DNA of 64,000 nt from a virus (Duplodnaviria; Caudoviricetes): IMG/VR virus record IMGVR_UViG_3300021387_000034, positions 1-64,000 of that record; one strand, written 5' to 3'. Position 1 is the first letter of the stretch; each line of letters starts with the position of its first letter. Both the position numbers and the translations under genes were made by a program. Below, piece by piece: positions 1-64,000 of this stretch. Below the pieces are notes generated by a model that was not told where the DNA came from, searched no databases, and was given only the letters and a program-made list of their open reading frames with translations.

Positions 1-325
1 TATATGATTCCACATAATAGTATATTTTATTTCCATCCGTTTGTTTATGTGTCTCAATTTCTAAAGGCAAAGCATCAAGCAATGCAGCAAGAGACCAACA
101 AGGAATACAATATTCTTTCAAGGATAAAGGCTCTTTTCCGAATCTTGTATATCCTTTATTGTACCATTCAAGTGCATTTATCGGGTTTTCAATTTCGGGA
201 ATGTACCTTATTTTACCTGATTTAGGTAAAACATATTTATAACACATATCCGCGCTTTCAAGTGGAAGAATCTCAGCCAACTCACGACTTTGTTCTATAT
301 CCGTATAACTTTTAATTGTTGCCAT
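1..325 (-). CDS. hypothetical phage protein, runs off the left edge
   Basis: Manual translation from ATG 325: MATIKSYTDIEQSRELAEILPLESADMCY...IPCWSLAALL. Open to position 1; missing from the ORF track because it has no stop. Confidence 0.75.
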   Translation of the reverse strand, partial: MATIKSYTDIEQSRELAEILPLESADMCYKYVLPKSGKIRYIPEIENPINALEWYNKGYTRFGKEPLSLKEYCIPCWSLAALLDALPLEIETHKQTDGNKIYYYVESY

Positions 326-327
326 AG

Positions 328-582
328 TTATTTCTTTTTAAGTTCTTCGATAAGTGCATCAGCTATACTTCTTGCATCCTTTGCTATCATATTCAGTTTA
401 CTTCTGTCTGCTTCATAAGATGGAGCACACAAAAGACCTTGCATAGCAGCAATAGCAGCCTGATTTCTCAGAGAATTAAATGCTTCATTATAACCTATTT
501 GTATGCCCTCTTTATAAGCCCACCAAGCTCCTTCTTTGCTAACAAATGTACTTAATATTTCTTCTTTTGTCGCCATTTTCAT
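328..582 (-). CDS. hypothetical phage protein
   Basis: 84 aa, co-oriented and tightly packed with neighbours; contains AAIAAMQGLL. Confidence 0.7.
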   Translation of the reverse strand: MKMATKEEILSTFVSKEGAWWAYKEGIQIGYNEAFNSLRNQAAIAAMQGLLCAPSYEADRSKLNMIAKDARSIADALIEELKKK

Positions 583-610
583 TTTTCCTTTAATTGTTCA
601 ACCAACTCTT

Positions 611-871
611 TCAGTTCCTTTTGTCTGTGCTCTTTACAGAAACGACAGTTATTGTTAAAGTATCACCCACCTCAAAATTTGTTGTATCTCTATAATGGTA
701 ACCATACCATGAATCACCTACTTCTATCAGACGATATCTATAAGTTTGTTTCTCTTTTGTTTTTGATTTAACAATAAACTTAGAGCCATTTACTATGTCC
801 AATCCATCCATTGCCATATTACATCCCACTATCACCAATGTGGTAAGTGCTAATAGGATAATCTTTTTCAT
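611..871 (-). CDS. putative lipoprotein
   Basis: MKK + hydrophobic stretch + lipobox-like VIVGC; own promoter at 894-925. Confidence 0.65.
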   Translation of the reverse strand: MKKIILLALTTLVIVGCNMAMDGLDIVNGSKFIVKSKTKEKQTYRYRLIEVGDSWYGYHYRDTTNFEVGDTLTITVVSVKSTDKRN

Positions 872-893
872 ACGCTTTGTTTTTAATTTTCGG

Positions 894-925
894 CAAAGTT
901 ACGAATAAACTTTGAATATTCCAAA
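894..925 (-). promoter_or_regulatory. Bacteroidetes sigma-A promoter
   Basis: Minus strand TTTG-N20-TAACTTTG. Confidence 0.75.
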
Positions 926-934
926 TAAATAAAC

Positions 935-1351
935 CTATTTTAACACGTTTTTAACACCTTTGTATATTATGAACGTTGAAATGATAATGTTCACCGTACA
1001 AATGATGTATATTGGCCACAAATCCATTTCAAAGTCGAAATAGGACTTTTCGATAAGGTTTACACCTAAATAGGCGCAAGCCATTTTGTTATATAAGCAC
1101 GTTTCAACAGAAATAGACAATACAGATAATATAAACACGGTTGCAATATCATACTTAAAGTAATTGCCAATATACCATGAAATAGGTTTGTTTAGATACG
1201 TGCCGTTATCAAACATAACGTAATCATTTGTCGCAAGTGCATAAATACTTTCAATATACGACAAAGCAATAATAGCACAAACAAGAAACGGTGCTATCTT
1301 ACCAATTCTTATTAGTGCTATTCTTGTATTAGTAACAAAAGAATTTTTCAT
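935..1351 (-). CDS. multi-pass membrane protein
   Basis: 138 aa with 3-4 hydrophobic segments. Confidence 0.65.
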   Translation of the reverse strand: MKNSFVTNTRIALIRIGKIAPFLVCAIIALSYIESIYALATNDYVMFDNGTYLNKPISWYIGNYFKYDIATVFILSVLSISVETCLYNKMACAYLGVNLIEKSYFDFEMDLWPIYIICTVNIIISTFIIYKGVKNVLK

Positions 1352-1548
1352 TTCTTTCGTATCTTTACCTTAAAGTGTACCGCATTTTCGGGATATACCC
1401 TTGCTGGTGCAATAGGTAACGCGTTCACGCTGTCACCTTTTGTGCCTTTAGAACGCAATTTAGTGCTTTCCTTGACAACTACCTTACCTTTTTGCTTTTT
1501 AGCCCTTGTTGTGGCCTTTCTTTTCGGTTTCCTTGTTGTGGTAGGCAT
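1348..1548 (-). CDS. small, highly basic protein
   Basis: K/R-rich, 66 aa, 4-bp overlap with the downstream gene. Confidence 0.55.
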   Translation of the reverse strand: MPTTTRKPKRKATTRAKKQKGKVVVKESTKLRSKGTKGDSVNALPIAPARVYPENAVHFKVKIRKK

Positions 1549-1551
1549 ACG

Positions 1552-1986
1552 TTAGAACGGATTTTGCGGTTTACCTTTCTTTTGGTTTTCCTTTTCTTGA
1601 TTTATCGCATCAGCAAGGTCGCGTTTCATTTTCTCTAACTTCTTGAATGTTTCGTCAGGAACACGCGGTGCTCCCTTGTGCCACGATTGTAAGTTTATAA
1701 GGTTAAACCCAAATTCTTCTGCACGGACGTTGTAATCTTGGTTTTCAACGTATTCTGTTTCTTGAATATCGTTTTCAACGCAATACACAATATCGTCCAT
1801 GTTGATGAAAATGTAGTCACCATAAGCGTAAGTGCCGCCTATTTCGTCGGCTATCCAGTACCCATAGGACGCATCTAAACCCCAGTTGTTCAAGAGTTCA
1901 AGGAGATAGCCATTACAAGCATCTTCCCATTTCTTGCGCAACATTGTTTTTGCCACACTACTCGACTTTTCCATCATTACTTTCAA
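1552..1986 (-). CDS. hypothetical phage protein
   Basis: 144 aa, in operon. Confidence 0.75.
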   Translation of the reverse strand: MKVMMEKSSSVAKTMLRKKWEDACNGYLLELLNNWGLDASYGYWIADEIGGTYAYGDYIFINMDDIVYCVENDIQETEYVENQDYNVRAEEFGFNLINLQSWHKGAPRVPDETFKKLEKMKRDLADAINQEKENQKKGKPQNPF

Positions 1987-2158
1987 TATTAGTTGATTTT
2001 GCTACTTGGATAAGCACACCACGCATCGTACCACGCTTAAATTCCTTTGTCGGGTACACACCTTGCTTGACACGGTTGTAAATCGTTTGCTTGGTGACTC
2101 CCAAACGTTCGGCAAGTGTAGATATGCTAATCCATTCGGTGTTTTCACTATTCTCCAT
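1958..2158 (-). CDS. excisionase/MerR-like helix-turn-helix protein
   Basis: WISISTLAERLGVTKQTIYNRVKQG HTH; start moved to MENSEN at 2158. Confidence 0.75.
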   Translation of the reverse strand: MENSENTEWISISTLAERLGVTKQTIYNRVKQGVYPTKEFKRGTMRGVLIQVAKSTNIESNDGKVE

Positions 2159-2828
2159 TTGCTTGTTCCTCCATCGTTTCGTTTGCTTGATGTTCGCTAA
2201 GTGCCTCAACCTCTGCTTTTACCTTTTCGTCATCAGTCATTGGCTTAAATATTTCCGTTTCTTTCATGTCACCGATGTACTTTGCAACCAAATCATCCGT
2301 TTCCTTGATGAATTGCTTATTGGTCATGCCGTTCACCTTTTCGGAAAGAATCACTTGGTTACGGGCAACGTTCCGTAGATAACGCTCATAGACGAGGAAA
2401 GCCTCGCTTTCGGTTTCGCCTATTCCGTACAATGGGCTAAAGATGTTCGTAAGCCAAAGGTCGTAAAACCAACAAATGTTATAATCCGATTTGTTTTCTT
2501 GCTCTTTCAATAAAGCAAAAAGTTTCGCATACGACCGTCTAACATTGCATTTTTCGTCTTTCACAATAATATCGTTTTCGTTTTTCAAAACGATGTCGAT
2601 AAAGTTCTTTGTGTAAAGATATGGACGGCTAATTCCGCTTGATGTAAGCGCATTGAATACGTGACGGTGGAATAATGTACCGATGATGGCATAATCACTT
2701 GTTACGGTCAATCTAAGCCCCTTATCGTCAAAATAAATGCTTTTTGTGTCACTTGTTTTATCAATGTGAAGTAAGGCGTTTTTTAGCCTTCTTTCAAGTT
2801 GACCTTTTGTTAATTTTTTTTCTTCCAT
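2148..2828 (-). CDS. hypothetical phage protein
   Basis: 226 aa, in operon; promoter at 2859-2890. Confidence 0.8.
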   Translation of the reverse strand: MEEKKLTKGQLERRLKNALLHIDKTSDTKSIYFDDKGLRLTVTSDYAIIGTLFHRHVFNALTSSGISRPYLYTKNFIDIVLKNENDIIVKDEKCNVRRSYAKLFALLKEQENKSDYNICWFYDLWLTNIFSPLYGIGETESEAFLVYERYLRNVARNQVILSEKVNGMTNKQFIKETDDLVAKYIGDMKETEIFKPMTDDEKVKAEVEALSEHQANETMEEQANGE

Positions 2829-2858
2829 AATCTATGTATATTTTGTTAATTGACAATG

Positions 2859-2890
2859 CAAAGATAATGTTTTATTTTATATATGCCAAA
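2859..2890 (-). promoter_or_regulatory. Bacteroidetes sigma-A promoter
   Basis: TTTG-N20-TATCTTTG; nearly identical to the promoter at 36323-36354. Confidence 0.8.
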
Positions 2891-2892
2891 TA

Positions 2893-3858
2893 TCAAGGTT
2901 TCTTTTTATGAATTTTTAATTCTTTGCTTAGTATTGTTTCTATATTATCGTAATCCAAATAAGAAATTTCGATAAGTTTTATCTTATGCCGTTCGCAATA
3001 TTGACGCAACACCAAATCCCTTTCTTGTTGCTTTTTAAATTTGCGTTCCCCGCCAAAATGACGAATTGGTGTATAATGTTGCATACCGTTAAATTCGATA
3101 AAGCAATTATATTTAGGGATATAAAAATCAACGAAGAAGGATTTTGTTTCACAAAACAAGTCGTTAGTGGTTATTTTGTATTGCCTTATGTAATCCACAT
3201 TACATGCGTCAAGAAAAATTGATATTTTATTTTCACCTTTCGAGCAACAACAATGCGGACACCCAACACCTTGCAAATGTGAATACGCCATTTGCGAAAA
3301 AATTCCGTGTTTAGGGCAAATAATATCCACTTTGGCATGACCGTCTGTATATTTTACTAACTTGTAATCGTATGTGCCAACACCGTGAACGTCGTTTGCT
3401 TCTTTTATAAAATCATCAGTTGTTTTTGTTTGACGTTTTGTCAAAAGTTCGCCTTTACACATAGGGCAACCACTGCCATGCAAATGACTATATGGTTCTT
3501 GCCAAAAATCTCCATGAATAGGACACGTTATACACACCTTATCTTTTTTCGTTTTATAATCTACTTTTGAATATCCATATTTATTACCGTGAACAATAAG
3601 TGCTTTTTCTATAAATTTTTTTGTTCCAATAGCCCTTTTTTGCGCGGTAGTGTTTATTCCGCACGATGGGCATCCACAACCAACTTTATAGTGGAGATAC
3701 GGCGTTTGTTTAAATACTCCGTGAATAGGACAAATAATCGTTACTTTTGTATCACTATTTACGTATTCAACTTTAGAGTAGTCATACTTGTCGCCATGCA
3801 CTTGCTTTGCACGGGCAATAAATTCTTCTTGAGTCAACTTTTTAGGCATAATTTCCAA
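2893..3858 (-). CDS. putative homing endonuclease with three Zn-ribbon repeats and a C-terminal PD-(D/E)xK-like nuclease
   Basis: Three repeats of HG.KY.Y..V.Y......V.I.CP.HG.F.Q....H..G.GCP.C; C-terminal VDFYIP...IEFNG.QH. Confidence 0.75.
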   Translation of the reverse strand: MEIMPKKLTQEEFIARAKQVHGDKYDYSKVEYVNSDTKVTIICPIHGVFKQTPYLHYKVGCGCPSCGINTTAQKRAIGTKKFIEKALIVHGNKYGYSKVDYKTKKDKVCITCPIHGDFWQEPYSHLHGSGCPMCKGELLTKRQTKTTDDFIKEANDVHGVGTYDYKLVKYTDGHAKVDIICPKHGIFSQMAYSHLQGVGCPHCCCSKGENKISIFLDACNVDYIRQYKITTNDLFCETKSFFVDFYIPKYNCFIEFNGMQHYTPIRHFGGERKFKKQQERDLVLRQYCERHKIKLIEISYLDYDNIETILSKELKIHKKKP

Positions 3859-3946
3859 CTATTAAATGATTCCAACAAATGCAAGGTAGGAAAGGTTGTT
3901 GGATTACCCTTATCGACGGTCAATTACCTCCGTCTATCCTACTTTG

Positions 3947-3977
3947 CAAAGTTACAAAAAAGAATTGAAATGACAAA
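3947..3977 (-). promoter_or_regulatory. Bacteroidetes sigma-A promoter followed by a structured leader
   Basis: TTTG-N19-TAACTTTG directly upstream of paired segments at 3854-3942. Confidence 0.75.
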
Positions 3978-3980
3978 ATT

Positions 3981-4121
3981 TTAATCGTTTTTCTTTTCAA
4001 TTTCTTTAATGCGTTCAGATATTTGCGCTATGATGTTGGATATACTTGATGTTGGATATGTTTTTAATACGTCTTTTAATATCGCCAACTGTGCTTTTAA
4101 CTTATGATATTCGTAATCCAT
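3981..4121 (-). CDS. small hypothetical protein (46 aa)
   Basis: Manual translation MDYEYHKLKAQLAILKDVLKTYPTSSISNIIAQISERIKEIEKKND. Confidence 0.55.
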   Translation of the reverse strand: MDYEYHKLKAQLAILKDVLKTYPTSSISNIIAQISERIKEIEKKND

Positions 4122-4136
4122 GCCAACTTTACTTAA

Positions 4137-4673
4137 TTATTTCTCGATAGGCTTGTTTTCGTCGGCATAGATGACCGCCAATCGCATCACTATTGCATCA
4201 TGCTTTTGTGGAACACGACCCGAAATCTTGTTTTTCTTGTTGTATGCCTCAATATACGCAATGGCTTCTTCGTCGTTGTGTATAAAATCAAACGAATATT
4301 CGTTTTGGGGGTTGGGTAACGTATCTGTTTTTGTTTCGTCATTTGCGATTTCGTTTCCCTCGTTGATAATTTCCTCGGCTTTCTTCTTTGATGCGTCATC
4401 AAGGTCGGCATTTCGCATGTCGGTTTCCATATAGTCTGGTACAACATAGACTCGCTTGATTTCACCGAACGGTTCACTACCGAAAACCTTAGTAACACGT
4501 GGCTTAGTATCGCCCCTTTCGGGGTTAAATGTCGCAACGGCATATCCCTCACGCTCTGTCTGTAATTCTACAACGGCAACACCTTTGTCAAATGCGCTTT
4601 CCTTATCCCATTCTTTTTTGGGTATTGCGGGCAATGAAAGGTAAGCCAAAATTTCTTGTTCAAAATTCACCAT
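4137..4673 (-). CDS. hypothetical phage protein
   Basis: Start placed at MVNFEQ, downstream of the promoter at 4707-4738. Confidence 0.75.
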   Translation of the reverse strand: MVNFEQEILAYLSLPAIPKKEWDKESAFDKGVAVVELQTEREGYAVATFNPERGDTKPRVTKVFGSEPFGEIKRVYVVPDYMETDMRNADLDDASKKKAEEIINEGNEIANDETKTDTLPNPQNEYSFDFIHNDEEAIAYIEAYNKKNKISGRVPQKHDAIVMRLAVIYADENKPIEK

Positions 4674-4706
4674 AACTTTTCTTGTTTTAAAATAAAAATT
4701 TTGATG

Positions 4707-4738
4707 CAAAGATACAAACAACTTTTGAAATACGCAAA
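4707..4738 (-). promoter_or_regulatory. Bacteroidetes sigma-A promoter
   Basis: TTTG-N20-TATCTTTG. Confidence 0.75.
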
Positions 4739-4781
4739 ATTATAAACGAAAGTTTAACATATTTAAAGTTTTGTGTTAATG

Positions 4782-5345
4782 TTACACTTTACGGTATTCA
4801 TCAAGCAATTTCTTGAATGCTTCAGTTTTCGCAAATCCACAAGAATTTAATTCGGGGCAAAAACCACGATAGATACAATTGGGTTGCATTTGTTCTGCCA
4901 TAATGGGGTCAATCTTTTCTATCGCTTTTTTTACACCTATCCATGCTTCCCTCGTTTCTTTTGATGCACAATTACACAAACGCTTTCGTGATACGTTGAT
5001 AAGTGATTGTGCATTTATGCTTATATCCATATCGTTTAGTGCTCCTTGTGGTAATTCGTCACGTGGTACTTCAAGAACACGTCTATCTTCACGTTGTGTA
5101 TGCACAAACGGTATAAAACCAAGCCAATGACGTACCAAATGCGTTGTTACCCATTGACGGATATTCCATATAGAAACGTAATAGATAACGTTCCGTATAG
5201 GTGAATGTTCCGCAAGTAACATTTTCTTTTTCCATTCATTTGTTGGTTCTTTCGTTTTTGGCTTTAATCCTACGGTTTTCAGTGCGGCGCGTTTTGCCCA
5301 TTCCCAACCAGATTGAAATTCTGCGCTACAAATGATTTCTTTCAT
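4782..5345 (-). CDS. thyX: FAD-dependent thymidylate synthase (ThyX-like, short variant)
   Basis: AEHSPIR; THLVRH..F..FVHTQRED (variant of RHRxxSxxxxSxR); terminal CIYRGFCPE. Confidence 0.7.
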   Translation of the reverse strand: MKEIICSAEFQSGWEWAKRAALKTVGLKPKTKEPTNEWKKKMLLAEHSPIRNVIYYVSIWNIRQWVTTHLVRHWLGFIPFVHTQREDRRVLEVPRDELPQGALNDMDISINAQSLINVSRKRLCNCASKETREAWIGVKKAIEKIDPIMAEQMQPNCIYRGFCPELNSCGFAKTEAFKKLLDEYRKV

Positions 5346-5347
5346 AT

Positions 5348-5587
5348 TTATTTAATACCTAAGCTTTGTTTCATTCTTTCTATTCGTTGCAATCCGTCTT
5401 GCGTAGGATTACCTTTCTCGTCACAAGGTACAAGGATTTTAGAATGTGTGCCAACCTTTATCCACCGCCAACCTTGCTTTATACGTTCATGTTCCATTTC
5501 CACACATTTCTTTGCCGCAACTTTTGCAGCTTGTGCGACGGCATGATGTTCTTCTGCCCATGCTAATTTACTTCCTACTCCTGCCAT
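5348..5587 (-). CDS. hypothetical protein
   Basis: 79 aa, in operon. Confidence 0.7.
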   Translation of the reverse strand: MAGVGSKLAWAEEHHAVAQAAKVAAKKCVEMEHERIKQGWRWIKVGTHSKILVPCDEKGNPTQDGLQRIERMKQSLGIK

Positions 5588-5600
5588 ATATTTTGTTTTT

Positions 5601-6353
5601 CTACTTTGACACGTTGATTAGTTTGCCTACCGTTTCGTTATTACGGAAAGCCTTGAACGGCACAACTTCGGTACGTTTTTCCACCACATCACGGATAATA
5701 CTTGCGGAATAGATACAATCGGGATTTTCAACAGAAAGTCGCTTTGCAACCATCATTGCGCTTGCCTTATCCATATTGGTATTCACGCTTGTTTGTTTAT
5801 TCGTCTTTGGGTCATAACAAAAGACACCCCATGTTTCCTTGCTATCTACCATTTCGTGATTTAGTTCGGCTTTATAGAACGTAAAAACACGGTCGTCGGA
5901 CATATCAATCTTGATAGCAAAATCTTTTTCACACTCCGTCCGTTGCGGTTCACCGAATTGCCAATTTTCTGGCATTTGCATCCATTCCATAATACGGTGA
6001 TACAAGTTTTCGATTTCGTTGTTTACCTCTTTGCTCGATTTACCGTTAGCGTAATATCTCGTCCAAAACTTAACAAAGCGTTCGAAAGCATTGTCAAACA
6101 TATTCATTTCACGTGCTATTTCGTTCTTACGAGCGTTTAATTGGTCGATAAGATAATCCACGTCACCATAGACACGGTAAGCGGCCATAATGCTTGCATG
6201 TGTTACACTAAGCATATTAGCGATACGTTGGAACACGCCTAATTCTTGTGCTTTTTCCAATGATAATCCACGAACACCAGTTGTCTTTATTCGTTTTTGG
6301 ATGTCGGCAGCGATTTCCACACCACCGACAATTTCAAAGTTTTCTTTGAGCAT
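5601..6353 (-). CDS. hypothetical protein
   Basis: Long ORF; start moved to MLKENF. Confidence 0.75.
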   Translation of the reverse strand: MLKENFEIVGGVEIAADIQKRIKTTGVRGLSLEKAQELGVFQRIANMLSVTHASIMAAYRVYGDVDYLIDQLNARKNEIAREMNMFDNAFERFVKFWTRYYANGKSSKEVNNEIENLYHRIMEWMQMPENWQFGEPQRTECEKDFAIKIDMSDDRVFTFYKAELNHEMVDSKETWGVFCYDPKTNKQTSVNTNMDKASAMMVAKRLSVENPDCIYSASIIRDVVEKRTEVVPFKAFRNNETVGKLINVSK

Positions 6354-6512
6354 TTTACTTGATTTTTGATATATAAACACCAAGGCAAAGCCATTCAAAT
6401 TCGATTTCTTGTGAATGAAAGTTTAAGTTTATTGACGGTATTAAATGCCAAAAGTAAACATCAAAGTCACAATCAATCTTGAAAGAAATTCGTTTATTCA
6501 TATCATAGTTTT

Positions 6513-6719
6513 TTATTCTGATAAGTTTTTAAATACACCACCTTTCTTTACCAAATCAATAGTGGGCACCTTGTAATACATAATATCACCATGTTTAAAA
6601 GGTATTGATTTCTTAAAAAGATGTCCGTACTTTTCATCAACCAACACAATGTGCTTGGGGAAACGTAGTTCCCTTTCAAGACCACTGTGTGAATGTAGAT
6701 AATCTTTTCCGCAACTCAT
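6513..6719 (-). CDS. hypothetical protein
   Basis: 68 aa, co-oriented. Confidence 0.55.
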   Translation of the reverse strand: MSCGKDYLHSHSGLERELRFPKHIVLVDEKYGHLFKKSIPFKHGDIMYYKVPTIDLVKKGGVFKNLSE

Positions 6720-6749
6720 ATATACCGTATTGTCCGATTATTACTTATT

Positions 6750-7568
6750 TTAGTTCGTCACATTGTCGAAATCAGCAAACTTCTGTGCCACCTTTGCCGC
6801 TTTCTGTGCGTCAACCTTTGGTTCAAAAGCCTCTTTTGCAGTTGTAGTGCCCTCCTTTATAGCATTGACAAGCCCGCGAAGTTCTACTAACATGTCAATA
6901 TTAATCTCTTCAACTTTTTCTATTGACAGATAATCAAGAATTTGTTTTTCCTCTACACCGATAGTTTTGAAATATTGCAGCATCTTCACGCGGCTTGTTT
7001 CAAGCGTCATAGATTCTCCAAGAGACACTTTCTTTGCCTTGTCGATAACTTTCTTAACCAATGCAGCAGGTACAACCTTAAACAAGGCATTACGCATTGC
7101 AATAGCGCAAGCAGCATTTCCTGTTACAACCTGCATGTCTTCGGAAAATGTTCTACCCTGTTTATCAGTGATACGACGTTTAACCTCTGATGATACGGCA
7201 TAGTTGCTTTCAAGGTCGTGACATACACCTTGCGCGGTAATCATTTTGCCATCATTGCCGATAATACGTGCTTGTACACGAAGATTACCCCAAGATGATG
7301 CAATTATTTCAGCCATACGAACACTCGGGCCTTCAATAACCTTACCTTGCCTGCGTAGTGTGTAGAAACAACTACCAGCAACTTCTTCATCCATCGTTGC
7401 GAGCGTTTCAATATTCCCAAGAACCCTTGCAAGGTTTCGGGGATATTGCTTTGCTGTCGCAATTTGTACGTCAATCTCACTACGAGTCAATGCTGCTAAA
7501 GACTCGGCGTTGTTTACTTGCATCACTTCTACGTGTTGCTCATCCATTGTTTGTAATTCGTTTGTCAT
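6750..7568 (-). CDS. conserved phage protein, candidate ssDNA-annealing recombinase
   Basis: 272 aa directly downstream of the exonuclease gene; function inferred from position only. Confidence 0.5.
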   Translation of the reverse strand: MTNELQTMDEQHVEVMQVNNAESLAALTRSEIDVQIATAKQYPRNLARVLGNIETLATMDEEVAGSCFYTLRRQGKVIEGPSVRMAEIIASSWGNLRVQARIIGNDGKMITAQGVCHDLESNYAVSSEVKRRITDKQGRTFSEDMQVVTGNAACAIAMRNALFKVVPAALVKKVIDKAKKVSLGESMTLETSRVKMLQYFKTIGVEEKQILDYLSIEKVEEINIDMLVELRGLVNAIKEGTTTAKEAFEPKVDAQKAAKVAQKFADFDNVTN

Positions 7569-7595
7569 AAATATATAATTTTAAACGTTAATATA

Positions 7596-8585
7596 TTAAT
7601 CTTTCTTGCCTTTTAATCTAATCTGTACCGAGCCTTTGCGTTTAACCACCTTTTCAAAGCTTCTAACAAGCTTTTTATATGCGCGTGGGTGTTTGGTGGC
7701 ATAATCCTGTAAAAAGGCTTTAGAATCAAATTGTCGGCTTTCTACTGGGTCAACCCTCGTTATAGACCAAGCATCGTTTTTTACACTTTTGATGTCATGT
7801 GAAGACATAAAATCAAACAGACGCGCCTTAAATTCTTCCACTTTGGTTTCTCGTTCCTTGATTTCTGCAAGTACGTTAGTAATGGTTTCAAATTCATCTT
7901 TTACCTTTGCTGGCAATAGGTCTGCGTCAATTTCATCTCCATCGTAGTATTCCGTAAAGTCCTCTAAGAAAGTATTCACAATGTCCATTGCTTTTTTGAT
8001 GTCAAACACGGGGTTGTTAAAGCCTACTGATTTTACGGTAAGGCGTGCTGGGTCAAACGTTATACCATCTGTTAAGTCAAGCCCATCGGTAGAATAGTGC
8101 ACCAAGAACACTTTCACTTTCCAATCATCACCGTATGACTTTGCCGTTTCGTTACCAAGCAAGAAATGAATGAATAATTGCGGGCGATACGTAGCCTTTG
8201 TTTCCTCGTAACTAAACTTTGTAGTCTTTACTTCATAAACGAACAACGTTTTTTGCGCATCGTCCTTCAAGACAATATCTGGGTGTGAAATAAGACGAAC
8301 GTTCTTACGAGAATACTTTTCCGACACCCATAAAGGATTACTTTCGTAACGAGAGTCACTCGCCATAAGGTGTTTATACACCAACATTTCAAGGTCATCG
8401 CCTGCTTGTATTGCTGTCGTCTTAGGAATTTCCGTTTGTGGTATCAATCCCTTGCATACGGCAAGACGTTTCAAAGCGGAATGTGGAACAAGTCCAAGGC
8501 TTGCGATTTGCGCCAACATACGACCGTCCGATGAACCAAGTGAACCGACACGGGTAACGGCAATTTCGTTTTTGTAATCTTCCAT
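7596..8585 (-). CDS. YqaJ/lambda-exonuclease-family recombination nuclease
   Basis: RVGSLGSSD, HPDIV, YEVKT, Y..QL motifs. Confidence 0.75.
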   Translation of the reverse strand: MEDYKNEIAVTRVGSLGSSDGRMLAQIASLGLVPHSALKRLAVCKGLIPQTEIPKTTAIQAGDDLEMLVYKHLMASDSRYESNPLWVSEKYSRKNVRLISHPDIVLKDDAQKTLFVYEVKTTKFSYEETKATYRPQLFIHFLLGNETAKSYGDDWKVKVFLVHYSTDGLDLTDGITFDPARLTVKSVGFNNPVFDIKKAMDIVNTFLEDFTEYYDGDEIDADLLPAKVKDEFETITNVLAEIKERETKVEEFKARLFDFMSSHDIKSVKNDAWSITRVDPVESRQFDSKAFLQDYATKHPRAYKKLVRSFEKVVKRKGSVQIRLKGKKD

Positions 8586-8601
8586 AAAAATTGATTTTGA
8601 T

Positions 8602-8928
8602 TTATAACTTAATATCGCTGATACCTTCAAACATTACGTCTAACCCACAAGCCATTGCAACACATAATTCAGTGTGGCAACCTGCGCTGCGATTAAATCC
8701 TTGCATGAACAATACGCCGTCACAATCAAGTAACGCCTTTATGTCTGCTTTCATGTATTCATACGTTGATAGACCTTTACACCAACCATTACCAAGCGGA
8801 TTGAATACGTCATAACCAAGACAGCGTAATTTTACTTCCATTTGCATAGCGGTATCAATACGTTCTTGTAAATCATAGCCCGATATAGGCAAGCTAAGAT
8901 AAATTCTTATTGTTTTTGGTTTCTCCAT
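8602..8928 (-). CDS. DUF4406-like (nucleoside deoxyribosyltransferase-like) protein
   Basis: IYLSLPISGY...VFNP...YMKADIKALLDCDGVLF...SAGC..E. Confidence 0.7.
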   Translation of the reverse strand: MEKPKTIRIYLSLPISGYDLQERIDTAMQMEVKLRCLGYDVFNPLGNGWCKGLSTYEYMKADIKALLDCDGVLFMQGFNRSAGCHTELCVAMACGLDVMFEGISDIKL

Positions 8929-9322
8929 CTTCGTTGTTTTCTTTATTATTTTGTTCAACTTTGATTTTCTTTTCCTTGAAAGCCTTTGTTTGAACTATTG
9001 ATAAATCTCTGCAAATTACATTTAGTGTGACGAAAGTATTGCCCTTATATTCATTTTTGAAAGACGATAAACGGCCAAATACGCTTGCACGTTGTCCGCG
9101 ATATGCGTTTACTTTGCGCAAATATTCCAATTGCTTCTTGTCATATACGAATATACGTATAAAGGCTTGTGAATGTGTCCTTTCGGTATCATCGGCCATT
9201 TCTTTCAAGAAAGAATTAACGCAAAGTGAAAAAGTGAAATATTCCTTCCCCTCTTGCGTCCGTCCAAACTTAGCGTCATCACCGATAAGCCCTTCAAGTA
9301 AAACTATATTCTTATCCAACAT
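8894..9322 (-). CDS. ssb: single-stranded DNA-binding protein (OB fold)
   Basis: NIVLLEGLIGDD.KF..T..G.....FSL.V; V.GRL.S pattern; lacks the acidic PF tail. Confidence 0.7.
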   Translation of the reverse strand: MLDKNIVLLEGLIGDDAKFGRTQEGKEYFTFSLCVNSFLKEMADDTERTHSQAFIRIFVYDKKQLEYLRKVNAYRGQRASVFGRLSSFKNEYKGNTFVTLNVICRDLSIVQTKAFKEKKIKVEQNNKENNEDGETKNNKNLS

Positions 9323-9350
9323 ACTTTCTTTATGTTTCGTTCTTTTTTTG

Positions 9351-9421
9351 TAGTCGGTATGGTAGTCGAAACCATATTCAAAGAATAAAATCTTTTGTAC
9401 TAACCGTTATACGAACCGACA
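9351..9421 (-). tRNA. atypical or pseudo-tRNA (Gln-like) with a 6-nt anticodon loop
   Basis: 71 nt cloverleaf: acceptor TGTCGGT/ACCGACT, D arm GTAT-AACGGTTA-GTAC, anticodon stem AAAGA/TCTTT with loop TTTTAT, T arm ATGGT-TTCGACT-ACCAT; no encoded CCA. Confidence 0.75.
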
Positions 9422-9513
9422 TTTTTTAAAGCGTGTACCATTTTCACAAACACCACGCTCGAATCTTTCTTTTAAATGTTTAACTTTAAAAAGATTTCTC
9501 ATTTCGCTTTTCG

Positions 9514-9544
9514 CAAAGTTACTTTGTTATGAAATAAAATCCAA
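9514..9544 (-). promoter_or_regulatory. promoter upstream of the tRNA
   Basis: TTGG-N19-TAACTTTG about 90 nt upstream of the tRNA. Confidence 0.65.
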
Positions 9545-9611
9545 TTTTCAACATTCATTAATAACCTAAAACCAAATACTAAAACAAATTTATTCACCTA
9601 AAAACATGATG

Positions 9612-9642
9612 CAAATTTACAATAAACTTTTCATATTTCAAA
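9612..9642 (-). promoter_or_regulatory. second tandem sigma-A promoter
   Basis: TTTG-N19-TAAATTTG. Confidence 0.7.
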
Positions 9643-9678
9643 AAATTCTTTAGTATTTAACACAACTTTAACATTTTA

Positions 9679-9846
9679 TTATCTCCACACCTTAAAGAAT
9701 ATAGCCATAGCCATGTAGAACGTAGCCTTATCGTCGTTGCCGAAGAAATGTAACACCAAGGCAATCATAAAGCAAAGGAATGTGCAAATCCAATCTAAAT
9801 GTTCTCGTTTGATGATTGGAATGTAAAATCTAAATTTCTTTTTCAT
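9679..9846 (-). CDS. small membrane protein (55 aa), paralogue of 11084-11257
   Basis: Manual translation MKKKFRFYIPIIKREHLDWICTFLCFMIALVLHFFGNDDKATFYMAMAIFFKVWR. Confidence 0.7.
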   Translation of the reverse strand: MKKKFRFYIPIIKREHLDWICTFLCFMIALVLHFFGNDDKATFYMAMAIFFKVWR

Positions 9847-9858
9847 ACTTTAATATTC

Positions 9859-10074
9859 TTACAAATATAGTTTATAATGTTTTCTGTCTGTTGTAACGAT
9901 GCGGATTGACTTCGTTTCGCCGCCCTCTTTATATTCGATGGCAATTGCAATCTGAATGTTGTATCGCATTTCAAGAACAGCCAACACGCTTTCATCTGTA
10001 ATAACGTTTTCTGACCAACCATAGCCTTCTTTGTTAAACTCATAGCCCGCATTTACTTGTTTTAATTTTTCCAT
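9859..10074 (-). CDS. hypothetical protein
   Basis: Likely start MEKLKQ within the ORF-track ORF 9859..10209. Confidence 0.6.
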   Translation of the reverse strand: MEKLKQVNAGYEFNKEGYGWSENVITDESVLAVLEMRYNIQIAIAIEYKEGGETKSIRIVTTDRKHYKLYL

Positions 10075-10211
10075 ATCCGTTTGTTGTTTATTATTTATTT
10101 TTTTGACTTCAACAAATAAATCTTTACAATAGTTTTTTCTTCCATTGAGAACATGACAACTACGTGGCACTTCTCTACCTCTAAGTTTCTTACATCGCAT
10201 CACTTTCATAA

Positions 10212-10499
10212 CTATTTTTGTTTGATGATTATTACTTTCGCTTTATCTCCAACCTTACATATTTTACTTAAATCTTCATCTGTGCAAATTTCAAGATGAG
10301 TATAAGCATATATCGAATTGCTGCTATCTTCGACTTCAACAATCTCTGCATCTACATCCTCTTCCACTTCAAGGTTGTCGAGGATGCTTTTTACGTCATT
10401 ATAAGCCCACACTCTTTGATGCCCATAGCAGTCTATTGGTGCTTCCATTATTCGCGTGTTTATCTCCGCTACTAAAGCGTCTTTGTCTATCAGTTTCAT
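10212..10499 (-). CDS. hypothetical phage protein
   Basis: 95 aa, starts MKLIDKDALVAEI. Confidence 0.7.
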   Translation of the reverse strand: MKLIDKDALVAEINTRIMEAPIDCYGHQRVWAYNDVKSILDNLEVEEDVDAEIVEVEDSSNSIYAYTHLEICTDEDLSKICKVGDKAKVIIIKQK

Positions 10500-10516
10500 A
10501 ACTTATTATTGATTTG

Positions 10517-10762
10517 TTACCATATAAAAAATCCGCCATAAACCATCCAAATAAAAAGAATGATTCTGAAATGTTTAAATCCATACCACTTGAAATACCA
10601 TTTTATGTAGTATTTAATTCTACTTTTCCAACGTTTAAAATCGCACACTTTCCCTGTAGAAGGTTTAGTATATGTAATAGTTATTGATGTTGAATATAGG
10701 TATATTTTCCAAGATATATAACACAATGACCACACAATCATAAGAATAAAATTCCATTCCAT
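10517..10762 (-). CDS. membrane protein
   Basis: Hydrophobic N- and C-termini; start MEWNF. Confidence 0.6.
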   Translation of the reverse strand: MEWNFILMIVWSLCYISWKIYLYSTSITITYTKPSTGKVCDFKRWKSRIKYYIKWYFKWYGFKHFRIILFIWMVYGGFFIW

Positions 10763-10766
10763 ATAT

Positions 10767-10988
10767 TTACATCTCCATTGCTTTTTCAAACTTCTCAAGA
10801 AACTCAGTCAGAGAACACTCTGCTTTTATCTTATAATTACCATTGCCCATAGGTAACTCTTTGAGGTTATCTATAAGAAACTCTTCAACCTTGAAAATAT
10901 CAATTCTCTTGTTAGTCATAGTTATTCCTCCTTCTCTTGCCAGTTTAATAGCCTCGTCATAGGCTTTTGCTTTTTCTTCTTGTTTCAT
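10767..10988 (-). CDS. hypothetical phage protein
   Basis: Starts MKQEEKAKAYDEAI. Confidence 0.65.
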   Translation of the reverse strand: MKQEEKAKAYDEAIKLAREGGITMTNKRIDIFKVEEFLIDNLKELPMGNGNYKIKAECSLTEFLEKFEKAMEM

Positions 10989-11083
10989 AATTTGTATTAA
11001 TTTAAAATGTTTTGTACGCAAGCATTATAATTATTACTACAACAAGTAGCAACTATCATTAATACACACATATCTTGTGGTAG

Positions 11084-11257
11084 TCATAACTTATAGCAAA
11101 GATAGTTGAACATGCCACAAATCAACCAGAACGATGCTTTATCAATATCGCCGTACCAATAATGAACGATGGCATCAACGATACAAAGCACGGCCACAAT
11201 CTTAGCGATTTTATCTCCGCTAATGATAGGCAAGTAATAACGAAACTTTTTCTTCAT
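11084..11257 (-). CDS. small membrane protein (57 aa), paralogue of 9679-9846
   Basis: Manual translation MKKKFRYYLPIISGDKIAKIVAVLCIVDAIVHYWYGDIDKASFWLICGMFNYLCYKL. Confidence 0.7.
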   Translation of the reverse strand: MKKKFRYYLPIISGDKIAKIVAVLCIVDAIVHYWYGDIDKASFWLICGMFNYLCYKL

Positions 11258-11267
11258 AACTCAATAT

Positions 11268-11651
11268 TTAAAGTTTATACATACCATCAGGTGCAACAAT
11301 TGCAAGCCTTTTGTATATAAGTCTCCGATAGTCAAAATGATGAGCATTAAGCCAATCAAAGGCTTCTTCCGTACAAGGAAATACACCTTTTTCATATCCA
11401 TTAAGGTTATTATACTCCTCCTCTTCTTCATCAGTCATACTTGACATTGGACGAAGGTATGGTTTGATACCGTGAATACCCCAACCATTTATAGCCCATT
11501 CACCATCGTCACACTGCCTTATTTCTTTAAGAGTTTGCTCATAATCCCAACGAAAGCCATTGGAAGTGAACATTATTCTAACCCCATAAGGCAACCTTGC
11601 ACAAAGGTCTTTTAACAATAAATCTTCTTCTTCTTTAGTCATTTTAGCCAT
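11268..11651 (-). CDS. hypothetical phage protein
   Basis: 127 aa, contains LLKDLCARLPYGV and IKPYLRPMSSMT. Confidence 0.75.
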   Translation of the reverse strand: MAKMTKEEEDLLLKDLCARLPYGVRIMFTSNGFRWDYEQTLKEIRQCDDGEWAINGWGIHGIKPYLRPMSSMTDEEEEEYNNLNGYEKGVFPCTEEAFDWLNAHHFDYRRLIYKRLAIVAPDGMYKL

Positions 11652-11654
11652 AAC

Positions 11655-12092
11655 TTAAATCTTTTTGTATTTTTCAAATTCTTTGTTTGCGTCATACCCC
11701 ATAGCACTTGTGCAAAGGCTATCGCAAAGTTCATTGTAAAAGTCGCCGCTATAACCTTTGACCCAAAGAAATTCGATGTCAAGGCACTCGCGTTTTGCCA
11801 GCACCTTATCCCACGCATCGAACAAATCCAAGTTGGCATTGCGATTCCAATTACCATTTAGTGTGTTAAGTGCATACATCGAGTCTGAAATGATTTGCAC
11901 CCTTGTAGCATCTTGCGGCAATTTGTGTACCGCAGCAATAATGGCTTTCAATTCCGCTCGGTTGTTTGATTCCTTGCTAATCTTGTAAGCCTTGCGCATG
12001 ATTTCAACATTATCTTTGACGATGACAAATGCAAATGCGCCTTCATCGTTCTTTTGTGAATATGCGCCGTCGGTAAAAATCGTATAGTTCAT
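11655..12092 (-). CDS. rnhA: ribonuclease HI
   Basis: IFTDGA, NNRAELKAII, SDSMY, WVKG..G..YNELCDSL: all four acidic catalytic residues present. Confidence 0.9.
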   Translation of the reverse strand: MNYTIFTDGAYSQKNDEGAFAFVIVKDNVEIMRKAYKISKESNNRAELKAIIAAVHKLPQDATRVQIISDSMYALNTLNGNWNRNANLDLFDAWDKVLAKRECLDIEFLWVKGYSGDFYNELCDSLCTSAMGYDANKEFEKYKKI

Positions 12093-12095
12093 AAC

Positions 12096-12482
12096 TTACG
12101 GTTTATATAGTTTAAAATTATATCTTTGCATAAAGAAATCATACACCCATTGCGGCCAGTCGTCGTGATCCTTAATGTGTTGTTCAAGTGTACTAACGTA
12201 ATGTTGTATGTATTCAATTATAGTTTCGTCAGGTACCTCGCCGCCTTGTACGTGATAGCGTTCTTGAATATAGTCGCAATCGGCCTTTAATTTTGGCGAC
12301 AGAACCATTCTTTCGTCACCACCTTGCATATATACCACCGCAAGTATTTTAGCGGCTGTATCGCGGCTTATCATGTTAAATTCGTCATTTCCTTGCAATA
12401 GTTCATTTACACTATTTGCGGTTGCAAGCATTTGACGATAAAGTTTCATGCCGTCATCCATATTATTCTTCGTTTTCGTCAA
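12096..12482 (-). CDS. hypothetical protein
   Basis: 128 aa, in operon. Confidence 0.7.
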   Translation of the reverse strand: MTKTKNNMDDGMKLYRQMLATANSVNELLQGNDEFNMISRDTAAKILAVVYMQGGDERMVLSPKLKADCDYIQERYHVQGGEVPDETIIEYIQHYVSTLEQHIKDHDDWPQWVYDFFMQRYNFKLYKP

Positions 12483-12849
12483 TACCTAAAATGTCACGAT
12501 AAAAGTTGAGTGCTTTACGTGTGGCTATGCTTGCTTTATGAGCTTCTTGCCTACGTCTTTTCTCTATCTCGAATTGATGGTGTCGCTCGCGTTTTTCGGA
12601 TTTTTCCTCGCGTCTTGCTTTTTCTTGCATGTAGATAGTATTGCGAATGTCGTTATCGTCAAGTATCATTGCAATTGCCTTTGGTTGCTTTAGCAAGTGT
12701 TCTTTAACAATTTCTTGCAATACCCAGTCTTTTCGTTCCAATATACAATCACGCAAATCCTCGTTATTAACAAGAAATATATGCCGTCCTTTTTCGTCTT
12801 GCCCTACGACATCTTTAATCTTTAGATGTATTTCCATAATAATCTTCAA
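12463..12849 (-). CDS. hypothetical protein
   Basis: 128 aa with a charged helical C-terminus. Confidence 0.65.
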   Translation of the reverse strand: MKIIMEIHLKIKDVVGQDEKGRHIFLVNNEDLRDCILERKDWVLQEIVKEHLLKQPKAIAMILDDNDIRNTIYMQEKARREEKSEKRERHHQFEIEKRRRQEAHKASIATRKALNFYRDILGIDENEE

Positions 12850-13246
12850 GTTTAAGTCCTAATTTGTTACAACGTTCACGAATAAGTTTTGCCTCCAAAA
12901 ACGGGTTACAATGAATATCTTTGTGACAATCATGGCAAAGGCATTGCATGTTGTTTATATCATCGGCAAATTCTTTGAACCTCGCAAGAGGTAGAACATG
13001 GTGTAATTCGCAGACATTGTAATCAATTTCTTTGCCGCATCTTTCGCATTTGCCTTCCTCACGTTCCCATAATTTGCGCCGTAGTTGCGGAGTCTTTAAG
13101 CAACCAAAAATATCATCACGTTTGTTTCTTGCTTTAAGTCGCAAATTCCATGTGATATAAATTCGCAAATTACCAAACTTAAATAGTTTCTTGAAAGTCT
13201 TTCGATTCCAAATTTTGTTTGCTTTAAGTCTTCTAAACTCTTCCAT
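12815..13246 (-). CDS. HNH endonuclease
   Basis: CERCG...ELHHVLP...NNMQCLCHDCHKDIH. Confidence 0.85.
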   Translation of the reverse strand: MEEFRRLKANKIWNRKTFKKLFKFGNLRIYITWNLRLKARNKRDDIFGCLKTPQLRRKLWEREEGKCERCGKEIDYNVCELHHVLPLARFKEFADDINNMQCLCHDCHKDIHCNPFLEAKLIRERCNKLGLKLEDYYGNTSKD

Positions 13247-13261
13247 AAATATTTGACTATT

Positions 13262-14032
13262 TTATATTATGTATTTTCTTGTGAGAAAGAAAAATAAAGT
13301 ATTTACATATAATTCTTTTTTATTGAAAGATGAAAGAAAAATATAGGTAGATAAATCTATTGTCTCTTCTTTAAATCTAATTTCAAGAGGTTTTTTTAAA
13401 TTTCTGTCGTATATATTTGCAACACCTACATGTAATACACTGAGATTAAAAGAATTACCTATAAGTTTATCCCAAACCAAATCATCCACCTTTACACAAA
13501 CTGTGTCGTATATAAACCATTCATTATTTAATTCACATAAACCACTAAGATTGTATTCTATTTTGTTTGCCTCATTATGTATAATATCTATCAGTTGTTT
13601 TAAACTTTCCTTGCCGAAACAACCGTTTTCACCATTCAAAACATAATCCAACTTTTTTTTGTAAATTTTGTAAAGCGATTGAAAGTTTAATTCTAATTTT
13701 TCATTTTGTCTCTTGCCTTTCCTTATTTTTATCCTATTCTTTTTTTCTTTTTTTGGTTTTTGTAATAACATAATATTAAGAGCATTAGGATATTCATTGA
13801 TATATTTCTTTTCAAGTGAATCAAGTTGACTTTCTTCACAAAATTCAAGAACAACATAATCCCAATACATTAAAGATGGATATTTCTTCCTTTCCTCGTC
13901 AATTTTACAACCAGCATACCGACTATTAAAACGAAGAAAACTCCTCATTCTTTGTTTTAAGTCTTTTGCTTGACCAATATAAACATTTCCTGTTTCTTTA
14001 TTAGTCCACTTATATATTCCTGTATTTCCCAT
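13262..14032 (-). CDS. GIY-YIG endonuclease-domain protein
   Basis: TGIYKWTNKETGNVYIGQAKDLKQR; very AT-rich gene. Confidence 0.8.
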   Translation of the reverse strand: MGNTGIYKWTNKETGNVYIGQAKDLKQRMRSFLRFNSRYAGCKIDEERKKYPSLMYWDYVVLEFCEESQLDSLEKKYINEYPNALNIMLLQKPKKEKKNRIKIRKGKRQNEKLELNFQSLYKIYKKKLDYVLNGENGCFGKESLKQLIDIIHNEANKIEYNLSGLCELNNEWFIYDTVCVKVDDLVWDKLIGNSFNLSVLHVGVANIYDRNLKKPLEIRFKEETIDLSTYIFLSSFNKKELYVNTLFFFLTRKYII

Positions 14033-14070
14033 TAACTGCTGCTATATATATGTTTTGCAAAATAGAAATC

Positions 14071-14922
14071 TTAGCAAAATTTGTTCCAAAAACCATCACC
14101 ATCCAATTCGCTACTTGTTTTTGCCACAACTTTATTTGTGCGCTTGTAGTTATAGATAACGTTCTTGAAACTTTCGCTTACTTCACGCTTTAGAATAGAG
14201 TAACCGCGACCAAGAATCCACCAACCGCTCCAAGTTCCGTGTTCAACACTATGCCAAACAGTAAAATTATGCTTGTGATTCTTTCGGTATTCGCTTTCGG
14301 TCTTTTCATTAAGTACAGGGATAACACATTCGGCTACAATCGGTGTCTTGCTTACTATATTGTTATCTTCCATCTTATCAATATACCTACTTACGGATGA
14401 TTTGCTCATTCCGATAACCTTTGCCAATATACGCTGTGGCATCAAATGTGTTGTGTTCTGTTTCGTGGCAATAACCTTTTTGTTTCTGCTGGTATTAAAG
14501 CCGTCATGTTCACTTGCATTGATAGCGCATAAGAGTAAGGTGTTTCGTAATTCACGCACCAACTCGCGTAGTATCATGCCATCCTTGACTTGCAGTTTTC
14601 TGCAATAGTCAGCTTTGGCAGCATATTTTTGTCTCTTTCCGTAGTATTTCGTTTCCGTAGATTTGAAAGACTTTGCAAAGATACAATCTTTTCTTTCGTT
14701 ATAGATAAATAAATTGCTTGTTTTTAGGCTTTCTTTTAGGCGTAGTGCCTTTTTGTATGACACACCGAACAACTCCATCAACGATGTAACGTTAAGCCCG
14801 TACAAGCAAGAATTTTGATGTTTGGATTTTATTATAATTGCACACGCCAATAGTTCAAGCAAGTTTTTGTCCTGCTTGCAAACCCGAATGAGGCTAATTG
14901 GTATGTTCATTATCTTTGTCAT
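14071..14922 (-). CDS. winged-helix DNA-binding protein, possible replication initiator
   Basis: PQRILAKVIGMSKSSVSRYIDKM HTH; start moved to MTKIMN because the upstream part is a hairpin leader. Confidence 0.6.
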   Translation of the reverse strand: MTKIMNIPISLIRVCKQDKNLLELLACAIIIKSKHQNSCLYGLNVTSLMELFGVSYKKALRLKESLKTSNLFIYNERKDCIFAKSFKSTETKYYGKRQKYAAKADYCRKLQVKDGMILRELVRELRNTLLLCAINASEHDGFNTSRNKKVIATKQNTTHLMPQRILAKVIGMSKSSVSRYIDKMEDNNIVSKTPIVAECVIPVLNEKTESEYRKNHKHNFTVWHSVEHGTWSGWWILGRGYSILKREVSESFKNVIYNYKRTNKVVAKTSSELDGDGFWNKFC

Positions 14923-15115
14923 ATTTACACACCCACAAGAAAATTGCCCATTGGAATCTTCCAACAGGCAACCCTTGTGGTTCGTCGTAATGTCAGAAGA
15001 CTTGCTTTTGCAAGGTGGAACATTCCGCAACTCCGACGATAGTATGTAAATATTTCGTTATCACAACGCTACTCAAATGTCTCGCTTGCAGGTGTTCCAC
15101 TTCCTTTAAGCAATG

Positions 15116-15146
15116 CAAAGATAGATATAAGTTTTCATATTACAAA
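15116..15146 (-). promoter_or_regulatory. sigma-A promoter followed by a structured leader
   Basis: TTTG-N19-TATCTTTG. Confidence 0.75.
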
Positions 15147-15179
15147 ATATTTGGCTAAAAATTAACGTTTTTTACATCT

Positions 15180-15599
15180 TTATTCTTTTTCATCTATCTT
15201 TGTGAACTTGAACTTTGCGCTATATTGGCTATTGTATGTAGATACCCAACCGACAAAGCAATGACCACGTTTAAGCGACACAATCTTTATCGTCACAAGA
15301 ACAAGCGTATCATCGTCAACGTCACACAAAAGTATCTTGTTGCCCTTTATAGTGTAAGTAAACGTAGATACACCGCCATCGTTTGAAAGCAACGCTAAAG
15401 TCTTGCCATGTAATGTTTCTGACATAAACGCCCACGCTTGCGCATCGTCGCCATCGCAAGGAACCCATTGCTTTGTATTTTCGTTAAAAGCCTCGGTAAC
15501 AAGCCAAATGCCTTCAACGTCTGATTGCTTGTATTGTTGCGCATAAGTCGTAGCCGTTAACAACAAAGCGCACAAGATTAATAATATCATTTTCTTCAT
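15180..15599 (-). CDS. secreted beta-rich (lipocalin-like) protein
   Basis: Signal peptide ending in AYA-Q; V.G.W...E motif near the mature N-terminus. Confidence 0.6.
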   Translation of the reverse strand: MKKMILLILCALLLTATTYAQQYKQSDVEGIWLVTEAFNENTKQWVPCDGDDAQAWAFMSETLHGKTLALLSNDGGVSTFTYTIKGNKILLCDVDDDTLVLVTIKIVSLKRGHCFVGWVSTYNSQYSAKFKFTKIDEKE

Positions 15600-15603
15600 A
15601 ATT

Positions 15604-15765
15604 CTATTTCTTTAAACCCCAACGAATCAAGTCAAGCATAATAAAAAACACAAATGCAATTACACAATCAAACCAAAATGGTTTGTCGTATTTTGAAAAC
15701 CATGTACATTGCAACCATAGCAAGAACAATGGAACTTTCCATGCCAATTCTTTTAAAAATTTCAT
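15604..15765 (-). CDS. small membrane protein (53 aa)
   Basis: Manual translation MKFLKELAWKVPLFLLWLQCTWFSKYDKPFWFDCVIAFVFFIMLDLIRWGLKK. Confidence 0.6.
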   Translation of the reverse strand: MKFLKELAWKVPLFLLWLQCTWFSKYDKPFWFDCVIAFVFFIMLDLIRWGLKK

Positions 15766-15769
15766 AATC

Positions 15770-16153
15770 CTATTCTTTTAAATCAGTTCCATATATCAAT
15801 TCGCAGAAATCATCCCATTCCTTTTCATCCTCGCTTGTATATCCGTACTTTGCATCATGTACATGCGGCACAAGCGTTGTGTTTAGGTTAAATGTGTGTA
15901 TAGCCCTCTTGATAGCTTTCTGCTTTTCCTTACCTTTGAAATTATCACCAAGCATTTGTGTGAGGTTCAAGCAAGCTTCATTGAATCGCATTGCGTTAAG
16001 TTGCCGTTCCTTGTCAAGTGCATCCGTGTAGCATGAAAGCACAAAGTTTACGTTAATCTGTTTCTTGTAGAGTAAGTCCACAAGAATGTACTCGAATGGC
16101 ATATTGTCGTTGTAATCAAGTTTCTTGATGTCTCCAAATTTAAGCATAGTCAA
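15770..16153 (-). CDS. hypothetical protein
   Basis: 127 aa, in operon. Confidence 0.7.
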   Translation of the reverse strand: MTMLKFGDIKKLDYNDNMPFEYILVDLLYKKQINVNFVLSCYTDALDKERQLNAMRFNEACLNLTQMLGDNFKGKEKQKAIKRAIHTFNLNTTLVPHVHDAKYGYTSEDEKEWDDFCELIYGTDLKE

Positions 16154-16404
16154 TCCTCCATAATTTCCATTGAATAATCGTTACATTCAAACTTATCACC
16201 CAATTTGTGCGTGTTACACCATCGGATAGCGTCATTCGTTTCTTTCACGTTTTGGCATACGGCAAACACACTTTCGCCAACCTTACCAATCATGATAAAC
16301 TTTTCGGTATTGTTCACTTGCTTATTGATAAACTTAATCTTTTTCATAATGCTATTATATGTTTTATTTGTTTCCTTTTCGTTTAACGTGATTTTTAAGC
16401 CCAC
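16150..16404 (-). CDS. hypothetical protein
   Basis: True start is probably the internal MKKIKF. Confidence 0.6.
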   Translation of the reverse strand: MGLKITLNEKETNKTYNSIMKKIKFINKQVNNTEKFIMIGKVGESVFAVCQNVKETNDAIRWCNTHKLGDKFECNDYSMEIMED

Positions 16405-16475
16405 AGAAAGCGTTTCTTGTATAAAGCGGACTTACCCACCTTACACAAGAAAAACGCTTAGAAAGCCTTAAATCG
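16397..16475. repeat. dispersed degenerate palindromic element, copy 1
   Basis: AAGCCC...CTTAAATCG with internal stem AAGCGTTTCTTGT/ACAAGAAAAACGCTT. Confidence 0.6.
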
Positions 16476-16765
16476 TGCTTAAATCAATCGTATGCGTTTC
16501 TACATAAGGTGAGCTTTCCCTCGTAGCCGCGACGTTTCAGTTCTGCCATCAACTCACGCGGTGTGAAATCCGAAAGGCACAACTTGCGGTTTTCGGCTCG
16601 CAAATCATCAACTTTCTTTTTCTGTTCATCAATGCGTTGTTGACGTTTTTATGCACGATGTTGTTTGTCACAATCAAGACAGATTGACACATAGCCATAA
16701 CGTCCTCTTTTGAAATGGTCTAAACTTAATTCACGACCACAACACTTGCAACACTTTATTTCCAT
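16468..16765 (-). pseudogene. disrupted CxxC...CxxC (Zn-binding) protein gene
   Basis: MEIKCCKCCGREL...CLDCDKQHRA*KRQQ...RGYEGKLT; in-frame TAA at 16649-16651 and one extra base near 16506 before YVETHTIDLSTI*. Confidence 0.7.
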
Positions 16766-16777
16766 AATTGTTTCGTT

Positions 16778-17011
16778 TTATTGTTTAACCAAGAAATACT
16801 CACACACACGCTTTTTGTTCGGAAACGTGATAATCTTTTTGCCGATATTCAATCCCCTTTCTTTCAAATCGTGTACTCTACTTGCAAGTCGTAGGCATCC
16901 AAATTTTTCAAGAGCTTCAAGACTTGTAATCGAATAACCCATCTTTAACCAGTCTGCAATCATGTTGCATTGAGTCCTACTTTCTTTTTCGTTCAAATTA
17001 ATGTTTGCCAT
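16778..17011 (-). CDS. helix-turn-helix protein
   Basis: SITSLEALEKFGCLRLASRVHDLKERG. Confidence 0.75.
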   Translation of the reverse strand: MANINLNEKESRTQCNMIADWLKMGYSITSLEALEKFGCLRLASRVHDLKERGLNIGKKIITFPNKKRVCEYFLVKQ

Positions 17012-17033
17012 AAATCTTTTACTTTTTGTTAAA

Positions 17034-17222
17034 TTATACGTTTTGTTTAATTGTGTTTCTGTATGCGTTAAAAATTAACATAAATCGAGGATTGTTGTGA
17101 GGGTCGATGTTATACACTTTATACCAATTCCATGTACTACCACTGAATTTTAGTTTTGGGAACGCATTTTTAAGTAGTCTTACATATTGTTCCCATATTT
17201 GGTCGTTATTTTTGTTTTTCAT
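17034..17222 (-). CDS. hypothetical protein
   Basis: 62 aa, overlapping stop/start with its neighbour. Confidence 0.6.
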   Translation of the reverse strand: MKNKNNDQIWEQYVRLLKNAFPKLKFSGSTWNWYKVYNIDPHNNPRFMLIFNAYRNTIKQNV

Positions 17223-18064
17223 ACTGCATCGTTGTTTTGATTGTTTGCATACGTCTTAACGGCTTTTCGTAGGTTTGCAATAGCACTTGCAAGTTTAACT
17301 TGCGCAGCCCTACATTCAACGTCCGAAAAATCCCATCTAACAAAAAGTGTACTATCAAGTTCTCGATAATCTTTCATCATTATTAAAACCCGCTGCCGTA
17401 CACCATCTTTCGTTGTTATACCTTTCCAATCCCATTGCGTCAATTCACCTTGTGTCGCATTTGGGAACACATTGCGCAACACCTTTACAAAAGCCTGTAC
17501 GTCACGGCTTTCTAAGTGTCGGCGGTTCTTTGTCGTACCACGTTTCACGTTTTCTTTTTCTATTTGTTCTTTAGTTTTTTGTTCGTATGATTCTCTCCAT
17601 TTATCACTTGCGCCACCCGTAACCTCACCACGTTCACGCTTTGCGGCCAATGCTTGTTTCGTTCGTATTGATACAATCAATGCTTCGCGCTCAGCAAGTG
17701 CAAAGAAAAGCGTAAGCGTAAATTTGTCGGTATGCGGTAAATCACAAAACATGATATTTCCGTCACCCATTTTCTCATATACTTGCAACGCTTCAATAGT
17801 GTTACGAAATCGGTCTGTCTTTGCAATAATCAAAACGGCATTATTTTCCCTTGCAAAGTCCATAGCCTTTTTAAGTTCAGCGCAACCACTAAGGTCAGTA
17901 CCTGTGTAACATTCCTCGTAATCGGCAATCCAATCACCACCATCACGCTCGATAAAATAACGGATGATTTCTTTCTGAGCCTCAAGGCCGAGACCAGATG
18001 AACCTTGGCGTTTTGTACTTACTCTTCGCCAACTAACATACTTTTTCATACTACTATTATTCAT
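17219..18064 (-). CDS. small serine recombinase (resolvase/invertase family)
   Basis: YVSWRRVSTKRQ (catalytic Ser), LIIAKTDRFRN, ERE.LIVSIRTKQAL; no large-serine recombinase/Zn domain. Confidence 0.85.
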   Translation of the reverse strand: MNNSSMKKYVSWRRVSTKRQGSSGLGLEAQKEIIRYFIERDGGDWIADYEECYTGTDLSGCAELKKAMDFARENNAVLIIAKTDRFRNTIEALQVYEKMGDGNIMFCDLPHTDKFTLTLFFALAEREALIVSIRTKQALAAKRERGEVTGGASDKWRESYEQKTKEQIEKENVKRGTTKNRRHLESRDVQAFVKVLRNVFPNATQGELTQWDWKGITTKDGVRQRVLIMMKDYRELDSTLFVRWDFSDVECRAAQVKLASAIANLRKAVKTYANNQNNDAV

Positions 18065-18076
18065 ATTTGGGTTGTT

Positions 18077-18346
18077 TTATTTTTTAAATCGGTTCAAATA
18101 ATCTTCGCGCCCACATTCCCACATATCGCCATCAAACCATACCATAGACTCTCCTTTAATGGCTCGTTTGGCATCCGCTATGCTGCAATACGGAAACTCG
18201 TTCACTTGCATCAACGCTGGTGCGTTTTCGACTTTATTACTTGGATTGTCAATTAAGACAAACTCGTTTCCGAACTCATCCTCCACACGACGTATAAAGT
18301 GATTCTTATACGTGATGGTGTTTCTTGTATGAACTTTTACTTTCAT
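18077..18346 (-). CDS. hypothetical protein
   Basis: 89 aa, A-rich start context. Confidence 0.7.
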   Translation of the reverse strand: MKVKVHTRNTITYKNHFIRRVEDEFGNEFVLIDNPSNKVENAPALMQVNEFPYCSIADAKRAIKGESMVWFDGDMWECGREDYLNRFKK

Positions 18347-18383
18347 AGTTTTGTTTTATTTTAAGTTACTATGCCATGATTGT

Positions 18384-18683
18384 TTAATCAACATAATAAG
18401 TTCTAAACATATACGAACTTGTACAGGGCTTTCTTCGTTTGTCCGTTTCTTCTTCGTAATCAACTTGGAATGTTTCTCCTGATTTATTACTTCGTATCGC
18501 TTCATCAAGACAATAGAATGCGTTTATTCTATTCAAGTAATCAATTTGACTGTTGGTTAAACCATCAGCTTTTGCACCACGAATAGCTTTTTTGACACTT
18601 GAATACAAACCAACAACATCTTCATACTTTTTTTGGTAGTAGTTGTCTTCACCGTAAGCAGTGACAATGATAATTGTTTTCAT
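18384..18683 (-). CDS. hypothetical protein
   Basis: 99 aa, A-rich start context. Confidence 0.7.
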   Translation of the reverse strand: MKTIIIVTAYGEDNYYQKKYEDVVGLYSSVKKAIRGAKADGLTNSQIDYLNRINAFYCLDEAIRSNKSGETFQVDYEEETDKRRKPCTSSYMFRTYYVD

Positions 18684-18704
18684 AATCGTTTTGTTTTAGT
18701 TAAT

Positions 18705-18763
18705 AAAAAATGTGGCGGTAGCCGTTTCCTCCACGACTACAAAGGTTTATATTTCATACCGCC
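18705..18763 (-). terminator. terminator- or attenuator-like structure
   Basis: GGCGGTA...TACCGCC followed by ACATTTTTT, with an internal hairpin GTAGTCGT/ACGGCTAC. Confidence 0.5.
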
Positions 18764-19098
18764 TCCGTTTTTTATGTTGGTTACTTATTACCGCCCATTT
18801 TGAATATATCACCCGTAAGAATCATGCCAAGAACACCAACGATTAAAATAAATTCCATAACTTAAAACAACTCATTTCTGTTTAGTCATTCAATTCATAA
18901 TGATAACCACCAGCAAGGCGGCAACCGCCAAAATCACACGTTTGCGCAAAATAACATTCTTTACAGTCGTTATTGCCTTTCGTCTTAACTTCTATATATT
19001 TCATATCACACTTCACTTTCTTGTAAATAGAATACGTTTTATTATTTATATATAATAATTATTATATGTTATTCAAAATTAAGTGTAAAAATGCCACC

Positions 19099-19308
19099 TT
19101 ACAGGCAATCGAAATACGAAAGTATTCTAATATTCGAAACCCAGAAAGATTTCCAAAATTTAGGATATAATTCACCCGAAAGATAAAGCACACCACACCA
19201 ACACAACCCAATAAGCGACCACCAACCGCCGCTTAAAGTAAGCACGATGGCCACAAATAAAGCCACCGTGCAAACGAGATAGTTAATTACACTTTTCATA
19301 AATTCCAA
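19099..19308 (-). CDS. membrane protein
   Basis: Two hydrophobic segments. Confidence 0.65.
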   Translation of the reverse strand: MEFMKSVINYLVCTVALFVAIVLTLSGGWWSLIGLCWCGVLYLSGELYPKFWKSFWVSNIRILSYFDCL

Positions 19309-19493
19309 TTTAAAACTTCATTTTCAGTCGGTTTAATTCTCCATAAAACACCAGAGTATTTGTTCTGCCTTGTCATTACATCTATCGCAACGTCAATGTT
19401 TGCACAAAACGTACTCGGAATACCTTTTGTTTTTGCTTTTTCTTCCTCGTCCTTATCAAAAGGAACGACCATATATGGATAGTCTTCTTTCAT
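19296..19493 (-). CDS. hypothetical protein
   Basis: 65 aa, overlapping neighbours. Confidence 0.6.
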   Translation of the reverse strand: MKEDYPYMVVPFDKDEEEKAKTKGIPSTFCANIDVAIDVMTRQNKYSGVLWRIKPTENEVLNWNL

Positions 19494-19675
19494 AAAACAT
19501 ATATTGCATTAACTTTTGTTAGACGCTCGAAAGCAACATCATACATAAATCCTCTAACTTGATTCTTTCCGTCATTATAAACGTGCCAGAAACCTTTGTT
19601 CTCGCTGCATATCTCTACGACCTCATGCATACCGCTATAAGCGTTATAGAACTTCATTCCTACTTCTGCCTTCAT
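19490..19675 (-). CDS. hypothetical protein
   Basis: 61 aa, overlapping neighbours. Confidence 0.6.
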   Translation of the reverse strand: MKAEVGMKFYNAYSGMHEVVEICSENKGFWHVYNDGKNQVRGFMYDVAFERLTKVNAIYVL

Positions 19676-19851
19676 ATCAGTTCACATGTTTCTTATATCA
19701 TTTAAAACCTTTTTAGCATCGTTAGTATAGTTATCGTAATTGTCGCCAGCGATGAGTTCTAAAACTAACTGCTTTAAAATATAAAGTTCTTGTTTGGAAA
19801 ACTCAACCAAGACTTTTTCGTCAAATATCCGTTTCATGTTGTTTTTAATTT

Positions 19852-20331
19852 TTAATCCACATAATCGTAATAATACCTAATGGTATCGTCGTGCTGCTTG
19901 TTGTCGCTGTCGAACCATTCAAAGTACAAGTCTTTCGTCATAAGATATAGTTCGGAATACATTTCTGCATACTGACGATTGCCTCGTGCTGCATGTTCAC
20001 AAGCCTTCATGTTTAGCACAATGATAATTTCGGCAAAGAATTCGATGTCGTCACGCCAATTCGTCAAAGCATTGTTCAATGTGCTTGCGATGGCAGACAT
20101 ACCTTCCATAGGAACACACCACTCGGCAATCGAGAAGTCACTGGTGTATGTGGTCTTTCGCTTGTAATCTTCACGCAGGTTTGCTTCAAAGTTTTTCTCG
20201 CACCATGTCGCGTATGTAAACGGGTTACGGATATTGCGCTGAATTAAATCATCACACATGTCATCGTACTCGTGCGACTTTACAAAATCGCACATTTCTT
20301 TCACTCGTTGATTAAAATCTTTCTTTGTCAT
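19852..20331 (-). CDS. hypothetical phage protein
   Basis: 159 aa, aromatic/acidic helical. Confidence 0.75.
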   Translation of the reverse strand: MTKKDFNQRVKEMCDFVKSHEYDDMCDDLIQRNIRNPFTYATWCEKNFEANLREDYKRKTTYTSDFSIAEWCVPMEGMSAIASTLNNALTNWRDDIEFFAEIIIVLNMKACEHAARGNRQYAEMYSELYLMTKDLYFEWFDSDNKQHDDTIRYYYDYVD

Positions 20332-20352
20332 ACTCGTATTTGTTTTAATTAT

Positions 20353-20613
20353 TCATTCATCAACTTTACACCATACAGCCAACAAATAATTACGATTGCT
20401 ACCATCGTAGGAAACGTATTGACAATAAGTAGTACCTTTTACGTCATCGCCATCGTCAAACGTCCAATCCCTATAAGGCATTGTACCCATACACATACCG
20501 AACACAGGGCCGTCCTCTGCAAAACTTGTCTTATTAAAGAAAAAGTCACGCGAATAAATAACCATCATGTCGTTACCAACATGAGCCGTGATTGAAAAAT
20601 TGAACTTTGCCAT
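20353..20613 (-). CDS. hypothetical protein
   Basis: 86 aa. Confidence 0.65.
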   Translation of the reverse strand: MAKFNFSITAHVGNDMMVIYSRDFFFNKTSFAEDGPVFGMCMGTMPYRDWTFDDGDDVKGTTYCQYVSYDGSNRNYLLAVWCKVDE

Positions 20614-20645
20614 AACTCATAATCTTTAAAAGTTAAACATGTGTT

Positions 20646-20852
20646 TTAAATTTCGTAACCTAATTTTACATCTATCCACCGATGACATTCATTAAAGTCT
20701 GATGATTCAAAAACAACATCAAAATCTTCAATGTTGTAACCTTCATTGTTGTTAAGAAGATAATTCCCGTCCTCGTCAAAATCGTCATAAGAAAACACGT
20801 TAAAAACGTCCGTATCTTCCTGCGCTACAAAGAATTGCTTTTCTTGTTTCAT
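20646..20852 (-). CDS. small acidic protein
   Basis: 68 aa, D/E-rich. Confidence 0.65.
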   Translation of the reverse strand: MKQEKQFFVAQEDTDVFNVFSYDDFDEDGNYLLNNNEGYNIEDFDVVFESSDFNECHRWIDVKLGYEI

Positions 20853-20870
20853 AACATGATTGTATTTCGT

Positions 20871-21200
20871 TTATAAGTTGATAATCTCGATATTGTTTTC
20901 TTTGGCGTATGCCATGCCGTCCGTGATAGCATTTTTCATGCTTTGCAAACGATAGTGAGCAGAACCTTCTAAGTCTATGTCATTACACAAGGCATTAACG
21001 AGATTTTTTGTTGCCCCAACCGTCTGAGAAATAATGACATTCTTCCAACAAGTATTGAAAAACGTTTTACCTTTCCATATTGTATAATCACCTTGGCGAT
21101 ATACGAGCTTCCATCCCAAAATGTTTTCAATTTCATTGTACGTTTTTCTGCCGCGCGCAATATTTAAGCGGACAGCAAAAGAATTTATAATTTTTTCCAT
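20871..21200 (-). CDS. hypothetical protein
   Basis: 109 aa. Confidence 0.65.
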   Translation of the reverse strand: MEKIINSFAVRLNIARGRKTYNEIENILGWKLVYRQGDYTIWKGKTFFNTCWKNVIISQTVGATKNLVNALCNDIDLEGSAHYRLQSMKNAITDGMAYAKENNIEIINL

Positions 21201-21244
21201 AACTTTACCTCCTATATTTTAAATATATCACATTTTTCTTTGCT

Positions 21245-21553
21245 TTATATAGACCACCCGCAAAAATCGTCCTTTTCGTATTTCACGATATCTGCTGCGG
21301 TTTGATACACTTCCGAAGAATAATGGCCTGCACAATCAAACAACTCACAACCATCTGGCAAGTCAAGTGACAAGCCACAACATTTAATACCGCTGTTCAA
21401 AACAAGAAATTCGCAAACGTGAGTATCTCCGAGTGCGTCATAGTAACTAACATATCCAGAAGAACTATTTTTTAAAACGTCACGAGCATCACTGAACTCG
21501 TTGTACGTCTTATACTCTTTTACCGTATTATTGCAAAATGTTATCGTATTCAT
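21245..21553 (-). CDS. acidic hypothetical protein
   Basis: 102 aa. Confidence 0.65.
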   Translation of the reverse strand: MNTITFCNNTVKEYKTYNEFSDARDVLKNSSSGYVSYYDALGDTHVCEFLVLNSGIKCCGLSLDLPDGCELFDCAGHYSSEVYQTAADIVKYEKDDFCGWSI

Positions 21554-21666
21554 AATTTTAAATCGTTTTAAAGTGTTTATTTCTCACTACCTTATAAAGT
21601 GCCCACCGACGCAAAATAAATGCACCAGTGGGCACAAAAACATGTTTAAAATTAAGATAGGATATT

Positions 21667-21840
21667 TTACAGCTTGCCGCAAACATTATGCCACCAGCAT
21701 GATAACTCAAAACGAGCTGCCATCTTATAATTCCATGTGTGCCAGTGGTACATATCAACCGCCGCAAACAATGTCGGAAAAAGCGGGAAGCAAATAAAAT
21801 TAACAAGCACCCGCGCAAAGATTCTGATGTTTCTTTTCAT
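21667..21840 (-). CDS. small protein (57 aa), W/H/C-rich C-terminus
   Basis: Manual translation MKRNIRIFARVLVNFICFPLFPTLFAAVDMYHWHTWNYKMAARFELSCWWHNVCGKL; AAAAGTT-ATG start context. Confidence 0.55.
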   Translation of the reverse strand: MKRNIRIFARVLVNFICFPLFPTLFAAVDMYHWHTWNYKMAARFELSCWWHNVCGKL

Positions 21841-22089
21841 AACTTTTGTCCTCTTATCTTTTAGTGTTAAACATTATATTATTATTTCTTTTCTTTGTAC
21901 GTTTATTTTGTCGATATGCGCTTATTTTTACCTTTGTGGATAAATTACAAAGGTGTGCAAATAAATGCCTTAAAACGCTTAAAAACGTGTTTCGTTTATT
22001 ATATTTCGCGGGTGTAAAGGTCTTGCTCCTTTGTGCTGCATCTTAAAATACATTTGCACCCTATTTATAAAGTTAGTGAAGGGCTTTTG

Positions 22090-22905
22090 CTATTTGCCCT
22101 CCACTATCTTTTTTGCTATATTCTCAGCCGTTAGGTGTGCGCAATCATAATAACAAAGAATTGAGTTGAAATTCTTTGCATCTTCACAAAGGGCATCTTT
22201 CATTGCATCTTTTTTGTCAATTGCACGGCCGTATGTTCCAACAAAACCAGCGGGTATGCCTTCTGTTACTTCAATCGCTTTAAAGAAATGCCGCCGCAAC
22301 ATTGAGGGGTGAGCCAACGGATAACACATTTTTAGAACATCAAAAGGTTGGGCTGCACTTTTGATGCGTACCAAAAAAGCGGAAGTCGTTTTGCTCATTT
22401 CGCTTATTTCTGACAAATAAATATTTAATCTGATTCCTGATGCTTCAATAAGCATGCATGCCGAAATAAAATTTGCGGCCGTGTTAATTATGCTTTCGGC
22501 TGATATGCCACCGCCACAGCTGCAATTATAGCAAATGTTTAAAACTTTTTGCTTTTGTCTTATTTCGCGCACGTTTATCATTGCCGTTGGTATGCATGCA
22601 ATTGCATTTGGTACATTTGGAGCAACACCACACACACAACTGAAGATTTGCCGTTTTGATTGCATATTCTTTAATTTTAGACGTGTTGTAGAAACGCCAG
22701 CTGCTTCAATTTTCTTTTGTAACTTTCTATCACCGTACAAAAGCAAATCATTTGCTTCTTGATATGTTCTTGTTTTACAACAACTCGTTTTTCTTTCTGA
22801 TTCTACGATGCTGGACTGCTCATCAATAAAGTTATCCTGCACCTTTCTTTGTAGGTAGTTACTAAATTCGCCCAATGAATTGAATTTTTTATATATATGT
22901 TTCAT
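22090..22905 (-). CDS. vWA-like partner of the AAA+ ATPase
   Basis: VLNICYNCSCGGG (degenerate MIDAS position) and LAHPSMLRR; directly downstream of the MoxR-type ATPase. Confidence 0.55.
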   Translation of the reverse strand: MKHIYKKFNSLGEFSNYLQRKVQDNFIDEQSSIVESERKTSCCKTRTYQEANDLLLYGDRKLQKKIEAAGVSTTRLKLKNMQSKRQIFSCVCGVAPNVPNAIACIPTAMINVREIRQKQKVLNICYNCSCGGGISAESIINTAANFISACMLIEASGIRLNIYLSEISEMSKTTSAFLVRIKSAAQPFDVLKMCYPLAHPSMLRRHFFKAIEVTEGIPAGFVGTYGRAIDKKDAMKDALCEDAKNFNSILCYYDCAHLTAENIAKKIVEGK

Positions 22906-22993
22906 TGCTATTTGTTTTTTTTGTTTTAAGCGTGTTTTAGGTGTGCAAGTATATACTTTATTACCTGCACACCTTTTTAATACCTTATGGCTT

Positions 22994-24244
22994 TTATTTT
23001 ATCAATTCTGACATTGCTTTTGCCCAAACGTTGTCTTTATTTTTAAGTGCACCGTAAATGATGCGCACATCATCGGTATCACGCCCGCCAAAGACATTTC
23101 TTTTTAACGCTTTCGCCTTACCATATTTCTGTGCCAAATCACTTGCAAGTATTGAGGTTTGGCGGTACGATACGCACAACTGAATGCCAGCCGTTTTGAT
23201 TGCGTTCCGCAAATCGACTATAAAGTTATACAGAACTTCGTCACCTTTCGCCATTACATTAAATTCAACGTTTTTCTCATAGTGCATCTCGAAAAATGCA
23301 AAGCGGTTAATTGTGCTTGCGTCTTGAACGCTTCTTGCTGTATATTCAACGTCTGCACCCGTTAACGCTGTGTTACCTGCGGCAATTATGCGAAAATTGG
23401 GATGAGCTTCAACACAACCGATAATCGGAAAATCATATCTGCGGTTAGCTATTGCCGTGTTTAAAACTACAAGTGCTTCGGGTGCGCTTGCATCCATTTC
23501 ATCAATGAAAAACAACCCTCCCTTTGTAAAAGCTTTGAAAAACGGCGTATCTTGATAATTGCCGTTAGCATCTCCGTACCCCTTTACATCATGCGCAAAT
23601 AGCACCTGTGATTGTGTGTAATAATCGAGGTTAAGAGTCGATGCAATTTGTTCTGCTGTGTGCGATTTGCCGCAACCTGCTGCACCATACATATAAACGG
23701 GTTGCCCATGTGCTATATAGTCGGCAATCTCTTCAAAATCACTGCACCTATACTCGTTGGGTTTAACGCCAGCCCTTTTGATTATTGCCTTCACCTTTGC
23801 GGGTTCTGCTGTTGCAAGCTTGGTTAATTCTTCGCGCACTATTTCGCGTACCTTTGCAATATCCACATCACCGCCACGAAGATTTTTAATAGCTGCAATA
23901 AGAGCCTGTTCGTTAACGTCTTCGGTTGGTTCGTTATTATTTATACCTTCGTTAACTACTTCTTCAACTTCTTCAACGACCTCGGTCGGTTCGTTGACTG
24001 GTGCTGTTGTTGGTTTCGGCCGTGGTGTGCATGTGCTTTTCTTTTTCTTGATTGCCTCCCAGCCTTCGGCCGTTTTTAGGTATGTACCGTCTTCAACATG
24101 CTCATCGAGGACGAGGCATGTATTACGATTTAAGAAACGCTGACCACAACCTTTTCCGCGTACCGAAAAAAAGATGCGGTCGTTTTTGATTGTTAAATTG
24201 CTAACATTAACCTCTTCACCAGTGATTTGATTTTTGAATAACAT
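22994..24244 (-). CDS. MoxR/CbbQ-type AAA+ ATPase
   Basis: Walker A GAAGCGKS, Walker B FFIDEMD, IIAAGNT, Arg-finger DASTINRF. Confidence 0.85.
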   Translation of the reverse strand: MLFKNQITGEEVNVSNLTIKNDRIFFSVRGKGCGQRFLNRNTCLVLDEHVEDGTYLKTAEGWEAIKKKKSTCTPRPKPTTAPVNEPTEVVEEVEEVVNEGINNNEPTEDVNEQALIAAIKNLRGGDVDIAKVREIVREELTKLATAEPAKVKAIIKRAGVKPNEYRCSDFEEIADYIAHGQPVYMYGAAGCGKSHTAEQIASTLNLDYYTQSQVLFAHDVKGYGDANGNYQDTPFFKAFTKGGLFFIDEMDASAPEALVVLNTAIANRRYDFPIIGCVEAHPNFRIIAAGNTALTGADVEYTARSVQDASTINRFAFFEMHYEKNVEFNVMAKGDEVLYNFIVDLRNAIKTAGIQLCVSYRQTSILASDLAQKYGKAKALKRNVFGGRDTDDVRIIYGALKNKDNVWAKAMSELIK

Positions 24245-24306
24245 AATAAATTCTCCTATCTTTTAAAAGTTAAACATTAAATAATTATATCTTCGTGGGT
24301 TATTAA

Positions 24307-24639
24307 TTACTTTATATTTAGTAGATTAATCATGTTTTCGTACTTAAAACGAGTGCGGCTTTCGTTAACAAAGCGAAATGAATTTTGTTTTGGCATTACA
24401 CCAAGAAAAAACATTGCTTTATACAAAAAACTGCCACTAAATTTTCTGTATTCGTACATGATATGATATGCTTTTTCATCAAGAGAAAGTAACTTTTTCC
24501 AAGAGTTTTTATACTCCGCAAATGTTCTATCTGAACACGAGTGCATTACAGCCAAAGAAAGGCGGTTGTAATTCTTTGCTTCTGCTTTCATTTCCTTAGC
24601 AATACTCTTGTATTCGCTTAAAAGATTCTTAATTTTCAT
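24307..24639 (-). CDS. hypothetical protein
   Basis: 110 aa, AT-rich. Confidence 0.65.
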   Translation of the reverse strand: MKIKNLLSEYKSIAKEMKAEAKNYNRLSLAVMHSCSDRTFAEYKNSWKKLLSLDEKAYHIMYEYRKFSGSFLYKAMFFLGVMPKQNSFRFVNESRTRFKYENMINLLNIK

Positions 24640-24662
24640 AATAAAATACCATATAATTTAAA

Positions 24663-25010
24663 TTAAACGAATTTAACTTGCCCATTCACCTCAAGTGTAA
24701 CAGCTTCCTGCTGCATTTCGTTTTTGATACGCTCTGCAATTGCATAAACCTTTGCAAAGTTTTCCTGCAATTGTGCAGAACTGCAAAATGAATAAACTAT
24801 TGTAACCTCTTCTAATACGGTCTCCCCGTTTGCACACACCCAGCCACCGACGGCCTTCGATGCGGTTGCACCGCCAAACATTTGCGCCAACTCTGTTATT
24901 GTGCGCTTCACCTGCTCGCTGTTGTCTGTTTGCTCGTTAACGTTCACGGTTGAAGGTACATAAATACTAACTTTGCAGTCCAAATCGAATTTAAATTTTA
25001 AAGTTTTCAT
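24663..25010 (-). CDS. conserved phage protein, first ORF of the left arm
   Basis: 115 aa with FGGAT...GGWV...G..V.E..motif. Confidence 0.7.
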   Translation of the reverse strand: MKTLKFKFDLDCKVSIYVPSTVNVNEQTDNSEQVKRTITELAQMFGGATASKAVGGWVCANGETVLEEVTIVYSFCSSAQLQENFAKVYAIAERIKNEMQQEAVTLEVNGQVKFV

Positions 25011-25209
25011 AATTATATCTTTTAATAAACATAAATAAAATTGTGAGCTGGTATAAATTCACTAAACTCCCAGCCCGTGAAAATCATTTGTTCTGTTACT
25101 TTGTACATGTATATTCATTGCATTTTTTCGTGCATTGTTCCCAGTGCTAACTATCTTTGCAAATTACATGAAAACATGAGGCAAACGATATATTTTCGTT
25201 TTATTTTGC

Positions 25210-25450
25210 TTTTCTTTTGTTTTTGTTAGATGCTCTTTTTGCTACTCATTTATTTATACTTTTCGCTTCCCTCGCTCATATCATCGCGTTTTCGCTAAAG
25301 CCTTCAACGTTTCACCGCCTTTTAACTTTCGCTCGTGGCAGGCACCGCCACACCTTATTTATAGTCGGCTGTTCACCGACTCCCATTTGCACGACTGTCA
25401 CCCGCGTAAACGTTGTTTCAGCATGTCAAAAAACGCTTGTGTTATAAACA
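25210..25450 (-). ncRNA. candidate structured leader or small RNA with a boxA-like motif
   Basis: GC-rich island directly after a promoter; hairpins TGTGTT/AACACA, AGTCGG/CCGACT, GTGGCGG/CTGCCAC; GTTTTTTGACAT at 25423-25434. Confidence 0.55.
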
Positions 25451-25455
25451 CATTG

Positions 25456-25486
25456 CAAAGGTACAACAAGTTTTCAATATATCAAA
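25456..25486 (-). promoter_or_regulatory. main leftward promoter
   Basis: TTTG-N19-TACCTTTG. Confidence 0.8.
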
Positions 25487-26080
25487 CAAATCGGCCAAAA
25501 ATGTTATTTATTTAAATCTTTTATATATTTAGAAACACTTTTTCACATTTACACTTTTAGTCTTTTTCGCATCTTTGCACCCGCCTTTCAATTATGCGCG
25601 TACCTATTATATATAATAAATAAGCTTATAGCGCGTATCTTTACCCGCTGTGCGCTTTTCATGCTTTATAAGTGTATTATTATCGGTGTGATTGTTTTGT
25701 GTGCTTAAACAAAGTTTTTAAATGTTTGCTTGTTGTCTTGTTCCTAATTTCTCTGGTAACAAAACAAGCATCTTTTTTCGCCCCCGTTTTGATAGTGTTA
25801 TCTCAACACTTATTGCATGCTTTTATACCTAATTTTTAAGGTAAGAACGTTCAAAATGCAACTAATTAATAATCAATAAGTTAATATTTATTAACAATGA
25901 ATAATGTTTACATTATATTGTAACTAAATACTACCTAAATACCTATAAATAAAGGCTTTATGAACGATTATTGTATAATGTTATTTATGATTTTTTTGTA
26001 CAAAAGACCCCAATTTTGCCACCGTCGCGTTATCTCGCGTTTCGTGGGGAACTATTCCACACCCTATTTTTTCGCCGTTT

Positions 26081-26311
26081 TGTGTGCGCACACACACACC
26101 TTTTTTTATTTAGAATTGTATAAATAATTCCGTTAATTCCGTGAAACACCCATAAACAAAGACTTTTTAACCTCTTTACACTTTTTAAATATAAACCTTT
26201 CATTATGTTAAAACCCTTTATTCATGGGCATCTGCAAAGGTTTTAACGTGCATGATACACAATACAAAAATATAGCAATTAACAATTGTGTGCGCACACA
26301 ATTCTAAATAA
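26081..26311. repeat. palindrome and inverted-repeat cluster
   Basis: TGTGTGCGCACACA (26081-26094); AATTGTGTGCGCACACAATT (26284-26303); 14-bp IR TTATTTAGAATTGT (26106-26119) / ACAATTCTAAATAA (26298-26311). Confidence 0.8.
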
Positions 26312-27264
26312 GCGTGAAACATTATTTGGACAGACTTTCGCTATTAGTGTATATTACACACATACACGAAACACCAACCAATTATATAGTCACTTTTAGT
26401 TACTAACTTGTGGTACGGTTACTCACTTTCTTTCTTTTATATTTCTTTCTTATATTATATATATACTTATATATACTTAATTATATAATCTTATTTTCTT
26501 TTATGTGCCTTTTCTTTTTCTATAATCAAACATCGTTTGCCATGCCCTTATATAGACAAATTGTTGCTTGCTATATCATGAAACACAACAACGCAATTTT
26601 GCCCATTTATTTGCCCTTATTCGCACATCGCTTTATTTAGACAAATAATATAAAACCATGTTCGTTTTGTGCCGTTTCCCGTTTTTTTCTCGTGCTTTAT
26701 TGCATCATTCTTTTATTCTTGGCTGCAAAGTGTTGAAAAACAAGCGGTCAGGCATGTTTTTGTACTTGTGCAACGAACATTTAGGAAACGCAACGGCTTG
26801 AAAATCAATACTTTATAAGTTTTAGACGGGGGTGGGGGGGGCGTGTGTGCTTTTCTTTCGTGTGGTGCAAACAGTTTATTTCTGAAAAAAATAAATTTTC
26901 CGAAAAAGAAAAATTTTCAAAAATCGAAAAATTGAAATTTTGAAAAAAGAAAAAATTGTTGGTTATGTATCTTGTATTTGTGTTGTATGGTGGTAAAATA
27001 GTCAAATAAGCATGATTAAACCGTCTTATTTTGCTACTTTTGTACATATTAAGCGAAAATCGGGTAAAAATCATGCTTATTTTGTCGAATTACGCGTGTG
27101 TGTACGTGTGCGTATATATAGATAAACTTATTATTATATAGTGTTATTCTTTATATATAGATATTATCTTACATGCGCGTAATAAGGATATTATTATATA
27201 TAGTATATCTTAATATATAAAGTAACCTTTATAAATGTGAATAATATATAAAATAAGGAACTAA

Positions 27265-27298
27265 TATTGTAATATTTAAAATAAAGTTATTATATTTG
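27265..27298 (+). promoter_or_regulatory. rightward promoter of the replication arm
   Basis: TATATTTG -7 box; weak -33 box. Confidence 0.6.
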
Positions 27299-27346
27299 CA
27301 CCGTGAATTTTATATTTATTATTTAATTTATGATTTTGTATAGTAT

Positions 27347-27751
27347 ATGAAAGCAAACGAATTGATGATTGGCGATTGGGTGATGAATACCCATAATCAA
27401 AAGCCCGAACAGGTTTGTGAAATTCGTGAGAGTATGGTGATGTTGGATTACAATGACTTGTATGACTTTGATGAAATAGAGCCAATCCCTATCATTCAAG
27501 AGATTCTTGAAAAGAATGGGTTTGTTGCCAAAAAGTATGTTTATCCATACCCATATTATGAATACGAGGTTAAAGAAATCAAAGTAAAAGTCGGATTTGC
27601 ATTTCCGCAAGGAAATAGAACATCACACAAAGAACCTTGGGTTTATATTGATACGGAAAATGTTTTTGTTGAGCATTTACCTTGTACGTTTGTTCACCAA
27701 CTACAGCACGCATTAAGACTTTGTGGAATTGAAAAAGAAATAGTGTTATGA
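27347..27751 (+). CDS. hypothetical phage protein
   Basis: 134 aa, starts MKANELMIGDWV and ends VHQLQHALRLCGI. Confidence 0.8.
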   Translation: MKANELMIGDWVMNTHNQKPEQVCEIRESMVMLDYNDLYDFDEIEPIPIIQEILEKNGFVAKKYVYPYPYYEYEVKEIKVKVGFAFPQGNRTSHKEPWVYIDTENVFVEHLPCTFVHQLQHALRLCGIEKEIVL

Positions 27752-28188
27752 CAAGGGAAATTGAATTTCGTGGTTTTGATGGTACAAAATGGTACTATGG
27801 AAACTTGAAATACAACAGAAAGGTTGATGTTGCAATGATTCACGTATACGAGAAAGATGGTTATTATTACCGTCAATACTCCGTTGACCCAGACACTATA
27901 GGTCAGTTTACGGGTTTGCGTGACAAGAACGGAAAGAAAGTGTTTGAAGGTGACATACTATTGTGGACACGGAAGAATGTCCATATAGAAGGCCGTCAAA
28001 TACAAGATTTTTCGGACAAGTGTATAATCTACTATGACAATGATAAGTGTGGTTTTAGATTTAGATGCAAACTTGATTGCGGTTCTTGCGTGGGCAATCT
28101 TGATTTTAGTGATGATAGAGCAAAAGAGTCATACATTGAAGTCATCGGCAACATTTACGACAATCCAGACTTGCTATCATTCAAATAA
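27748..28188 (+). CDS. YopX-family protein
   Basis: MTREIEFRG; TIGQFTGLRDKNGKKVFEGDI; EVIGNIYDNPDLL. Confidence 0.9.
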   Translation: MTREIEFRGFDGTKWYYGNLKYNRKVDVAMIHVYEKDGYYYRQYSVDPDTIGQFTGLRDKNGKKVFEGDILLWTRKNVHIEGRQIQDFSDKCIIYYDNDKCGFRFRCKLDCGSCVGNLDFSDDRAKESYIEVIGNIYDNPDLLSFK

Positions 28189-28246
28189 ACACAATGAACT
28201 ATTATTAAACAAGTAACAAACAAAAATATATTATTTTATTAGATTT

Positions 28247-28825
28247 ATGATTAAGCGAATAGATGAATTTATTGGTCGTGCTTATGAAACGGCTAAGAAA
28301 CACGGTTTTCACGATGAAAAGACGAGTGTTGAGCATCAGTTGATGTTAGTTATTAGTGAAATTTCGGAGGCGGTAGAGGCAGACCGTAAGAATCTTCATG
28401 CCAATCTTGACGGTTTTGAAATTTGCAAGGACTTGACGTACAATGACCGTTTCAAGAACTATGTGAAAGATAGCGTCGAGGACGAAATGGCTGATGTGTG
28501 CATACGAATTTTCGATATGTGCGGTTATTTCGGTGTCAAGCCTTACCGTTCGATGGAGGAAATTTTAACGTTGCGTGATGATTGGCGACAGGAAATTGGG
28601 AAGATGCGTTTTTCTGAGCAGGCTTATGCGTTGGTACAATTGCTTACTTCGTGGCCACCTACGGAAGTTAATCAAGTTGGTGGTGTATTAAGTCATGTGT
28701 TCGGTGCTGCATTGTTTTTCATACATTATTGGTCGTTGGAAATGGGCATTGATTTGGCGCGTCATATTGAATTAAAGATGGAATACAACGAATCGCGTGG
28801 TTACAAGCACGGCAAGAAATATTAG
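28247..28825 (+). CDS. MazG-like nucleotide pyrophosphohydrolase
   Basis: LMLVISEISEAVEADR...VEDEMADVCIRIFD; terminal KMEYNESR.YKHGKKY. Confidence 0.75.
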   Translation: MIKRIDEFIGRAYETAKKHGFHDEKTSVEHQLMLVISEISEAVEADRKNLHANLDGFEICKDLTYNDRFKNYVKDSVEDEMADVCIRIFDMCGYFGVKPYRSMEEILTLRDDWRQEIGKMRFSEQAYALVQLLTSWPPTEVNQVGGVLSHVFGAALFFIHYWSLEMGIDLARHIELKMEYNESRGYKHGKKY

Positions 28826-28829
28826 AAAA

Positions 28830-28912
28830 CGTATTTTAAAGCCTTTTAGCGGCATTTTTTCTTTCGGTGTGTAATTTATCCACCAACGGCAAAAAAGGCC
28901 GCCTGCGGGCTT
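28830..28912. repeat. dispersed degenerate palindromic element, copy 2 (reverse orientation)
   Basis: Reverse complement reads AAGCCC...TTACACACC...GCTAAAAGGCTTTAAAATACG. Confidence 0.55.
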
Positions 28913-28959
28913 AAAAAGTGACAAAAACAAGATTATTTGATATTAAATAAGATAAGATT

Positions 28960-29166
28960 ATGGGAGAAAAGTATGTAAACACATTCAAGATTAGTATTTC
29001 TTACCAAGGTCGTGCGGTAACAGTTGATTTGCGTAAGATAGTCGCAATAAATCATCCGAAAGTAAACGACAAGTATTTTTGCGTTTATTTCGACAATATG
29101 ATTTGGAAAGTGGCGGTTAGTGAACATGACAGCTTGTACAAGTCATGGATGAACGTTGTTGTATGA
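28960..29166 (+). CDS. hypothetical protein
   Basis: 68 aa. Confidence 0.65.
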   Translation: MGEKYVNTFKISISYQGRAVTVDLRKIVAINHPKVNDKYFCVYFDNMIWKVAVSEHDSLYKSWMNVVV

Positions 29167-29333
29167 AATGCAAGAATTGTTGCTTTTGGAAAGGTATTCG
29201 TGGTGACAAGCATTGTGTTTGCGTGGAAAGCGCGAAGCCGTGTGAATTGGAACGTAACGGACGTAAGAAGAAAGCGCGTAACAAGAAAAAGCTTGAAATG
29301 TATGGCAAAGGTGCTAAGAAAATGCGGTTTTAG
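29145..29333 (+). CDS. small Cys-rich basic protein
   Basis: CxxCxxC...C; start uncertain. Confidence 0.45.
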   Translation: MDERCCMKCKNCCFWKGIRGDKHCVCVESAKPCELERNGRKKKARNKKKLEMYGKGAKKMRF

Positions 29334-29447
29334 CGGATTTAACGGCCAATCGTGGTACACATATCTACTTTTCGGGTGTCTATGGGTACACATCAACAAA
29401 CATTTCCGTTGGCCGTTGGTAAGTTTTACGAAATTACCGTTTTGATT

Positions 29448-30260
29448 ATGATTGAACTCGACAAGATTTACAACATGGACTGCCTCGAAGGTATGAAGAT
29501 GATTCCGAATAGGAGTATCGACTGCATCATCACGGATTTGCCTTATGGGACAACATATTCAGACTTTGACAAAATGCTGCGAAACAACAAAAGAATCCGC
29601 CAATACGACATTATTTCCATGCCCCTTTTGTGGGAACAATATACGCGAATTATCAAGCCTGATGGTGCTATCTGTTTATTTGCATGTCAACCGTTTACAT
29701 CTACGCTTGTGGCTTCCAACGTCGAGTGGTATAAGTATTCGTGGATATGGATAAAGAACAAAGCAGCAAATCATGTCGCCATCAAATACCAGCCGTTAAA
29801 GATTACCGAAGAGATTTGCGTATTCTCTAACGCAGGTGTTAATACAAGAAGTCTCTGCCCCATTAAATACAACCCGCAGGGTGTTATCTGGAATAGACAG
29901 ACAAAAACAAGAAAAAATGACATTGTCAAACGTGGTGTGTATAAGTATAATAACCTTAAAGCTGGGATTTACGAGGTTAAAGGAAACAATTATCCTACGA
30001 ATATGCTTTACTACCCTGTTCCTTCTGGCAAAGAGCGAGTCCATCCCACCCAAAAGCCCGTCGAACTCATCCGCTATCTTATTCGGACGTACTCCAATCC
30101 TGACGACACCATACTTGATTCGTGCATGGGTTCAGGTACAACAGCAATCGCAGCACTGCGTGAAGACAGACATTTTGTCGGCTTTGAGTTGAATAAGGAA
30201 TACTACGACAAGGCAAACAAAAGGATAAAGTTAGAACAACAACAATTAAGTTTATTTTAA
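29448..30260 (+). CDS. DNA amino-methyltransferase (N6-A/N4-C, beta class) 1
   Basis: DCLEGM, TDLPYG, HPTQKP, DSCMGSGTT; start moved to MIELDK. Confidence 0.9.
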   Translation: MIELDKIYNMDCLEGMKMIPNRSIDCIITDLPYGTTYSDFDKMLRNNKRIRQYDIISMPLLWEQYTRIIKPDGAICLFACQPFTSTLVASNVEWYKYSWIWIKNKAANHVAIKYQPLKITEEICVFSNAGVNTRSLCPIKYNPQGVIWNRQTKTRKNDIVKRGVYKYNNLKAGIYEVKGNNYPTNMLYYPVPSGKERVHPTQKPVELIRYLIRTYSNPDDTILDSCMGSGTTAIAALREDRHFVGFELNKEYYDKANKRIKLEQQQLSLF

Positions 30261-30272
30261 AATATTATAATC

Positions 30273-30623
30273 ATGGAAATTCAAGGTAGAGTAATTGCAA
30301 TTTTAGAGCCACAAAGATTCGTTTCGCAAAAGAACGGAAACGAATATGTGACTACCGTGTTTGTCATCGAAACCCCTGGCCAGTATCCTAAGAAAGTGGC
30401 CATGAAAGTAATGGGTGAGGATAAGTTCAAGCAAATGGGTATCGTTATCGGTGGTACTTATAACGTGTCGTTTGATGTGGAAAGCCGTGAATGGAAAGGT
30501 AAATGGTTCACAGAAGCGTCGGCTTGGCGTGCGCAACGTATTGATGGTGTTCAACAACAACCTGCTAACAATAATAACGTGAATGAGCAACCGCAAAAAG
30601 CAAACGATGATGTACCTTTCTAA
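30273..30623 (+). CDS. DUF3127-like OB-fold / SSB-like protein
   Basis: MEIQGRVI..L; YPKKV; VSFDVESREWKGKWFT; acidic DDVPF tail. Confidence 0.8.
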   Translation: MEIQGRVIAILEPQRFVSQKNGNEYVTTVFVIETPGQYPKKVAMKVMGEDKFKQMGIVIGGTYNVSFDVESREWKGKWFTEASAWRAQRIDGVQQQPANNNNVNEQPQKANDDVPF

Positions 30624-30649
30624 GCGTATCTAAAGAATACACATCTACT

Positions 30650-30991
30650 ATGGCGAATAAGAAAGCAAGATTGCAAGAACTTTGCCGTGAATATCTTTCA
30701 CGCTTACGTTACATGGGTAAGAAACACGGCATTGATGTTGATGCGATTATCCGTGCCAACAAGAGGCATGAATGCGAGGCAACGGAGAAAGAGGTTTCTA
30801 TGCTTTCACGACTTGTCGATGATGAACGTGTTAGCCGCAAGGATATACCAGAAATTGTCGGCAAGTCATATCGCCAATGTTGTGATGACGGTACGTTTGA
30901 CAAGATAAAGACGTTGAAACGTGTCGGTATTTATTCTAAAGTTAGTGCATTGTTGTATAAAAGCAAAATAAATGAAAGAACCGAGAAGTAA
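30650..30991 (+). CDS. hypothetical DNA-binding protein
   Basis: 113 aa, with HTH-like RKDIPEIVGKSYRQC. Confidence 0.65.
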   Translation: MANKKARLQELCREYLSRLRYMGKKHGIDVDAIIRANKRHECEATEKEVSMLSRLVDDERVSRKDIPEIVGKSYRQCCDDGTFDKIKTLKRVGIYSKVSALLYKSKINERTEK

Positions 30992-31616
30992 TGTTTTTAA
31001 TGTTGATTGCGTAGAATATATGCGCACATTGCCAAATAATTATTTCGACCTTTGTATTGCCGACCCCAATTACGGGATAGGCATAGCAGCCAATCCTGTA
31101 CGGCAAGCGCATGAAAGAAAAGACTGGGACAATAAAACACCAGACAAAGAGTTCTTTGATGAACTATTCCGTGTGTCAAGGAATCAGATTATATGGGGCG
31201 GTAATTATTTTGACCTACCACCAACGAAAGGCTTTATCGTGTGGGATAAAAAACAGCCGATAGATTTCACGCTTTCTATGTGCGAATACGCTTGGACGAG
31301 TTTTAATAAGCCTGCAAAGATGTTTAGGGAGCACGTTCCGTCTAATGGAGAGGTAAAAATCCACCCAACGCAGAAAAGCGTAAACTTATATGCTTGGATA
31401 TTGCGCAACTATGCCAAAGACGGTGACTTGATATTTGACCCTATGATGGGTAGCCAGTCGAGCCGTATAGCAGCATACAAGATGGGCTTTGATTATGTAG
31501 GGTGCGAGGTTGAGCCTTTATACTTTAACAAAGGGAACGAACGCTTTAACAAGATATGTAACGGAGTAGTAAAACAATCCGATGGAACTGAAATTAAACA
31601 ATTAACTTTGTTTTAG
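30972..31616 (+). CDS. DNA amino-methyltransferase (beta class) 2
   Basis: DCVEYM, IADPNYG, IIWGGNYF, HPTQK, DPMMGSQSS. Confidence 0.85.
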   Translation: MKEPRSNVFNVDCVEYMRTLPNNYFDLCIADPNYGIGIAANPVRQAHERKDWDNKTPDKEFFDELFRVSRNQIIWGGNYFDLPPTKGFIVWDKKQPIDFTLSMCEYAWTSFNKPAKMFREHVPSNGEVKIHPTQKSVNLYAWILRNYAKDGDLIFDPMMGSQSSRIAAYKMGFDYVGCEVEPLYFNKGNERFNKICNGVVKQSDGTEIKQLTLF

Positions 31617-31634
31617 TTAAATAACATTAAATTA

Positions 31635-31666
31635 TTTGGAAATATGAAATAAAAGTAGTATCTTTG
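31635..31666 (+). promoter_or_regulatory. sigma-A promoter followed by a structured leader
   Basis: TTTG-N20-TATCTTTG. Confidence 0.8.
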
Positions 31667-31914
31667 CACCAACCTATCAACCATGCGTTGAAAAGGTAAC
31701 GGTGGCGTAGTTCCCGAAAGGGTGGTATCTTTTTAGGTATTATTGGTTAATTGCGCCACTTGTTAAGAAAGAATCGTTGATGCGTTGCCTATCACTTTAG
31801 ACGCAAAAACGTAGAGATATAAGTAATTACTATTTTCGCCAAAACGGGTGATAAGAAATTGGAGTGATAGCCAAGAGTATTATCGCCCGTTGGCTTTTAA
31901 AACTATCACAAATT

Positions 31915-32465
31915 ATGAAAAAAGAGTATTTAGCGGCACTTGCCAGCCCACAATGGCAAAAGAAACGTCTTGAAATCATGCAAAGAGACAATTTTACTTG
32001 CCAATTTTGCGGTTGTAAGGATAGAACGTTGCACATTCATCACAAAGTGTACGAAAAAGGAAAGAAACCTTGGGAATACGAAGACAAGGATTTGATTACT
32101 TTGTGCGATAGGTGTCACGAATACATAACCGATGAAAAAAACAGTCTTTACGAAAATTTTACCAATGCACGAGATTGTTTTAGAAAGTTTGGTTTTAGTG
32201 ATTCGATTTTTAATGCAATTTTGTGTGGCTTTTGTTCTTTTTTCGAAAGCATAAAAGAACAAGAAAAACATTGGAATTTTGATATAACAAAGCAAAAAAC
32301 ATCCATGATGCTGTTATGAGCACCCAAAATTATGACGATGTTAAAACCCTCGTTAAATTGGGGATTAAAGAAAAAGAATTGGTGAATTTCAATTATCCTA
32401 TTTTTCTTGAAGACTATGATAATGCTAAAATAGATAAAAACGTATCTTTACTTCTTAATGATTGA
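31915..32465 (+). pseudogene. HNH endonuclease gene with an apparent -1 frameshift near 32290
   Basis: WQKKRLEIMQRDNFTCQFCG...LHIHH...LITLCDRCH; frame 0 stops at 32319, while the -1 frame is open 32292-32465 and abuts the next gene. Confidence 0.65.
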
Positions 32466-32473
32466 TTGCTAAT

Positions 32474-33334
32474 ATGGAAAGAAACGATTATATTACCATC
32501 CAATCCTACATGGTAACGGAACTTGGATTGAGCGGAAACAATTTGATTATCTATGCCCTTATACATGGTTTTTGTAAAGATGGAATACACGAATTTAAGG
32601 GTAGTATAAATTATATTTGTGAATGGACTAACCTTACACGAAACACCGTGATAGCTATTCTAAAGCAATTAGTTGAAAGTGAATTACTCGTAAAGAGAAC
32701 ATACAAGGAAAATAATGTTACTTTTTGCGCTTATTCATTGGGTAGTGCAAAAATTGTACCACCAGTGCAAAATATAGATGAGGGTAGTGCAAAAATTTCA
32801 CCCAATAATAATATAGATAATACTAAATTGAAAAAAGATAAAGAAGAATCTTTATCTAAAAGTGCAAGCGATGTGGAACTTTTTGAAAAATGTTGGATTG
32901 AATATAGGAGAAAAGGGAAAAAGGGCAAATCCTTACCATATTGGAAAAAACTAACTGAAAGTGAGAAGCAAATGGTACTTCCACATATCAAGGCTTATGT
33001 AACAAGTCGTGAATTACAATTCCAACAGGATTTTGAACGATACCTACGCGATAAAACATTTACCACAATCGTATTTTCAAAAAACAAGGTAATATATGAC
33101 CCTACAAGGTTAGACAAGAAAGACAAAGCCAATGAGGTATATATGCCGCTAACGGACGGTGCATTATCATGGAGCAACGATTTAAATTGTTATGTTTACG
33201 TAGGAATGTACTACGGTCATGTTTCCGATGGATATACCGATGAAAACCGTCCTAACGGCGCAAAGGTGTTTCTTGGTAATGGTGGCGGTTATATTGTTTG
33301 GAATAGCGAAACTAAAACTTGGGATAAGATATGA
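32474..33334 (+). CDS. replication initiator / replisome organiser-like protein
   Basis: N-terminal wHTH (SINYICEWTNLTRNTVIAILKQLVE), low-complexity linker, FEKCW.EYRRKGKK domain; upstream of primase-helicase. Confidence 0.7.
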   Translation: MERNDYITIQSYMVTELGLSGNNLIIYALIHGFCKDGIHEFKGSINYICEWTNLTRNTVIAILKQLVESELLVKRTYKENNVTFCAYSLGSAKIVPPVQNIDEGSAKISPNNNIDNTKLKKDKEESLSKSASDVELFEKCWIEYRRKGKKGKSLPYWKKLTESEKQMVLPHIKAYVTSRELQFQQDFERYLRDKTFTTIVFSKNKVIYDPTRLDKKDKANEVYMPLTDGALSWSNDLNCYVYVGMYYGHVSDGYTDENRPNGAKVFLGNGGGYIVWNSETKTWDKI

Positions 33335-34140
33335 TAGAACTCGATAAAATATACAACATGGACTGCCTCGAAGGGATGAAGATGATTCCAGACGGGATGG
33401 TGGATGCCATCATCTGCGACTTGCCATACGAGGTTCTGCACAAGAACAACCCCAACGCACAATGGGACAGACTCATTCCGATGGAACCGCTATGGGAGCA
33501 GTACAAGCGCGTCATCAAGGACAATGGGGCCATCCTGCTGTTCTGTCAGGGAATGTTCACGGCACAGCTGATGATGTCGCAGCCGAAACTCTGGCGATAC
33601 AACCTTGTCTGGGACAAGTGTCGCTCGACAGGCTTCCTCAATGCCAACCGCATGCCGCTGCGCTGTCATGAGGATATCGCCGTGTTCTACAAGTCGCTGC
33701 CCGTCTATCATCCGCAGATGACCGTCGGCACACCAAGTCATCCGCGTCATCCGCAGGGGAACGGCAAGCACAAGGAAACCAACAACTGCTACGGCAAGTT
33801 TAAAAGCGGGCGAACCTACGACTACGACAAGCAGATACGCAAGGTAGAGCCGACACGGCCTGGCGAGAAGTTTCCCACGAGTATCATTCGCATCAAGAAA
33901 GAACATGAAACCACCGTGCTCCATCCCACGCAGAAGCCCGTCGAGCTTATCCGCTATCTTATCCGCACTTACAGCGAAACGGGTGGGGTAATTCTCGACA
34001 ACTGCATGGGCAGTGGCACGACGGCTATAGCGTGTATTAAAGAAAAGCGTAATTTTGTAGGGTTTGAATTGGATAAGAACTATTACGAGATTGCAAAAAA
34101 AAGAATAGAAAAAGAACAATCACAATTAAGTTTGTTTTAG
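33331..34140 (+). CDS. DNA amino-methyltransferase (beta class) 3
   Basis: DCLEGM, CDLPYE, HPTQKP, DNCMGSGTT; GC-rich core. Confidence 0.9.
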   Translation: MIELDKIYNMDCLEGMKMIPDGMVDAIICDLPYEVLHKNNPNAQWDRLIPMEPLWEQYKRVIKDNGAILLFCQGMFTAQLMMSQPKLWRYNLVWDKCRSTGFLNANRMPLRCHEDIAVFYKSLPVYHPQMTVGTPSHPRHPQGNGKHKETNNCYGKFKSGRTYDYDKQIRKVEPTRPGEKFPTSIIRIKKEHETTVLHPTQKPVELIRYLIRTYSETGGVILDNCMGSGTTAIACIKEKRNFVGFELDKNYYEIAKKRIEKEQSQLSLF

Positions 34141-34144
34141 TAAC

Positions 34145-36304
34145 ATGTACGAAATAGACGAATCGCAAATAAGGCTTTGGTGGAGCGTATTCAACCCACA
34201 AAACAAGTTGGTAGAGATACGCTTGTTAGGAAAGAATACGTATAGTGGGTATTTCAAGGATATTGATACTCTTATTGCCCAAATACGTCCTTTGCTTGAC
34301 CATAACAACATGCAATACTATGGTGCTATGCAAGCGTATTTCACGTTGAACGAAATCAACGAGGATTTGTATAGCCGCGAGCAACACGACGTATTTGTAA
34401 AGAAGCCGAAGTCAACGACCGCCGACGGAGACGTAATACGCAGGCGTTTTGTTCTTGTTGATTTAGACCCGTCGCGTGCGGCAGGGATAAGTGCAAGTGA
34501 TGCGGAATTTGAAAAGGCACATTTAAAGGCTGTTGATATTTATAGGTATCTGATAAAAGCAGGTTTTAAAGAGCCGATGATAACAACATCTGGTAATGGC
34601 TATCATGTTTATCTTCCTTGCGACATGCCAAATGATGATGTTCACACAGAAATAATAAAGCGTTTCTTGAAATCTTTATCAAAGATGTTCTCCGACGAAA
34701 ACGTTGAAATAGACGAAAAAGTCTTCAACCCTGCGAGAATAGATAAACTTATTGGAACATGGGCTAAGAAAGGAAGTGACACACAAGAAAGGAAATGGCG
34801 TATTTCGCGCATATTGAAAGTTCCGTCAGATATGACTCCCAATGATGCCGCTTTGTTCCAAAAGATAGCGGACTTATTGCCAAAGGAAGAACCAAAGAAC
34901 GTACCTAATCAAAATTATAGAAATCAATTAAGTACCAATTTCGATTTACGAACATGGCTAAAAACATATAACATAGAATATAAAGAAACAACGCAAGGTA
35001 ATAGTACAAAGTTTGTTTTGCGTCATTGCCCTTGGGAAGATACACATAGCAGTAAAAAGGAATGGGAAAGCGCATTGTTTTTGGCACAAGACGGACAAAT
35101 CACGTTTTCTTGTTTCCATAATCATTGTAAATCAAGGACATGGTTTGATTTTCGCCAATTCTATGAACCCGATGCGTATAATAAGCCAGTATATCAAACA
35201 CAAATGTATGCACCACGTCAATATGCGCCGCAAAAGCCAAAGTACGAAATAAAGGACGTATTGCCAGAACTTGGAGAAAAGTGGCTTTCCATGTCATCTA
35301 TACAAAAAGTGGATTTGTCAAAGTTGGAACATTATGCTACTGGTTTTGCCGAACTCGACAAGAATATAATCGGTCTTTATATGTCCGAAGTAACCATATT
35401 ATCTGGTAGTAACGCAAGTGGTAAATCATCGTGGTTGAATACATTATTGCTAAATATAATACAACAAGGCGCAAAGGTTGCGCTATGGTCGGGAGAATTA
35501 CGGCCAGACATTCTTAAAACGTGGGTGCAAATGGTTGCGGCAGGTAAGAATAACCTACGGCAATCAACGTATGATGACGGGAAATATTATGTGCCGAATA
35601 ATATAGCCGAACGTATAGACCAATGGTTAGATGGAAAGTTTTTCTTGTATAACAACGATTACGGTGCAAAATGGCAGCAAATCTTTCACGACATGGAATT
35701 ACTCTTAAAGGCTGGTGTAAAAGTGTTTGCTTTGGATAACTTGTTTAGCCTTGATATTGACATTCTTGATGGTGACAAGAACAGTAAACAACGTGAATTG
35801 ATTTTACAAATAAAGGACTTTGCTAAAAAGAACCAAGTCCACATTATATTGGTTGCACACCCGAGGAAAGTGACCACATTCCTTAGAAAGAACGATATAA
35901 GCGGAACTTCGGATTTGCAAAATGCGGTTGATAAAATATTCATAATCCATCGTGTGAATAATGACTTTTTCCGTGCAGGAGCTGAGTTTTTTGGGCAAGG
36001 TGAAATCCAACGTTTCCAAGGTTTTGGAAATGTTGTTGAAGTGTGTAAAGAAAGACTTTATGGTGTCGTTGACCTTATGGTAGGTATGCAATATGAAATC
36101 GAAAGTCGGCGTTTCAAGAATACGATAGATGAAAATGTACAATATGGTTGGGAATTGCCACCCGCACAAAGCGCGATTTCGTTTGATGATAGGCAAGTGT
36201 ATAGCCAACCACAAGAAAACGCAACACAAGCAAAGGAAACGGCAAATAACGCAAACAACGACATGCCGTTTGAACCTTGCTATGACGATAATGCGCCTTT
36301 TTAG
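34145..36304 (+). CDS. primase-helicase fusion (AEP-type primase plus SF4/DnaB-like helicase)
   Basis: LVDLDP, SGNGYHVY (AEP motifs); SGSNASGKS, ALDNL, LVAHPRK (SF4 motifs). Confidence 0.85.
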   Translation: MYEIDESQIRLWWSVFNPQNKLVEIRLLGKNTYSGYFKDIDTLIAQIRPLLDHNNMQYYGAMQAYFTLNEINEDLYSREQHDVFVKKPKSTTADGDVIRRRFVLVDLDPSRAAGISASDAEFEKAHLKAVDIYRYLIKAGFKEPMITTSGNGYHVYLPCDMPNDDVHTEIIKRFLKSLSKMFSDENVEIDEKVFNPARIDKLIGTWAKKGSDTQERKWRISRILKVPSDMTPNDAALFQKIADLLPKEEPKNVPNQNYRNQLSTNFDLRTWLKTYNIEYKETTQGNSTKFVLRHCPWEDTHSSKKEWESALFLAQDGQITFSCFHNHCKSRTWFDFRQFYEPDAYNKPVYQTQMYAPRQYAPQKPKYEIKDVLPELGEKWLSMSSIQKVDLSKLEHYATGFAELDKNIIGLYMSEVTILSGSNASGKSSWLNTLLLNIIQQGAKVALWSGELRPDILKTWVQMVAAGKNNLRQSTYDDGKYYVPNNIAERIDQWLDGKFFLYNNDYGAKWQQIFHDMELLLKAGVKVFALDNLFSLDIDILDGDKNSKQRELILQIKDFAKKNQVHIILVAHPRKVTTFLRKNDISGTSDLQNAVDKIFIIHRVNNDFFRAGAEFFGQGEIQRFQGFGNVVEVCKERLYGVVDLMVGMQYEIESRRFKNTIDENVQYGWELPPAQSAISFDDRQVYSQPQENATQAKETANNANNDMPFEPCYDDNAPF

Positions 36305-36322
36305 TTAAAAAAGATATAAAAA

Positions 36323-36354
36323 TTTGGCATATTCAAAACAAAACATTATATTTG
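36323..36354 (+). promoter_or_regulatory. sigma-A promoter
   Basis: TTTG-N20-TATATTTG. Confidence 0.8.
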
Positions 36355-36373
36355 CAACAAAATTAAAGAAAAA

Positions 36374-36793
36374 ATGGAGAAACAAAAACTTTACGTAAAA
36401 AACGAAAAAGGTCGTTACGAACCTTACCGTGAACCCGAGCCGCCATTTGACAACGTGCTTTACCGAAAGGTGATGCGTGGAAAGAAAGTCATGTATGAAC
36501 CACAATCCATGTGCATTGACAAAGGGTTAGAGGAAGGCGTTTGGGTAGTCGTAAAGCACATGTACGGCAAATCCTATTCAACGGGTAAGTACCTTAATGA
36601 TTGTTTCATGCTTTTAAAGGCGTGTGACATTCAAGAAACGCCACTTTCTCAATTAGGCGGTATGGATAAGTTGGCCGATTGGCTTTGCTTCAATTGGGAT
36701 AGATTACCACAAAATACATCAAGATACGACATTTGCCGTGCTATTGTAGGAATATTATTTGAATACGAAAAAGATAATAAAAATGGAAAGTAG
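36374..36793 (+). CDS. hypothetical protein
   Basis: 139 aa. Confidence 0.75.
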   Translation: MEKQKLYVKNEKGRYEPYREPEPPFDNVLYRKVMRGKKVMYEPQSMCIDKGLEEGVWVVVKHMYGKSYSTGKYLNDCFMLLKACDIQETPLSQLGGMDKLADWLCFNWDRLPQNTSRYDICRAIVGILFEYEKDNKNGK

Positions 36794-37073
36794 TAATGTT
36801 GACAAGTTTAGCGAAATCCTTTGGGAAATGAGCGAAACGTATAAAAAGAAAAATGCTGACTATGGAAATAGTTTTGGCGATACGATAAAAGAGTTCGGTT
36901 TTATACCTGCCGTTGCGCGTATCAACGATAAACTTAACCGTATCAAGAAAATGGTTAAGGGCGAAAAGATGAATATTGAAGAAAGTATGCAAGACAATTT
37001 GATTGATATTGCCGTATATAGTATATTGACAGTTTTAGAATTAGACAATCAAGAAAATGGGAAAAATACATGA
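36759..37073 (+). CDS. DUF1599-like (nucleotide-modification-associated, alpha-helical NTP-PPase-like) protein
   Basis: YKKKNADYGNSF...RINDKLNR...ESMQDNLIDIAVYSIL. Confidence 0.8.
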   Translation: MNTKKIIKMESSNVDKFSEILWEMSETYKKKNADYGNSFGDTIKEFGFIPAVARINDKLNRIKKMVKGEKMNIEESMQDNLIDIAVYSILTVLELDNQENGKNT

Positions 37074-37713
37074 CTTAAAATGTCAACGTTTTGGCCGGCT
37101 AATTGTGAAAGATTTTGTTGGACTAAATAAAAATAGAAAGGCGACATGGGATTGCTTGTGTGATTGTGGTAAAAAAGTTACCGTTGTGGGGACATCTTTA
37201 ATTAATGGCTCAACAACATCTTGTGGATGCTACGCTTTGAAATCAAAACAAGAAAGATTTAAAAAGCACGGTTTAAGGAATCACGATTTGTACAAAACGT
37301 GGCTTAACATAAAAGCGCGTTGTTATAATCCTAAAAATAATCATTACAAATACTACGGCGAACGTGGGATTAAAATGTGTGATGAGTGGAAAGATAATTT
37401 TGATAACTTTTTTAATTGGGCAATTAATAACGGATGGAAACGTGGACTGTCAATAGAAAGGATTGACAACAACAAACAATATGAGCCACAAAACTGCAAA
37501 TGGATAGACATTGGTAAGCAGTCTCAAAATAGAACAACAAACCATTATGTTGCTGACAAAAACGGAAACGTTTATACTATTGCAGAAATTTCTCGAAAAA
37601 CAAATATCAATGCGCACACATTATATTCTTGTTATAATAAACATAAAAGCATTTTGCCAACATTATATTTGCGAGGTATATATGATTATGTTGAAACAGA
37701 TAACCAAAAATAA
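37057..37713 (+). CDS. HNH-type homing endonuclease
   Basis: WDCLCDCG; SCGC; LY.TW.NIKARC.N; YYGERGI; SIERIDNN..YEP.NCKW. Confidence 0.8.
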   Translation: MGKIHDLKCQRFGRLIVKDFVGLNKNRKATWDCLCDCGKKVTVVGTSLINGSTTSCGCYALKSKQERFKKHGLRNHDLYKTWLNIKARCYNPKNNHYKYYGERGIKMCDEWKDNFDNFFNWAINNGWKRGLSIERIDNNKQYEPQNCKWIDIGKQSQNRTTNHYVADKNGNVYTIAEISRKTNINAHTLYSCYNKHKSILPTLYLRGIYDYVETDNQK

Positions 37714-37805
37714 AGCCCTACAAGCGCATTTTATTGCATCGGTAGTCAACTACACCGCAGTTGCATAGAAATGTGCTTAAAACGGCTAAAAAGTGGCTTA
37801 AATCG
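37713..37805. repeat. dispersed degenerate palindromic element, copy 3
   Basis: AAGCCCTACAAGCGCATTT...GGTAGTCAACTACACC...AAATGTGCTTAAAACGGCT...CTTAAATCG. Confidence 0.6.
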
Positions 37806-37819
37806 AAAAATGAATAACC

Positions 37820-38221
37820 ATGAATAGATTTATATTACAAGGTTTTATAAATACAATCAAATATTTGCCTGATGCTTGTTTGATTTTTATTGACGATTAC
37901 GAAGCAGGATTTAAACGTCCAAACGGAGAAATCGTTGATGATAAATATATGTCATGGAAAGTGATTTTCCCAAACGGAATGAAATCCTTTATAAACAAAT
38001 ATTTTGGTAACGGGATGTTAGTGGATATAGTTGCCAAGATGAAGCCCTATGAAATAGAACAAGAAAAAATAGTAGAAGGGTATAGTTGTTTGGGGTTAAG
38101 CATACAAAAAGCAAGTTATCCAAGGTCATCTGTGAAACAAGAACGTAAGATGGTTAAGGAAAGCCTATTACATTCCACAGGGACACCCGATTTGGACGCT
38201 TACAATGAACCCGATTTCTAA
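37820..38221 (+). CDS. OB-fold / SSB-like protein
   Basis: MNRFILQGFI...SWKVIF...GMLVDIVAKM pattern; acidic YNEPDF tail. Confidence 0.5.
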   Translation: MNRFILQGFINTIKYLPDACLIFIDDYEAGFKRPNGEIVDDKYMSWKVIFPNGMKSFINKYFGNGMLVDIVAKMKPYEIEQEKIVEGYSCLGLSIQKASYPRSSVKQERKMVKESLLHSTGTPDLDAYNEPDF

Positions 38222-38276
38222 ATTGTTTATAAACAAGAATATGTTATCATTTACAAATTAAAAAAATCGCGTAATT

Positions 38277-38795
38277 ATGGAAAAAGAACAAGACATGAAA
38301 AAGACCATCTACGTTCTAAATAAAGAAAACGTAGAAATGAGGCGTGAGATTATTTCGTTGAAACGTCAAATCGGTGGTTACAAGGCTGCTAATGAACGTT
38401 ACCGTAAAGACCTTGAAAAGTGCAAGAAAGAAGCACAGAAAGAGGTTTCACGCTTGCATGCTGAACTTAAAAACGCAAAAGCATACACAAATGAAGCGGT
38501 CGAATTGAACGAAAAGAAAGCCTTGCGTATCAACACGCTTGAAAAAGCACTCGATGACATGACTGAACAAAGAGGTGTGGCAATCAAAGATGTTGAAAAG
38601 GTCAATGAAATTAATGCTGAACTTTCCAAAAAACTTGCCGACAAAGACGATGCGCTTACGACCGCAAATGAGAAAGTTGATTTGGTATCGCAAAACAACA
38701 AGGATTTGGCCGACAAGATTTGCGCTTTGCAAGCGCAAATTGATTGGTACAACAACTTGCCTTGGTACAAGAAAATCTTTGTAAAGACGATATGA
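38277..38795 (+). CDS. coiled-coil protein
   Basis: Heptad-rich 172 aa ending in LPWYKKIF. Confidence 0.75.
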   Translation: MEKEQDMKKTIYVLNKENVEMRREIISLKRQIGGYKAANERYRKDLEKCKKEAQKEVSRLHAELKNAKAYTNEAVELNEKKALRINTLEKALDDMTEQRGVAIKDVEKVNEINAELSKKLADKDDALTTANEKVDLVSQNNKDLADKICALQAQIDWYNNLPWYKKIFVKTI

Positions 38796-38826
38796 GTGCA
38801 AACAATTTCCCAGATGTGTTGCTTAA

Positions 38827-38870
38827 AATGAAAGGTCGCTATCCTCACGGACTGCGGCCTTTCTCAACTT
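38827..38870. terminator. hairpin at the convergent junction of the two arms
   Basis: GAAAGG-TCGC...GCGG-CCTTTC; U-rich tail on the minus strand. Confidence 0.45.
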
Positions 38871-38927
38871 CAACAACAAAGTTTTCTTTCTTTGTCTATG
38901 TTAGCATGAAAAACGTAATCATATCTT

Positions 38928-39413
38928 TTATTGCGTCGGTGCATCAAGTGTGTGTAAGGTCAAAGTACCCATTACCCATGATGCGTTTCCTCGTTGCAGT
39001 TTTACAGTCGTAGGTTTGTATTCTTTCAAGCATACACAATGCACATAACGATTGTTTACATAAGAGGATTGTACCCACACGTCACTATTCGTCATATAGT
39101 CAACAAAAGCATTGTGTTGTGTCATAACGTCAATATTATGGTTGGTGGTATACTTGCTATGAACGATGAACGTTATTTCCAAATCAACGTTTTCACGGAT
39201 AACTATTGGGACGTTTTCGTGTTCGGTGGTTATCAAAAAATCCTCTTCTTGCTCGTTTATCCATTGTGCCGTATAGATGTTCACTGGCTTTCCCTTGGAA
39301 AGAAAACCATCAACTTTTAACACACGTACACCATCAAACAATGTAGTAACGTCCGCAAAAGTACCGTTTTCGGTGTTCTTTACGAAATATTTGTTTCTTA
39401 AATCTTGTGCCAT
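38928..39413 (-). CDS. putative distal tail / tail-tip protein
   Basis: Second gene after the tape measure gene; beta-rich; call is positional. Confidence 0.55.
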   Translation of the reverse strand: MAQDLRNKYFVKNTENGTFADVTTLFDGVRVLKVDGFLSKGKPVNIYTAQWINEQEEDFLITTEHENVPIVIRENVDLEITFIVHSKYTTNHNIDVMTQHNAFVDYMTNSDVWVQSSYVNNRYVHCVCLKEYKPTTVKLQRGNASWVMGTLTLHTLDAPTQ

Positions 39414-39425
39414 AATCTTCGTTTC

Positions 39426-40028
39426 CTATAATCTAAGTTCCTTATCAAATGTTTTTACATCTGCAAGACAATACTTGCTAATTTCCACTTGCGCATCTTT
39501 TGAATATTTGTAAATGAAAACTTTGGTCGTTTCATCACCACAATCATCAATCACAATCTTGCTATCATCAAACAAGTAAACGCAAATGGAATTGTACCCT
39601 TCTGGTGAAATCTTAACCGTTGACCCACAACCAATATATATGATAGGACACTTTGTTTCACCTATGCGCAACGTTACATCCTTAACCCACATATACGCAG
39701 TAACATCTGCGCATGGTTTAAGAAAATAATCGTTCTCTCCGACCCACATTTCATAAGTGTACCCATGTTCTCCGTCACAATCTTTAAGCGTTTTGCTACC
39801 ATTGATATAATTGCTAAAGACGTTAAGAATGTATTCCTTGCTTACTCCCTTGCCTTGATAGCAATGCGTGATAATGTATGGCAGTGATTGTTGACGTAAC
39901 GCAAGGCTAATAAGCTTCTCTTTATCATCACCACACGCTCTCCATTCATTCTTATATTCCGCACAAAGCGGGGTCGTTATTGCCCCACTAAGTGCGTTTT
40001 TGTAGAAAGAAAACATTTCCTTTTCCAT
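39426..40028 (-). CDS. hypothetical protein in the tail operon
   Basis: 200 aa directly after the tape measure gene. Confidence 0.65.
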   Translation of the reverse strand: MEKEMFSFYKNALSGAITTPLCAEYKNEWRACGDDKEKLISLALRQQSLPYIITHCYQGKGVSKEYILNVFSNYINGSKTLKDCDGEHGYTYEMWVGENDYFLKPCADVTAYMWVKDVTLRIGETKCPIIYIGCGSTVKISPEGYNSICVYLFDDSKIVIDDCGDETTKVFIYKYSKDAQVEISKYCLADVKTFDKELRL

Positions 40029-40048
40029 ATCAATTTCCTTTTTTTTGT

Positions 40049-43000
40049 TTAACTTACTAATTCAACCATAAATGCACGTCCGCTTGGATTGATGACGTTT
40101 TGCAATAGGTTTTCGATGTTTTGCTGTACAACATACGATTGTTGTAATTGCAAAAGCATTTGCGACAACGTAGCCACTTGTGCGTCAAGTTCAAATCCAA
40201 GGATAGTATCACGAATTTGGGTAAGAATATCGCTTTGCAGATAGACTTGCTGCGATACACTATTCATGTAAGCCTCAATAGCCCCAGCCGTATCTTCGCT
40301 TACGCTGGCAATGCCTTGTTGTAATTTGCTAAGTGCTTGTTCGCTTGTAGCGTCTTTGATAAGCCCCATTTCATGCAAGATATTTTCAAGTTCACTGATA
40401 TATCCTTCAAGTTCGGGCGAAACATCACGCAAGTCACCTGCCCAACGGCGAATATCATCCGTTGTCGGTGTGGTAGCTTCCTCTAATGCTTTTTGCGCTT
40501 GGTTTATGTAGCCTTCCATCATGGCTTTCCATTCTTCGTATGTTATTTTTTGCCAGCCTTTTGTAAGGTAATCATAATAAGCCGTTCCCCAATCTGTTGT
40601 GTAAGCCCAACCTCCATCTTTGTTTTTTAATAAATAGTAACCTTCGCCAGTATCGTTTGTGATGGTTTTTATGTGGTCATAGGCGTTTCGCATTTTAACC
40701 AAAATATCATCCCAACCCTTACCACGTTCTTGAATATCTTTGTCAATATTTTCCCAAATATTATTAATCATTGGGCCAAGTATTCTTGCAGCGAACACTT
40801 GTTTAATCATGTTAGCAATCATATCATCAATGCTACCATTGAAAACTTGCATAGCGTCTTCCCCGTTGCGTAAAGCGTTCACAATATCATCCATCATGGC
40901 TTTTACGGCATCGGAAACACTTGAAATACCTAAGAACGAATTTGTTATGTCATTACGCATATCCTTTAGTTCGTTCTCTAATTCGATAATTTGTCCTTCT
41001 AAGTCGGCAATACGTCCCGCATCGCGTTTCTTGCTTGACTTCCCCCTTTCAAGTTGCAATTGGCGTTGTAATTCCGCAAGTTGTAATTCCTTGTTGACAA
41101 TAGCTGCCTTACGTGCTCCGATTTGTTGCGCACCGAAAGCTTCTTCTATCGCACGTTGCAAGTTCTTGTAGGCGTTTTCAAGTCGTTTAACGGCAAGTTC
41201 CGAGTTTTTAATTTCTCTATCTATCTTTTTGTCGCGATTGTCCATCCAAGTTCCAATAACGCTTGTAACACCGCTTAAAACGCTTGCAGCACCGCCTATG
41301 TAGTCGCCGCTTGCTATCTGTCCTATTCCTTGTGCGGCTGTAGCAACGCCTCCTATTGATGTTGCAATGTCGTTAATTGTCTCCACAGTATTTTCATCAG
41401 CGCCAAGTGCTTCTGCAAAGCTGCCAATTTCCTTTGTTATGTTTGCCACCTTTTGCATTTCACCACCGATAGCATCCATCCCAGATGCGAAGTTTTTCAA
41501 ACCGCCACCTTCTTTCTTTGAGAAACTATCCTTTATCTTTTCCCAAGGGCTGCTTTCAGCTATCTTTTGCTGAACGCCATCAATTTGCTTGTTTATCTTA
41601 ATGTATTCTTCAAGAGAAATTGTAGTCTTTTTAATTTGCCCTTGTTTGTCTTTGGCAAATATATCATACACGACTTTTCCCTTGTTGTCAGTCCTTTGTG
41701 TGTATCCAACTCCGCTGTTACCTTGTCTTGGAGACATTACTTCCTTTGCTACTTTGGCAATCTCTTTTAGTTTTCTTACACTAACATTATACATGTCGCC
41801 GAATAAGTTCTCATAGAATGGAAGCAATTTTACGCTTTCCATCTTCAACTTTTCTATTGCCTCTTTTTGTTCTTGTATGCGAAGTTCTAACAAATGTTTC
41901 AGCCTTGCATTTGTTTCATTTGCAGCTTGGTCTTCAAGTTTTTTTAACTTGGCGTTTTCTATTTCTATCTTTTTGTTTATGTCACCGAGTTTGTATTCAA
42001 GGTCTTGTATTGATTTAACCGTATCTTGCGCCCACTTCTTAGCAACACCTTGTGCTTCTTTGAACTTTGGCGTTATCTTGTCGAGCGCATCCGTGTTTTT
42101 GCCAATAACATTTCCGTTCTCGTCAAGTACATCAACGACAAGACCGACTTGTTTACCCCATTCTTCCCATTCTTTGGCACCAGCCTTGAAAATATTGAGA
42201 GGAACATCGAGGTTTAGTTTCTTTCTTGCGTTATCAAATTCTTGTTGTACGCGTGACATGTATTCGTCAATCGTTTTTGGAAAATCTGATGCGTCAATAT
42301 TGAACATGTCAAGAAACATATTACCCAATTCTGGATTAGCATCCAACTCGACTGCCAACTCGTATTCATCTTTCAATTTTCCAAGTTCGCTATTCAAGCC
42401 GTCTGTAATCATTTTCATGTCGTAGGTCTTTGCATCAATCGTAAGTTTTTGGATTTCCACTTCCAAATCCTTTAGGCTCGATGTCTTGACCTTACCGCTT
42501 GCAATAAGCGTATCGCGTTGCTTTGTAAGGCTATCAAGCAGTTGTCTAACGTTCTTACCCGCGAAGTCACTTGCGTTAAACTTGCTAATGCCAAATTTTT
42601 GCAATACGTTGTTAACACGTTCAAGCGTCAATTCGTAGCCTTGTGCGGAAAGTTTAAGTGCATCGGTATCTCTTATGCCTGCCTTGCGTAACTTGTCGTA
42701 GTTGCTACGCATTTCCTTGATGATAGACAATTCTTGTTTTATTGCTTCGGCAACGTAATCCGTACTTGTCTTACCCTTTGTCTTTTTCTCTTTTTCGTAA
42801 GATTGATTAAAGAGGTCGAGTAAGTTCTTGCGTTGTTGAATTTCATCATTGTTAGCTTTAATTTGGGCTTTTGACCATTTGGAACTATCTTTTGCATACA
42901 ACTTGTTCTGTTCTCGTAAAGCTTTGATAGCATCTTGTTGAGTCTTAACCCATGTTTGTAAGTTGTCGTTTTGCGTTGGCAACATAGAATCATTACCAAA

Positions 43001-45865
43001 ATCAAGTACCTTTGGTGCTTTCCCGATACGCTCTTGTACTTGCTTTTGGAAGTCGGTTAATTGTTGAGCGTTGAAAGCGATGCCAATTTGTATTCTTAAT
43101 TGACTTGCGTCGTCAACCATTTTCTTGATGGCATCATAATACAAAGGCATTGCATCTTTAAAATGTTCTAAGTTTTGGTCAATAGCCTTTTGCTGCTCGT
43201 CTATTTGTGCATCCGAAAGCCCTTTACCTGTTTTAATCCATTCATCAGTAATATCTTCAAAAGCATGATGGTAGTTATGTTTTAACCGTTCCATGAACAT
43301 AGCCCACAAAGACGCATTTTTATCAACTGCTCCGTTGGTGAGTGCGGACATACGTTCGTCTAACGACACGTCAAACAATGTAGCCAATTCGCCCTTGATT
43401 TCAGGGTTACGTGTTTTGATTTGCGCCCTTACACGTGAAAGTATTTCGTTGATTTGCAATGGGTCTGTAATGTTATATGCCGTTATGAAATTATTGATGC
43501 TTTCGGCAGTTGTTTCAATCTCTTCAAGAAATTCTTCTCTGTCGTTTTTGTATTCACCAATCTTTCCCATCCATTCCATTGCAGCCTGCATATCCTTGTT
43601 GTTTTTGCGTGCAATTTCAAGATATTTGTTTGTTGTGTCTGCGTAATCTTTAAGGTCGCTTACCAACCCTTCGCCAAACACACCCCACCATCCCTTGTCG
43701 GAAGTAAGCTCTATTGTATCGTCTCGTAAGTCTTGTAGTGCTGCTTGAGCCTTTTGTATTTTTTCTACATAGTCAAATCCTTTTGCGACACGTTCATTTA
43801 CGTTATTTATTTGCCAAAGTTCACCGATTAAAGCGTTTGCAGACGATGCGGATTGGTTAAGTTGTTGTTCTACACTTTCCCACGCTTTTGCGGCTTGTTC
43901 TGCGGAAAGTTTGCCTTCTTTTGCCGCCTCGCGTATCGCTTTGTTGCCCTTGTTATTCAGCCAATCAATATTAGAATTGGATGCTTCGGTAGCATTTTTA
44001 CGTATTTCATCATTAAGTTTTTCCAATTCAATACGTGCCGCACGGAATTGTCCTATAAGGTCTGTAACGGCTAATAATCCCAAGAATACCCATGTCCAAG
44101 GATTTGCAGCCATTGCACCAATTGACTTGCCAAGTCCTTTTATGGTGTTTGCAAGAAAGCCCATTTGTTTTGCTGTGCTTCCTGCTGACGCAGCCCATGC
44201 CATGTTGTTACGGATGGCAATCATTTGGGCAACTTTCAAAAAACCAAGCGAAAGTATAACGTTCTCTAAGACGCGATTAACCGAAGACCAATTTTGCAGC
44301 AACGCTTTCAATCCTTGTATTGGTAACGAAAGCAATGCTTGATTATTCTCACCCATTTCGTTAAGCATATTGTTATATGCAAGGGTAAGATTAGCCATTT
44401 GCACACGTAACGTTTCGGCTTGCTTGGCTTGGAACTCAAAGAACTTTCCGCCTTGGTCGGTTATCTTGTTTAATACCGCCATAACATCGGTGTAGGAAAC
44501 CATCTTATTTTTCATTCTGTCAAACACATCTCCCGTGCTGACCACTTTACCTTCAAGTTCGGTGTAGTAGTTGGCAAGCATAGGAACGATAGCCAAACCT
44601 GCATTGGCAAAGTCACGCGCATCACGTGCTGTAAGAACCGTTTGCGCACGTATCTGACCAAGGTTGTAAACCAATCGTTCCATAGGCACACCCAAAGCCG
44701 CGCTAATATCCGCAAGCCTACGTGTAGTGTCAACAACCTCGTTAGCTTCAAAGTTATATGCTGTAAGTTGTTTTGCAGCACCAGCAAGTTCCATAAGCGT
44801 GAATGGCGACTCAATAGCCATTGTATTCAACTCTTGGAATATCTGTGAACCTTTCTCAAAAGAATTAACCAACACACCTAACGAACGCTCTAATAATTCG
44901 TATTGCCCACGAATTTCATAGATTTGCTTAGTAAAATTGGTTATCGCACCAAGTGTAAGCGCATAGACGACGCGATTACGTATATATCCAAAAGATTGTG
45001 CCAACATATTGTTTGAATGTGTGGCTTGTATGTTTCTACCAAGCAATTCGGATTGCAAACGTGAAAGCCTTTGGTATTCATCTCCTAATCTTTTTACTTG
45101 TGTAGCATTATTTGGGTTAATGGAAACTCGTTTTAAAGCAGCCATCTTTTTTGCGATAGCATCAACGCTTGATTCGTCCATGCCAAGAACGTCACGCATC
45201 TTCAAAGGTTGCTTGCTACGTATCTTGTCTATCTTATCGCGTAACTTGTCGATTTCCCTTGAAACGGATTGGATTTCCGAAGGCTTGAAAAAACCTGCAT
45301 TGCGCATACTATTGCGAATACGTTCAAGGGCTTGTATTTGTTTTTCTATTTGTGCTACATCGTTGTTGGGAAGCAACTTTGCCGATTTTAGACTTTCTTT
45401 TATTCTTGCGCGTGTTATTTCTTCTGTTGTCCTAAGTTCATCTCTAAGATTGCTTCTTAATTTCCCATGTATGTTAACTTGTTCTTGTAACGCAATCGTT
45501 CCACGTTGTTGTTGGTTTACAATTTCCGCTTGTTCTTTTATTCTTGCCCTTAATTCCGCAATGGTGTTAGGTTGTGCGCTTGAACCACCACCACTTGTAC
45601 CACCACGGCTGCCAACAGCGGATTGTGCCGCTACCATTGCATCAAAAGAACTTGACATATTGCGCCAAGCCTCTTTCATCAAGTCAACACTAACCTTTTG
45701 CGTAACGGCAAAATCTTTCATGGCAAGTTTCATCTTGTCAAGACCTTTGGTGAACTTGTCCGCCATATCGTTAGTTTTATTGCCGACAAATTTAACAAGT
45801 TCATTAATCGAATTACGCAATTCCTTGTCGTTAAGACTACCGACTATTATAACATCGTCATTCAT
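40049..45865 (-). CDS. tail tape measure protein (1938 aa)
   Basis: Long helical protein; tape-measure domain (LERSLGVLV...SPFTLMELAGAAKQL.AY); follows the tail chaperone genes. Confidence 0.92.
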   Translation of the reverse strand: MNDDVIIVGSLNDKELRNSINELVKFVGNKTNDMADKFTKGLDKMKLAMKDFAVTQKVSVDLMKEAWRNMSSSFDAMVAAQSAVGSRGGTSGGGSSAQPNTIAELRARIKEQAEIVNQQQRGTIALQEQVNIHGKLRSNLRDELRTTEEITRARIKESLKSAKLLPNNDVAQIEKQIQALERIRNSMRNAGFFKPSEIQSVSREIDKLRDKIDKIRSKQPLKMRDVLGMDESSVDAIAKKMAALKRVSINPNNATQVKRLGDEYQRLSRLQSELLGRNIQATHSNNMLAQSFGYIRNRVVYALTLGAITNFTKQIYEIRGQYELLERSLGVLVNSFEKGSQIFQELNTMAIESPFTLMELAGAAKQLTAYNFEANEVVDTTRRLADISAALGVPMERLVYNLGQIRAQTVLTARDARDFANAGLAIVPMLANYYTELEGKVVSTGDVFDRMKNKMVSYTDVMAVLNKITDQGGKFFEFQAKQAETLRVQMANLTLAYNNMLNEMGENNQALLSLPIQGLKALLQNWSSVNRVLENVILSLGFLKVAQMIAIRNNMAWAASAGSTAKQMGFLANTIKGLGKSIGAMAANPWTWVFLGLLAVTDLIGQFRAARIELEKLNDEIRKNATEASNSNIDWLNNKGNKAIREAAKEGKLSAEQAAKAWESVEQQLNQSASSANALIGELWQINNVNERVAKGFDYVEKIQKAQAALQDLRDDTIELTSDKGWWGVFGEGLVSDLKDYADTTNKYLEIARKNNKDMQAAMEWMGKIGEYKNDREEFLEEIETTAESINNFITAYNITDPLQINEILSRVRAQIKTRNPEIKGELATLFDVSLDERMSALTNGAVDKNASLWAMFMERLKHNYHHAFEDITDEWIKTGKGLSDAQIDEQQKAIDQNLEHFKDAMPLYYDAIKKMVDDASQLRIQIGIAFNAQQLTDFQKQVQERIGKAPKVLDFGNDSMLPTQNDNLQTWVKTQQDAIKALREQNKLYAKDSSKWSKAQIKANNDEIQQRKNLLDLFNQSYEKEKKTKGKTSTDYVAEAIKQELSIIKEMRSNYDKLRKAGIRDTDALKLSAQGYELTLERVNNVLQKFGISKFNASDFAGKNVRQLLDSLTKQRDTLIASGKVKTSSLKDLEVEIQKLTIDAKTYDMKMITDGLNSELGKLKDEYELAVELDANPELGNMFLDMFNIDASDFPKTIDEYMSRVQQEFDNARKKLNLDVPLNIFKAGAKEWEEWGKQVGLVVDVLDENGNVIGKNTDALDKITPKFKEAQGVAKKWAQDTVKSIQDLEYKLGDINKKIEIENAKLKKLEDQAANETNARLKHLLELRIQEQKEAIEKLKMESVKLLPFYENLFGDMYNVSVRKLKEIAKVAKEVMSPRQGNSGVGYTQRTDNKGKVVYDIFAKDKQGQIKKTTISLEEYIKINKQIDGVQQKIAESSPWEKIKDSFSKKEGGGLKNFASGMDAIGGEMQKVANITKEIGSFAEALGADENTVETINDIATSIGGVATAAQGIGQIASGDYIGGAASVLSGVTSVIGTWMDNRDKKIDREIKNSELAVKRLENAYKNLQRAIEEAFGAQQIGARKAAIVNKELQLAELQRQLQLERGKSSKKRDAGRIADLEGQIIELENELKDMRNDITNSFLGISSVSDAVKAMMDDIVNALRNGEDAMQVFNGSIDDMIANMIKQVFAARILGPMINNIWENIDKDIQERGKGWDDILVKMRNAYDHIKTITNDTGEGYYLLKNKDGGWAYTTDWGTAYYDYLTKGWQKITYEEWKAMMEGYINQAQKALEEATTPTTDDIRRWAGDLRDVSPELEGYISELENILHEMGLIKDATSEQALSKLQQGIASVSEDTAGAIEAYMNSVSQQVYLQSDILTQIRDTILGFELDAQVATLSQMLLQLQQSYVVQQNIENLLQNVINPSGRAFMVELVS

Positions 45866-45873
45866 ATATATAG

Positions 45874-46281
45874 TTATTTGTTTTCTTTCTTATCAATAAT
45901 CATTTTGCTGTTTTGCGGCCTAACGGGTATATCGATTTCTTCGCCTTCTTTCAAGTCATCAAACTTGCCCAACCCTGCCATGAAATTATCCAATTTCCTT
46001 TGCGATTCCAAAGCCTCCTTATAGTTCGTCCAAACCTTTTTGTCGTGACCGTGCAAATATTTCGTATGCGTATTGTCAACCGCCATGAATTGTATTTGGG
46101 CTATGCTAAGACGGAAAAGATAATCGTCTAATCGGTACTGTGGAAACGCTCGAAGGAAGTCGCTTGCGTCTGCAAGGATTGTGCTTCCATAAATTGTGAT
46201 GCTGTCTCCACTGATTTCTTCTTCCTCGTCAGTAGAGAATTGGTAAGCGTACTCACCGATTTTTTGAGTAAAAAAAAACCC
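45874..46281 (-). CDS. tail assembly chaperone, -1 frame (T-like) extension
   Basis: Open -1 frame entered at slippery site G GGT TTT (46275-46281); FLRAFPQYRLDDYLFRLSIAQIQFM. Confidence 0.7.
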   Translation of the reverse strand, partial: GFFFTQKIGEYAYQFSTDEEEEISGDSITIYGSTILADASDFLRAFPQYRLDDYLFRLSIAQIQFMAVDNTHTKYLHGHDKKVWTNYKEALESQRKLDNFMAGLGKFDDLKEGEEIDIPVRPQNSKMIIDKKENK

Positions 46282-46811
46282 GACAAGTCGATAGACTTTA
46301 TAGCCCCCAATATGATAGCCGCCCATTGGTTAGGTTCATAAGTGCTTTGCATAACCACGCCTTTCATAACGCTAATATAATAGTCGTTCTTTGTTCGTAT
46401 CTGCTCGAACGTTTCTATCCTATTTCCTTCAGGTGTAAACAAGTGGTTGCATAACACAATGCCGACAATTTCACACATTGCGTCAAGGTCTGTGCATAAA
46501 GCCGTTATAATCTTGTTGTCATCATCTAAAGACTCGTCAGCCTTGTACATATCCATGACAAGCCTGCAAATGCGATATAGCGAATAATAACGCATGTTTT
46601 CAACCCTATATTCTTTCGTTCCCAAGCGTACAAGTGACGGACAATCATTTATAATGTCAATCAACGTCCGCTTAACATCAATAGGGAAATCTTGCAATTC
46701 ATTTTCCGATTGTTCGCTTTTTGCCTTATCCGTATTATCTTTCATGCTTTGTAAATCGTAAATTCTTTGTTGTTTTCGTAAACGCTTTTGTTGTTGTGTG
46801 TATGCTTTCAA
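46128..46811 (-). CDS. tail assembly chaperone (G-like)
   Basis: Lies between tail tube and tape measure genes; contains the slippery heptamer. Confidence 0.75.
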   Translation of the reverse strand: MKAYTQQQKRLRKQQRIYDLQSMKDNTDKAKSEQSENELQDFPIDVKRTLIDIINDCPSLVRLGTKEYRVENMRYYSLYRICRLVMDMYKADESLDDDNKIITALCTDLDAMCEIVGIVLCNHLFTPEGNRIETFEQIRTKNDYYISVMKGVVMQSTYEPNQWAAIILGAIKSIDLSGFFLLKKSVSTLTNSLLTRKKKSVETASQFMEAQSLQTQATSFERFHSTD

Positions 46812-46895
46812 ATAAACAAGGGGTGCATATAAGGGATGAACCCTTAACGCACCCCCATGTTTACGAAAGCATAGTGTTGCCTACATGTCTAATGG

Positions 46896-47417
46896 CTAAG
46901 GATTGGTAGTAGTACCACCACCACTATTGGTAGTAGCACGACCCTTAATCTTATACATGTGGTCTTTCTCATTTTCGTCGGTGTGAACCAATGCCGTAAT
47001 GGTTACGGAATAGTTCAACGCGCCGTCTGCATCCTTCTTGATAGTACCGATGGTAAGACCCTTGTAGATGTACAAAGAGGCGTGACCACGTTGGAACTCA
47101 AGTTCCCAAGAGTGCTCGCTGGTGAAAGCGTTAGCAGCACCCTCGTATGTGTTGGTTTCCGCATCGTAAGTACCACCGAAAAGTGCAGGCAGTTCGGAAA
47201 GTTCGTAGTTAGCCAGTTCAAACGTCATCGTAACGGGGTTGCCGTCGTAGAAAATGTCGAAAGGCGAATCATAGAACTCGGCTTCAATTTCGGTGCTTTC
47301 GGGCTCATCCTGACCAATAGCAAGACCTTTCAAAACACCCATCAACTTGGTTGCGGGAGCAGCGGCGGCAGTGTCACCGTACTTGAGGGCAATTGCCTTA
47401 ACAGTTGTTTTTCCCAT
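46896..47417 (-). CDS. major tail (tube) protein
   Basis: 173 aa with tube-protein-like IGQDEPE.TEIEAE...MTFELAN; canonical position. Confidence 0.75.
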   Translation of the reverse strand: MGKTTVKAIALKYGDTAAAAPATKLMGVLKGLAIGQDEPESTEIEAEFYDSPFDIFYDGNPVTMTFELANYELSELPALFGGTYDAETNTYEGAANAFTSEHSWELEFQRGHASLYIYKGLTIGTIKKDADGALNYSVTITALVHTDENEKDHMYKIKGRATTNSGGGTTTNP

Positions 47418-47482
47418 AATCTTTTCCCTTTCTTTATTTAGTTTAACTTGTTTTTTATAATCTCTTTTTCTTGTTCTTTTCG

Positions 47483-47923
47483 TTATTCTTGTTTGTAATC
47501 TGTTCCTACGATGAATGATTTGGTGAACACGTGGAATTGGTTTCCCTTTTGTGCCGTTTCGTCATCGTCCATAGATATTGTCGTATCTGGAACAATGAAA
47601 TATTGTCCGTCATGGTTTTCGCTTTGTTCGGTATTGATAATGGTATTGATACCGTTTTCAAATGCCCTATAAAGCGTTTTATTTAGCCGTCCACGTGTCT
47701 TTTTAGGAACATAAGCGGTAACGTAACAACGCGCACAAAGATAAGTTTCGCAAGAAAATTCCGAATCATCGTTTAATGTGCCTACACGGATAACGATAAA
47801 GCCGTCATCAACGTCACTTTCCGTTGTTTCCGTAGGTTCTCCCATAGTGTACACATTTTCCGAAACTTGTTTCATCAAGTCCGAAAGATAGTTGTATATG
47901 TCTATTCGTGAATCGTTAATCAT
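47483..47923 (-). CDS. tail terminator/completion protein
   Basis: Size and position before the tail tube gene. Confidence 0.6.
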   Translation of the reverse strand: MINDSRIDIYNYLSDLMKQVSENVYTMGEPTETTESDVDDGFIVIRVGTLNDDSEFSCETYLCARCYVTAYVPKKTRGRLNKTLYRAFENGINTIINTEQSENHDGQYFIVPDTTISMDDDETAQKGNQFHVFTKSFIVGTDYKQE

Positions 47924-47944
47924 CTTTACCTACACTTATTATTT

Positions 47945-48490
47945 TTAATACTTCGGTACTTTTATTTCTATTGTTACGTTTACCTTAGAGCCAAGTTCTT
48001 GCTTGATGTGGTCATACCGTTGGGTCATCATGTCAAACTTCACAAATTTCCCGTAGAAAATATTGTCGTGACCTTGCTCCCAATATGCGTAATACGGTGC
48101 AAGTACGCCCCAAACGATTTCCCACCCATTCGTTTCCCTTGGTTGATACGTCGCCAAGAATTGCTTTGCAAGATTGCGTCCATTTACTGGTATAGGATTG
48201 TCGCCCAATTCATGCAAGAATGCCTTTCCTTTCGTTGTAGCGGACTTACGGTAGTAGCCATGCTTTGCCTCTTTCCCGTCATAATATACCGCCCACACAA
48301 GGCTATTCAACATGTTATGCGTTCGGTCGCTTGGCTTGCCACGCATCTTTTCAATCAATTTGTCACCCATTTGGGAAATTTGGCTTTCGGCATAAGCAAT
48401 AAGACGTTCTGCTTGCGTTTTAGAAACTTTCTTAAGCATATCCTCACGCAATTTCCTTATGTTAATCTTAACTTTCGTCTTTGTTGCCAT
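47945..48490 (-). CDS. neck / tail completion protein (HK97 gp10-like)
   Basis: DRTHNMLNSL and VLAPYYAYWEQG; position. Confidence 0.6.
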   Translation of the reverse strand: MATKTKVKINIRKLREDMLKKVSKTQAERLIAYAESQISQMGDKLIEKMRGKPSDRTHNMLNSLVWAVYYDGKEAKHGYYRKSATTKGKAFLHELGDNPIPVNGRNLAKQFLATYQPRETNGWEIVWGVLAPYYAYWEQGHDNIFYGKFVKFDMMTQRYDHIKQELGSKVNVTIEIKVPKY

Positions 48491-48499
48491 AATCGTTGC

Positions 48500-48835
48500 C
48501 TATTTCCACTTGTTACGTGTACAATATACACTTACTCCCATTAGTTGTGACGGTTCGGCATTATCTACCGTGAACAAAAGCGTTTCTCCGAAACGTACTA
48601 ATTCCACCGTATCACCCTTTCTTGGTATAATAGAATTGCCATCACTATCTTGTGTCAAAGGCATTGATATAACGTAGGATGACGTTTGCAATACACGTCC
48701 TTCATCGTCCGTTTGCATCGTTTCGTCCATAACACCATTGTATATCTCAACAACGGTATCGTCATCGTTGCCCTTTCCCGAAATAGTGCGCTTGACTATT
48801 CCTTGGTACGGATATTCGGATATTTCGTTACGCAT
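48500..48835 (-). CDS. head closure protein
   Basis: 111 aa, beta-rich; position. Confidence 0.6.
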   Translation of the reverse strand: MRNEISEYPYQGIVKRTISGKGNDDDTVVEIYNGVMDETMQTDDEGRVLQTSSYVISMPLTQDSDGNSIIPRKGDTVELVRFGETLLFTVDNAEPSQLMGVSVYCTRNKWK

Positions 48836-49238
48836 CGTATGTTGGATTAACTTGTATTACGTCCTCGATAGGCACGAACTTGATTTTGCGATTTTTCAAA
48901 TATTCCTCAAGTTCCTTTCCCTTTGGGTCATCGTAGTTCTTGTATATGCGAATGGCATACTTGATTTTTTCGTCTTGATAGAAATCTTGCTCCTGCCCTA
49001 CGGTCTTTTGGTAGCCGTTGTGGGATTGTTGTAAAGATGCGGTATTGGACGGCCTAAGCAATACTGCCATGAATATAAGGTCAGCGGTCAAGAGGTCGCG
49101 TTCCTTTTGCGTGACGGTGATGTTGTTGTAAGCGTCTGCCGACGGGTCAATACCACGGTCAAGGGCTATCTTAATGAAATTCTTCGTTGTAAACGATGAA
49201 TACATTGTCGATGATTCAAGCCATTCAAGTACTGTCAT
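48828..49238 (-). CDS. head-tail adaptor
   Basis: 136 aa, helical, directly after the capsid gene. Confidence 0.6.
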   Translation of the reverse strand: MTVLEWLESSTMYSSFTTKNFIKIALDRGIDPSADAYNNITVTQKERDLLTADLIFMAVLLRPSNTASLQQSHNGYQKTVGQEQDFYQDEKIKYAIRIYKNYDDPKGKELEEYLKNRKIKFVPIEDVIQVNPTYDA

Positions 49239-49292
49239 CTTTCTTTTTCCTTTCTTAACTAATTAAACCATAGTGTGCCATTCGCATAGCGT

Positions 49293-50573
49293 TTAGGAGT
49301 CGGCTGTTGTGGTGTCAACAACAACGTGGTACATGCTTTCATCAAGCACTGTAGCATAACGTCCGATAACATCCGTGTGGTAAGACTTGAGCATGCCGTT
49401 CGGAGTAACCTTGTTGATGACGTTCAAGAAACCTTGTATCTTTGCCAGTGAGAAATCAATCCCCTTGTTTACCTCACCGCTACGCATCAACTCTACGTCG
49501 GCAACCTTTGCGTGTACAAGTACACCTGCATAGCCCAACGGACGCAATACTGCAACACCTTGTTTCCAACCCTTTACGGTGGTGTATGTGGTGATACCTT
49601 GTACGGTTTGCTGTTCGCGCACAATGCGGATAGGCGCAATCTTGGAAAGTTCCCAACGGCTATAAGCGATGAGTTGGTCAACGGTGATAGAATCAACATT
49701 TGTCGTGCTTGTGCCGTTATTGACGATAATCACCTTGTCGGGAGCACCAAGGGCAAGATAGCGGTTTACCTCCTTAATAAACGCAGGGTTCTTGATGAGA
49801 ACCGTAACGAGCATATCCCAAGGAATATCCCACTCAAACGGCATGCTGTCTGGCAGTTGGTTGGCTTGCTTGAAATCGTATTCGATTTTGTGCATCTGCT
49901 CTGGCAGGTCTGCTGTTGTGTCCGTCCATACCTTTGCACCAGCCTTCTTGTAGTTGGTGATGGGGATATAAGCCGATTGGTTGGCGACAACACCGCTAAA
50001 GCCTTGTGTGGTAGCAGTACCGCCAGCGACGTTAGTAACGGCAATAGTATTGCCATATTGACCGCCACGGGAAAGCGTCATAGCAGCCATGTGCGAAACA
50101 CGCAGGTTGTGGGTCTTTACAAGGTCGGCAACACCACGAACAAATCCTTCAACAAGGCTTTGGTCTGGGCCAAGTTCTTGGAGGCGGGCTTTCAACTCTT
50201 CTTTAGACATAGAGGTTTCAAAAAGACCTTTACCATATTGGTAAATCGAACCAGTCCTTTCCTCAAAGCCTTCGGCATCAAGTTGCATGGTTTCCGTTAG
50301 CGGAGCCATTGCATCGGCCATAGGCACGGTGCGTGAGACACGTTGGCGAACAGTCCAAGCGGGGTTCTTTTTGAGGTTCGACTTGTCAATGTCGTACTCG
50401 TTACCCTCGACACGGAAATGCTCTTGCCAAAAGAAAGCGTTTTCGTCGATTTCAATTGAGTTGTCTATAAGTGTTTGGAGGAAGCCTGCGTTAGCCCCGT
50501 CCATAAAACCCCTTTGATACAATTTTTCAATTGCCTCATCGGGTGTAAAGTGGAATTTCAATGCGTTTGCCAT
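49293..50573 (-). CDS. major capsid protein
   Basis: 426 aa, strong codon bias, follows scaffold and decoration genes. Confidence 0.8.
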   Translation of the reverse strand: MANALKFHFTPDEAIEKLYQRGFMDGANAGFLQTLIDNSIEIDENAFFWQEHFRVEGNEYDIDKSNLKKNPAWTVRQRVSRTVPMADAMAPLTETMQLDAEGFEERTGSIYQYGKGLFETSMSKEELKARLQELGPDQSLVEGFVRGVADLVKTHNLRVSHMAAMTLSRGGQYGNTIAVTNVAGGTATTQGFSGVVANQSAYIPITNYKKAGAKVWTDTTADLPEQMHKIEYDFKQANQLPDSMPFEWDIPWDMLVTVLIKNPAFIKEVNRYLALGAPDKVIIVNNGTSTTNVDSITVDQLIAYSRWELSKIAPIRIVREQQTVQGITTYTTVKGWKQGVAVLRPLGYAGVLVHAKVADVELMRSGEVNKGIDFSLAKIQGFLNVINKVTPNGMLKSYHTDVIGRYATVLDESMYHVVVDTTTADS

Positions 50574-50622
50574 ATCTTATTTCCTTTCTTTTATTACGTT
50601 ATTAAATTAGGCGACGTGTGGC

Positions 50623-51294
50623 TTAAATCCAAAATATGCCGTCAATATAAGAACGGTTCATGGCAAGTACATACTTGGGCAGCGGCTGCATCTTTGCAAT
50701 CCACGCTTGCTTGTCGTACACACCAGAAACGCTATAATTGGCATTTTGGAAACCGTAGCCTTCGGTGGGCAGCATTTCACGGTCGGCTTCGTTGAAGATG
50801 TTTGGTTTCGGACAAAGAACCTCTGCTTCGGCACTTGCGGCACTTCCCTTTGCCTCAACGATAATCGAATCGGTAGTGAGTGCGCCAATTGCGGTGTCGA
50901 TGGTTACGGTAAATTCTTCGTTGGTTTCGTTATAAGCCACGGCGGTAATCTTTGCCGATTGCCCCGTAGTAGTTGCATCGTCGGGGGCAATCATAATGAC
51001 TTGACCAACCTCGGGAGCGTCCGAATATCCGTCACCCTTGATGTAGATAGTAGTTGCGTTGGCCGCGGAAGCCTTAGAAACCGCAAACGAACGGAAAATA
51101 AGGATAGGCTGGCCTGGGGTGTACTGCATCAGTTGTGCAGCCCAAAGATAACCAAATCCCTTATTCGGGTTAGCGATAGTACCGCCAAGAAGGATATTCC
51201 TACGGTCTTCACCATTGCCATCCTTGACCCAAACCCACTTGCCGCCACGTACTTTCTTAGCGGTTTCAAAAAAGTAAGCAAGATTTGTAATCAT
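50623..51294 (-). CDS. capsid decoration / auxiliary protein
   Basis: 223 aa, A/T-rich beta protein between scaffold and capsid genes; strong codon bias. Confidence 0.6.
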   Translation of the reverse strand: MITNLAYFFETAKKVRGGKWVWVKDGNGEDRRNILLGGTIANPNKGFGYLWAAQLMQYTPGQPILIFRSFAVSKASAANATTIYIKGDGYSDAPEVGQVIMIAPDDATTTGQSAKITAVAYNETNEEFTVTIDTAIGALTTDSIIVEAKGSAASAEAEVLCPKPNIFNEADREMLPTEGYGFQNANYSVSGVYDKQAWIAKMQPLPKYVLAMNRSYIDGIFWI

Positions 51295-51331
51295 ATCTTT
51301 TTCGTTTTAATTTGTTAATTGTTCCTTTTTT

Positions 51332-51967
51332 TTATTGTACCTTAATCTTTTTAAGGGATTTAAAGAATTCTTCGTCACGTTTCTGCGTAACTTGCGGTGC
51401 AAGTGGCTTTATATTTCCAATAGATGGTTTCATAACTTCTTGAAACTTTTCTACCCACTTGTCGGCTTGTTCTTTGTCATCCTTTTCGAGGTCAACGTCA
51501 AAGTCCTTAACGAAAATCGTAAAACCTGTCATTAAATCTTCTCTGACACCCTTTTTCGCGATTTCCATGATTGCGGAATACTTGGTACGCTTGTTTTCGG
51601 CAATCTTGAATTGTTTCAACTCGTCAAGTTGGTCTTGAACTTCTTTCGGAATTTCTTTCGTAGGTGTTGGTTCGACTTTGCCCCCAATTTTTTTGTTCAA
51701 CTCAGCGATTTGGTTCTTGTAGTCGTTTTCTTTCGACGTAAAGGCATTAGTCTTTTCGGTGATGATAAGGCTTGCTCCACTAAAAGCGGAATTAAGCGCA
51801 AATCGCATATCACCAAGCGCGGTTTCGTCATCTGCGGTAGCGTCTGGATAACGCTTTGCAAGATGTTCCGCAAATTTGTCTTTAAAACCATCGGTGAGTG
51901 TTGCATTTGTGTAACTTTTCTCGTTACAATAATCGTTTACTTTCTGTAAAGCTTCTTCTTTTGTCAT
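51332..51967 (-). CDS. capsid scaffolding protein
   Basis: 211 aa, charged helical; first gene of the head operon. Confidence 0.65.
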   Translation of the reverse strand: MTKEEALQKVNDYCNEKSYTNATLTDGFKDKFAEHLAKRYPDATADDETALGDMRFALNSAFSGASLIITEKTNAFTSKENDYKNQIAELNKKIGGKVEPTPTKEIPKEVQDQLDELKQFKIAENKRTKYSAIMEIAKKGVREDLMTGFTIFVKDFDVDLEKDDKEQADKWVEKFQEVMKPSIGNIKPLAPQVTQKRDEEFFKSLKKIKVQ

Positions 51968-52025
51968 AGTTTTCTACTATTTTAAATTGTTGTTGTAAAC
52001 AAAACAAATTTCTTATTGTTTGATG

Positions 52026-52150
52026 CAAAAGTACAAATAAAGTAAAAGTTGAAAAATACAAAAGCGATGAAAAGGTGATTAAAAAACGTTGTTTTAATCA
52101 ATATTTAATCAGTATTGTAATTTTTTGTATATTTCCACTATATACCTTTG
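52026..52150. promoter_or_regulatory. back-to-back promoters for the head/tail operon (-) and the terminase operon (+)
   Basis: TACTTTTG on minus (52026-52033); TACCTTTG on plus (52143-52150). Confidence 0.7.
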
Positions 52151-52194
52151 CAAAAAGAAATTTCTTATTTGTACAAATTGTAATTTATGGTCAC

Positions 52195-53967
52195 ATGGCA
52201 CGAAAGCGTAATGATATAGTATTAGCACCATTGGAGGATGGCAACCAAAAGTTTGCTATTCGTTCAAATGCCGATATTGTATGCTTTACGGGAGGTACTG
52301 GAGGTGGTAAGTCCGTTGCTTTGTATTATGCACCTATTGAATATCTTGCCATGAATGACAATGCGAAAATCGTTTGCTTTATGCGTAATGTTAGTGACTT
52401 TTGGGGCGCAGGAAAGGTGAACGATACGCTTAAAAAGATGTACCCTTTGATTGACCGTACCATCAAACGACAACCACATGACCCGATAGGTGAAATCATA
52501 CGCAACCAAACGGATATGGGTTTGAAATTGTATAATGGTTCGGAAATGAAGTTCCAACAACTCGACAACGAAAACCCTATTGTCATTGATAAGATTGCAA
52601 AAGGATTGCAAGCAAAGAAACTTATCTTTGACGAATGTAATAAATTCCTTTGGCGTACCATATCATCGTTCTTTCCTCGTTTGCGTAGTGATTCAAACGG
52701 CAAGGCACAAATATTCTTGGCACAAAACCCAGAGCGCGAGTGTTTTATGCGTAAGATGTGCGGAAAGGGAGAACATGGCGGTGGTTGGATAAACAATGAC
52801 GGCACGGTTGACAGGTCAATGGACGGTGTTGTTATGTTCTTTTGTATGCCTAACGGTGATTATGAAAAAGCCGTATGGGGTCGAACAAAGAAAGAGGTTT
52901 ATGAAAAGTGCAAAGAACATATAGATTCACTTTTAGCCGTTGACCCAGATATGTCATACGAGGATTTTATACTTTCGATGACATTTTTTACTTTTGATGT
53001 GCGTGACAATAAGAAAATGTTGGCAAAGAATAAGGGCTATCGTGGATTAGCCGCCAATGCCGCAACCGCTGCATCAGCATATCAAGTGAATTGGAACTAT
53101 TCAATCGAAGACGAAAAAGAAGAAGAAGATTTATCCAACGTTGAACTTTCACATATAGACATAGAACGTATGTTCCGTCCAAACGAAATTCCGCAAGGTA
53201 GCCAATTATTGAAACGCTTTATGACGATGGATATGGCCTCTACTGGCTTTGACAACCTAATATTCAAGTATTGGGAACTTTGGTCGGGCTACGGGTTCGT
53301 TTGCCGCGACATTAAATATTCGATGCACAATAGCAACCGTGAGGCGGTTATTATGGCTATCCAATTCCGTGACAAGCATAAGTTACAAGAAAAGGAAATG
53401 GTATTGGACGTGCAAGGATTTGGATTCTTGCGTGATTGCTTCCCAAGAGCTATGCAATTCAGCGGAGCGAGCACACCGTCTAATCGTGGTAAGTCGCAAT
53501 TTAAGACGATGAAAGACGAGGCAGGCCACGTTGCGATGGAAATGATGCAAGCGGGATTGATACACTATGATTCACGTCTTGCCGAAACGCACTACAACCA
53601 CAAGAATATGAAACGGCAAGGAGGTACAACAATATTGCGGCACATGTTGTTTGAAAGTAAGATATTCCAATTCATAAAAACACCGAACGGGCGCCTTGAA
53701 ATGATGTCTAAGGAAAAGATGAAGCAACTTTTGAAAGGTATGTCGCCAGACCTTATGGATAACGTCATTTTGGCGTGCGGCGGTTTTATCTATGATTGTT
53801 ACCGAATGTTGAAAGAAGACGCTGGAATAATGCGTAAGCGCGTGCAAGCGGATGATATGCTTGCTTTGCTTAACGTGAACGGACAAGATATTGTTGACAC
53901 AAGAATACACCGTGTAAGAAAGATACGGAACGCAAGCGAGGTATTAAACATATTAAGTAATATATAG
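52195..53967 (+). CDS. terL: terminase large subunit
   Basis: Walker A FTGGTGGGKS, Walker B LIFDEC, AQNP coupling motif, nuclease MTMDMAS...SPD.MD; start moved to MARKRN. Confidence 0.9.
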   Translation: MARKRNDIVLAPLEDGNQKFAIRSNADIVCFTGGTGGGKSVALYYAPIEYLAMNDNAKIVCFMRNVSDFWGAGKVNDTLKKMYPLIDRTIKRQPHDPIGEIIRNQTDMGLKLYNGSEMKFQQLDNENPIVIDKIAKGLQAKKLIFDECNKFLWRTISSFFPRLRSDSNGKAQIFLAQNPERECFMRKMCGKGEHGGGWINNDGTVDRSMDGVVMFFCMPNGDYEKAVWGRTKKEVYEKCKEHIDSLLAVDPDMSYEDFILSMTFFTFDVRDNKKMLAKNKGYRGLAANAATAASAYQVNWNYSIEDEKEEEDLSNVELSHIDIERMFRPNEIPQGSQLLKRFMTMDMASTGFDNLIFKYWELWSGYGFVCRDIKYSMHNSNREAVIMAIQFRDKHKLQEKEMVLDVQGFGFLRDCFPRAMQFSGASTPSNRGKSQFKTMKDEAGHVAMEMMQAGLIHYDSRLAETHYNHKNMKRQGGTTILRHMLFESKIFQFIKTPNGRLEMMSKEKMKQLLKGMSPDLMDNVILACGGFIYDCYRMLKEDAGIMRKRVQADDMLALLNVNGQDIVDTRIHRVRKIRNASEVLNILSNI

Positions 53968-53975
53968 AAAAGGAC

Positions 53976-55496
53976 ATGATAAGAATTAAAAACATAAATT
54001 GGTATCTTAGCGAACCGTTAAGGTTATTGCAAATGAAGCCTTTCACACGCGGAGGTCACACGAATGGTCACGGGTGGGAAATGCAAGATGTATTGTGCAA
54101 CACTACACTTGACGTTGGCTTTACCAATTTGACATTAAAGCCTATTTCACAAGACACGTATCTTACGGAATATAACCCGTCGTTGCACCATATAATTATG
54201 AACAAGGCAATACCGCATATCAAGGTTTGCTTTGATGGTTGCGAAATGCCATCGGGTATGATTAACTTGACACAAACAGCATCGTTTCAAAAGTTGATTC
54301 ATTCGGCACACGTGCGGTCGTTGACCAATAATCCGTTGGAGTTCAATCTTTGTATGCCAGATGTCGAGCAAGGAGGTTTGGACTCTTTCGAAGAAGCAAA
54401 ATCAGCTTGGGCTTGGCGCAACATGGATTATTGGCTTGCACGCGCCATAAACGCTTGTAAGCAAGTCGGCAATTGTGGTATATTGTTTAGTTACGACAAA
54501 GACATCAATCAATGCGTGGTTTCAAGTTATAACTACGAAGACGGCTATCAAGTCATTCCGAACTACGATGAATACGGAATAGAAATTGCTCGTTCACTTG
54601 TCTATCAAGTTGACGATAAGACTGTTATTGACACATACGACAATCAAAAGCATTATCGTATCATGGAGAGCACTACCGCAAGTGGTGGGTGGGAAATAAC
54701 AAGTGAATTGCACGGCTTTTCACGTTGTCCGTTACTAACCAAACGTGGCAAAGTAGCGTGGGAATATGCCGAAACGTCTATTGAAATGTGGGAACTCATG
54801 GCTAATATTGCCGCTATTGCCTTGAAACGATTTGGTACGTTTGCCCTTGCATTTTGGGGGGAAATGGACGGTGATAGTTTTAAGCGTGATAGTTCTACAC
54901 TTATCATAAATCTTTCAAGTGACACTACGAATGGTAAACAAGACGCAAAGGTATTGCAATTTCCCGAGCCGCAAACAATGGACGGGTATCTTAAAACGTT
55001 GGAAGAAAAGATTTCTTTATTCAGTTCTACATCGTTCATCACACCGAAAGACATAACAACGTCTAATAGCGGAGGTAACGGTATTGCTCTTGCAATGTCT
55101 AACGATTACGCTTTGGCAACGCAATCGGCTATGGATTGGAAGAAATTTGTCAACGATATGTTCTATTTATTCCAAGAGGGTCTTGACCTTGAAACCAATG
55201 GTGTTGACAAGTACGCTAAATTGCGTATCGGTGCAAAGATTGTTCCTTGGTCGTTGGAAACCAACAATACCAAGATTACGAACTTGCAAATGGAAGCAAA
55301 GTGGTTGTCGATGAAAACGATTATTGAGAAATCTCCTGATGCTGCTCCCGACGAAGTGGAACGCATTATATCCGAACGTGGGTCGCTTATTCCGCAAGAT
55401 GCAATATCCGATGCGGATAGCAACAAAGCGGCAAGAATTTCCAAAAACAATTCAAACGAAATAATCGACAATCAAGCAAAAACTGGTATGAACTAA
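53976..55496 (+). CDS. portal protein
   Basis: 506 aa directly after terL; SPP1-like pattern (NSGGNGIALAM). Confidence 0.8.
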   Translation: MIRIKNINWYLSEPLRLLQMKPFTRGGHTNGHGWEMQDVLCNTTLDVGFTNLTLKPISQDTYLTEYNPSLHHIIMNKAIPHIKVCFDGCEMPSGMINLTQTASFQKLIHSAHVRSLTNNPLEFNLCMPDVEQGGLDSFEEAKSAWAWRNMDYWLARAINACKQVGNCGILFSYDKDINQCVVSSYNYEDGYQVIPNYDEYGIEIARSLVYQVDDKTVIDTYDNQKHYRIMESTTASGGWEITSELHGFSRCPLLTKRGKVAWEYAETSIEMWELMANIAAIALKRFGTFALAFWGEMDGDSFKRDSSTLIINLSSDTTNGKQDAKVLQFPEPQTMDGYLKTLEEKISLFSSTSFITPKDITTSNSGGNGIALAMSNDYALATQSAMDWKKFVNDMFYLFQEGLDLETNGVDKYAKLRIGAKIVPWSLETNNTKITNLQMEAKWLSMKTIIEKSPDAAPDEVERIISERGSLIPQDAISDADSNKAARISKNNSNEIIDNQAKTGMN

Positions 55497-55511
55497 AAAC
55501 ACTTTACGATT

Positions 55512-55949
55512 ATGGATATGGAACTTTATAACATAATAAACACCGTTGTTTCTGCATTGTTGGCAGGTGGTTGGTTTATCTACTACCGTGCAAACAAGCG
55601 AAAGGCAAACGGTGAAGCAACACAAGCCGAAGCCGACGGGTGGGCACGTCAACAAGAGGTGTATCAAAAAACGATTGATGACCTTGATAAGATTTGCGAC
55701 AAGATACGCGATGATAGGAATCACTTACAAACGGCAAACGAAACGCTACGAAAGGAAAACGAGGAAGTACGTGCCAAGCAAGTAAAGATGGAAAATGAAA
55801 TGCTTGACATTAAGCGTGTACAAGCCCGTCAAGGCATGAAATTACAAGCACTTTCCCCTTTTCTTTGCGGTGTAGCGGGGTGTCTGCACCGCAAGAAAGT
55901 GACGCTAATTGATGATGAAATCAAAAACGACATCAACACCCTACAATGA
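55512..55949 (+). CDS. holin-like membrane protein
   Basis: Single N-terminal TM plus coiled coil, directly before the endolysin. Confidence 0.5.
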   Translation: MDMELYNIINTVVSALLAGGWFIYYRANKRKANGEATQAEADGWARQQEVYQKTIDDLDKICDKIRDDRNHLQTANETLRKENEEVRAKQVKMENEMLDIKRVQARQGMKLQALSPFLCGVAGCLHRKKVTLIDDEIKNDINTLQ

Positions 55950-55986
55950 ACATCAATAGTAACCAAAATGGAAAAACCGAATAACG

Positions 55987-56604
55987 ATGCAAACGATTAA
56001 GAAAGGGAGTAGAGGGAACGATGTAAAGGTGTTGCAAAAGTTATTACACCTTTATGAAGATGGCATCTTTGGTACGATAACCAAGGAAGCAGTGTGTGAT
56101 TTTCAACGTAAGAACGGCTTAAAGGCAGATGGTATCGTTGGCGATGTAACTTGGGCTAAGTTGCTTAGTAATATTGACAAACTTAAAAAGTCTTCACGCC
56201 GCATCAATGAAATTATCGTACATTGTAGTGCAACTCGTGAAGGTTGTGACTATACTGTTGCTGACATCACGAAATGGCACAAACAACGTGGCTTTAATGA
56301 TATTGGCTATCACTATGTGATTTATCGTGACGGCAGCATACATAATGGCCGCGACGTTAATTTGGTGGGCGCACATTGCACGAACCATAACGCACATTCC
56401 ATTGGTGTGTGCTATATCGGTGGTTGTAAGACAGACGGCACGTCGCCAAAGGACACACGAACAGATGCACAAAAGGCCGCTTTGCTTTCTTTGTTAAAGG
56501 ATTTGCGCAAGAAATATCCCTATGCAAAGATACATGGCCATCGTGACTTCGCTAACAAGGCTTGCCCGTCATTCGATGCTACTAACGAATATAAAGATAT
56601 TTAG
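55987..56604 (+). CDS. endolysin: peptidoglycan-binding domain plus N-acetylmuramoyl-L-alanine amidase
   Basis: GSRG.DVK.LQ..L...DGIFG..T..AV..FQ; IIVHCSA, IGYHYVI, GHRDF..KACPSF. Confidence 0.93.
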   Translation: MQTIKKGSRGNDVKVLQKLLHLYEDGIFGTITKEAVCDFQRKNGLKADGIVGDVTWAKLLSNIDKLKKSSRRINEIIVHCSATREGCDYTVADITKWHKQRGFNDIGYHYVIYRDGSIHNGRDVNLVGAHCTNHNAHSIGVCYIGGCKTDGTSPKDTRTDAQKAALLSLLKDLRKKYPYAKIHGHRDFANKACPSFDATNEYKDI

Positions 56605-56606
56605 TT

Positions 56607-57218
56607 ATGGAAACACGCGAGGACAAAGAGTTCTATGCCCGCATGTGGGAGAAGAACCAAATGCTTAACAACGGACGCGGTACACCGTTCTATATCGCGT
56701 TAATCATTGGTGTTGTGCTGCTGTTTTCATCTTGCGCCACAAAGAAACATATTGTTGAAAACGACCATCAGAAAACCGAGGTTAAAGTTGATTCTACAGA
56801 TGTTCAAAGCGTAAAGGTGGATTCAACAGATACGGAGCATAAGACCGAGATAAAGGAAACCGAGAAAGTCGAAACAGAAACAAAGGTCGAGAAATCAGAC
56901 TCCACTGTTATGACTGTTGATGCGCAAGGCAATGTTATCAAGCAAGAAACGTGGCACAAAGAAAAGGCAACCGTGTCACGTAACCGTGAATATGAAAAAC
57001 AATTGCTTGATTCAATCGCACATTTTCGACTTGCACGTGACTCGCTGAGACAATACATAGCAAAGTGCGATTCTTTGACCGAAATGATAAACCACCAAGA
57101 GGTTAAGGTCGTTGAAAAAACAAAAATTCCTAAAATTTTTAAGGTTTCTTTGATTTTTTCGATTCTTTGTTGTATCTTTGCAATTATAAAAATAATACGG
57201 TACATTCAAATACACTAA
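56607..57218 (+). CDS. spanin-like lipoprotein (candidate unimolecular spanin)
   Basis: Lipobox LLFSSC near the N-terminus plus a C-terminal TM segment; follows the endolysin. Confidence 0.6.
   Translation: METREDKEFYARMWEKNQMLNNGRGTPFYIALIIGVVLLFSSCATKKHIVENDHQKTEVKVDSTDVQSVKVDSTDTEHKTEIKETEKVETETKVEKSDSTVMTVDAQGNVIKQETWHKEKATVSRNREYEKQLLDSIAHFRLARDSLRQYIAKCDSLTEMINHQEVKVVEKTKIPKIFKVSLIFSILCCIFAIIKIIRYIQIH
57173..57190 (+). promoter_or_regulatory. promoter -7 box inside the spanin 3' end
   Basis: TATCTTTGCAATTATAAA, identical to 60732-60749. Confidence 0.55.
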
Positions 57219-57224
57219 GATGGT

Positions 57225-57839
57225 ATGGCCACAATAAAAATAAAACACGTCTATGGAAACCCTTTGAGTATCGCAATACCTTTGGATAAAATTGTTCATT
57301 CAATTATTGATGGGCATGAAGTAGAAACAAGAAGCGAATTTTACCCAAATCCAAATTATGATGTTTTAGTCATATTAAAAGGAATCGGGCTGATTCGCTA
57401 CGAATACGTTGCTAATGTTAATGGGAATGTTGTTTCAATTAAAGACTCGGGAGAAATACGTGTTGGGAAATATAGTGTTGAAGTGCTCGCTTACGATGAA
57501 AACAAAGAGAGAGTGCGATACAAAGTAAACTCAATAATTGAAATTGTTGACGCGACTATAGATGCTGGTATTGACCCAGATATTGAATTTGACATACAAG
57601 AATACATCCTTGATGGTGCTGTATATTTGTACGCAAAAGGCGACAAGGGAGACAAGGGCGATAAAGGCGATACTGGTGTTGGCATACAATCAGTAGAACA
57701 AATTCAAACGTCAGACGTTAGCGGTGGAACAAATGTCATTCGTGTAACTTTGACAAATGGTAACACAAGTGATTTTGAAGTTAAAAACGGCCAACCGCCG
57801 ACAATGTATGTTGAAAATGAAACTTTATATATTAAATAA
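57225..57839 (+). CDS. baseplate-upper / tail-fibre adaptor-like protein with a short collagen-like repeat
   Basis: Ig-like N-terminal domain, then KGDKGDKGDKGDTG. Confidence 0.6.
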   Translation: MATIKIKHVYGNPLSIAIPLDKIVHSIIDGHEVETRSEFYPNPNYDVLVILKGIGLIRYEYVANVNGNVVSIKDSGEIRVGKYSVEVLAYDENKERVRYKVNSIIEIVDATIDAGIDPDIEFDIQEYILDGAVYLYAKGDKGDKGDKGDTGVGIQSVEQIQTSDVSGGTNVIRVTLTNGNTSDFEVKNGQPPTMYVENETLYIK

Positions 57840-57847
57840 CAAAAGCT

Positions 57848-59809
57848 ATGAATGAAGAAATAAGCAGAATAGATATTAATAACGTAAACTACAAGCTAAA
57901 GGATGAAGATACCAGAGCACTTGGTGAAATGGGTAAACAAGCCTTGATAAAAGTAGGTTATTACGTTTGTAGCACACAGGGAAGTACTGCTGCAAAAACC
58001 ATTAGTGCTGCGGATTACACCTTGTCTGCAGGTGGGTGTATCAAAGTAAAAATGGATAATGCAAACACTGTAAATAATGCCACACTGAATATTAATTCAA
58101 CAGGCGCAAAGCCTCTTTACTATGCAGGCGAAAGAGCTTCTGCTACTAATAGTTGGGAAGCAGGAGAAACGGTTGAAGTTTACTACGATGGAACAAGTTA
58201 CTATGCTAATAATGTTGCTGGTAATTCTTCTGACGGTGTATTTGATGTAAGTAAAAAATATCCTACAAGTGGTGTAGAAGGAGGTAATACTTATACACTT
58301 GAAGGTGCGCTTTCTGTTCTTAATACTAATCTTCCTGCTAGTAAGAAAAGAGGTGGCATGAGCATTAAGTTCATACAGAGTTCTGACAATAACTATATAC
58401 AAGCCCGTCTGATGGCTAATGCTTTCACCACTGATATTACTCAGTGGCAGGTAGTAGATGATACTCCAAAGAAGGGAAGCCACAATCTAATAGAGAGTGG
58501 GGGTGTGTATGAAAAAACAAAAGGCATACAGCACGAGACTGATGAAACAGGAAATGAAGAGATATTGATTGAAAGCGAAGATAACGGACCTCTTGTTAAA
58601 GTAACAGAAGATTATGTTGACTGTAAAAACCTTAGAAGTAATGGTGTAGATGTGCTTGATGAAATAGGTAGTATAGCCTCAAAATCTCCGACACCATCAG
58701 ATACAGATGAAATACTTTTTACAGGAGATGATTATTCCGAAACACTTGGTGGCGAGGTACACGCGAAAGTAGGAAGTTATGGAGTAAAATCTAAAGGGTA
58801 TCTTGATATGGAAGGCAACGATGCCATACAGCCATATATAAACAAAATCAAGAACAAGAACGCAAGATTTATATTCTTAGGCGATTTACATTATCCAGGC
58901 AATGATAGCAATCTCGATAATGAAGTACCTGTAGAGGATTTGCCATCAAGTATGACAGAAGGACACAGTATTAGATATAAGTATCAGCATCTTGTAGATG
59001 CTCTTAATGCAGAACACCACAAGAGACCTATTGACCTTGTATTATGTACTGGTGATGTTATTGAAAATTATTCTTTTGAGTCTTTCATTAAAGAGTTTGC
59101 ATGGCAGCTTGAAATGCCTATTGTATTTGGACCTGGTAATCATGATGTAGTAGCACAAAGTTATTGGATTGAATATTTCGGTAACAAATGGAGTTTTAAT
59201 GTTGAAACTGACGATTTCTTGTTTGTTTTCTTTGATGTGTGGGACCATATAAACATTCCTACAGGAGAACATTTCCCAACGTACCAAGAAATATATGACA
59301 GAATTGAAGATGCTTGTAGTCATGGTAAAATCGTTATTTCTTTCTCACATTCTGAGGGTGGAGAATATCGTGAAAATATGATTTCTATAGCAAGTCATTT
59401 TCCTAACTACATAGCACATGTTGCTGGTCATACACATAGTATGAGACTTCTTCCTTATGGAAAGTTCACTGTTATTAATGACGGAAATTTTGCATATAAC
59501 GGAGATGGTATCTATAGGGAAGATGAAGTTCGAGGTCTTTTTGGGTTTAATAATATTGAAGTCGAAAACGGTTCTTTAAAGACTTGGTTTATTTGGCCTG
59601 AATACAATTACAGGAAAGCTAATTTCACTTTCCCATTCTCAGAAGGAACTTTGCATAAAGTTGATGATACTCATTATACAGTTGAAAGTAATCAGAAGTT
59701 CACAATGATAGAAAACGCCAACTTGGAGAGCACAGCTGACACCTTGCAGTTATATAAACTGAAAGACATCTACCTAAAGAAAAAGATTGCGATTAACGAA
59801 AATAGATAA
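57848..59809 (+). CDS. tail-fibre-like protein with a C-terminal calcineurin-like metallophosphoesterase
   Basis: Fibre-like N-terminal modules; GDLH, GDVIE, GNHD, SH, GHTH motifs. Confidence 0.75.
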   Translation: MNEEISRIDINNVNYKLKDEDTRALGEMGKQALIKVGYYVCSTQGSTAAKTISAADYTLSAGGCIKVKMDNANTVNNATLNINSTGAKPLYYAGERASATNSWEAGETVEVYYDGTSYYANNVAGNSSDGVFDVSKKYPTSGVEGGNTYTLEGALSVLNTNLPASKKRGGMSIKFIQSSDNNYIQARLMANAFTTDITQWQVVDDTPKKGSHNLIESGGVYEKTKGIQHETDETGNEEILIESEDNGPLVKVTEDYVDCKNLRSNGVDVLDEIGSIASKSPTPSDTDEILFTGDDYSETLGGEVHAKVGSYGVKSKGYLDMEGNDAIQPYINKIKNKNARFIFLGDLHYPGNDSNLDNEVPVEDLPSSMTEGHSIRYKYQHLVDALNAEHHKRPIDLVLCTGDVIENYSFESFIKEFAWQLEMPIVFGPGNHDVVAQSYWIEYFGNKWSFNVETDDFLFVFFDVWDHINIPTGEHFPTYQEIYDRIEDACSHGKIVISFSHSEGGEYRENMISIASHFPNYIAHVAGHTHSMRLLPYGKFTVINDGNFAYNGDGIYREDEVRGLFGFNNIEVENGSLKTWFIWPEYNYRKANFTFPFSEGTLHKVDDTHYTVESNQKFTMIENANLESTADTLQLYKLKDIYLKKKIAINENR

Positions 59810-59836
59810 TTAATTATTAATTAAAAAGGTATTATT

Positions 59837-60493
59837 ATGAAATTAGTTTTAAGAAATTCAAATATGGTGATTTCGTCAATTACATATTTTGTTGAAATCA
59901 TAAGTGATAATGAGATTGTACCTACCATCACACTAACTGGTAACGGAGAAATCCATTATACTCTTGATGGAACCACTCCAACAAGTCTAAGTCCTGTTTA
60001 TACAGAGCCTTTCTATTTGTTACAAACCTCTACAATAAAAGCTGCTATAGTCAAAGATGGGAAAGTCGTTTCAGATATAGTTTCAGAGACTATTAATGTT
60101 GCATCTCCTGCAAATACTTATTGGAATGGTCAAACTTTAACAGCAGACTCATCTACACTAACTCCATCTCAATCAAATGGAGTTAATACTACTAATGTAA
60201 ATAGTGGTGATTATATGGTTATGAAGTTTACTATCACTTCAGCAAATGTTACTGGTGCTACATCTTATAATGTAAGACTTAGAACTTCCGACTTTATTGA
60301 TGTAGTATTAAAGAGATTTGGTTATGGAGAGGGTCAGGAAAGACCAGTTCTGAACAAAGAATATGTTGTAATAAAAAAAGCAACTTCTTCCTGTATTCTA
60401 AAATATGCAGGATTGCAACTGACAGGTACTCCAACAAGTGGAAATTTTGTGGTTAATATAACAGGTTACATTTATTCAGGCAGTACTAACTAA
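59837..60493 (+). CDS. Fn3-like (chitobiase/beta-hexosaminidase C-terminal-type) domain protein
   Basis: IHYTLDGTTPTSLSPVYTEPF....TIKAAIV. Confidence 0.7.
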   Translation: MKLVLRNSNMVISSITYFVEIISDNEIVPTITLTGNGEIHYTLDGTTPTSLSPVYTEPFYLLQTSTIKAAIVKDGKVVSDIVSETINVASPANTYWNGQTLTADSSTLTPSQSNGVNTTNVNSGDYMVMKFTITSANVTGATSYNVRLRTSDFIDVVLKRFGYGEGQERPVLNKEYVVIKKATSSCILKYAGLQLTGTPTSGNFVVNITGYIYSGSTN

Positions 60494-60518
60494 TATAGTT
60501 CTTGTAATAAGTAGGTAC

Positions 60519-60547
60519 AAAAGGCAGTCACTTCGGTGGCTGTCTTT
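60519..60547 (+). terminator. intrinsic terminator
   Basis: AAGGCAGTCAC-TTCG-GTGGCTGTCTT-TA. Confidence 0.75.
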
Positions 60548-60731
60548 ACAAAGATTAAATAATAGAGATTATGGAAGTAAAGTTTAATGTAGAAGTACAA
60601 AGAAAAGATAAAGTGGCGTGACCGAATTATGGCGTGATTCCATTGTTACATACAAAAATGGAAACACCCCAAATGTTGTTAAATATCCCAAAAACATATT
60701 TGTGGTTACTTGGAATATCAATTATTAGTAT

Positions 60732-60749
60732 TATCTTTGCAATTATAAA
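60732..60749 (+). promoter_or_regulatory. promoter for the tail-tip gene
   Basis: TATCTTTG with TTGG about 20 nt upstream. Confidence 0.65.
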
Positions 60750-60758
60750 GTTAAAAAA

Positions 60759-63700
60759 ATGGCTCAAAATACTGGACGTAATATAACGTTTCCGATATAT
60801 AATGCAGACGGAACTGCTTTTCACGGTTTGGAACTAAAAAAAGCAACAGTTGATAGCGTTGTTATGTCTCTTGGCGACAAGGTGACTGGTGACGTTTATT
60901 ATATAGACAACTACTTGGCCGTGACAATGCAAGAATACATCGTTGTTAATAGCGTAAAATATACACTTGTATCTCCACCTACAATTGTACGCGAGGGTAT
61001 GGTTGCGGATAACACCCAATTAAAGGGCATGACCAAATACTCGTTTACATTCTATCACCCCATGTACCAATTGGGCAACATTCCATTCACCGATATTGCT
61101 GTCACGCAAGGCCAAGAAAAATATCTTTCGCAAAACAAGACTTTTTCTTGGATTGGTAACTTGTTTGAATTTGTACAAAAATTAAGAGCTAACCTTAAAA
61201 ACACGCAATGGGCTATTGACGTTGAAATTCCGCAATATGAGCAAGATGGTTCAACCATAACACCGCAATGGGGAAAAGCACTTAAACAAAGCGATGTTTT
61301 ATCCTTTGACAAGAACTTTATAAGCGATGCACTAAAGACGGCGTATGACACATGGGAGATACCTTTTGTGATAAGTCACTATGAAAGTGTACCGCCAAGC
61401 GGCTACACACGTTTAAAATGGGTTAGAATTTCAGAAATACATCAAAGTGTCACAAACACAACAGCACCATTTTGGTTATTTATATACAATCTAAATTCAG
61501 TAAGCGCGGCGAATAAAAAAATACCTTATTGCAAGGTTTTTAATGAAGACATTTTGCTACTCGACCTTATTCCATGTAAAGATTCAAACAATAACGTTGG
61601 TTTGTATGATGTTGTTGAGGGCGTGTTCTATGGTAGCAACCAAGAAGTGACTTTTGAAGCTGGCGGAGAAATAGGCAAGAACAAGAAGTTTAACATTACA
61701 TTTGGATTGCCTACAAACAATATTTATGACGAGAATGGCAATGAATATGTCTTTAGGTTCGGAAAAGGTCTTGGTTTAAAGAACAATTCTCGTACACCAC
61801 GAAACAATAAAATTGTTACACGTATTGTTGGATATGGTAGCGATAGAAACATTCCTTATGGCTATCCACAAATCCATTGGACAGGAAACCAATCGTGGGA
61901 TTACACAATCAACAATAATCCAAATGCGGCCAATTCCTACCCTATCTATGATGGTATAGTAGCTGGCCAACGTGTGCGCCTTATCAAGCATCCGTTTACG
62001 CGCACAACACTTATGCCGTCTATCTATTCGGAAACGGTAAACAAGAAAGTCAATCCAAATGCGACTGGCTATGACCCAGACATTGAGATAAAGGACTATT
62101 ACGATGCGATAGACGATGCTACACACGCTTACCCTAACAATATCAATGTACTTGCACCGTCGGTAGAGGTACACCAATTCGAGAAAGAATATCCACAATT
62201 GGGCGAGGCTGCTATCATTAGTGCAACACCATACGACGAGGACGGTGAATATTACACCTACACACAATGGTATAACTATTTGCAAGCTCGTATTGCAACG
62301 ATGCGCGGCCAAGGCATTGACGGTTGGCAACTGCAACTTATCGTTAGTATGCGCGATAATACGTGCCACTATACGCCAGCAACCGCAGAATCTTTGCCGT
62401 CGGCATCTATACCTGCTGGGCATTGGGAATGGCGCACAGGTCAAGCAACGGCGACGTTGGATAGCGTTATAAAGGGTAATTTCGTGTATGTTACACTTGT
62501 GTCATCGTGGTACAACGAAACGCACAAGATATTACAAATACATGCCGACCCAACACCAGAATGGGATGATACGATGAATGACGATGGCGAGTATATTCAA
62601 TCTTATTTCAAGATTAAACTACCGCAATTGACATTCGACCTTTACGCATGTGCTGCCGTTACGCAAGAAATGAACATCAATATGCGCAGCGGTTCGTGTA
62701 TGGGTTGTACTTTCCCCGTTCAAGTGGATTGGGAATTATACAAGGCCAACTTCTATGATTCCGATGGCAAATTTGCGCCAGACGGAGCACAACGTGACCT
62801 TGAAAAATTCCCGAAATCAAACCTTGGGTCAATAGATGTCATCGTTCAAAAGGATAATGACACATTCGGTACTCTTATGCCGAATCAATACCGTTATCCC
62901 GTTAATGGTGACAAATTCGTTATCCTTGGTATTTCTTTGCCTACATCGTACATCACAACGGCAGAACAAAGCCTTGATGAAACGATGAAAGAATACATGT
63001 TGGAAAACAATGTGCATTACTACGACTATCCACTAAAATTCGACGAGCGCTTCTTAGCTACACATCAAAATATATTGGCACAAATAAAGAACAACAATAT
63101 TGTAAAGTTCCAATATGCAGGCACACAAATGGCGTTGTATATCAAGCAAATTACTATCAAGTATGGTGACAAGCCTTTGCCGCAATATGACATCACGCTT
63201 ACCGATGACGTAGAAATTGTGCTTAACCAAATAGGCCAAGTAACCGATGACGTGAGCCGTATGCGTGTTCAAGTGTCGGAATTGCAAAAATACTATTCCG
63301 AAAACCTGATACAAGAAATAAACAGCAAGTTAAGCAAGATTGTTAATGATGTTTGCCAAGGCCGTATAACGTTCCAACAAGGATTAGATTCGTTAGGTAG
63401 CGTTATTTTCCATGATAAGATACAAAGCCCACAATTCGAGGAGGGTCTTTATACTGGTCGTGGGTGGCGAATTGATAACCTTGGTAACGCTGAATTTGAA
63501 TCAGCACGTGTACGTTCTTTCTTGGAAATTGTCGAATTGATAGTAAACCGCTTGCAAGCACAAGAGGGTGATACGTTGTTTACCGATAATGACCAAATAG
63601 AAAAGGTTGATGTTATTGAGGACGAAACCGACCACAGTATTTCGTATATCCTTACTTTGAAAGAAAAGTATCAAGGATATGTGACAGGACAAATGTATGG

Positions 63701-64000
63701 CAACGTCGTAAAAGGTGTCATCAACACGTTAGCGGCCAAACAAGCAGGTGTAAGCGACTACGAAAGCACAAGTGTTGAAGTTGATGGCTCAAACAAATAC
63801 TACACGTCATGGATGCGTGTAATAGACACACACAACACCAACGTAAATCTTGGAGTAAACCAAATCCAAGTTGTGCTTTATGGTGATAACTTTGTGCCTG
63901 CAGGACGCAATTTTGCTCCATGTGAATTGATGACTATTGCCCGTTGGGGATGCGTGGACTATTCAGACCCCGAAGACCCAGATTATGAGGACATTAAAGC
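60759..64000 (+). CDS. large tail-tip / hub (Tal-like, host-specificity) protein, runs off the right edge
   Basis: MAQNTGRNITFPIYNADG...FGKGLGLKNNSR.P...IVTRIVGYGSDRNIPYGYP; first ~400 codons translated by hand, frame spot-checked at 62700, 63360 and 63900. Confidence 0.8.
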   Translation, partial: MAQNTGRNITFPIYNADGTAFHGLELKKATVDSVVMSLGDKVTGDVYYIDNYLAVTMQEYIVVNSVKYTLVSPPTIVREGMVADNTQLKGMTKYSFTFYHPMYQLGNIPFTDIAVTQGQEKYLSQNKTFSWIGNLFEFVQKLRANLKNTQWAIDVEIPQYEQDGSTITPQWGKALKQSDVLSFDKNFISDALKTAYDTWEIPFVISHYESVPPSGYTRLKWVRISEIHQSVTNTTAPFWLFIYNLNSVSAANKKIPYCKVFNEDILLLDLIPCKDSNNNVGLYDVVEGVFYGSNQEVTFEAGGEIGKNKKFNITFGLPTNNIYDENGNEYVFRFGKGLGLKNNSRTPRNNKIVTRIVGYGSDRNIPYGYPQIHWTGNQSWDYTINNNPNAANSYPIYDGIVAGQRVRLIKHPFTRTTLMPSIYSETVNKKVNPNATGYDPDIEIKDYYDAIDDATHAYPNNINVLAPSVEVHQFEKEYPQLGEAAIISATPYDEDGEYYTYTQWYNYLQARIATMRGQGIDGWQLQLIVSMRDNTCHYTPATAESLPSASIPAGHWEWRTGQATATLDSVIKGNFVYVTLVSSWYNETHKILQIHADPTPEWDDTMNDDGEYIQSYFKIKLPQLTFDLYACAAVTQEMNINMRSGSCMGCTFPVQVDWELYKANFYDSDGKFAPDGAQRDLEKFPKSNLGSIDVIVQKDNDTFGTLMPNQYRYPVNGDKFVILGISLPTSYITTAEQSLDETMKEYMLENNVHYYDYPLKFDERFLATHQNILAQIKNNNIVKFQYAGTQMALYIKQITIKYGDKPLPQYDITLTDDVEIVLNQIGQVTDDVSRMRVQVSELQKYYSENLIQEINSKLSKIVNDVCQGRITFQQGLDSLGSVIFHDKIQSPQFEEGLYTGRGWRIDNLGNAEFESARVRSFLEIVELIVNRLQAQEGDTLFTDNDQIEKVDVIEDETDHSISYILTLKEKYQGYVTGQMYGNVVKGVINTLAAKQAGVSDYESTSVEVDGSNKYYTSWMRVIDTHNTNVNLGVNQIQVVLYGDNFVPAGRNFAPCELMTIARWGCVDYSDPEDPDYEDIK

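Follow-up and report, generated by a model that had tools for sequence, protein, structure and literature searches.

Terminal QLxLF peptides as candidate beta-clamp-binding motifs on three DNA methyltransferases of a Caudoviricetes phage

Why do three DNA methyltransferases of one phage end in almost the same five residues, and could these residues attach the enzymes to a sliding clamp? The analysed DNA, hereafter the window, is a 64,000-nt stretch of IMGVR_UViG_3300021387_000034 (Caudoviricetes), a phage whose whole genome comprises 82,010 bp. The phage is of a gut or rumen, Bacteroidales type. According to the initial annotation of the window, all three methyltransferases terminate in a clamp-binding motif, and the translations (...EQQQLSLF, ...EIKQLTLF and ...EQSQLSLF, each followed by a stop codon) read exactly as claimed. 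The enzymes and their tails are located as follows.

29448..30260, + strand: MTase1, 270 aa, beta-class N6/N4 DNA methyltransferase (Pfam PF01555, E 4e-32, residues 24-258)
30243..30257, + strand: QLSLF tail of MTase1, last five codons, candidate beta-clamp-binding pentapeptide past the Pfam domain end (translation, DNA)
30972..31616, + strand: MTase2, 214 aa, compact divergent PF01555 methyltransferase (Pfam E 5e-13)
31599..31613, + strand: QLTLF tail of MTase2, candidate clamp peptide (translation, AF2 model)
33331..34140, + strand: MTase3, 269 aa, beta-class N6/N4 DNA methyltransferase (Pfam PF01555, E 1e-32)
34123..34137, + strand: QLSLF tail of MTase3, candidate beta-clamp-binding pentapeptide where the extended last helix ends (translation, AF2 model)

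The three proteins scored 112, 50 and 114 bits, respectively, against PF01555 (N6_N4_Mtase), for which the curated cut-off is 26.7 bits; a fourth methyltransferase nearby, MTase4, scored 80 bits. Their motif order is circularly permuted, with catalytic motif IV near the N-terminus (DLPY at residue 30 in MTase1 and MTase3, DPNY at residue 31 in MTase2) and AdoMet motif I towards the C-terminus (DSCMGSGTT at 224, DPMMGSQSS at 156 and DNCMGSGTT at 223 in MTase1, MTase2 and MTase3). The motif I sequences share the pattern D-x-x-M-G-S-[GQ]-[ST]-[TS], and MTase4 carries DIPY and DPFAGSGST. DLPY is a variant of DPPY; among 120 homologues D30, L31 and Y33 were invariant and P32 was retained in at least 90%. 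Solved PF01555 members matched by sequence were 9c3u, 8urk, 1eg2, 1g60 and 6pbd, with 9c3u and 8urk matching MTase3 at E ~5e-23. The D-type motif IV alone suggests m6A or m4C as the base that would be modified. MTase1 shares 47% identity with MTase3 and MTase2 only 29%, which agrees with the earlier observation that MTase2 is divergent yet keeps the motif, as QLTLF.

Among all six-frame ORFs of at least 50 aa in the whole 82,010-bp phage, a terminal QLxLF was limited to MTase1-3, and one internal QLxLF was present elsewhere. A relaxed terminal pattern applied to the 124 putative genes gave one further real-gene match, MTase4, whose end, QTELNLV, is a degenerate form of the motif with the counterpart QQELALV in a related phage. 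Residue frequencies give an estimated chance of a terminal Q-L-x-L-F of about 1 per 10^4 to 10^5 random proteins; three such tails are therefore far beyond chance. The extreme C-termini of MTase1-3 match QL[SD]LF or QxxL(x)F. Known bacterial beta-clamp clients with QL[SD]LF or QxxLxF peptides are Pol III alpha and delta, Pol II, Pol IV, UmuC, MutS, MutL and Hda.

We consider it probable, with moderate confidence, that the QL[ST]LF tails are beta-clamp-binding short linear motifs on otherwise ordinary beta-class methyltransferases. This reading is preferred because the tails lie outside the modelled fold, show strong conservation in two methyltransferase lineages with variable linkers and, for MTase2, are docked on a clamp in a co-fold, as set out below.

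The position of the tails relative to the catalytic fold was assessed from solved homologues and AF2 models. For 9c3u (249 aa), 8urk, DpnA (5hek/5hfj) and MboIIA (1g60), both the alignment and the chain stop at the last helix. In the model of MTase3 (pLDDT 80), the last helix spans residues 249-266 and is followed by free residues. In that of MTase2 (mean pLDDT 86.8), a helix at 182-197 leads through a small hairpin linker to QLTLF, which lacks secondary structure and has a pLDDT of ~64. Judged from these models, the tails are outside the catalytic fold. MTase1 and MTase3 have nearly no flexible linker between the last helix and the motif; its accessibility is less certain than in MTase2, and the short linker could hinder docking. 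One might instead take the tail for a structural part of the fold that is kept for catalysis, either as the last beta strand or as motif III at the AdoMet pocket: motifs I-III of beta-class methyltransferases lie at the C-terminus, and the alternating hydrophobic L-x-L-F resembles a strand. However, solved family members end just past the last helix and have no such strand, AF2 leaves the tail unpacked against the sheet, most family members lack it, and the distance from helix to motif ranges from 0 to ~30 residues. A fold element was rejected on these four grounds and is, in our view, very improbable.

The tails were conserved in homologues. Among MTase2 homologues (53-80% identity), 107 of 120 carried Q-x-x-[LMIF]-[FWL] no more than 4 residues from the end. 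From position -5 to -1, information content in this lineage was 4.1, 2.7, 2.1, 3.7 and 4.3 bits, compared with 1-2 bits in the linker; in the 81 homologues ending in F, glutamine occupied -5 in 78 and leucine -2 in 72, with a variable linker. Close MTase3 homologues showed a clamp-type end in 81 of 120 cases (57 pentapeptides and 24 hexapeptides of the QxxLDF type), including QP-x-LF variants, and 19 more had an end of the x-[LMIF]-[FW] type. The codons differed between phages: QLTLF is encoded by CAA TTA ACG CTG TTT in a related phage, and QLKLF by CAG TTG AAG TTA TTT in Streptococcus phage IPP21. Since tails of the same type use differing codons, selection acts on protein rather than DNA, and sequence comparison indicates that the tail is under protein-level purifying selection in several lineages.

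Codon usage also bears on a DNA-level explanation, which involves the genes adjoining the methyltransferases.

30273..30623, + strand: SSB-like protein (DUF3127) of the replication module (Pfam PF11325, E 2e-24; PHROG 4932, single-strand DNA binding protein)
32462..33334, + strand: putative replication initiation protein, DnaD/HTH_36-like (Pfam HTH_36, E 1.5e-5; weak DnaD_N match)
34145..36304, + strand: primase-polymerase fused to a DnaB-like helicase, 719 aa (Pfam AAA_25 and DnaB_C above cut-off; weak LigD_Prim-Pol match)

The DnaD/HTH_36-like gene lies directly 5' of MTase3 with a 4-nt overlap, and the primase-helicase gene begins 4 nt past the MTase3 stop codon. The Bacteroidetes -7 promoter consensus is TAnnTTTG, a box contained in TTA-A[GC]T-TTG, the codons for L-[ST]-L, so the gene ends could be promoters for the downstream genes. 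The ends of MTase2 (...CAATTAACTTTGTTTTAG) and MTase3 (...CAATTAAGTTTGTTTTAG) each include a perfect TAnnTTTG, and the next genes begin 4-13 nt past the stops of MTase1 and MTase3. However, MTase1 has TAAGTTTA, with one mismatch; ACG CTG in the QLTLF of the related phage destroys the box; Firmicute phages retain the peptide with other codons; and 86 of 158 homologue tails (QLKLF, QPTLF, QTSLF, QQQLF and others) are unable to encode TAnnTTTG. As a general explanation of the tail, the promoter box is largely refuted by these differing codons and tails, and we give it hardly any credence.

Outside the conserved lineages the tail was rare. It was absent in 131 of 149 representatives of PF01555 relatives at 40-55% identity and in 64 of 78 homologues from complete cellular genomes. 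Tethering would thus not be a general need of these enzymes, most relatives being without a tail. The tail is specific to certain PF01555 lineages, and some tail-less relatives sit in phage-like contexts. Similar tails were found in cultured phages of Bacteroides, Cellulophaga, Streptococcus and Staphylococcus.

The initial annotation had stated that no phage polymerase or clamp is seen in the window. This holds, but a complete beta clamp is encoded by the same genome beyond the window.

76231-77397 (genome coordinates): bacterial-type beta sliding clamp (DnaN), 388 aa (PF00712, PF02767 and PF02768, all above cut-off)

The gene is intact, has the three DnaN domains in order and matched 55 PDB clamps, with 8dt6 as the top match (E 1e-38). 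Its pocket residues (M382, P383, M384, L385, G182, L185, P256, V261, L294, K337 and A363) are 94-100% conserved across 119 clade members. Family searches of the phage genome found neither a clamp loader (PF13177) nor a polymerase (PF07733, PF00476, PF00136), so the host would have to provide for clamp loading. Tailed methyltransferases also occur in related phages that encode a homologous clamp (QLSLF, QLTLF, KTLFD, QKGLFD, QQELALV), and on a Bacteroidaceae contig the clamp homologue is directly upstream of a methyltransferase ending in QLTLF.

The phage clamp was co-folded with MTase2 residues 180-214, and the controls included replacement of the clamp by an unrelated protein. The ipSAE was 0.69 (runs 0.69, 0.67 and 0.70) versus 0.00 for the best control, a value to which resemblance to solved clamp-peptide complexes may contribute; 58 of 80 solved complexes reach this ipSAE mark, as do 2 of 110 mismatched pairs. 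Runs shared at least 90% of contacts, with a partner pLDDT of 58 or more. The contacts of tail residues 206-214 fell on clamp residues 180-185, 256, 261, 337, 361-363 and 380-388, which in the model form the domain II/III cleft and the C-terminal M-P-M-L segment. Within the phage-clamp clade, the contacted residues showed above-average conservation (0.84 vs 0.70, permutation p = 0.002); this is no specific sign of methyltransferase clients, as host polymerase binding would need the pocket anyway. By the co-fold, the MTase2 tail looks like a clamp client, and binding itself is predicted. As a model covering MTase2 and the phage clamp, the co-fold supports a predicted docking of this tail in the canonical pocket.

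A different partner may be envisaged for the same peptide, such as another replisome protein, a methyltransferase dimer interface or a protease adaptor, in which case the likeness to clamp peptides would be coincidental. Several hubs use short hydrophobic C-terminal peptides, beta-class methyltransferases are often dimers (M.RsrI, MboIIA, CcrM), and SSB-tip-like ...D-D-x-P-F ends occur in the same module, on the SSB-like protein (...NDDVPF) and the primase-helicase (...DDNAPF). Against this, the conserved Q at -5, L at -4, variable polar residue at -3, L at -2 and F at -1 are the exact positions of the clamp pentapeptide; the QxxLDF hexapeptides match known clamp motifs as well; and the co-fold chose the canonical pocket, with a value of 0.00 when the unrelated protein took the clamp's place. 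We regard a non-clamp partner as unlikely.

Which clamp would be used is a separate matter. The initial annotation proposed that the enzymes are tethered to the host clamp; the tails can indeed be read, from sequence and models, as candidate clamp peptides, but the phage-encoded clamp makes the host clamp one option. Five complete cultured phages have tailed methyltransferases and no clamp gene of their own, so the host clamp is likely the general partner of these candidate peptides.

Clamp binding could also serve another end, in which the tailed proteins, being abundant, would compete for the clamp with host clients (Hda/RIDA, Pol IV, MutS/MutL) and thereby upset repair or the control of replication in the host; the phage clamp would then act as a titration buffer or private platform. 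MuC of phage Mu, which has clamp-binding motifs, is lethal when overproduced through titration of the clamp from Hda (PMC12867686), and the present phage combines three or four tailed proteins with an extra clamp gene and no polymerase or loader. However, here and in related phages the motif sits on DNA methyltransferases rather than on small dedicated inhibitors, their catalytic motifs are intact, and the five cultured phages with tailed enzymes lack a clamp of their own. Titration as the main pay-off therefore has a small probability in our judgement.

Under the preferred reading of clamp-tethered methylation, the tail would insert in the hydrophobic cleft that lies between domains II and III of the clamp and that serves Pol III alpha, Pol II/IV/V, MutS and Hda. 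The docked tail would hold the methyltransferase on a clamp encircling newly replicated duplex, the partner being the phage's own clamp and/or host DnaN. Methylation would be focused on replicating phage DNA, the tethered enzyme would scan for target sites one-dimensionally, and progeny genomes would be shielded early from host restriction. We infer physical binding, the identity of the clamp and a biological benefit of the tails; protection from restriction as their purpose, or "outrunning" the restriction enzymes as initially put, is plausible.

More tentatively, and with rather less confidence than in the tails as clamp peptides, replication-coupled methylation by clamp tethering might be a widespread, undescribed strategy of phages and mobile elements. 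In some phages, the present one among them, a private beta clamp unaccompanied by polymerase or loader would then serve chiefly as a "tool belt" platform for DNA-modifying enzymes; progeny DNA could be marked as it leaves the fork, and host clamp-dependent processes would not be starved. A literature search found no publication on clamp-binding tails of phage DNA methyltransferases. The usual account of how phage DNA is fully methylated before restriction invokes timing and the abundance of the enzymes, and a clamp tether, if true, would offer a mechanistic answer. It might also explain phages with a beta-clamp gene but no polymerase. Practical uses would include prediction of restriction escape for Bacteroidales phage therapy candidates and the tail as a portable tag directing enzymes to replicating DNA. 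The proposal is directly testable because cultured phages of the four host genera named above bear similar tails.

Compared with the canonical bacterial clamp clients, the tails share the consensus, the terminal or exposed position and the predicted insertion in the domain II/III cleft including the M-P-M segment; they differ in sitting on phage enzymes and in a clamp that is possibly phage-encoded. To our knowledge, no established beta-clamp client is a DNA methyltransferase, and the literature search likewise found none. Orphan phage methyltransferases such as T4 Dam and P1 Dmt serve self-protection against restriction, and an anti-restriction role is presumed for the present enzymes as well. 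The characterised beta-class enzymes M.RsrI, M.MboIIA, DpnA and CcrM belong to the same PF01555 family and fold, but solved or characterised members end past the last helix or bear other C-terminal domains. We know of no clamp tether described for either group.

Phage proteins other than polymerases are known to use clamps in roles outside replication, namely T4 gp33/gp55 with gp45 and Mu MuC/Mor with host DnaN (PMC12867686; PMC9690074). They resemble the tailed methyltransferases as phage proteins whose terminal clamp peptides couple a process to replicating DNA, but they are transcription factors, whereas the methyltransferases would be DNA-modifying cargo. The C-terminal QPDLF of MuC, experimentally shown to bind the clamp, resembles the QP-x-LF variants of MTase3 homologues (PMC12867686).

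Eukaryotic DNMT1, which binds PCNA through a PIP box in replication-coupled maintenance methylation (PMC9690074), differs in several respects. PCNA is a trimer and beta a dimer, in another domain of life; the DNMT1 motif is QxxLxxFF in the N-terminal region, and that of the phage enzymes QLxLF at the C-terminus; DNMT1 is a C5-cytosine maintenance enzyme, and the phage enzymes are beta-class of N6/N4 type; its interaction is proven, and theirs is predicted. The likeness lies in a methyltransferase with a short clamp-docking peptide outside the catalytic domain and in methylation that follows the fork (PMC9690074). If the tether is true, DNA methyltransferases would join the bacterial clamp clients as a prokaryotic parallel of DNMT1-PCNA.

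The tails examined here are short C-terminal peptides that match the beta-clamp-binding motif and represent candidate clamp-docking peptides. They terminate all three PF01555 DNA methyltransferases of the window:

29448-30260, + strand: MTase1, PF01555, 270 aa, tail QLSLF
30972-31616, + strand: MTase2, PF01555, 214 aa, tail QLTLF
33331-34140, + strand: MTase3, PF01555, 269 aa, tail QLSLF

The three C-termini reported in the initial annotation were reproduced exactly by translation, and MTase2 is indeed as divergent as described there, retaining its motif at only 29% identity to MTase3. MTase1 and MTase3 are paralogues (47% identity). All three proteins have a beta-class layout, with motif IV near the N-terminus (DLPY, DPNY and DLPY in MTase1, MTase2 and MTase3, respectively) and, towards the C-terminus, a G-S-G element resembling motif I. 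The first 20 aa of MTase1 and MTase3 are the same (MIELDKIYNMDCLEGMKMIP), and the two genes match at 70 of their first 90 nucleotides (window 29448-29537 and 33331-33420), which suggests that they arose by duplication as paralogues, with local gene conversion as a possible contributor. No other protein with a terminal QLxLF was found among all six-frame ORFs of at least 50 aa in the whole phage. A relaxed terminal pattern applied to the 124 putative genes added one further methyltransferase, MTase4, and two ORFs that are probably not genes.

The complete record comprises 82,010 bp with direct terminal repeats and is rated complete; the window covers its first 64 kb. The host is probably a member of Bacteroidales, since the nearest relatives of the phage genes come from assemblies of Prevotella and Bacteroidales and from metagenomes of rumen or gut. 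By gene content, the methyltransferases lie in a replication/DNA-metabolism module (27.3-38.8 kb, + strand) with the order YopX, MTase1, DUF3127 SSB-like protein, MTase2, HNH, DnaD/HTH_36-like protein, MTase3, primase-polymerase/DnaB-like helicase and DUF1599. Features of the module and related genes of the window are as follows:

30273-30623, + strand: DUF3127 SSB-like protein, ending ...NDDVPF
34145-36304, + strand: primase-polymerase/DnaB-like helicase, 719 aa, ending ...NNDMPFEPCYDDNAPF
36759-37073, + strand: DUF1599 protein ('nucleotide modification associated domain 1'), inside the module
22994-24244, - strand: CobS-like AAA+ ATPase, 416 aa, with a CobS-like PHROG match
31864-32319, + strand: HNH/homing-endonuclease-like gene
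2893-3858, - strand: HNH/homing-endonuclease-like gene

The DUF1599 protein and the CobS-like ATPase may be linked to further DNA modification or to clamp handling. The end of the primase-helicase holds two D-x-P-F elements, and both this end and that of the DUF3127 protein resemble the acidic C-terminal tip of SSB, which is DDDIPF in E. coli. These SSB-tip-like ends suggest a second peptide-hub network within the same replication module.

A sliding clamp and the fourth methyltransferase are encoded in the last 18 kb of the genome (positions of the full record):

76231-77397, - strand: beta clamp, 388 aa, complete, with all three DnaN Pfam domains and matches to 55 solved clamps
77420-77920, - strand: HNH/homing-endonuclease-like gene, between the clamp gene and MTase4
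78220-79125, - strand: MTase4, PF01555, 301 aa, with DIPY and DPFAGSGST, ending QTELNLV

The initial annotation had stated that no phage polymerase or clamp is seen in the window. The polymerase part of this statement stood, as no Pol III alpha or family A or B polymerase was found in the phage, but the clamp part does not extend to the whole phage. A search for clamp-loader subunits in the phage likewise returned none, the 416-aa AAA+ protein matching a clamp-loader PHROG weakly (E 3e-4). Loading of the phage clamp would therefore fall to the host loader, and synthesis to the host polymerase. MTase4 lies two genes from the clamp, separated by the HNH gene alone; several HNH/homing-endonuclease-like genes are scattered among the replication and methyltransferase genes. 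The MTase4 tail follows a linker of ~30 residues and reads QQELALV in a related phage; by its sequence, it is a possible clamp motif of the hexapeptide type in degenerate form. Members of the clade of the phage clamp occur on phage contigs of 62-88 kb, and clamp-clade relatives also carry tailed methyltransferases. On two of these contigs (L010:182-2401 and L015:1447-3666), PF01555-containing proteins of 739-744 aa are encoded just upstream of the clamp gene and end in ...VKQKGLFD, which is clamp-motif-like.

The tail is positioned as an appendage to the methyltransferase fold, the C-terminus lying ~11 residues past the end of the Pfam domain. Alignment to solved relatives (9c3u, 249 aa; 8urk; H. 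pylori DpnA; MboIIA) reaches the last helix, where those proteins stop. The AlphaFold2 model of MTase3 (mean pLDDT 80) places the last helix at 249-266 and leaves the final residues free, while that of MTase2 (mean pLDDT 87) shows a helix at 182-197 and a small hairpin, followed by QLTLF without secondary structure (pLDDT ~64). The distance from helix to motif ranges from almost nothing in MTase1 and MTase3 to ~12 residues in MTase2. A role for the tail within the fold, as a core strand or as motif III, was rejected: solved homologues do not extend past the last helix, the models leave the tail free, and the majority of the family lacks it.

Conservation of the terminal peptide was assessed in two lineages. 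Among MTase2 homologues (53-80% identity), 107 of 120 carry Q-x-x-[LMIF]-[FWL] within 4 residues of the end. In the 81 homologues ending in F, Q occupies position -5 in 78, L occupies -4 in 57 and -2 in 72, and position -3 is variable (S, T, N); the linker before the motif retains just 1-2 bits per position. At the sequence level, this profile is that of the clamp pentapeptide. In the MTase3 lineage (120 homologues, 65-88% identity), a pentapeptide end was found in 57 (QLTLF, QLKLF, QPTLF and others), a hexapeptide form (QLTLDFEE, QPALDFATD) in a further 24, and an x-[LMIF]-[FW]-type end in 19 more. The QP-x-LF variants are credible clamp motifs because experiments have shown binding of E. coli DnaN by the C-terminal QPDLF of MuC from phage Mu (PMC12867686).

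Relatives encode the same peptide with different codons, which rules out a purely DNA-level signal and indicates that the tail is selected as a peptide. One such signal was nevertheless considered. In this phage, the L-[ST]-L codons (TTA-ACT/AGT-TTG) contain an exact match to TAnnTTTG, the -7 promoter consensus of Bacteroidetes, at 31599-31616 (MTase2) and 34123-34140 (MTase3), shortly before the next genes; the MTase1 sequence deviates from it at one position. Conservation of the gene end as a -7 box was rejected as a general cause, as relatives use different synonymous codons and TAnnTTTG cannot be encoded by 86 of the 158 homologue tails. In this phage, the box may still be a local by-product.

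The distribution of the tail was lineage-specific. LF-type ends occur in only ~18 of the 149 representatives that share 40-57% identity with MTase3, and in 14 of 78 complete homologues from cellular genome assemblies, these 14 being mostly from Bacteroidales/Prevotella and located beside phage genes. Among 80 cellular-assembly relatives, tails were concentrated in Bacteroidales/Prevotella at 56-67% identity, often with phage genes as neighbours (YopX, DUF3127, DUF1599, one clamp), plus a single locus in Streptococcus mitis; most Clostridia relatives (44-51% identity) have no tail. The sequences thus show a lineage-specific tail, and the cellular-assembly survey is not a clean comparison of phage and R-M enzymes. 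Two tail-bearing homologues lie in clearly phage-like gene arrays; three tail-less ones are on contigs of just 0.9-3.3 kb, one of the three with phage-like neighbours. Clostridia/Bacillota relatives of MTase3 without QLxLF share another conserved C-terminal extension, ...LFLAWEGLDKKTRK-I---NLI-EFEER (genome contigs L072, L081-L083, L085, L088, L091-L096 and L098).

Tailed methyltransferases were also found in five cultured phages:

Streptococcus phage IPP21: QLKLF
Staphylococcus phage IME1354_01: QMELFDI
Bacteroides phage BI-TP1: QTNLFDK
Bacteroides phage BF486P1: QTSLFGV
Cellulophaga phage Nekkels_1: QTTLF

None of these five phages has a clamp gene. Because tails occur in phages without their own clamp, these data suggest that the general partner is the clamp of the host.

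Co-folding of the phage clamp with MTase2 residues 180-214 yielded an ipSAE of 0.69 (runs 0.69, 0.67, 0.70) versus 0.00 for the best control. In calibration, 58 of 80 solved complexes reached this mark, compared with 2 of 110 mismatched pairs. Contact agreement between runs was at least 90% and partner pLDDT at least 58. In the predicted complex, MTase2 residues 206-214 touch clamp residues 180, 182-183, 185, 256, 261, 337, 361, 363 and 380-388, occupying the cleft between domains II and III, which is closed by the C-terminal M-P-M-L segment. The contacted clamp positions are conserved above the clade average (0.84 vs 0.70, permutation p = 0.002). Since many clamp-peptide complexes have been solved, this result shows likeness of the MTase2 tail to known clamp clients, not proof of binding, which is predicted only.

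The initial annotation proposed that the three tails tether the methyltransferases to the host clamp for methylation at the fork. Taken as a clamp tether, the tail is partly supported by the sequence comparisons and the co-fold. The tails would hold the enzymes on clamps that remain on, or travel with, phage DNA that has just been replicated; this could raise the local methyltransferase concentration and assist site scanning, and progeny genomes would be methylated early. The partner in this phage could be its own clamp, that of the host, or both. A private phage clamp might, speculatively, compensate for several abundant clients titrating the host clamp, a role made plausible by the toxicity of MuC through clamp titration (PMC12867686).

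In the open-access literature, we found no report of a DNA methyltransferase, bacterial or phage, that carries a clamp-binding motif. The components themselves are familiar: MTase1-4 are ordinary PF01555 members, the phage clamp is an ordinary DnaN-family member, and the tail motif is a textbook clamp-binding peptide; the novelty is their combination. The closest functional analogue is the eukaryotic DNMT1-PCNA pair (PMC9690074), and, among phages, the nearest precedents are the pairing of T4 gp33/gp55 with gp45 and that of Mu MuC with DnaN (PMC9690074, PMC12867686).
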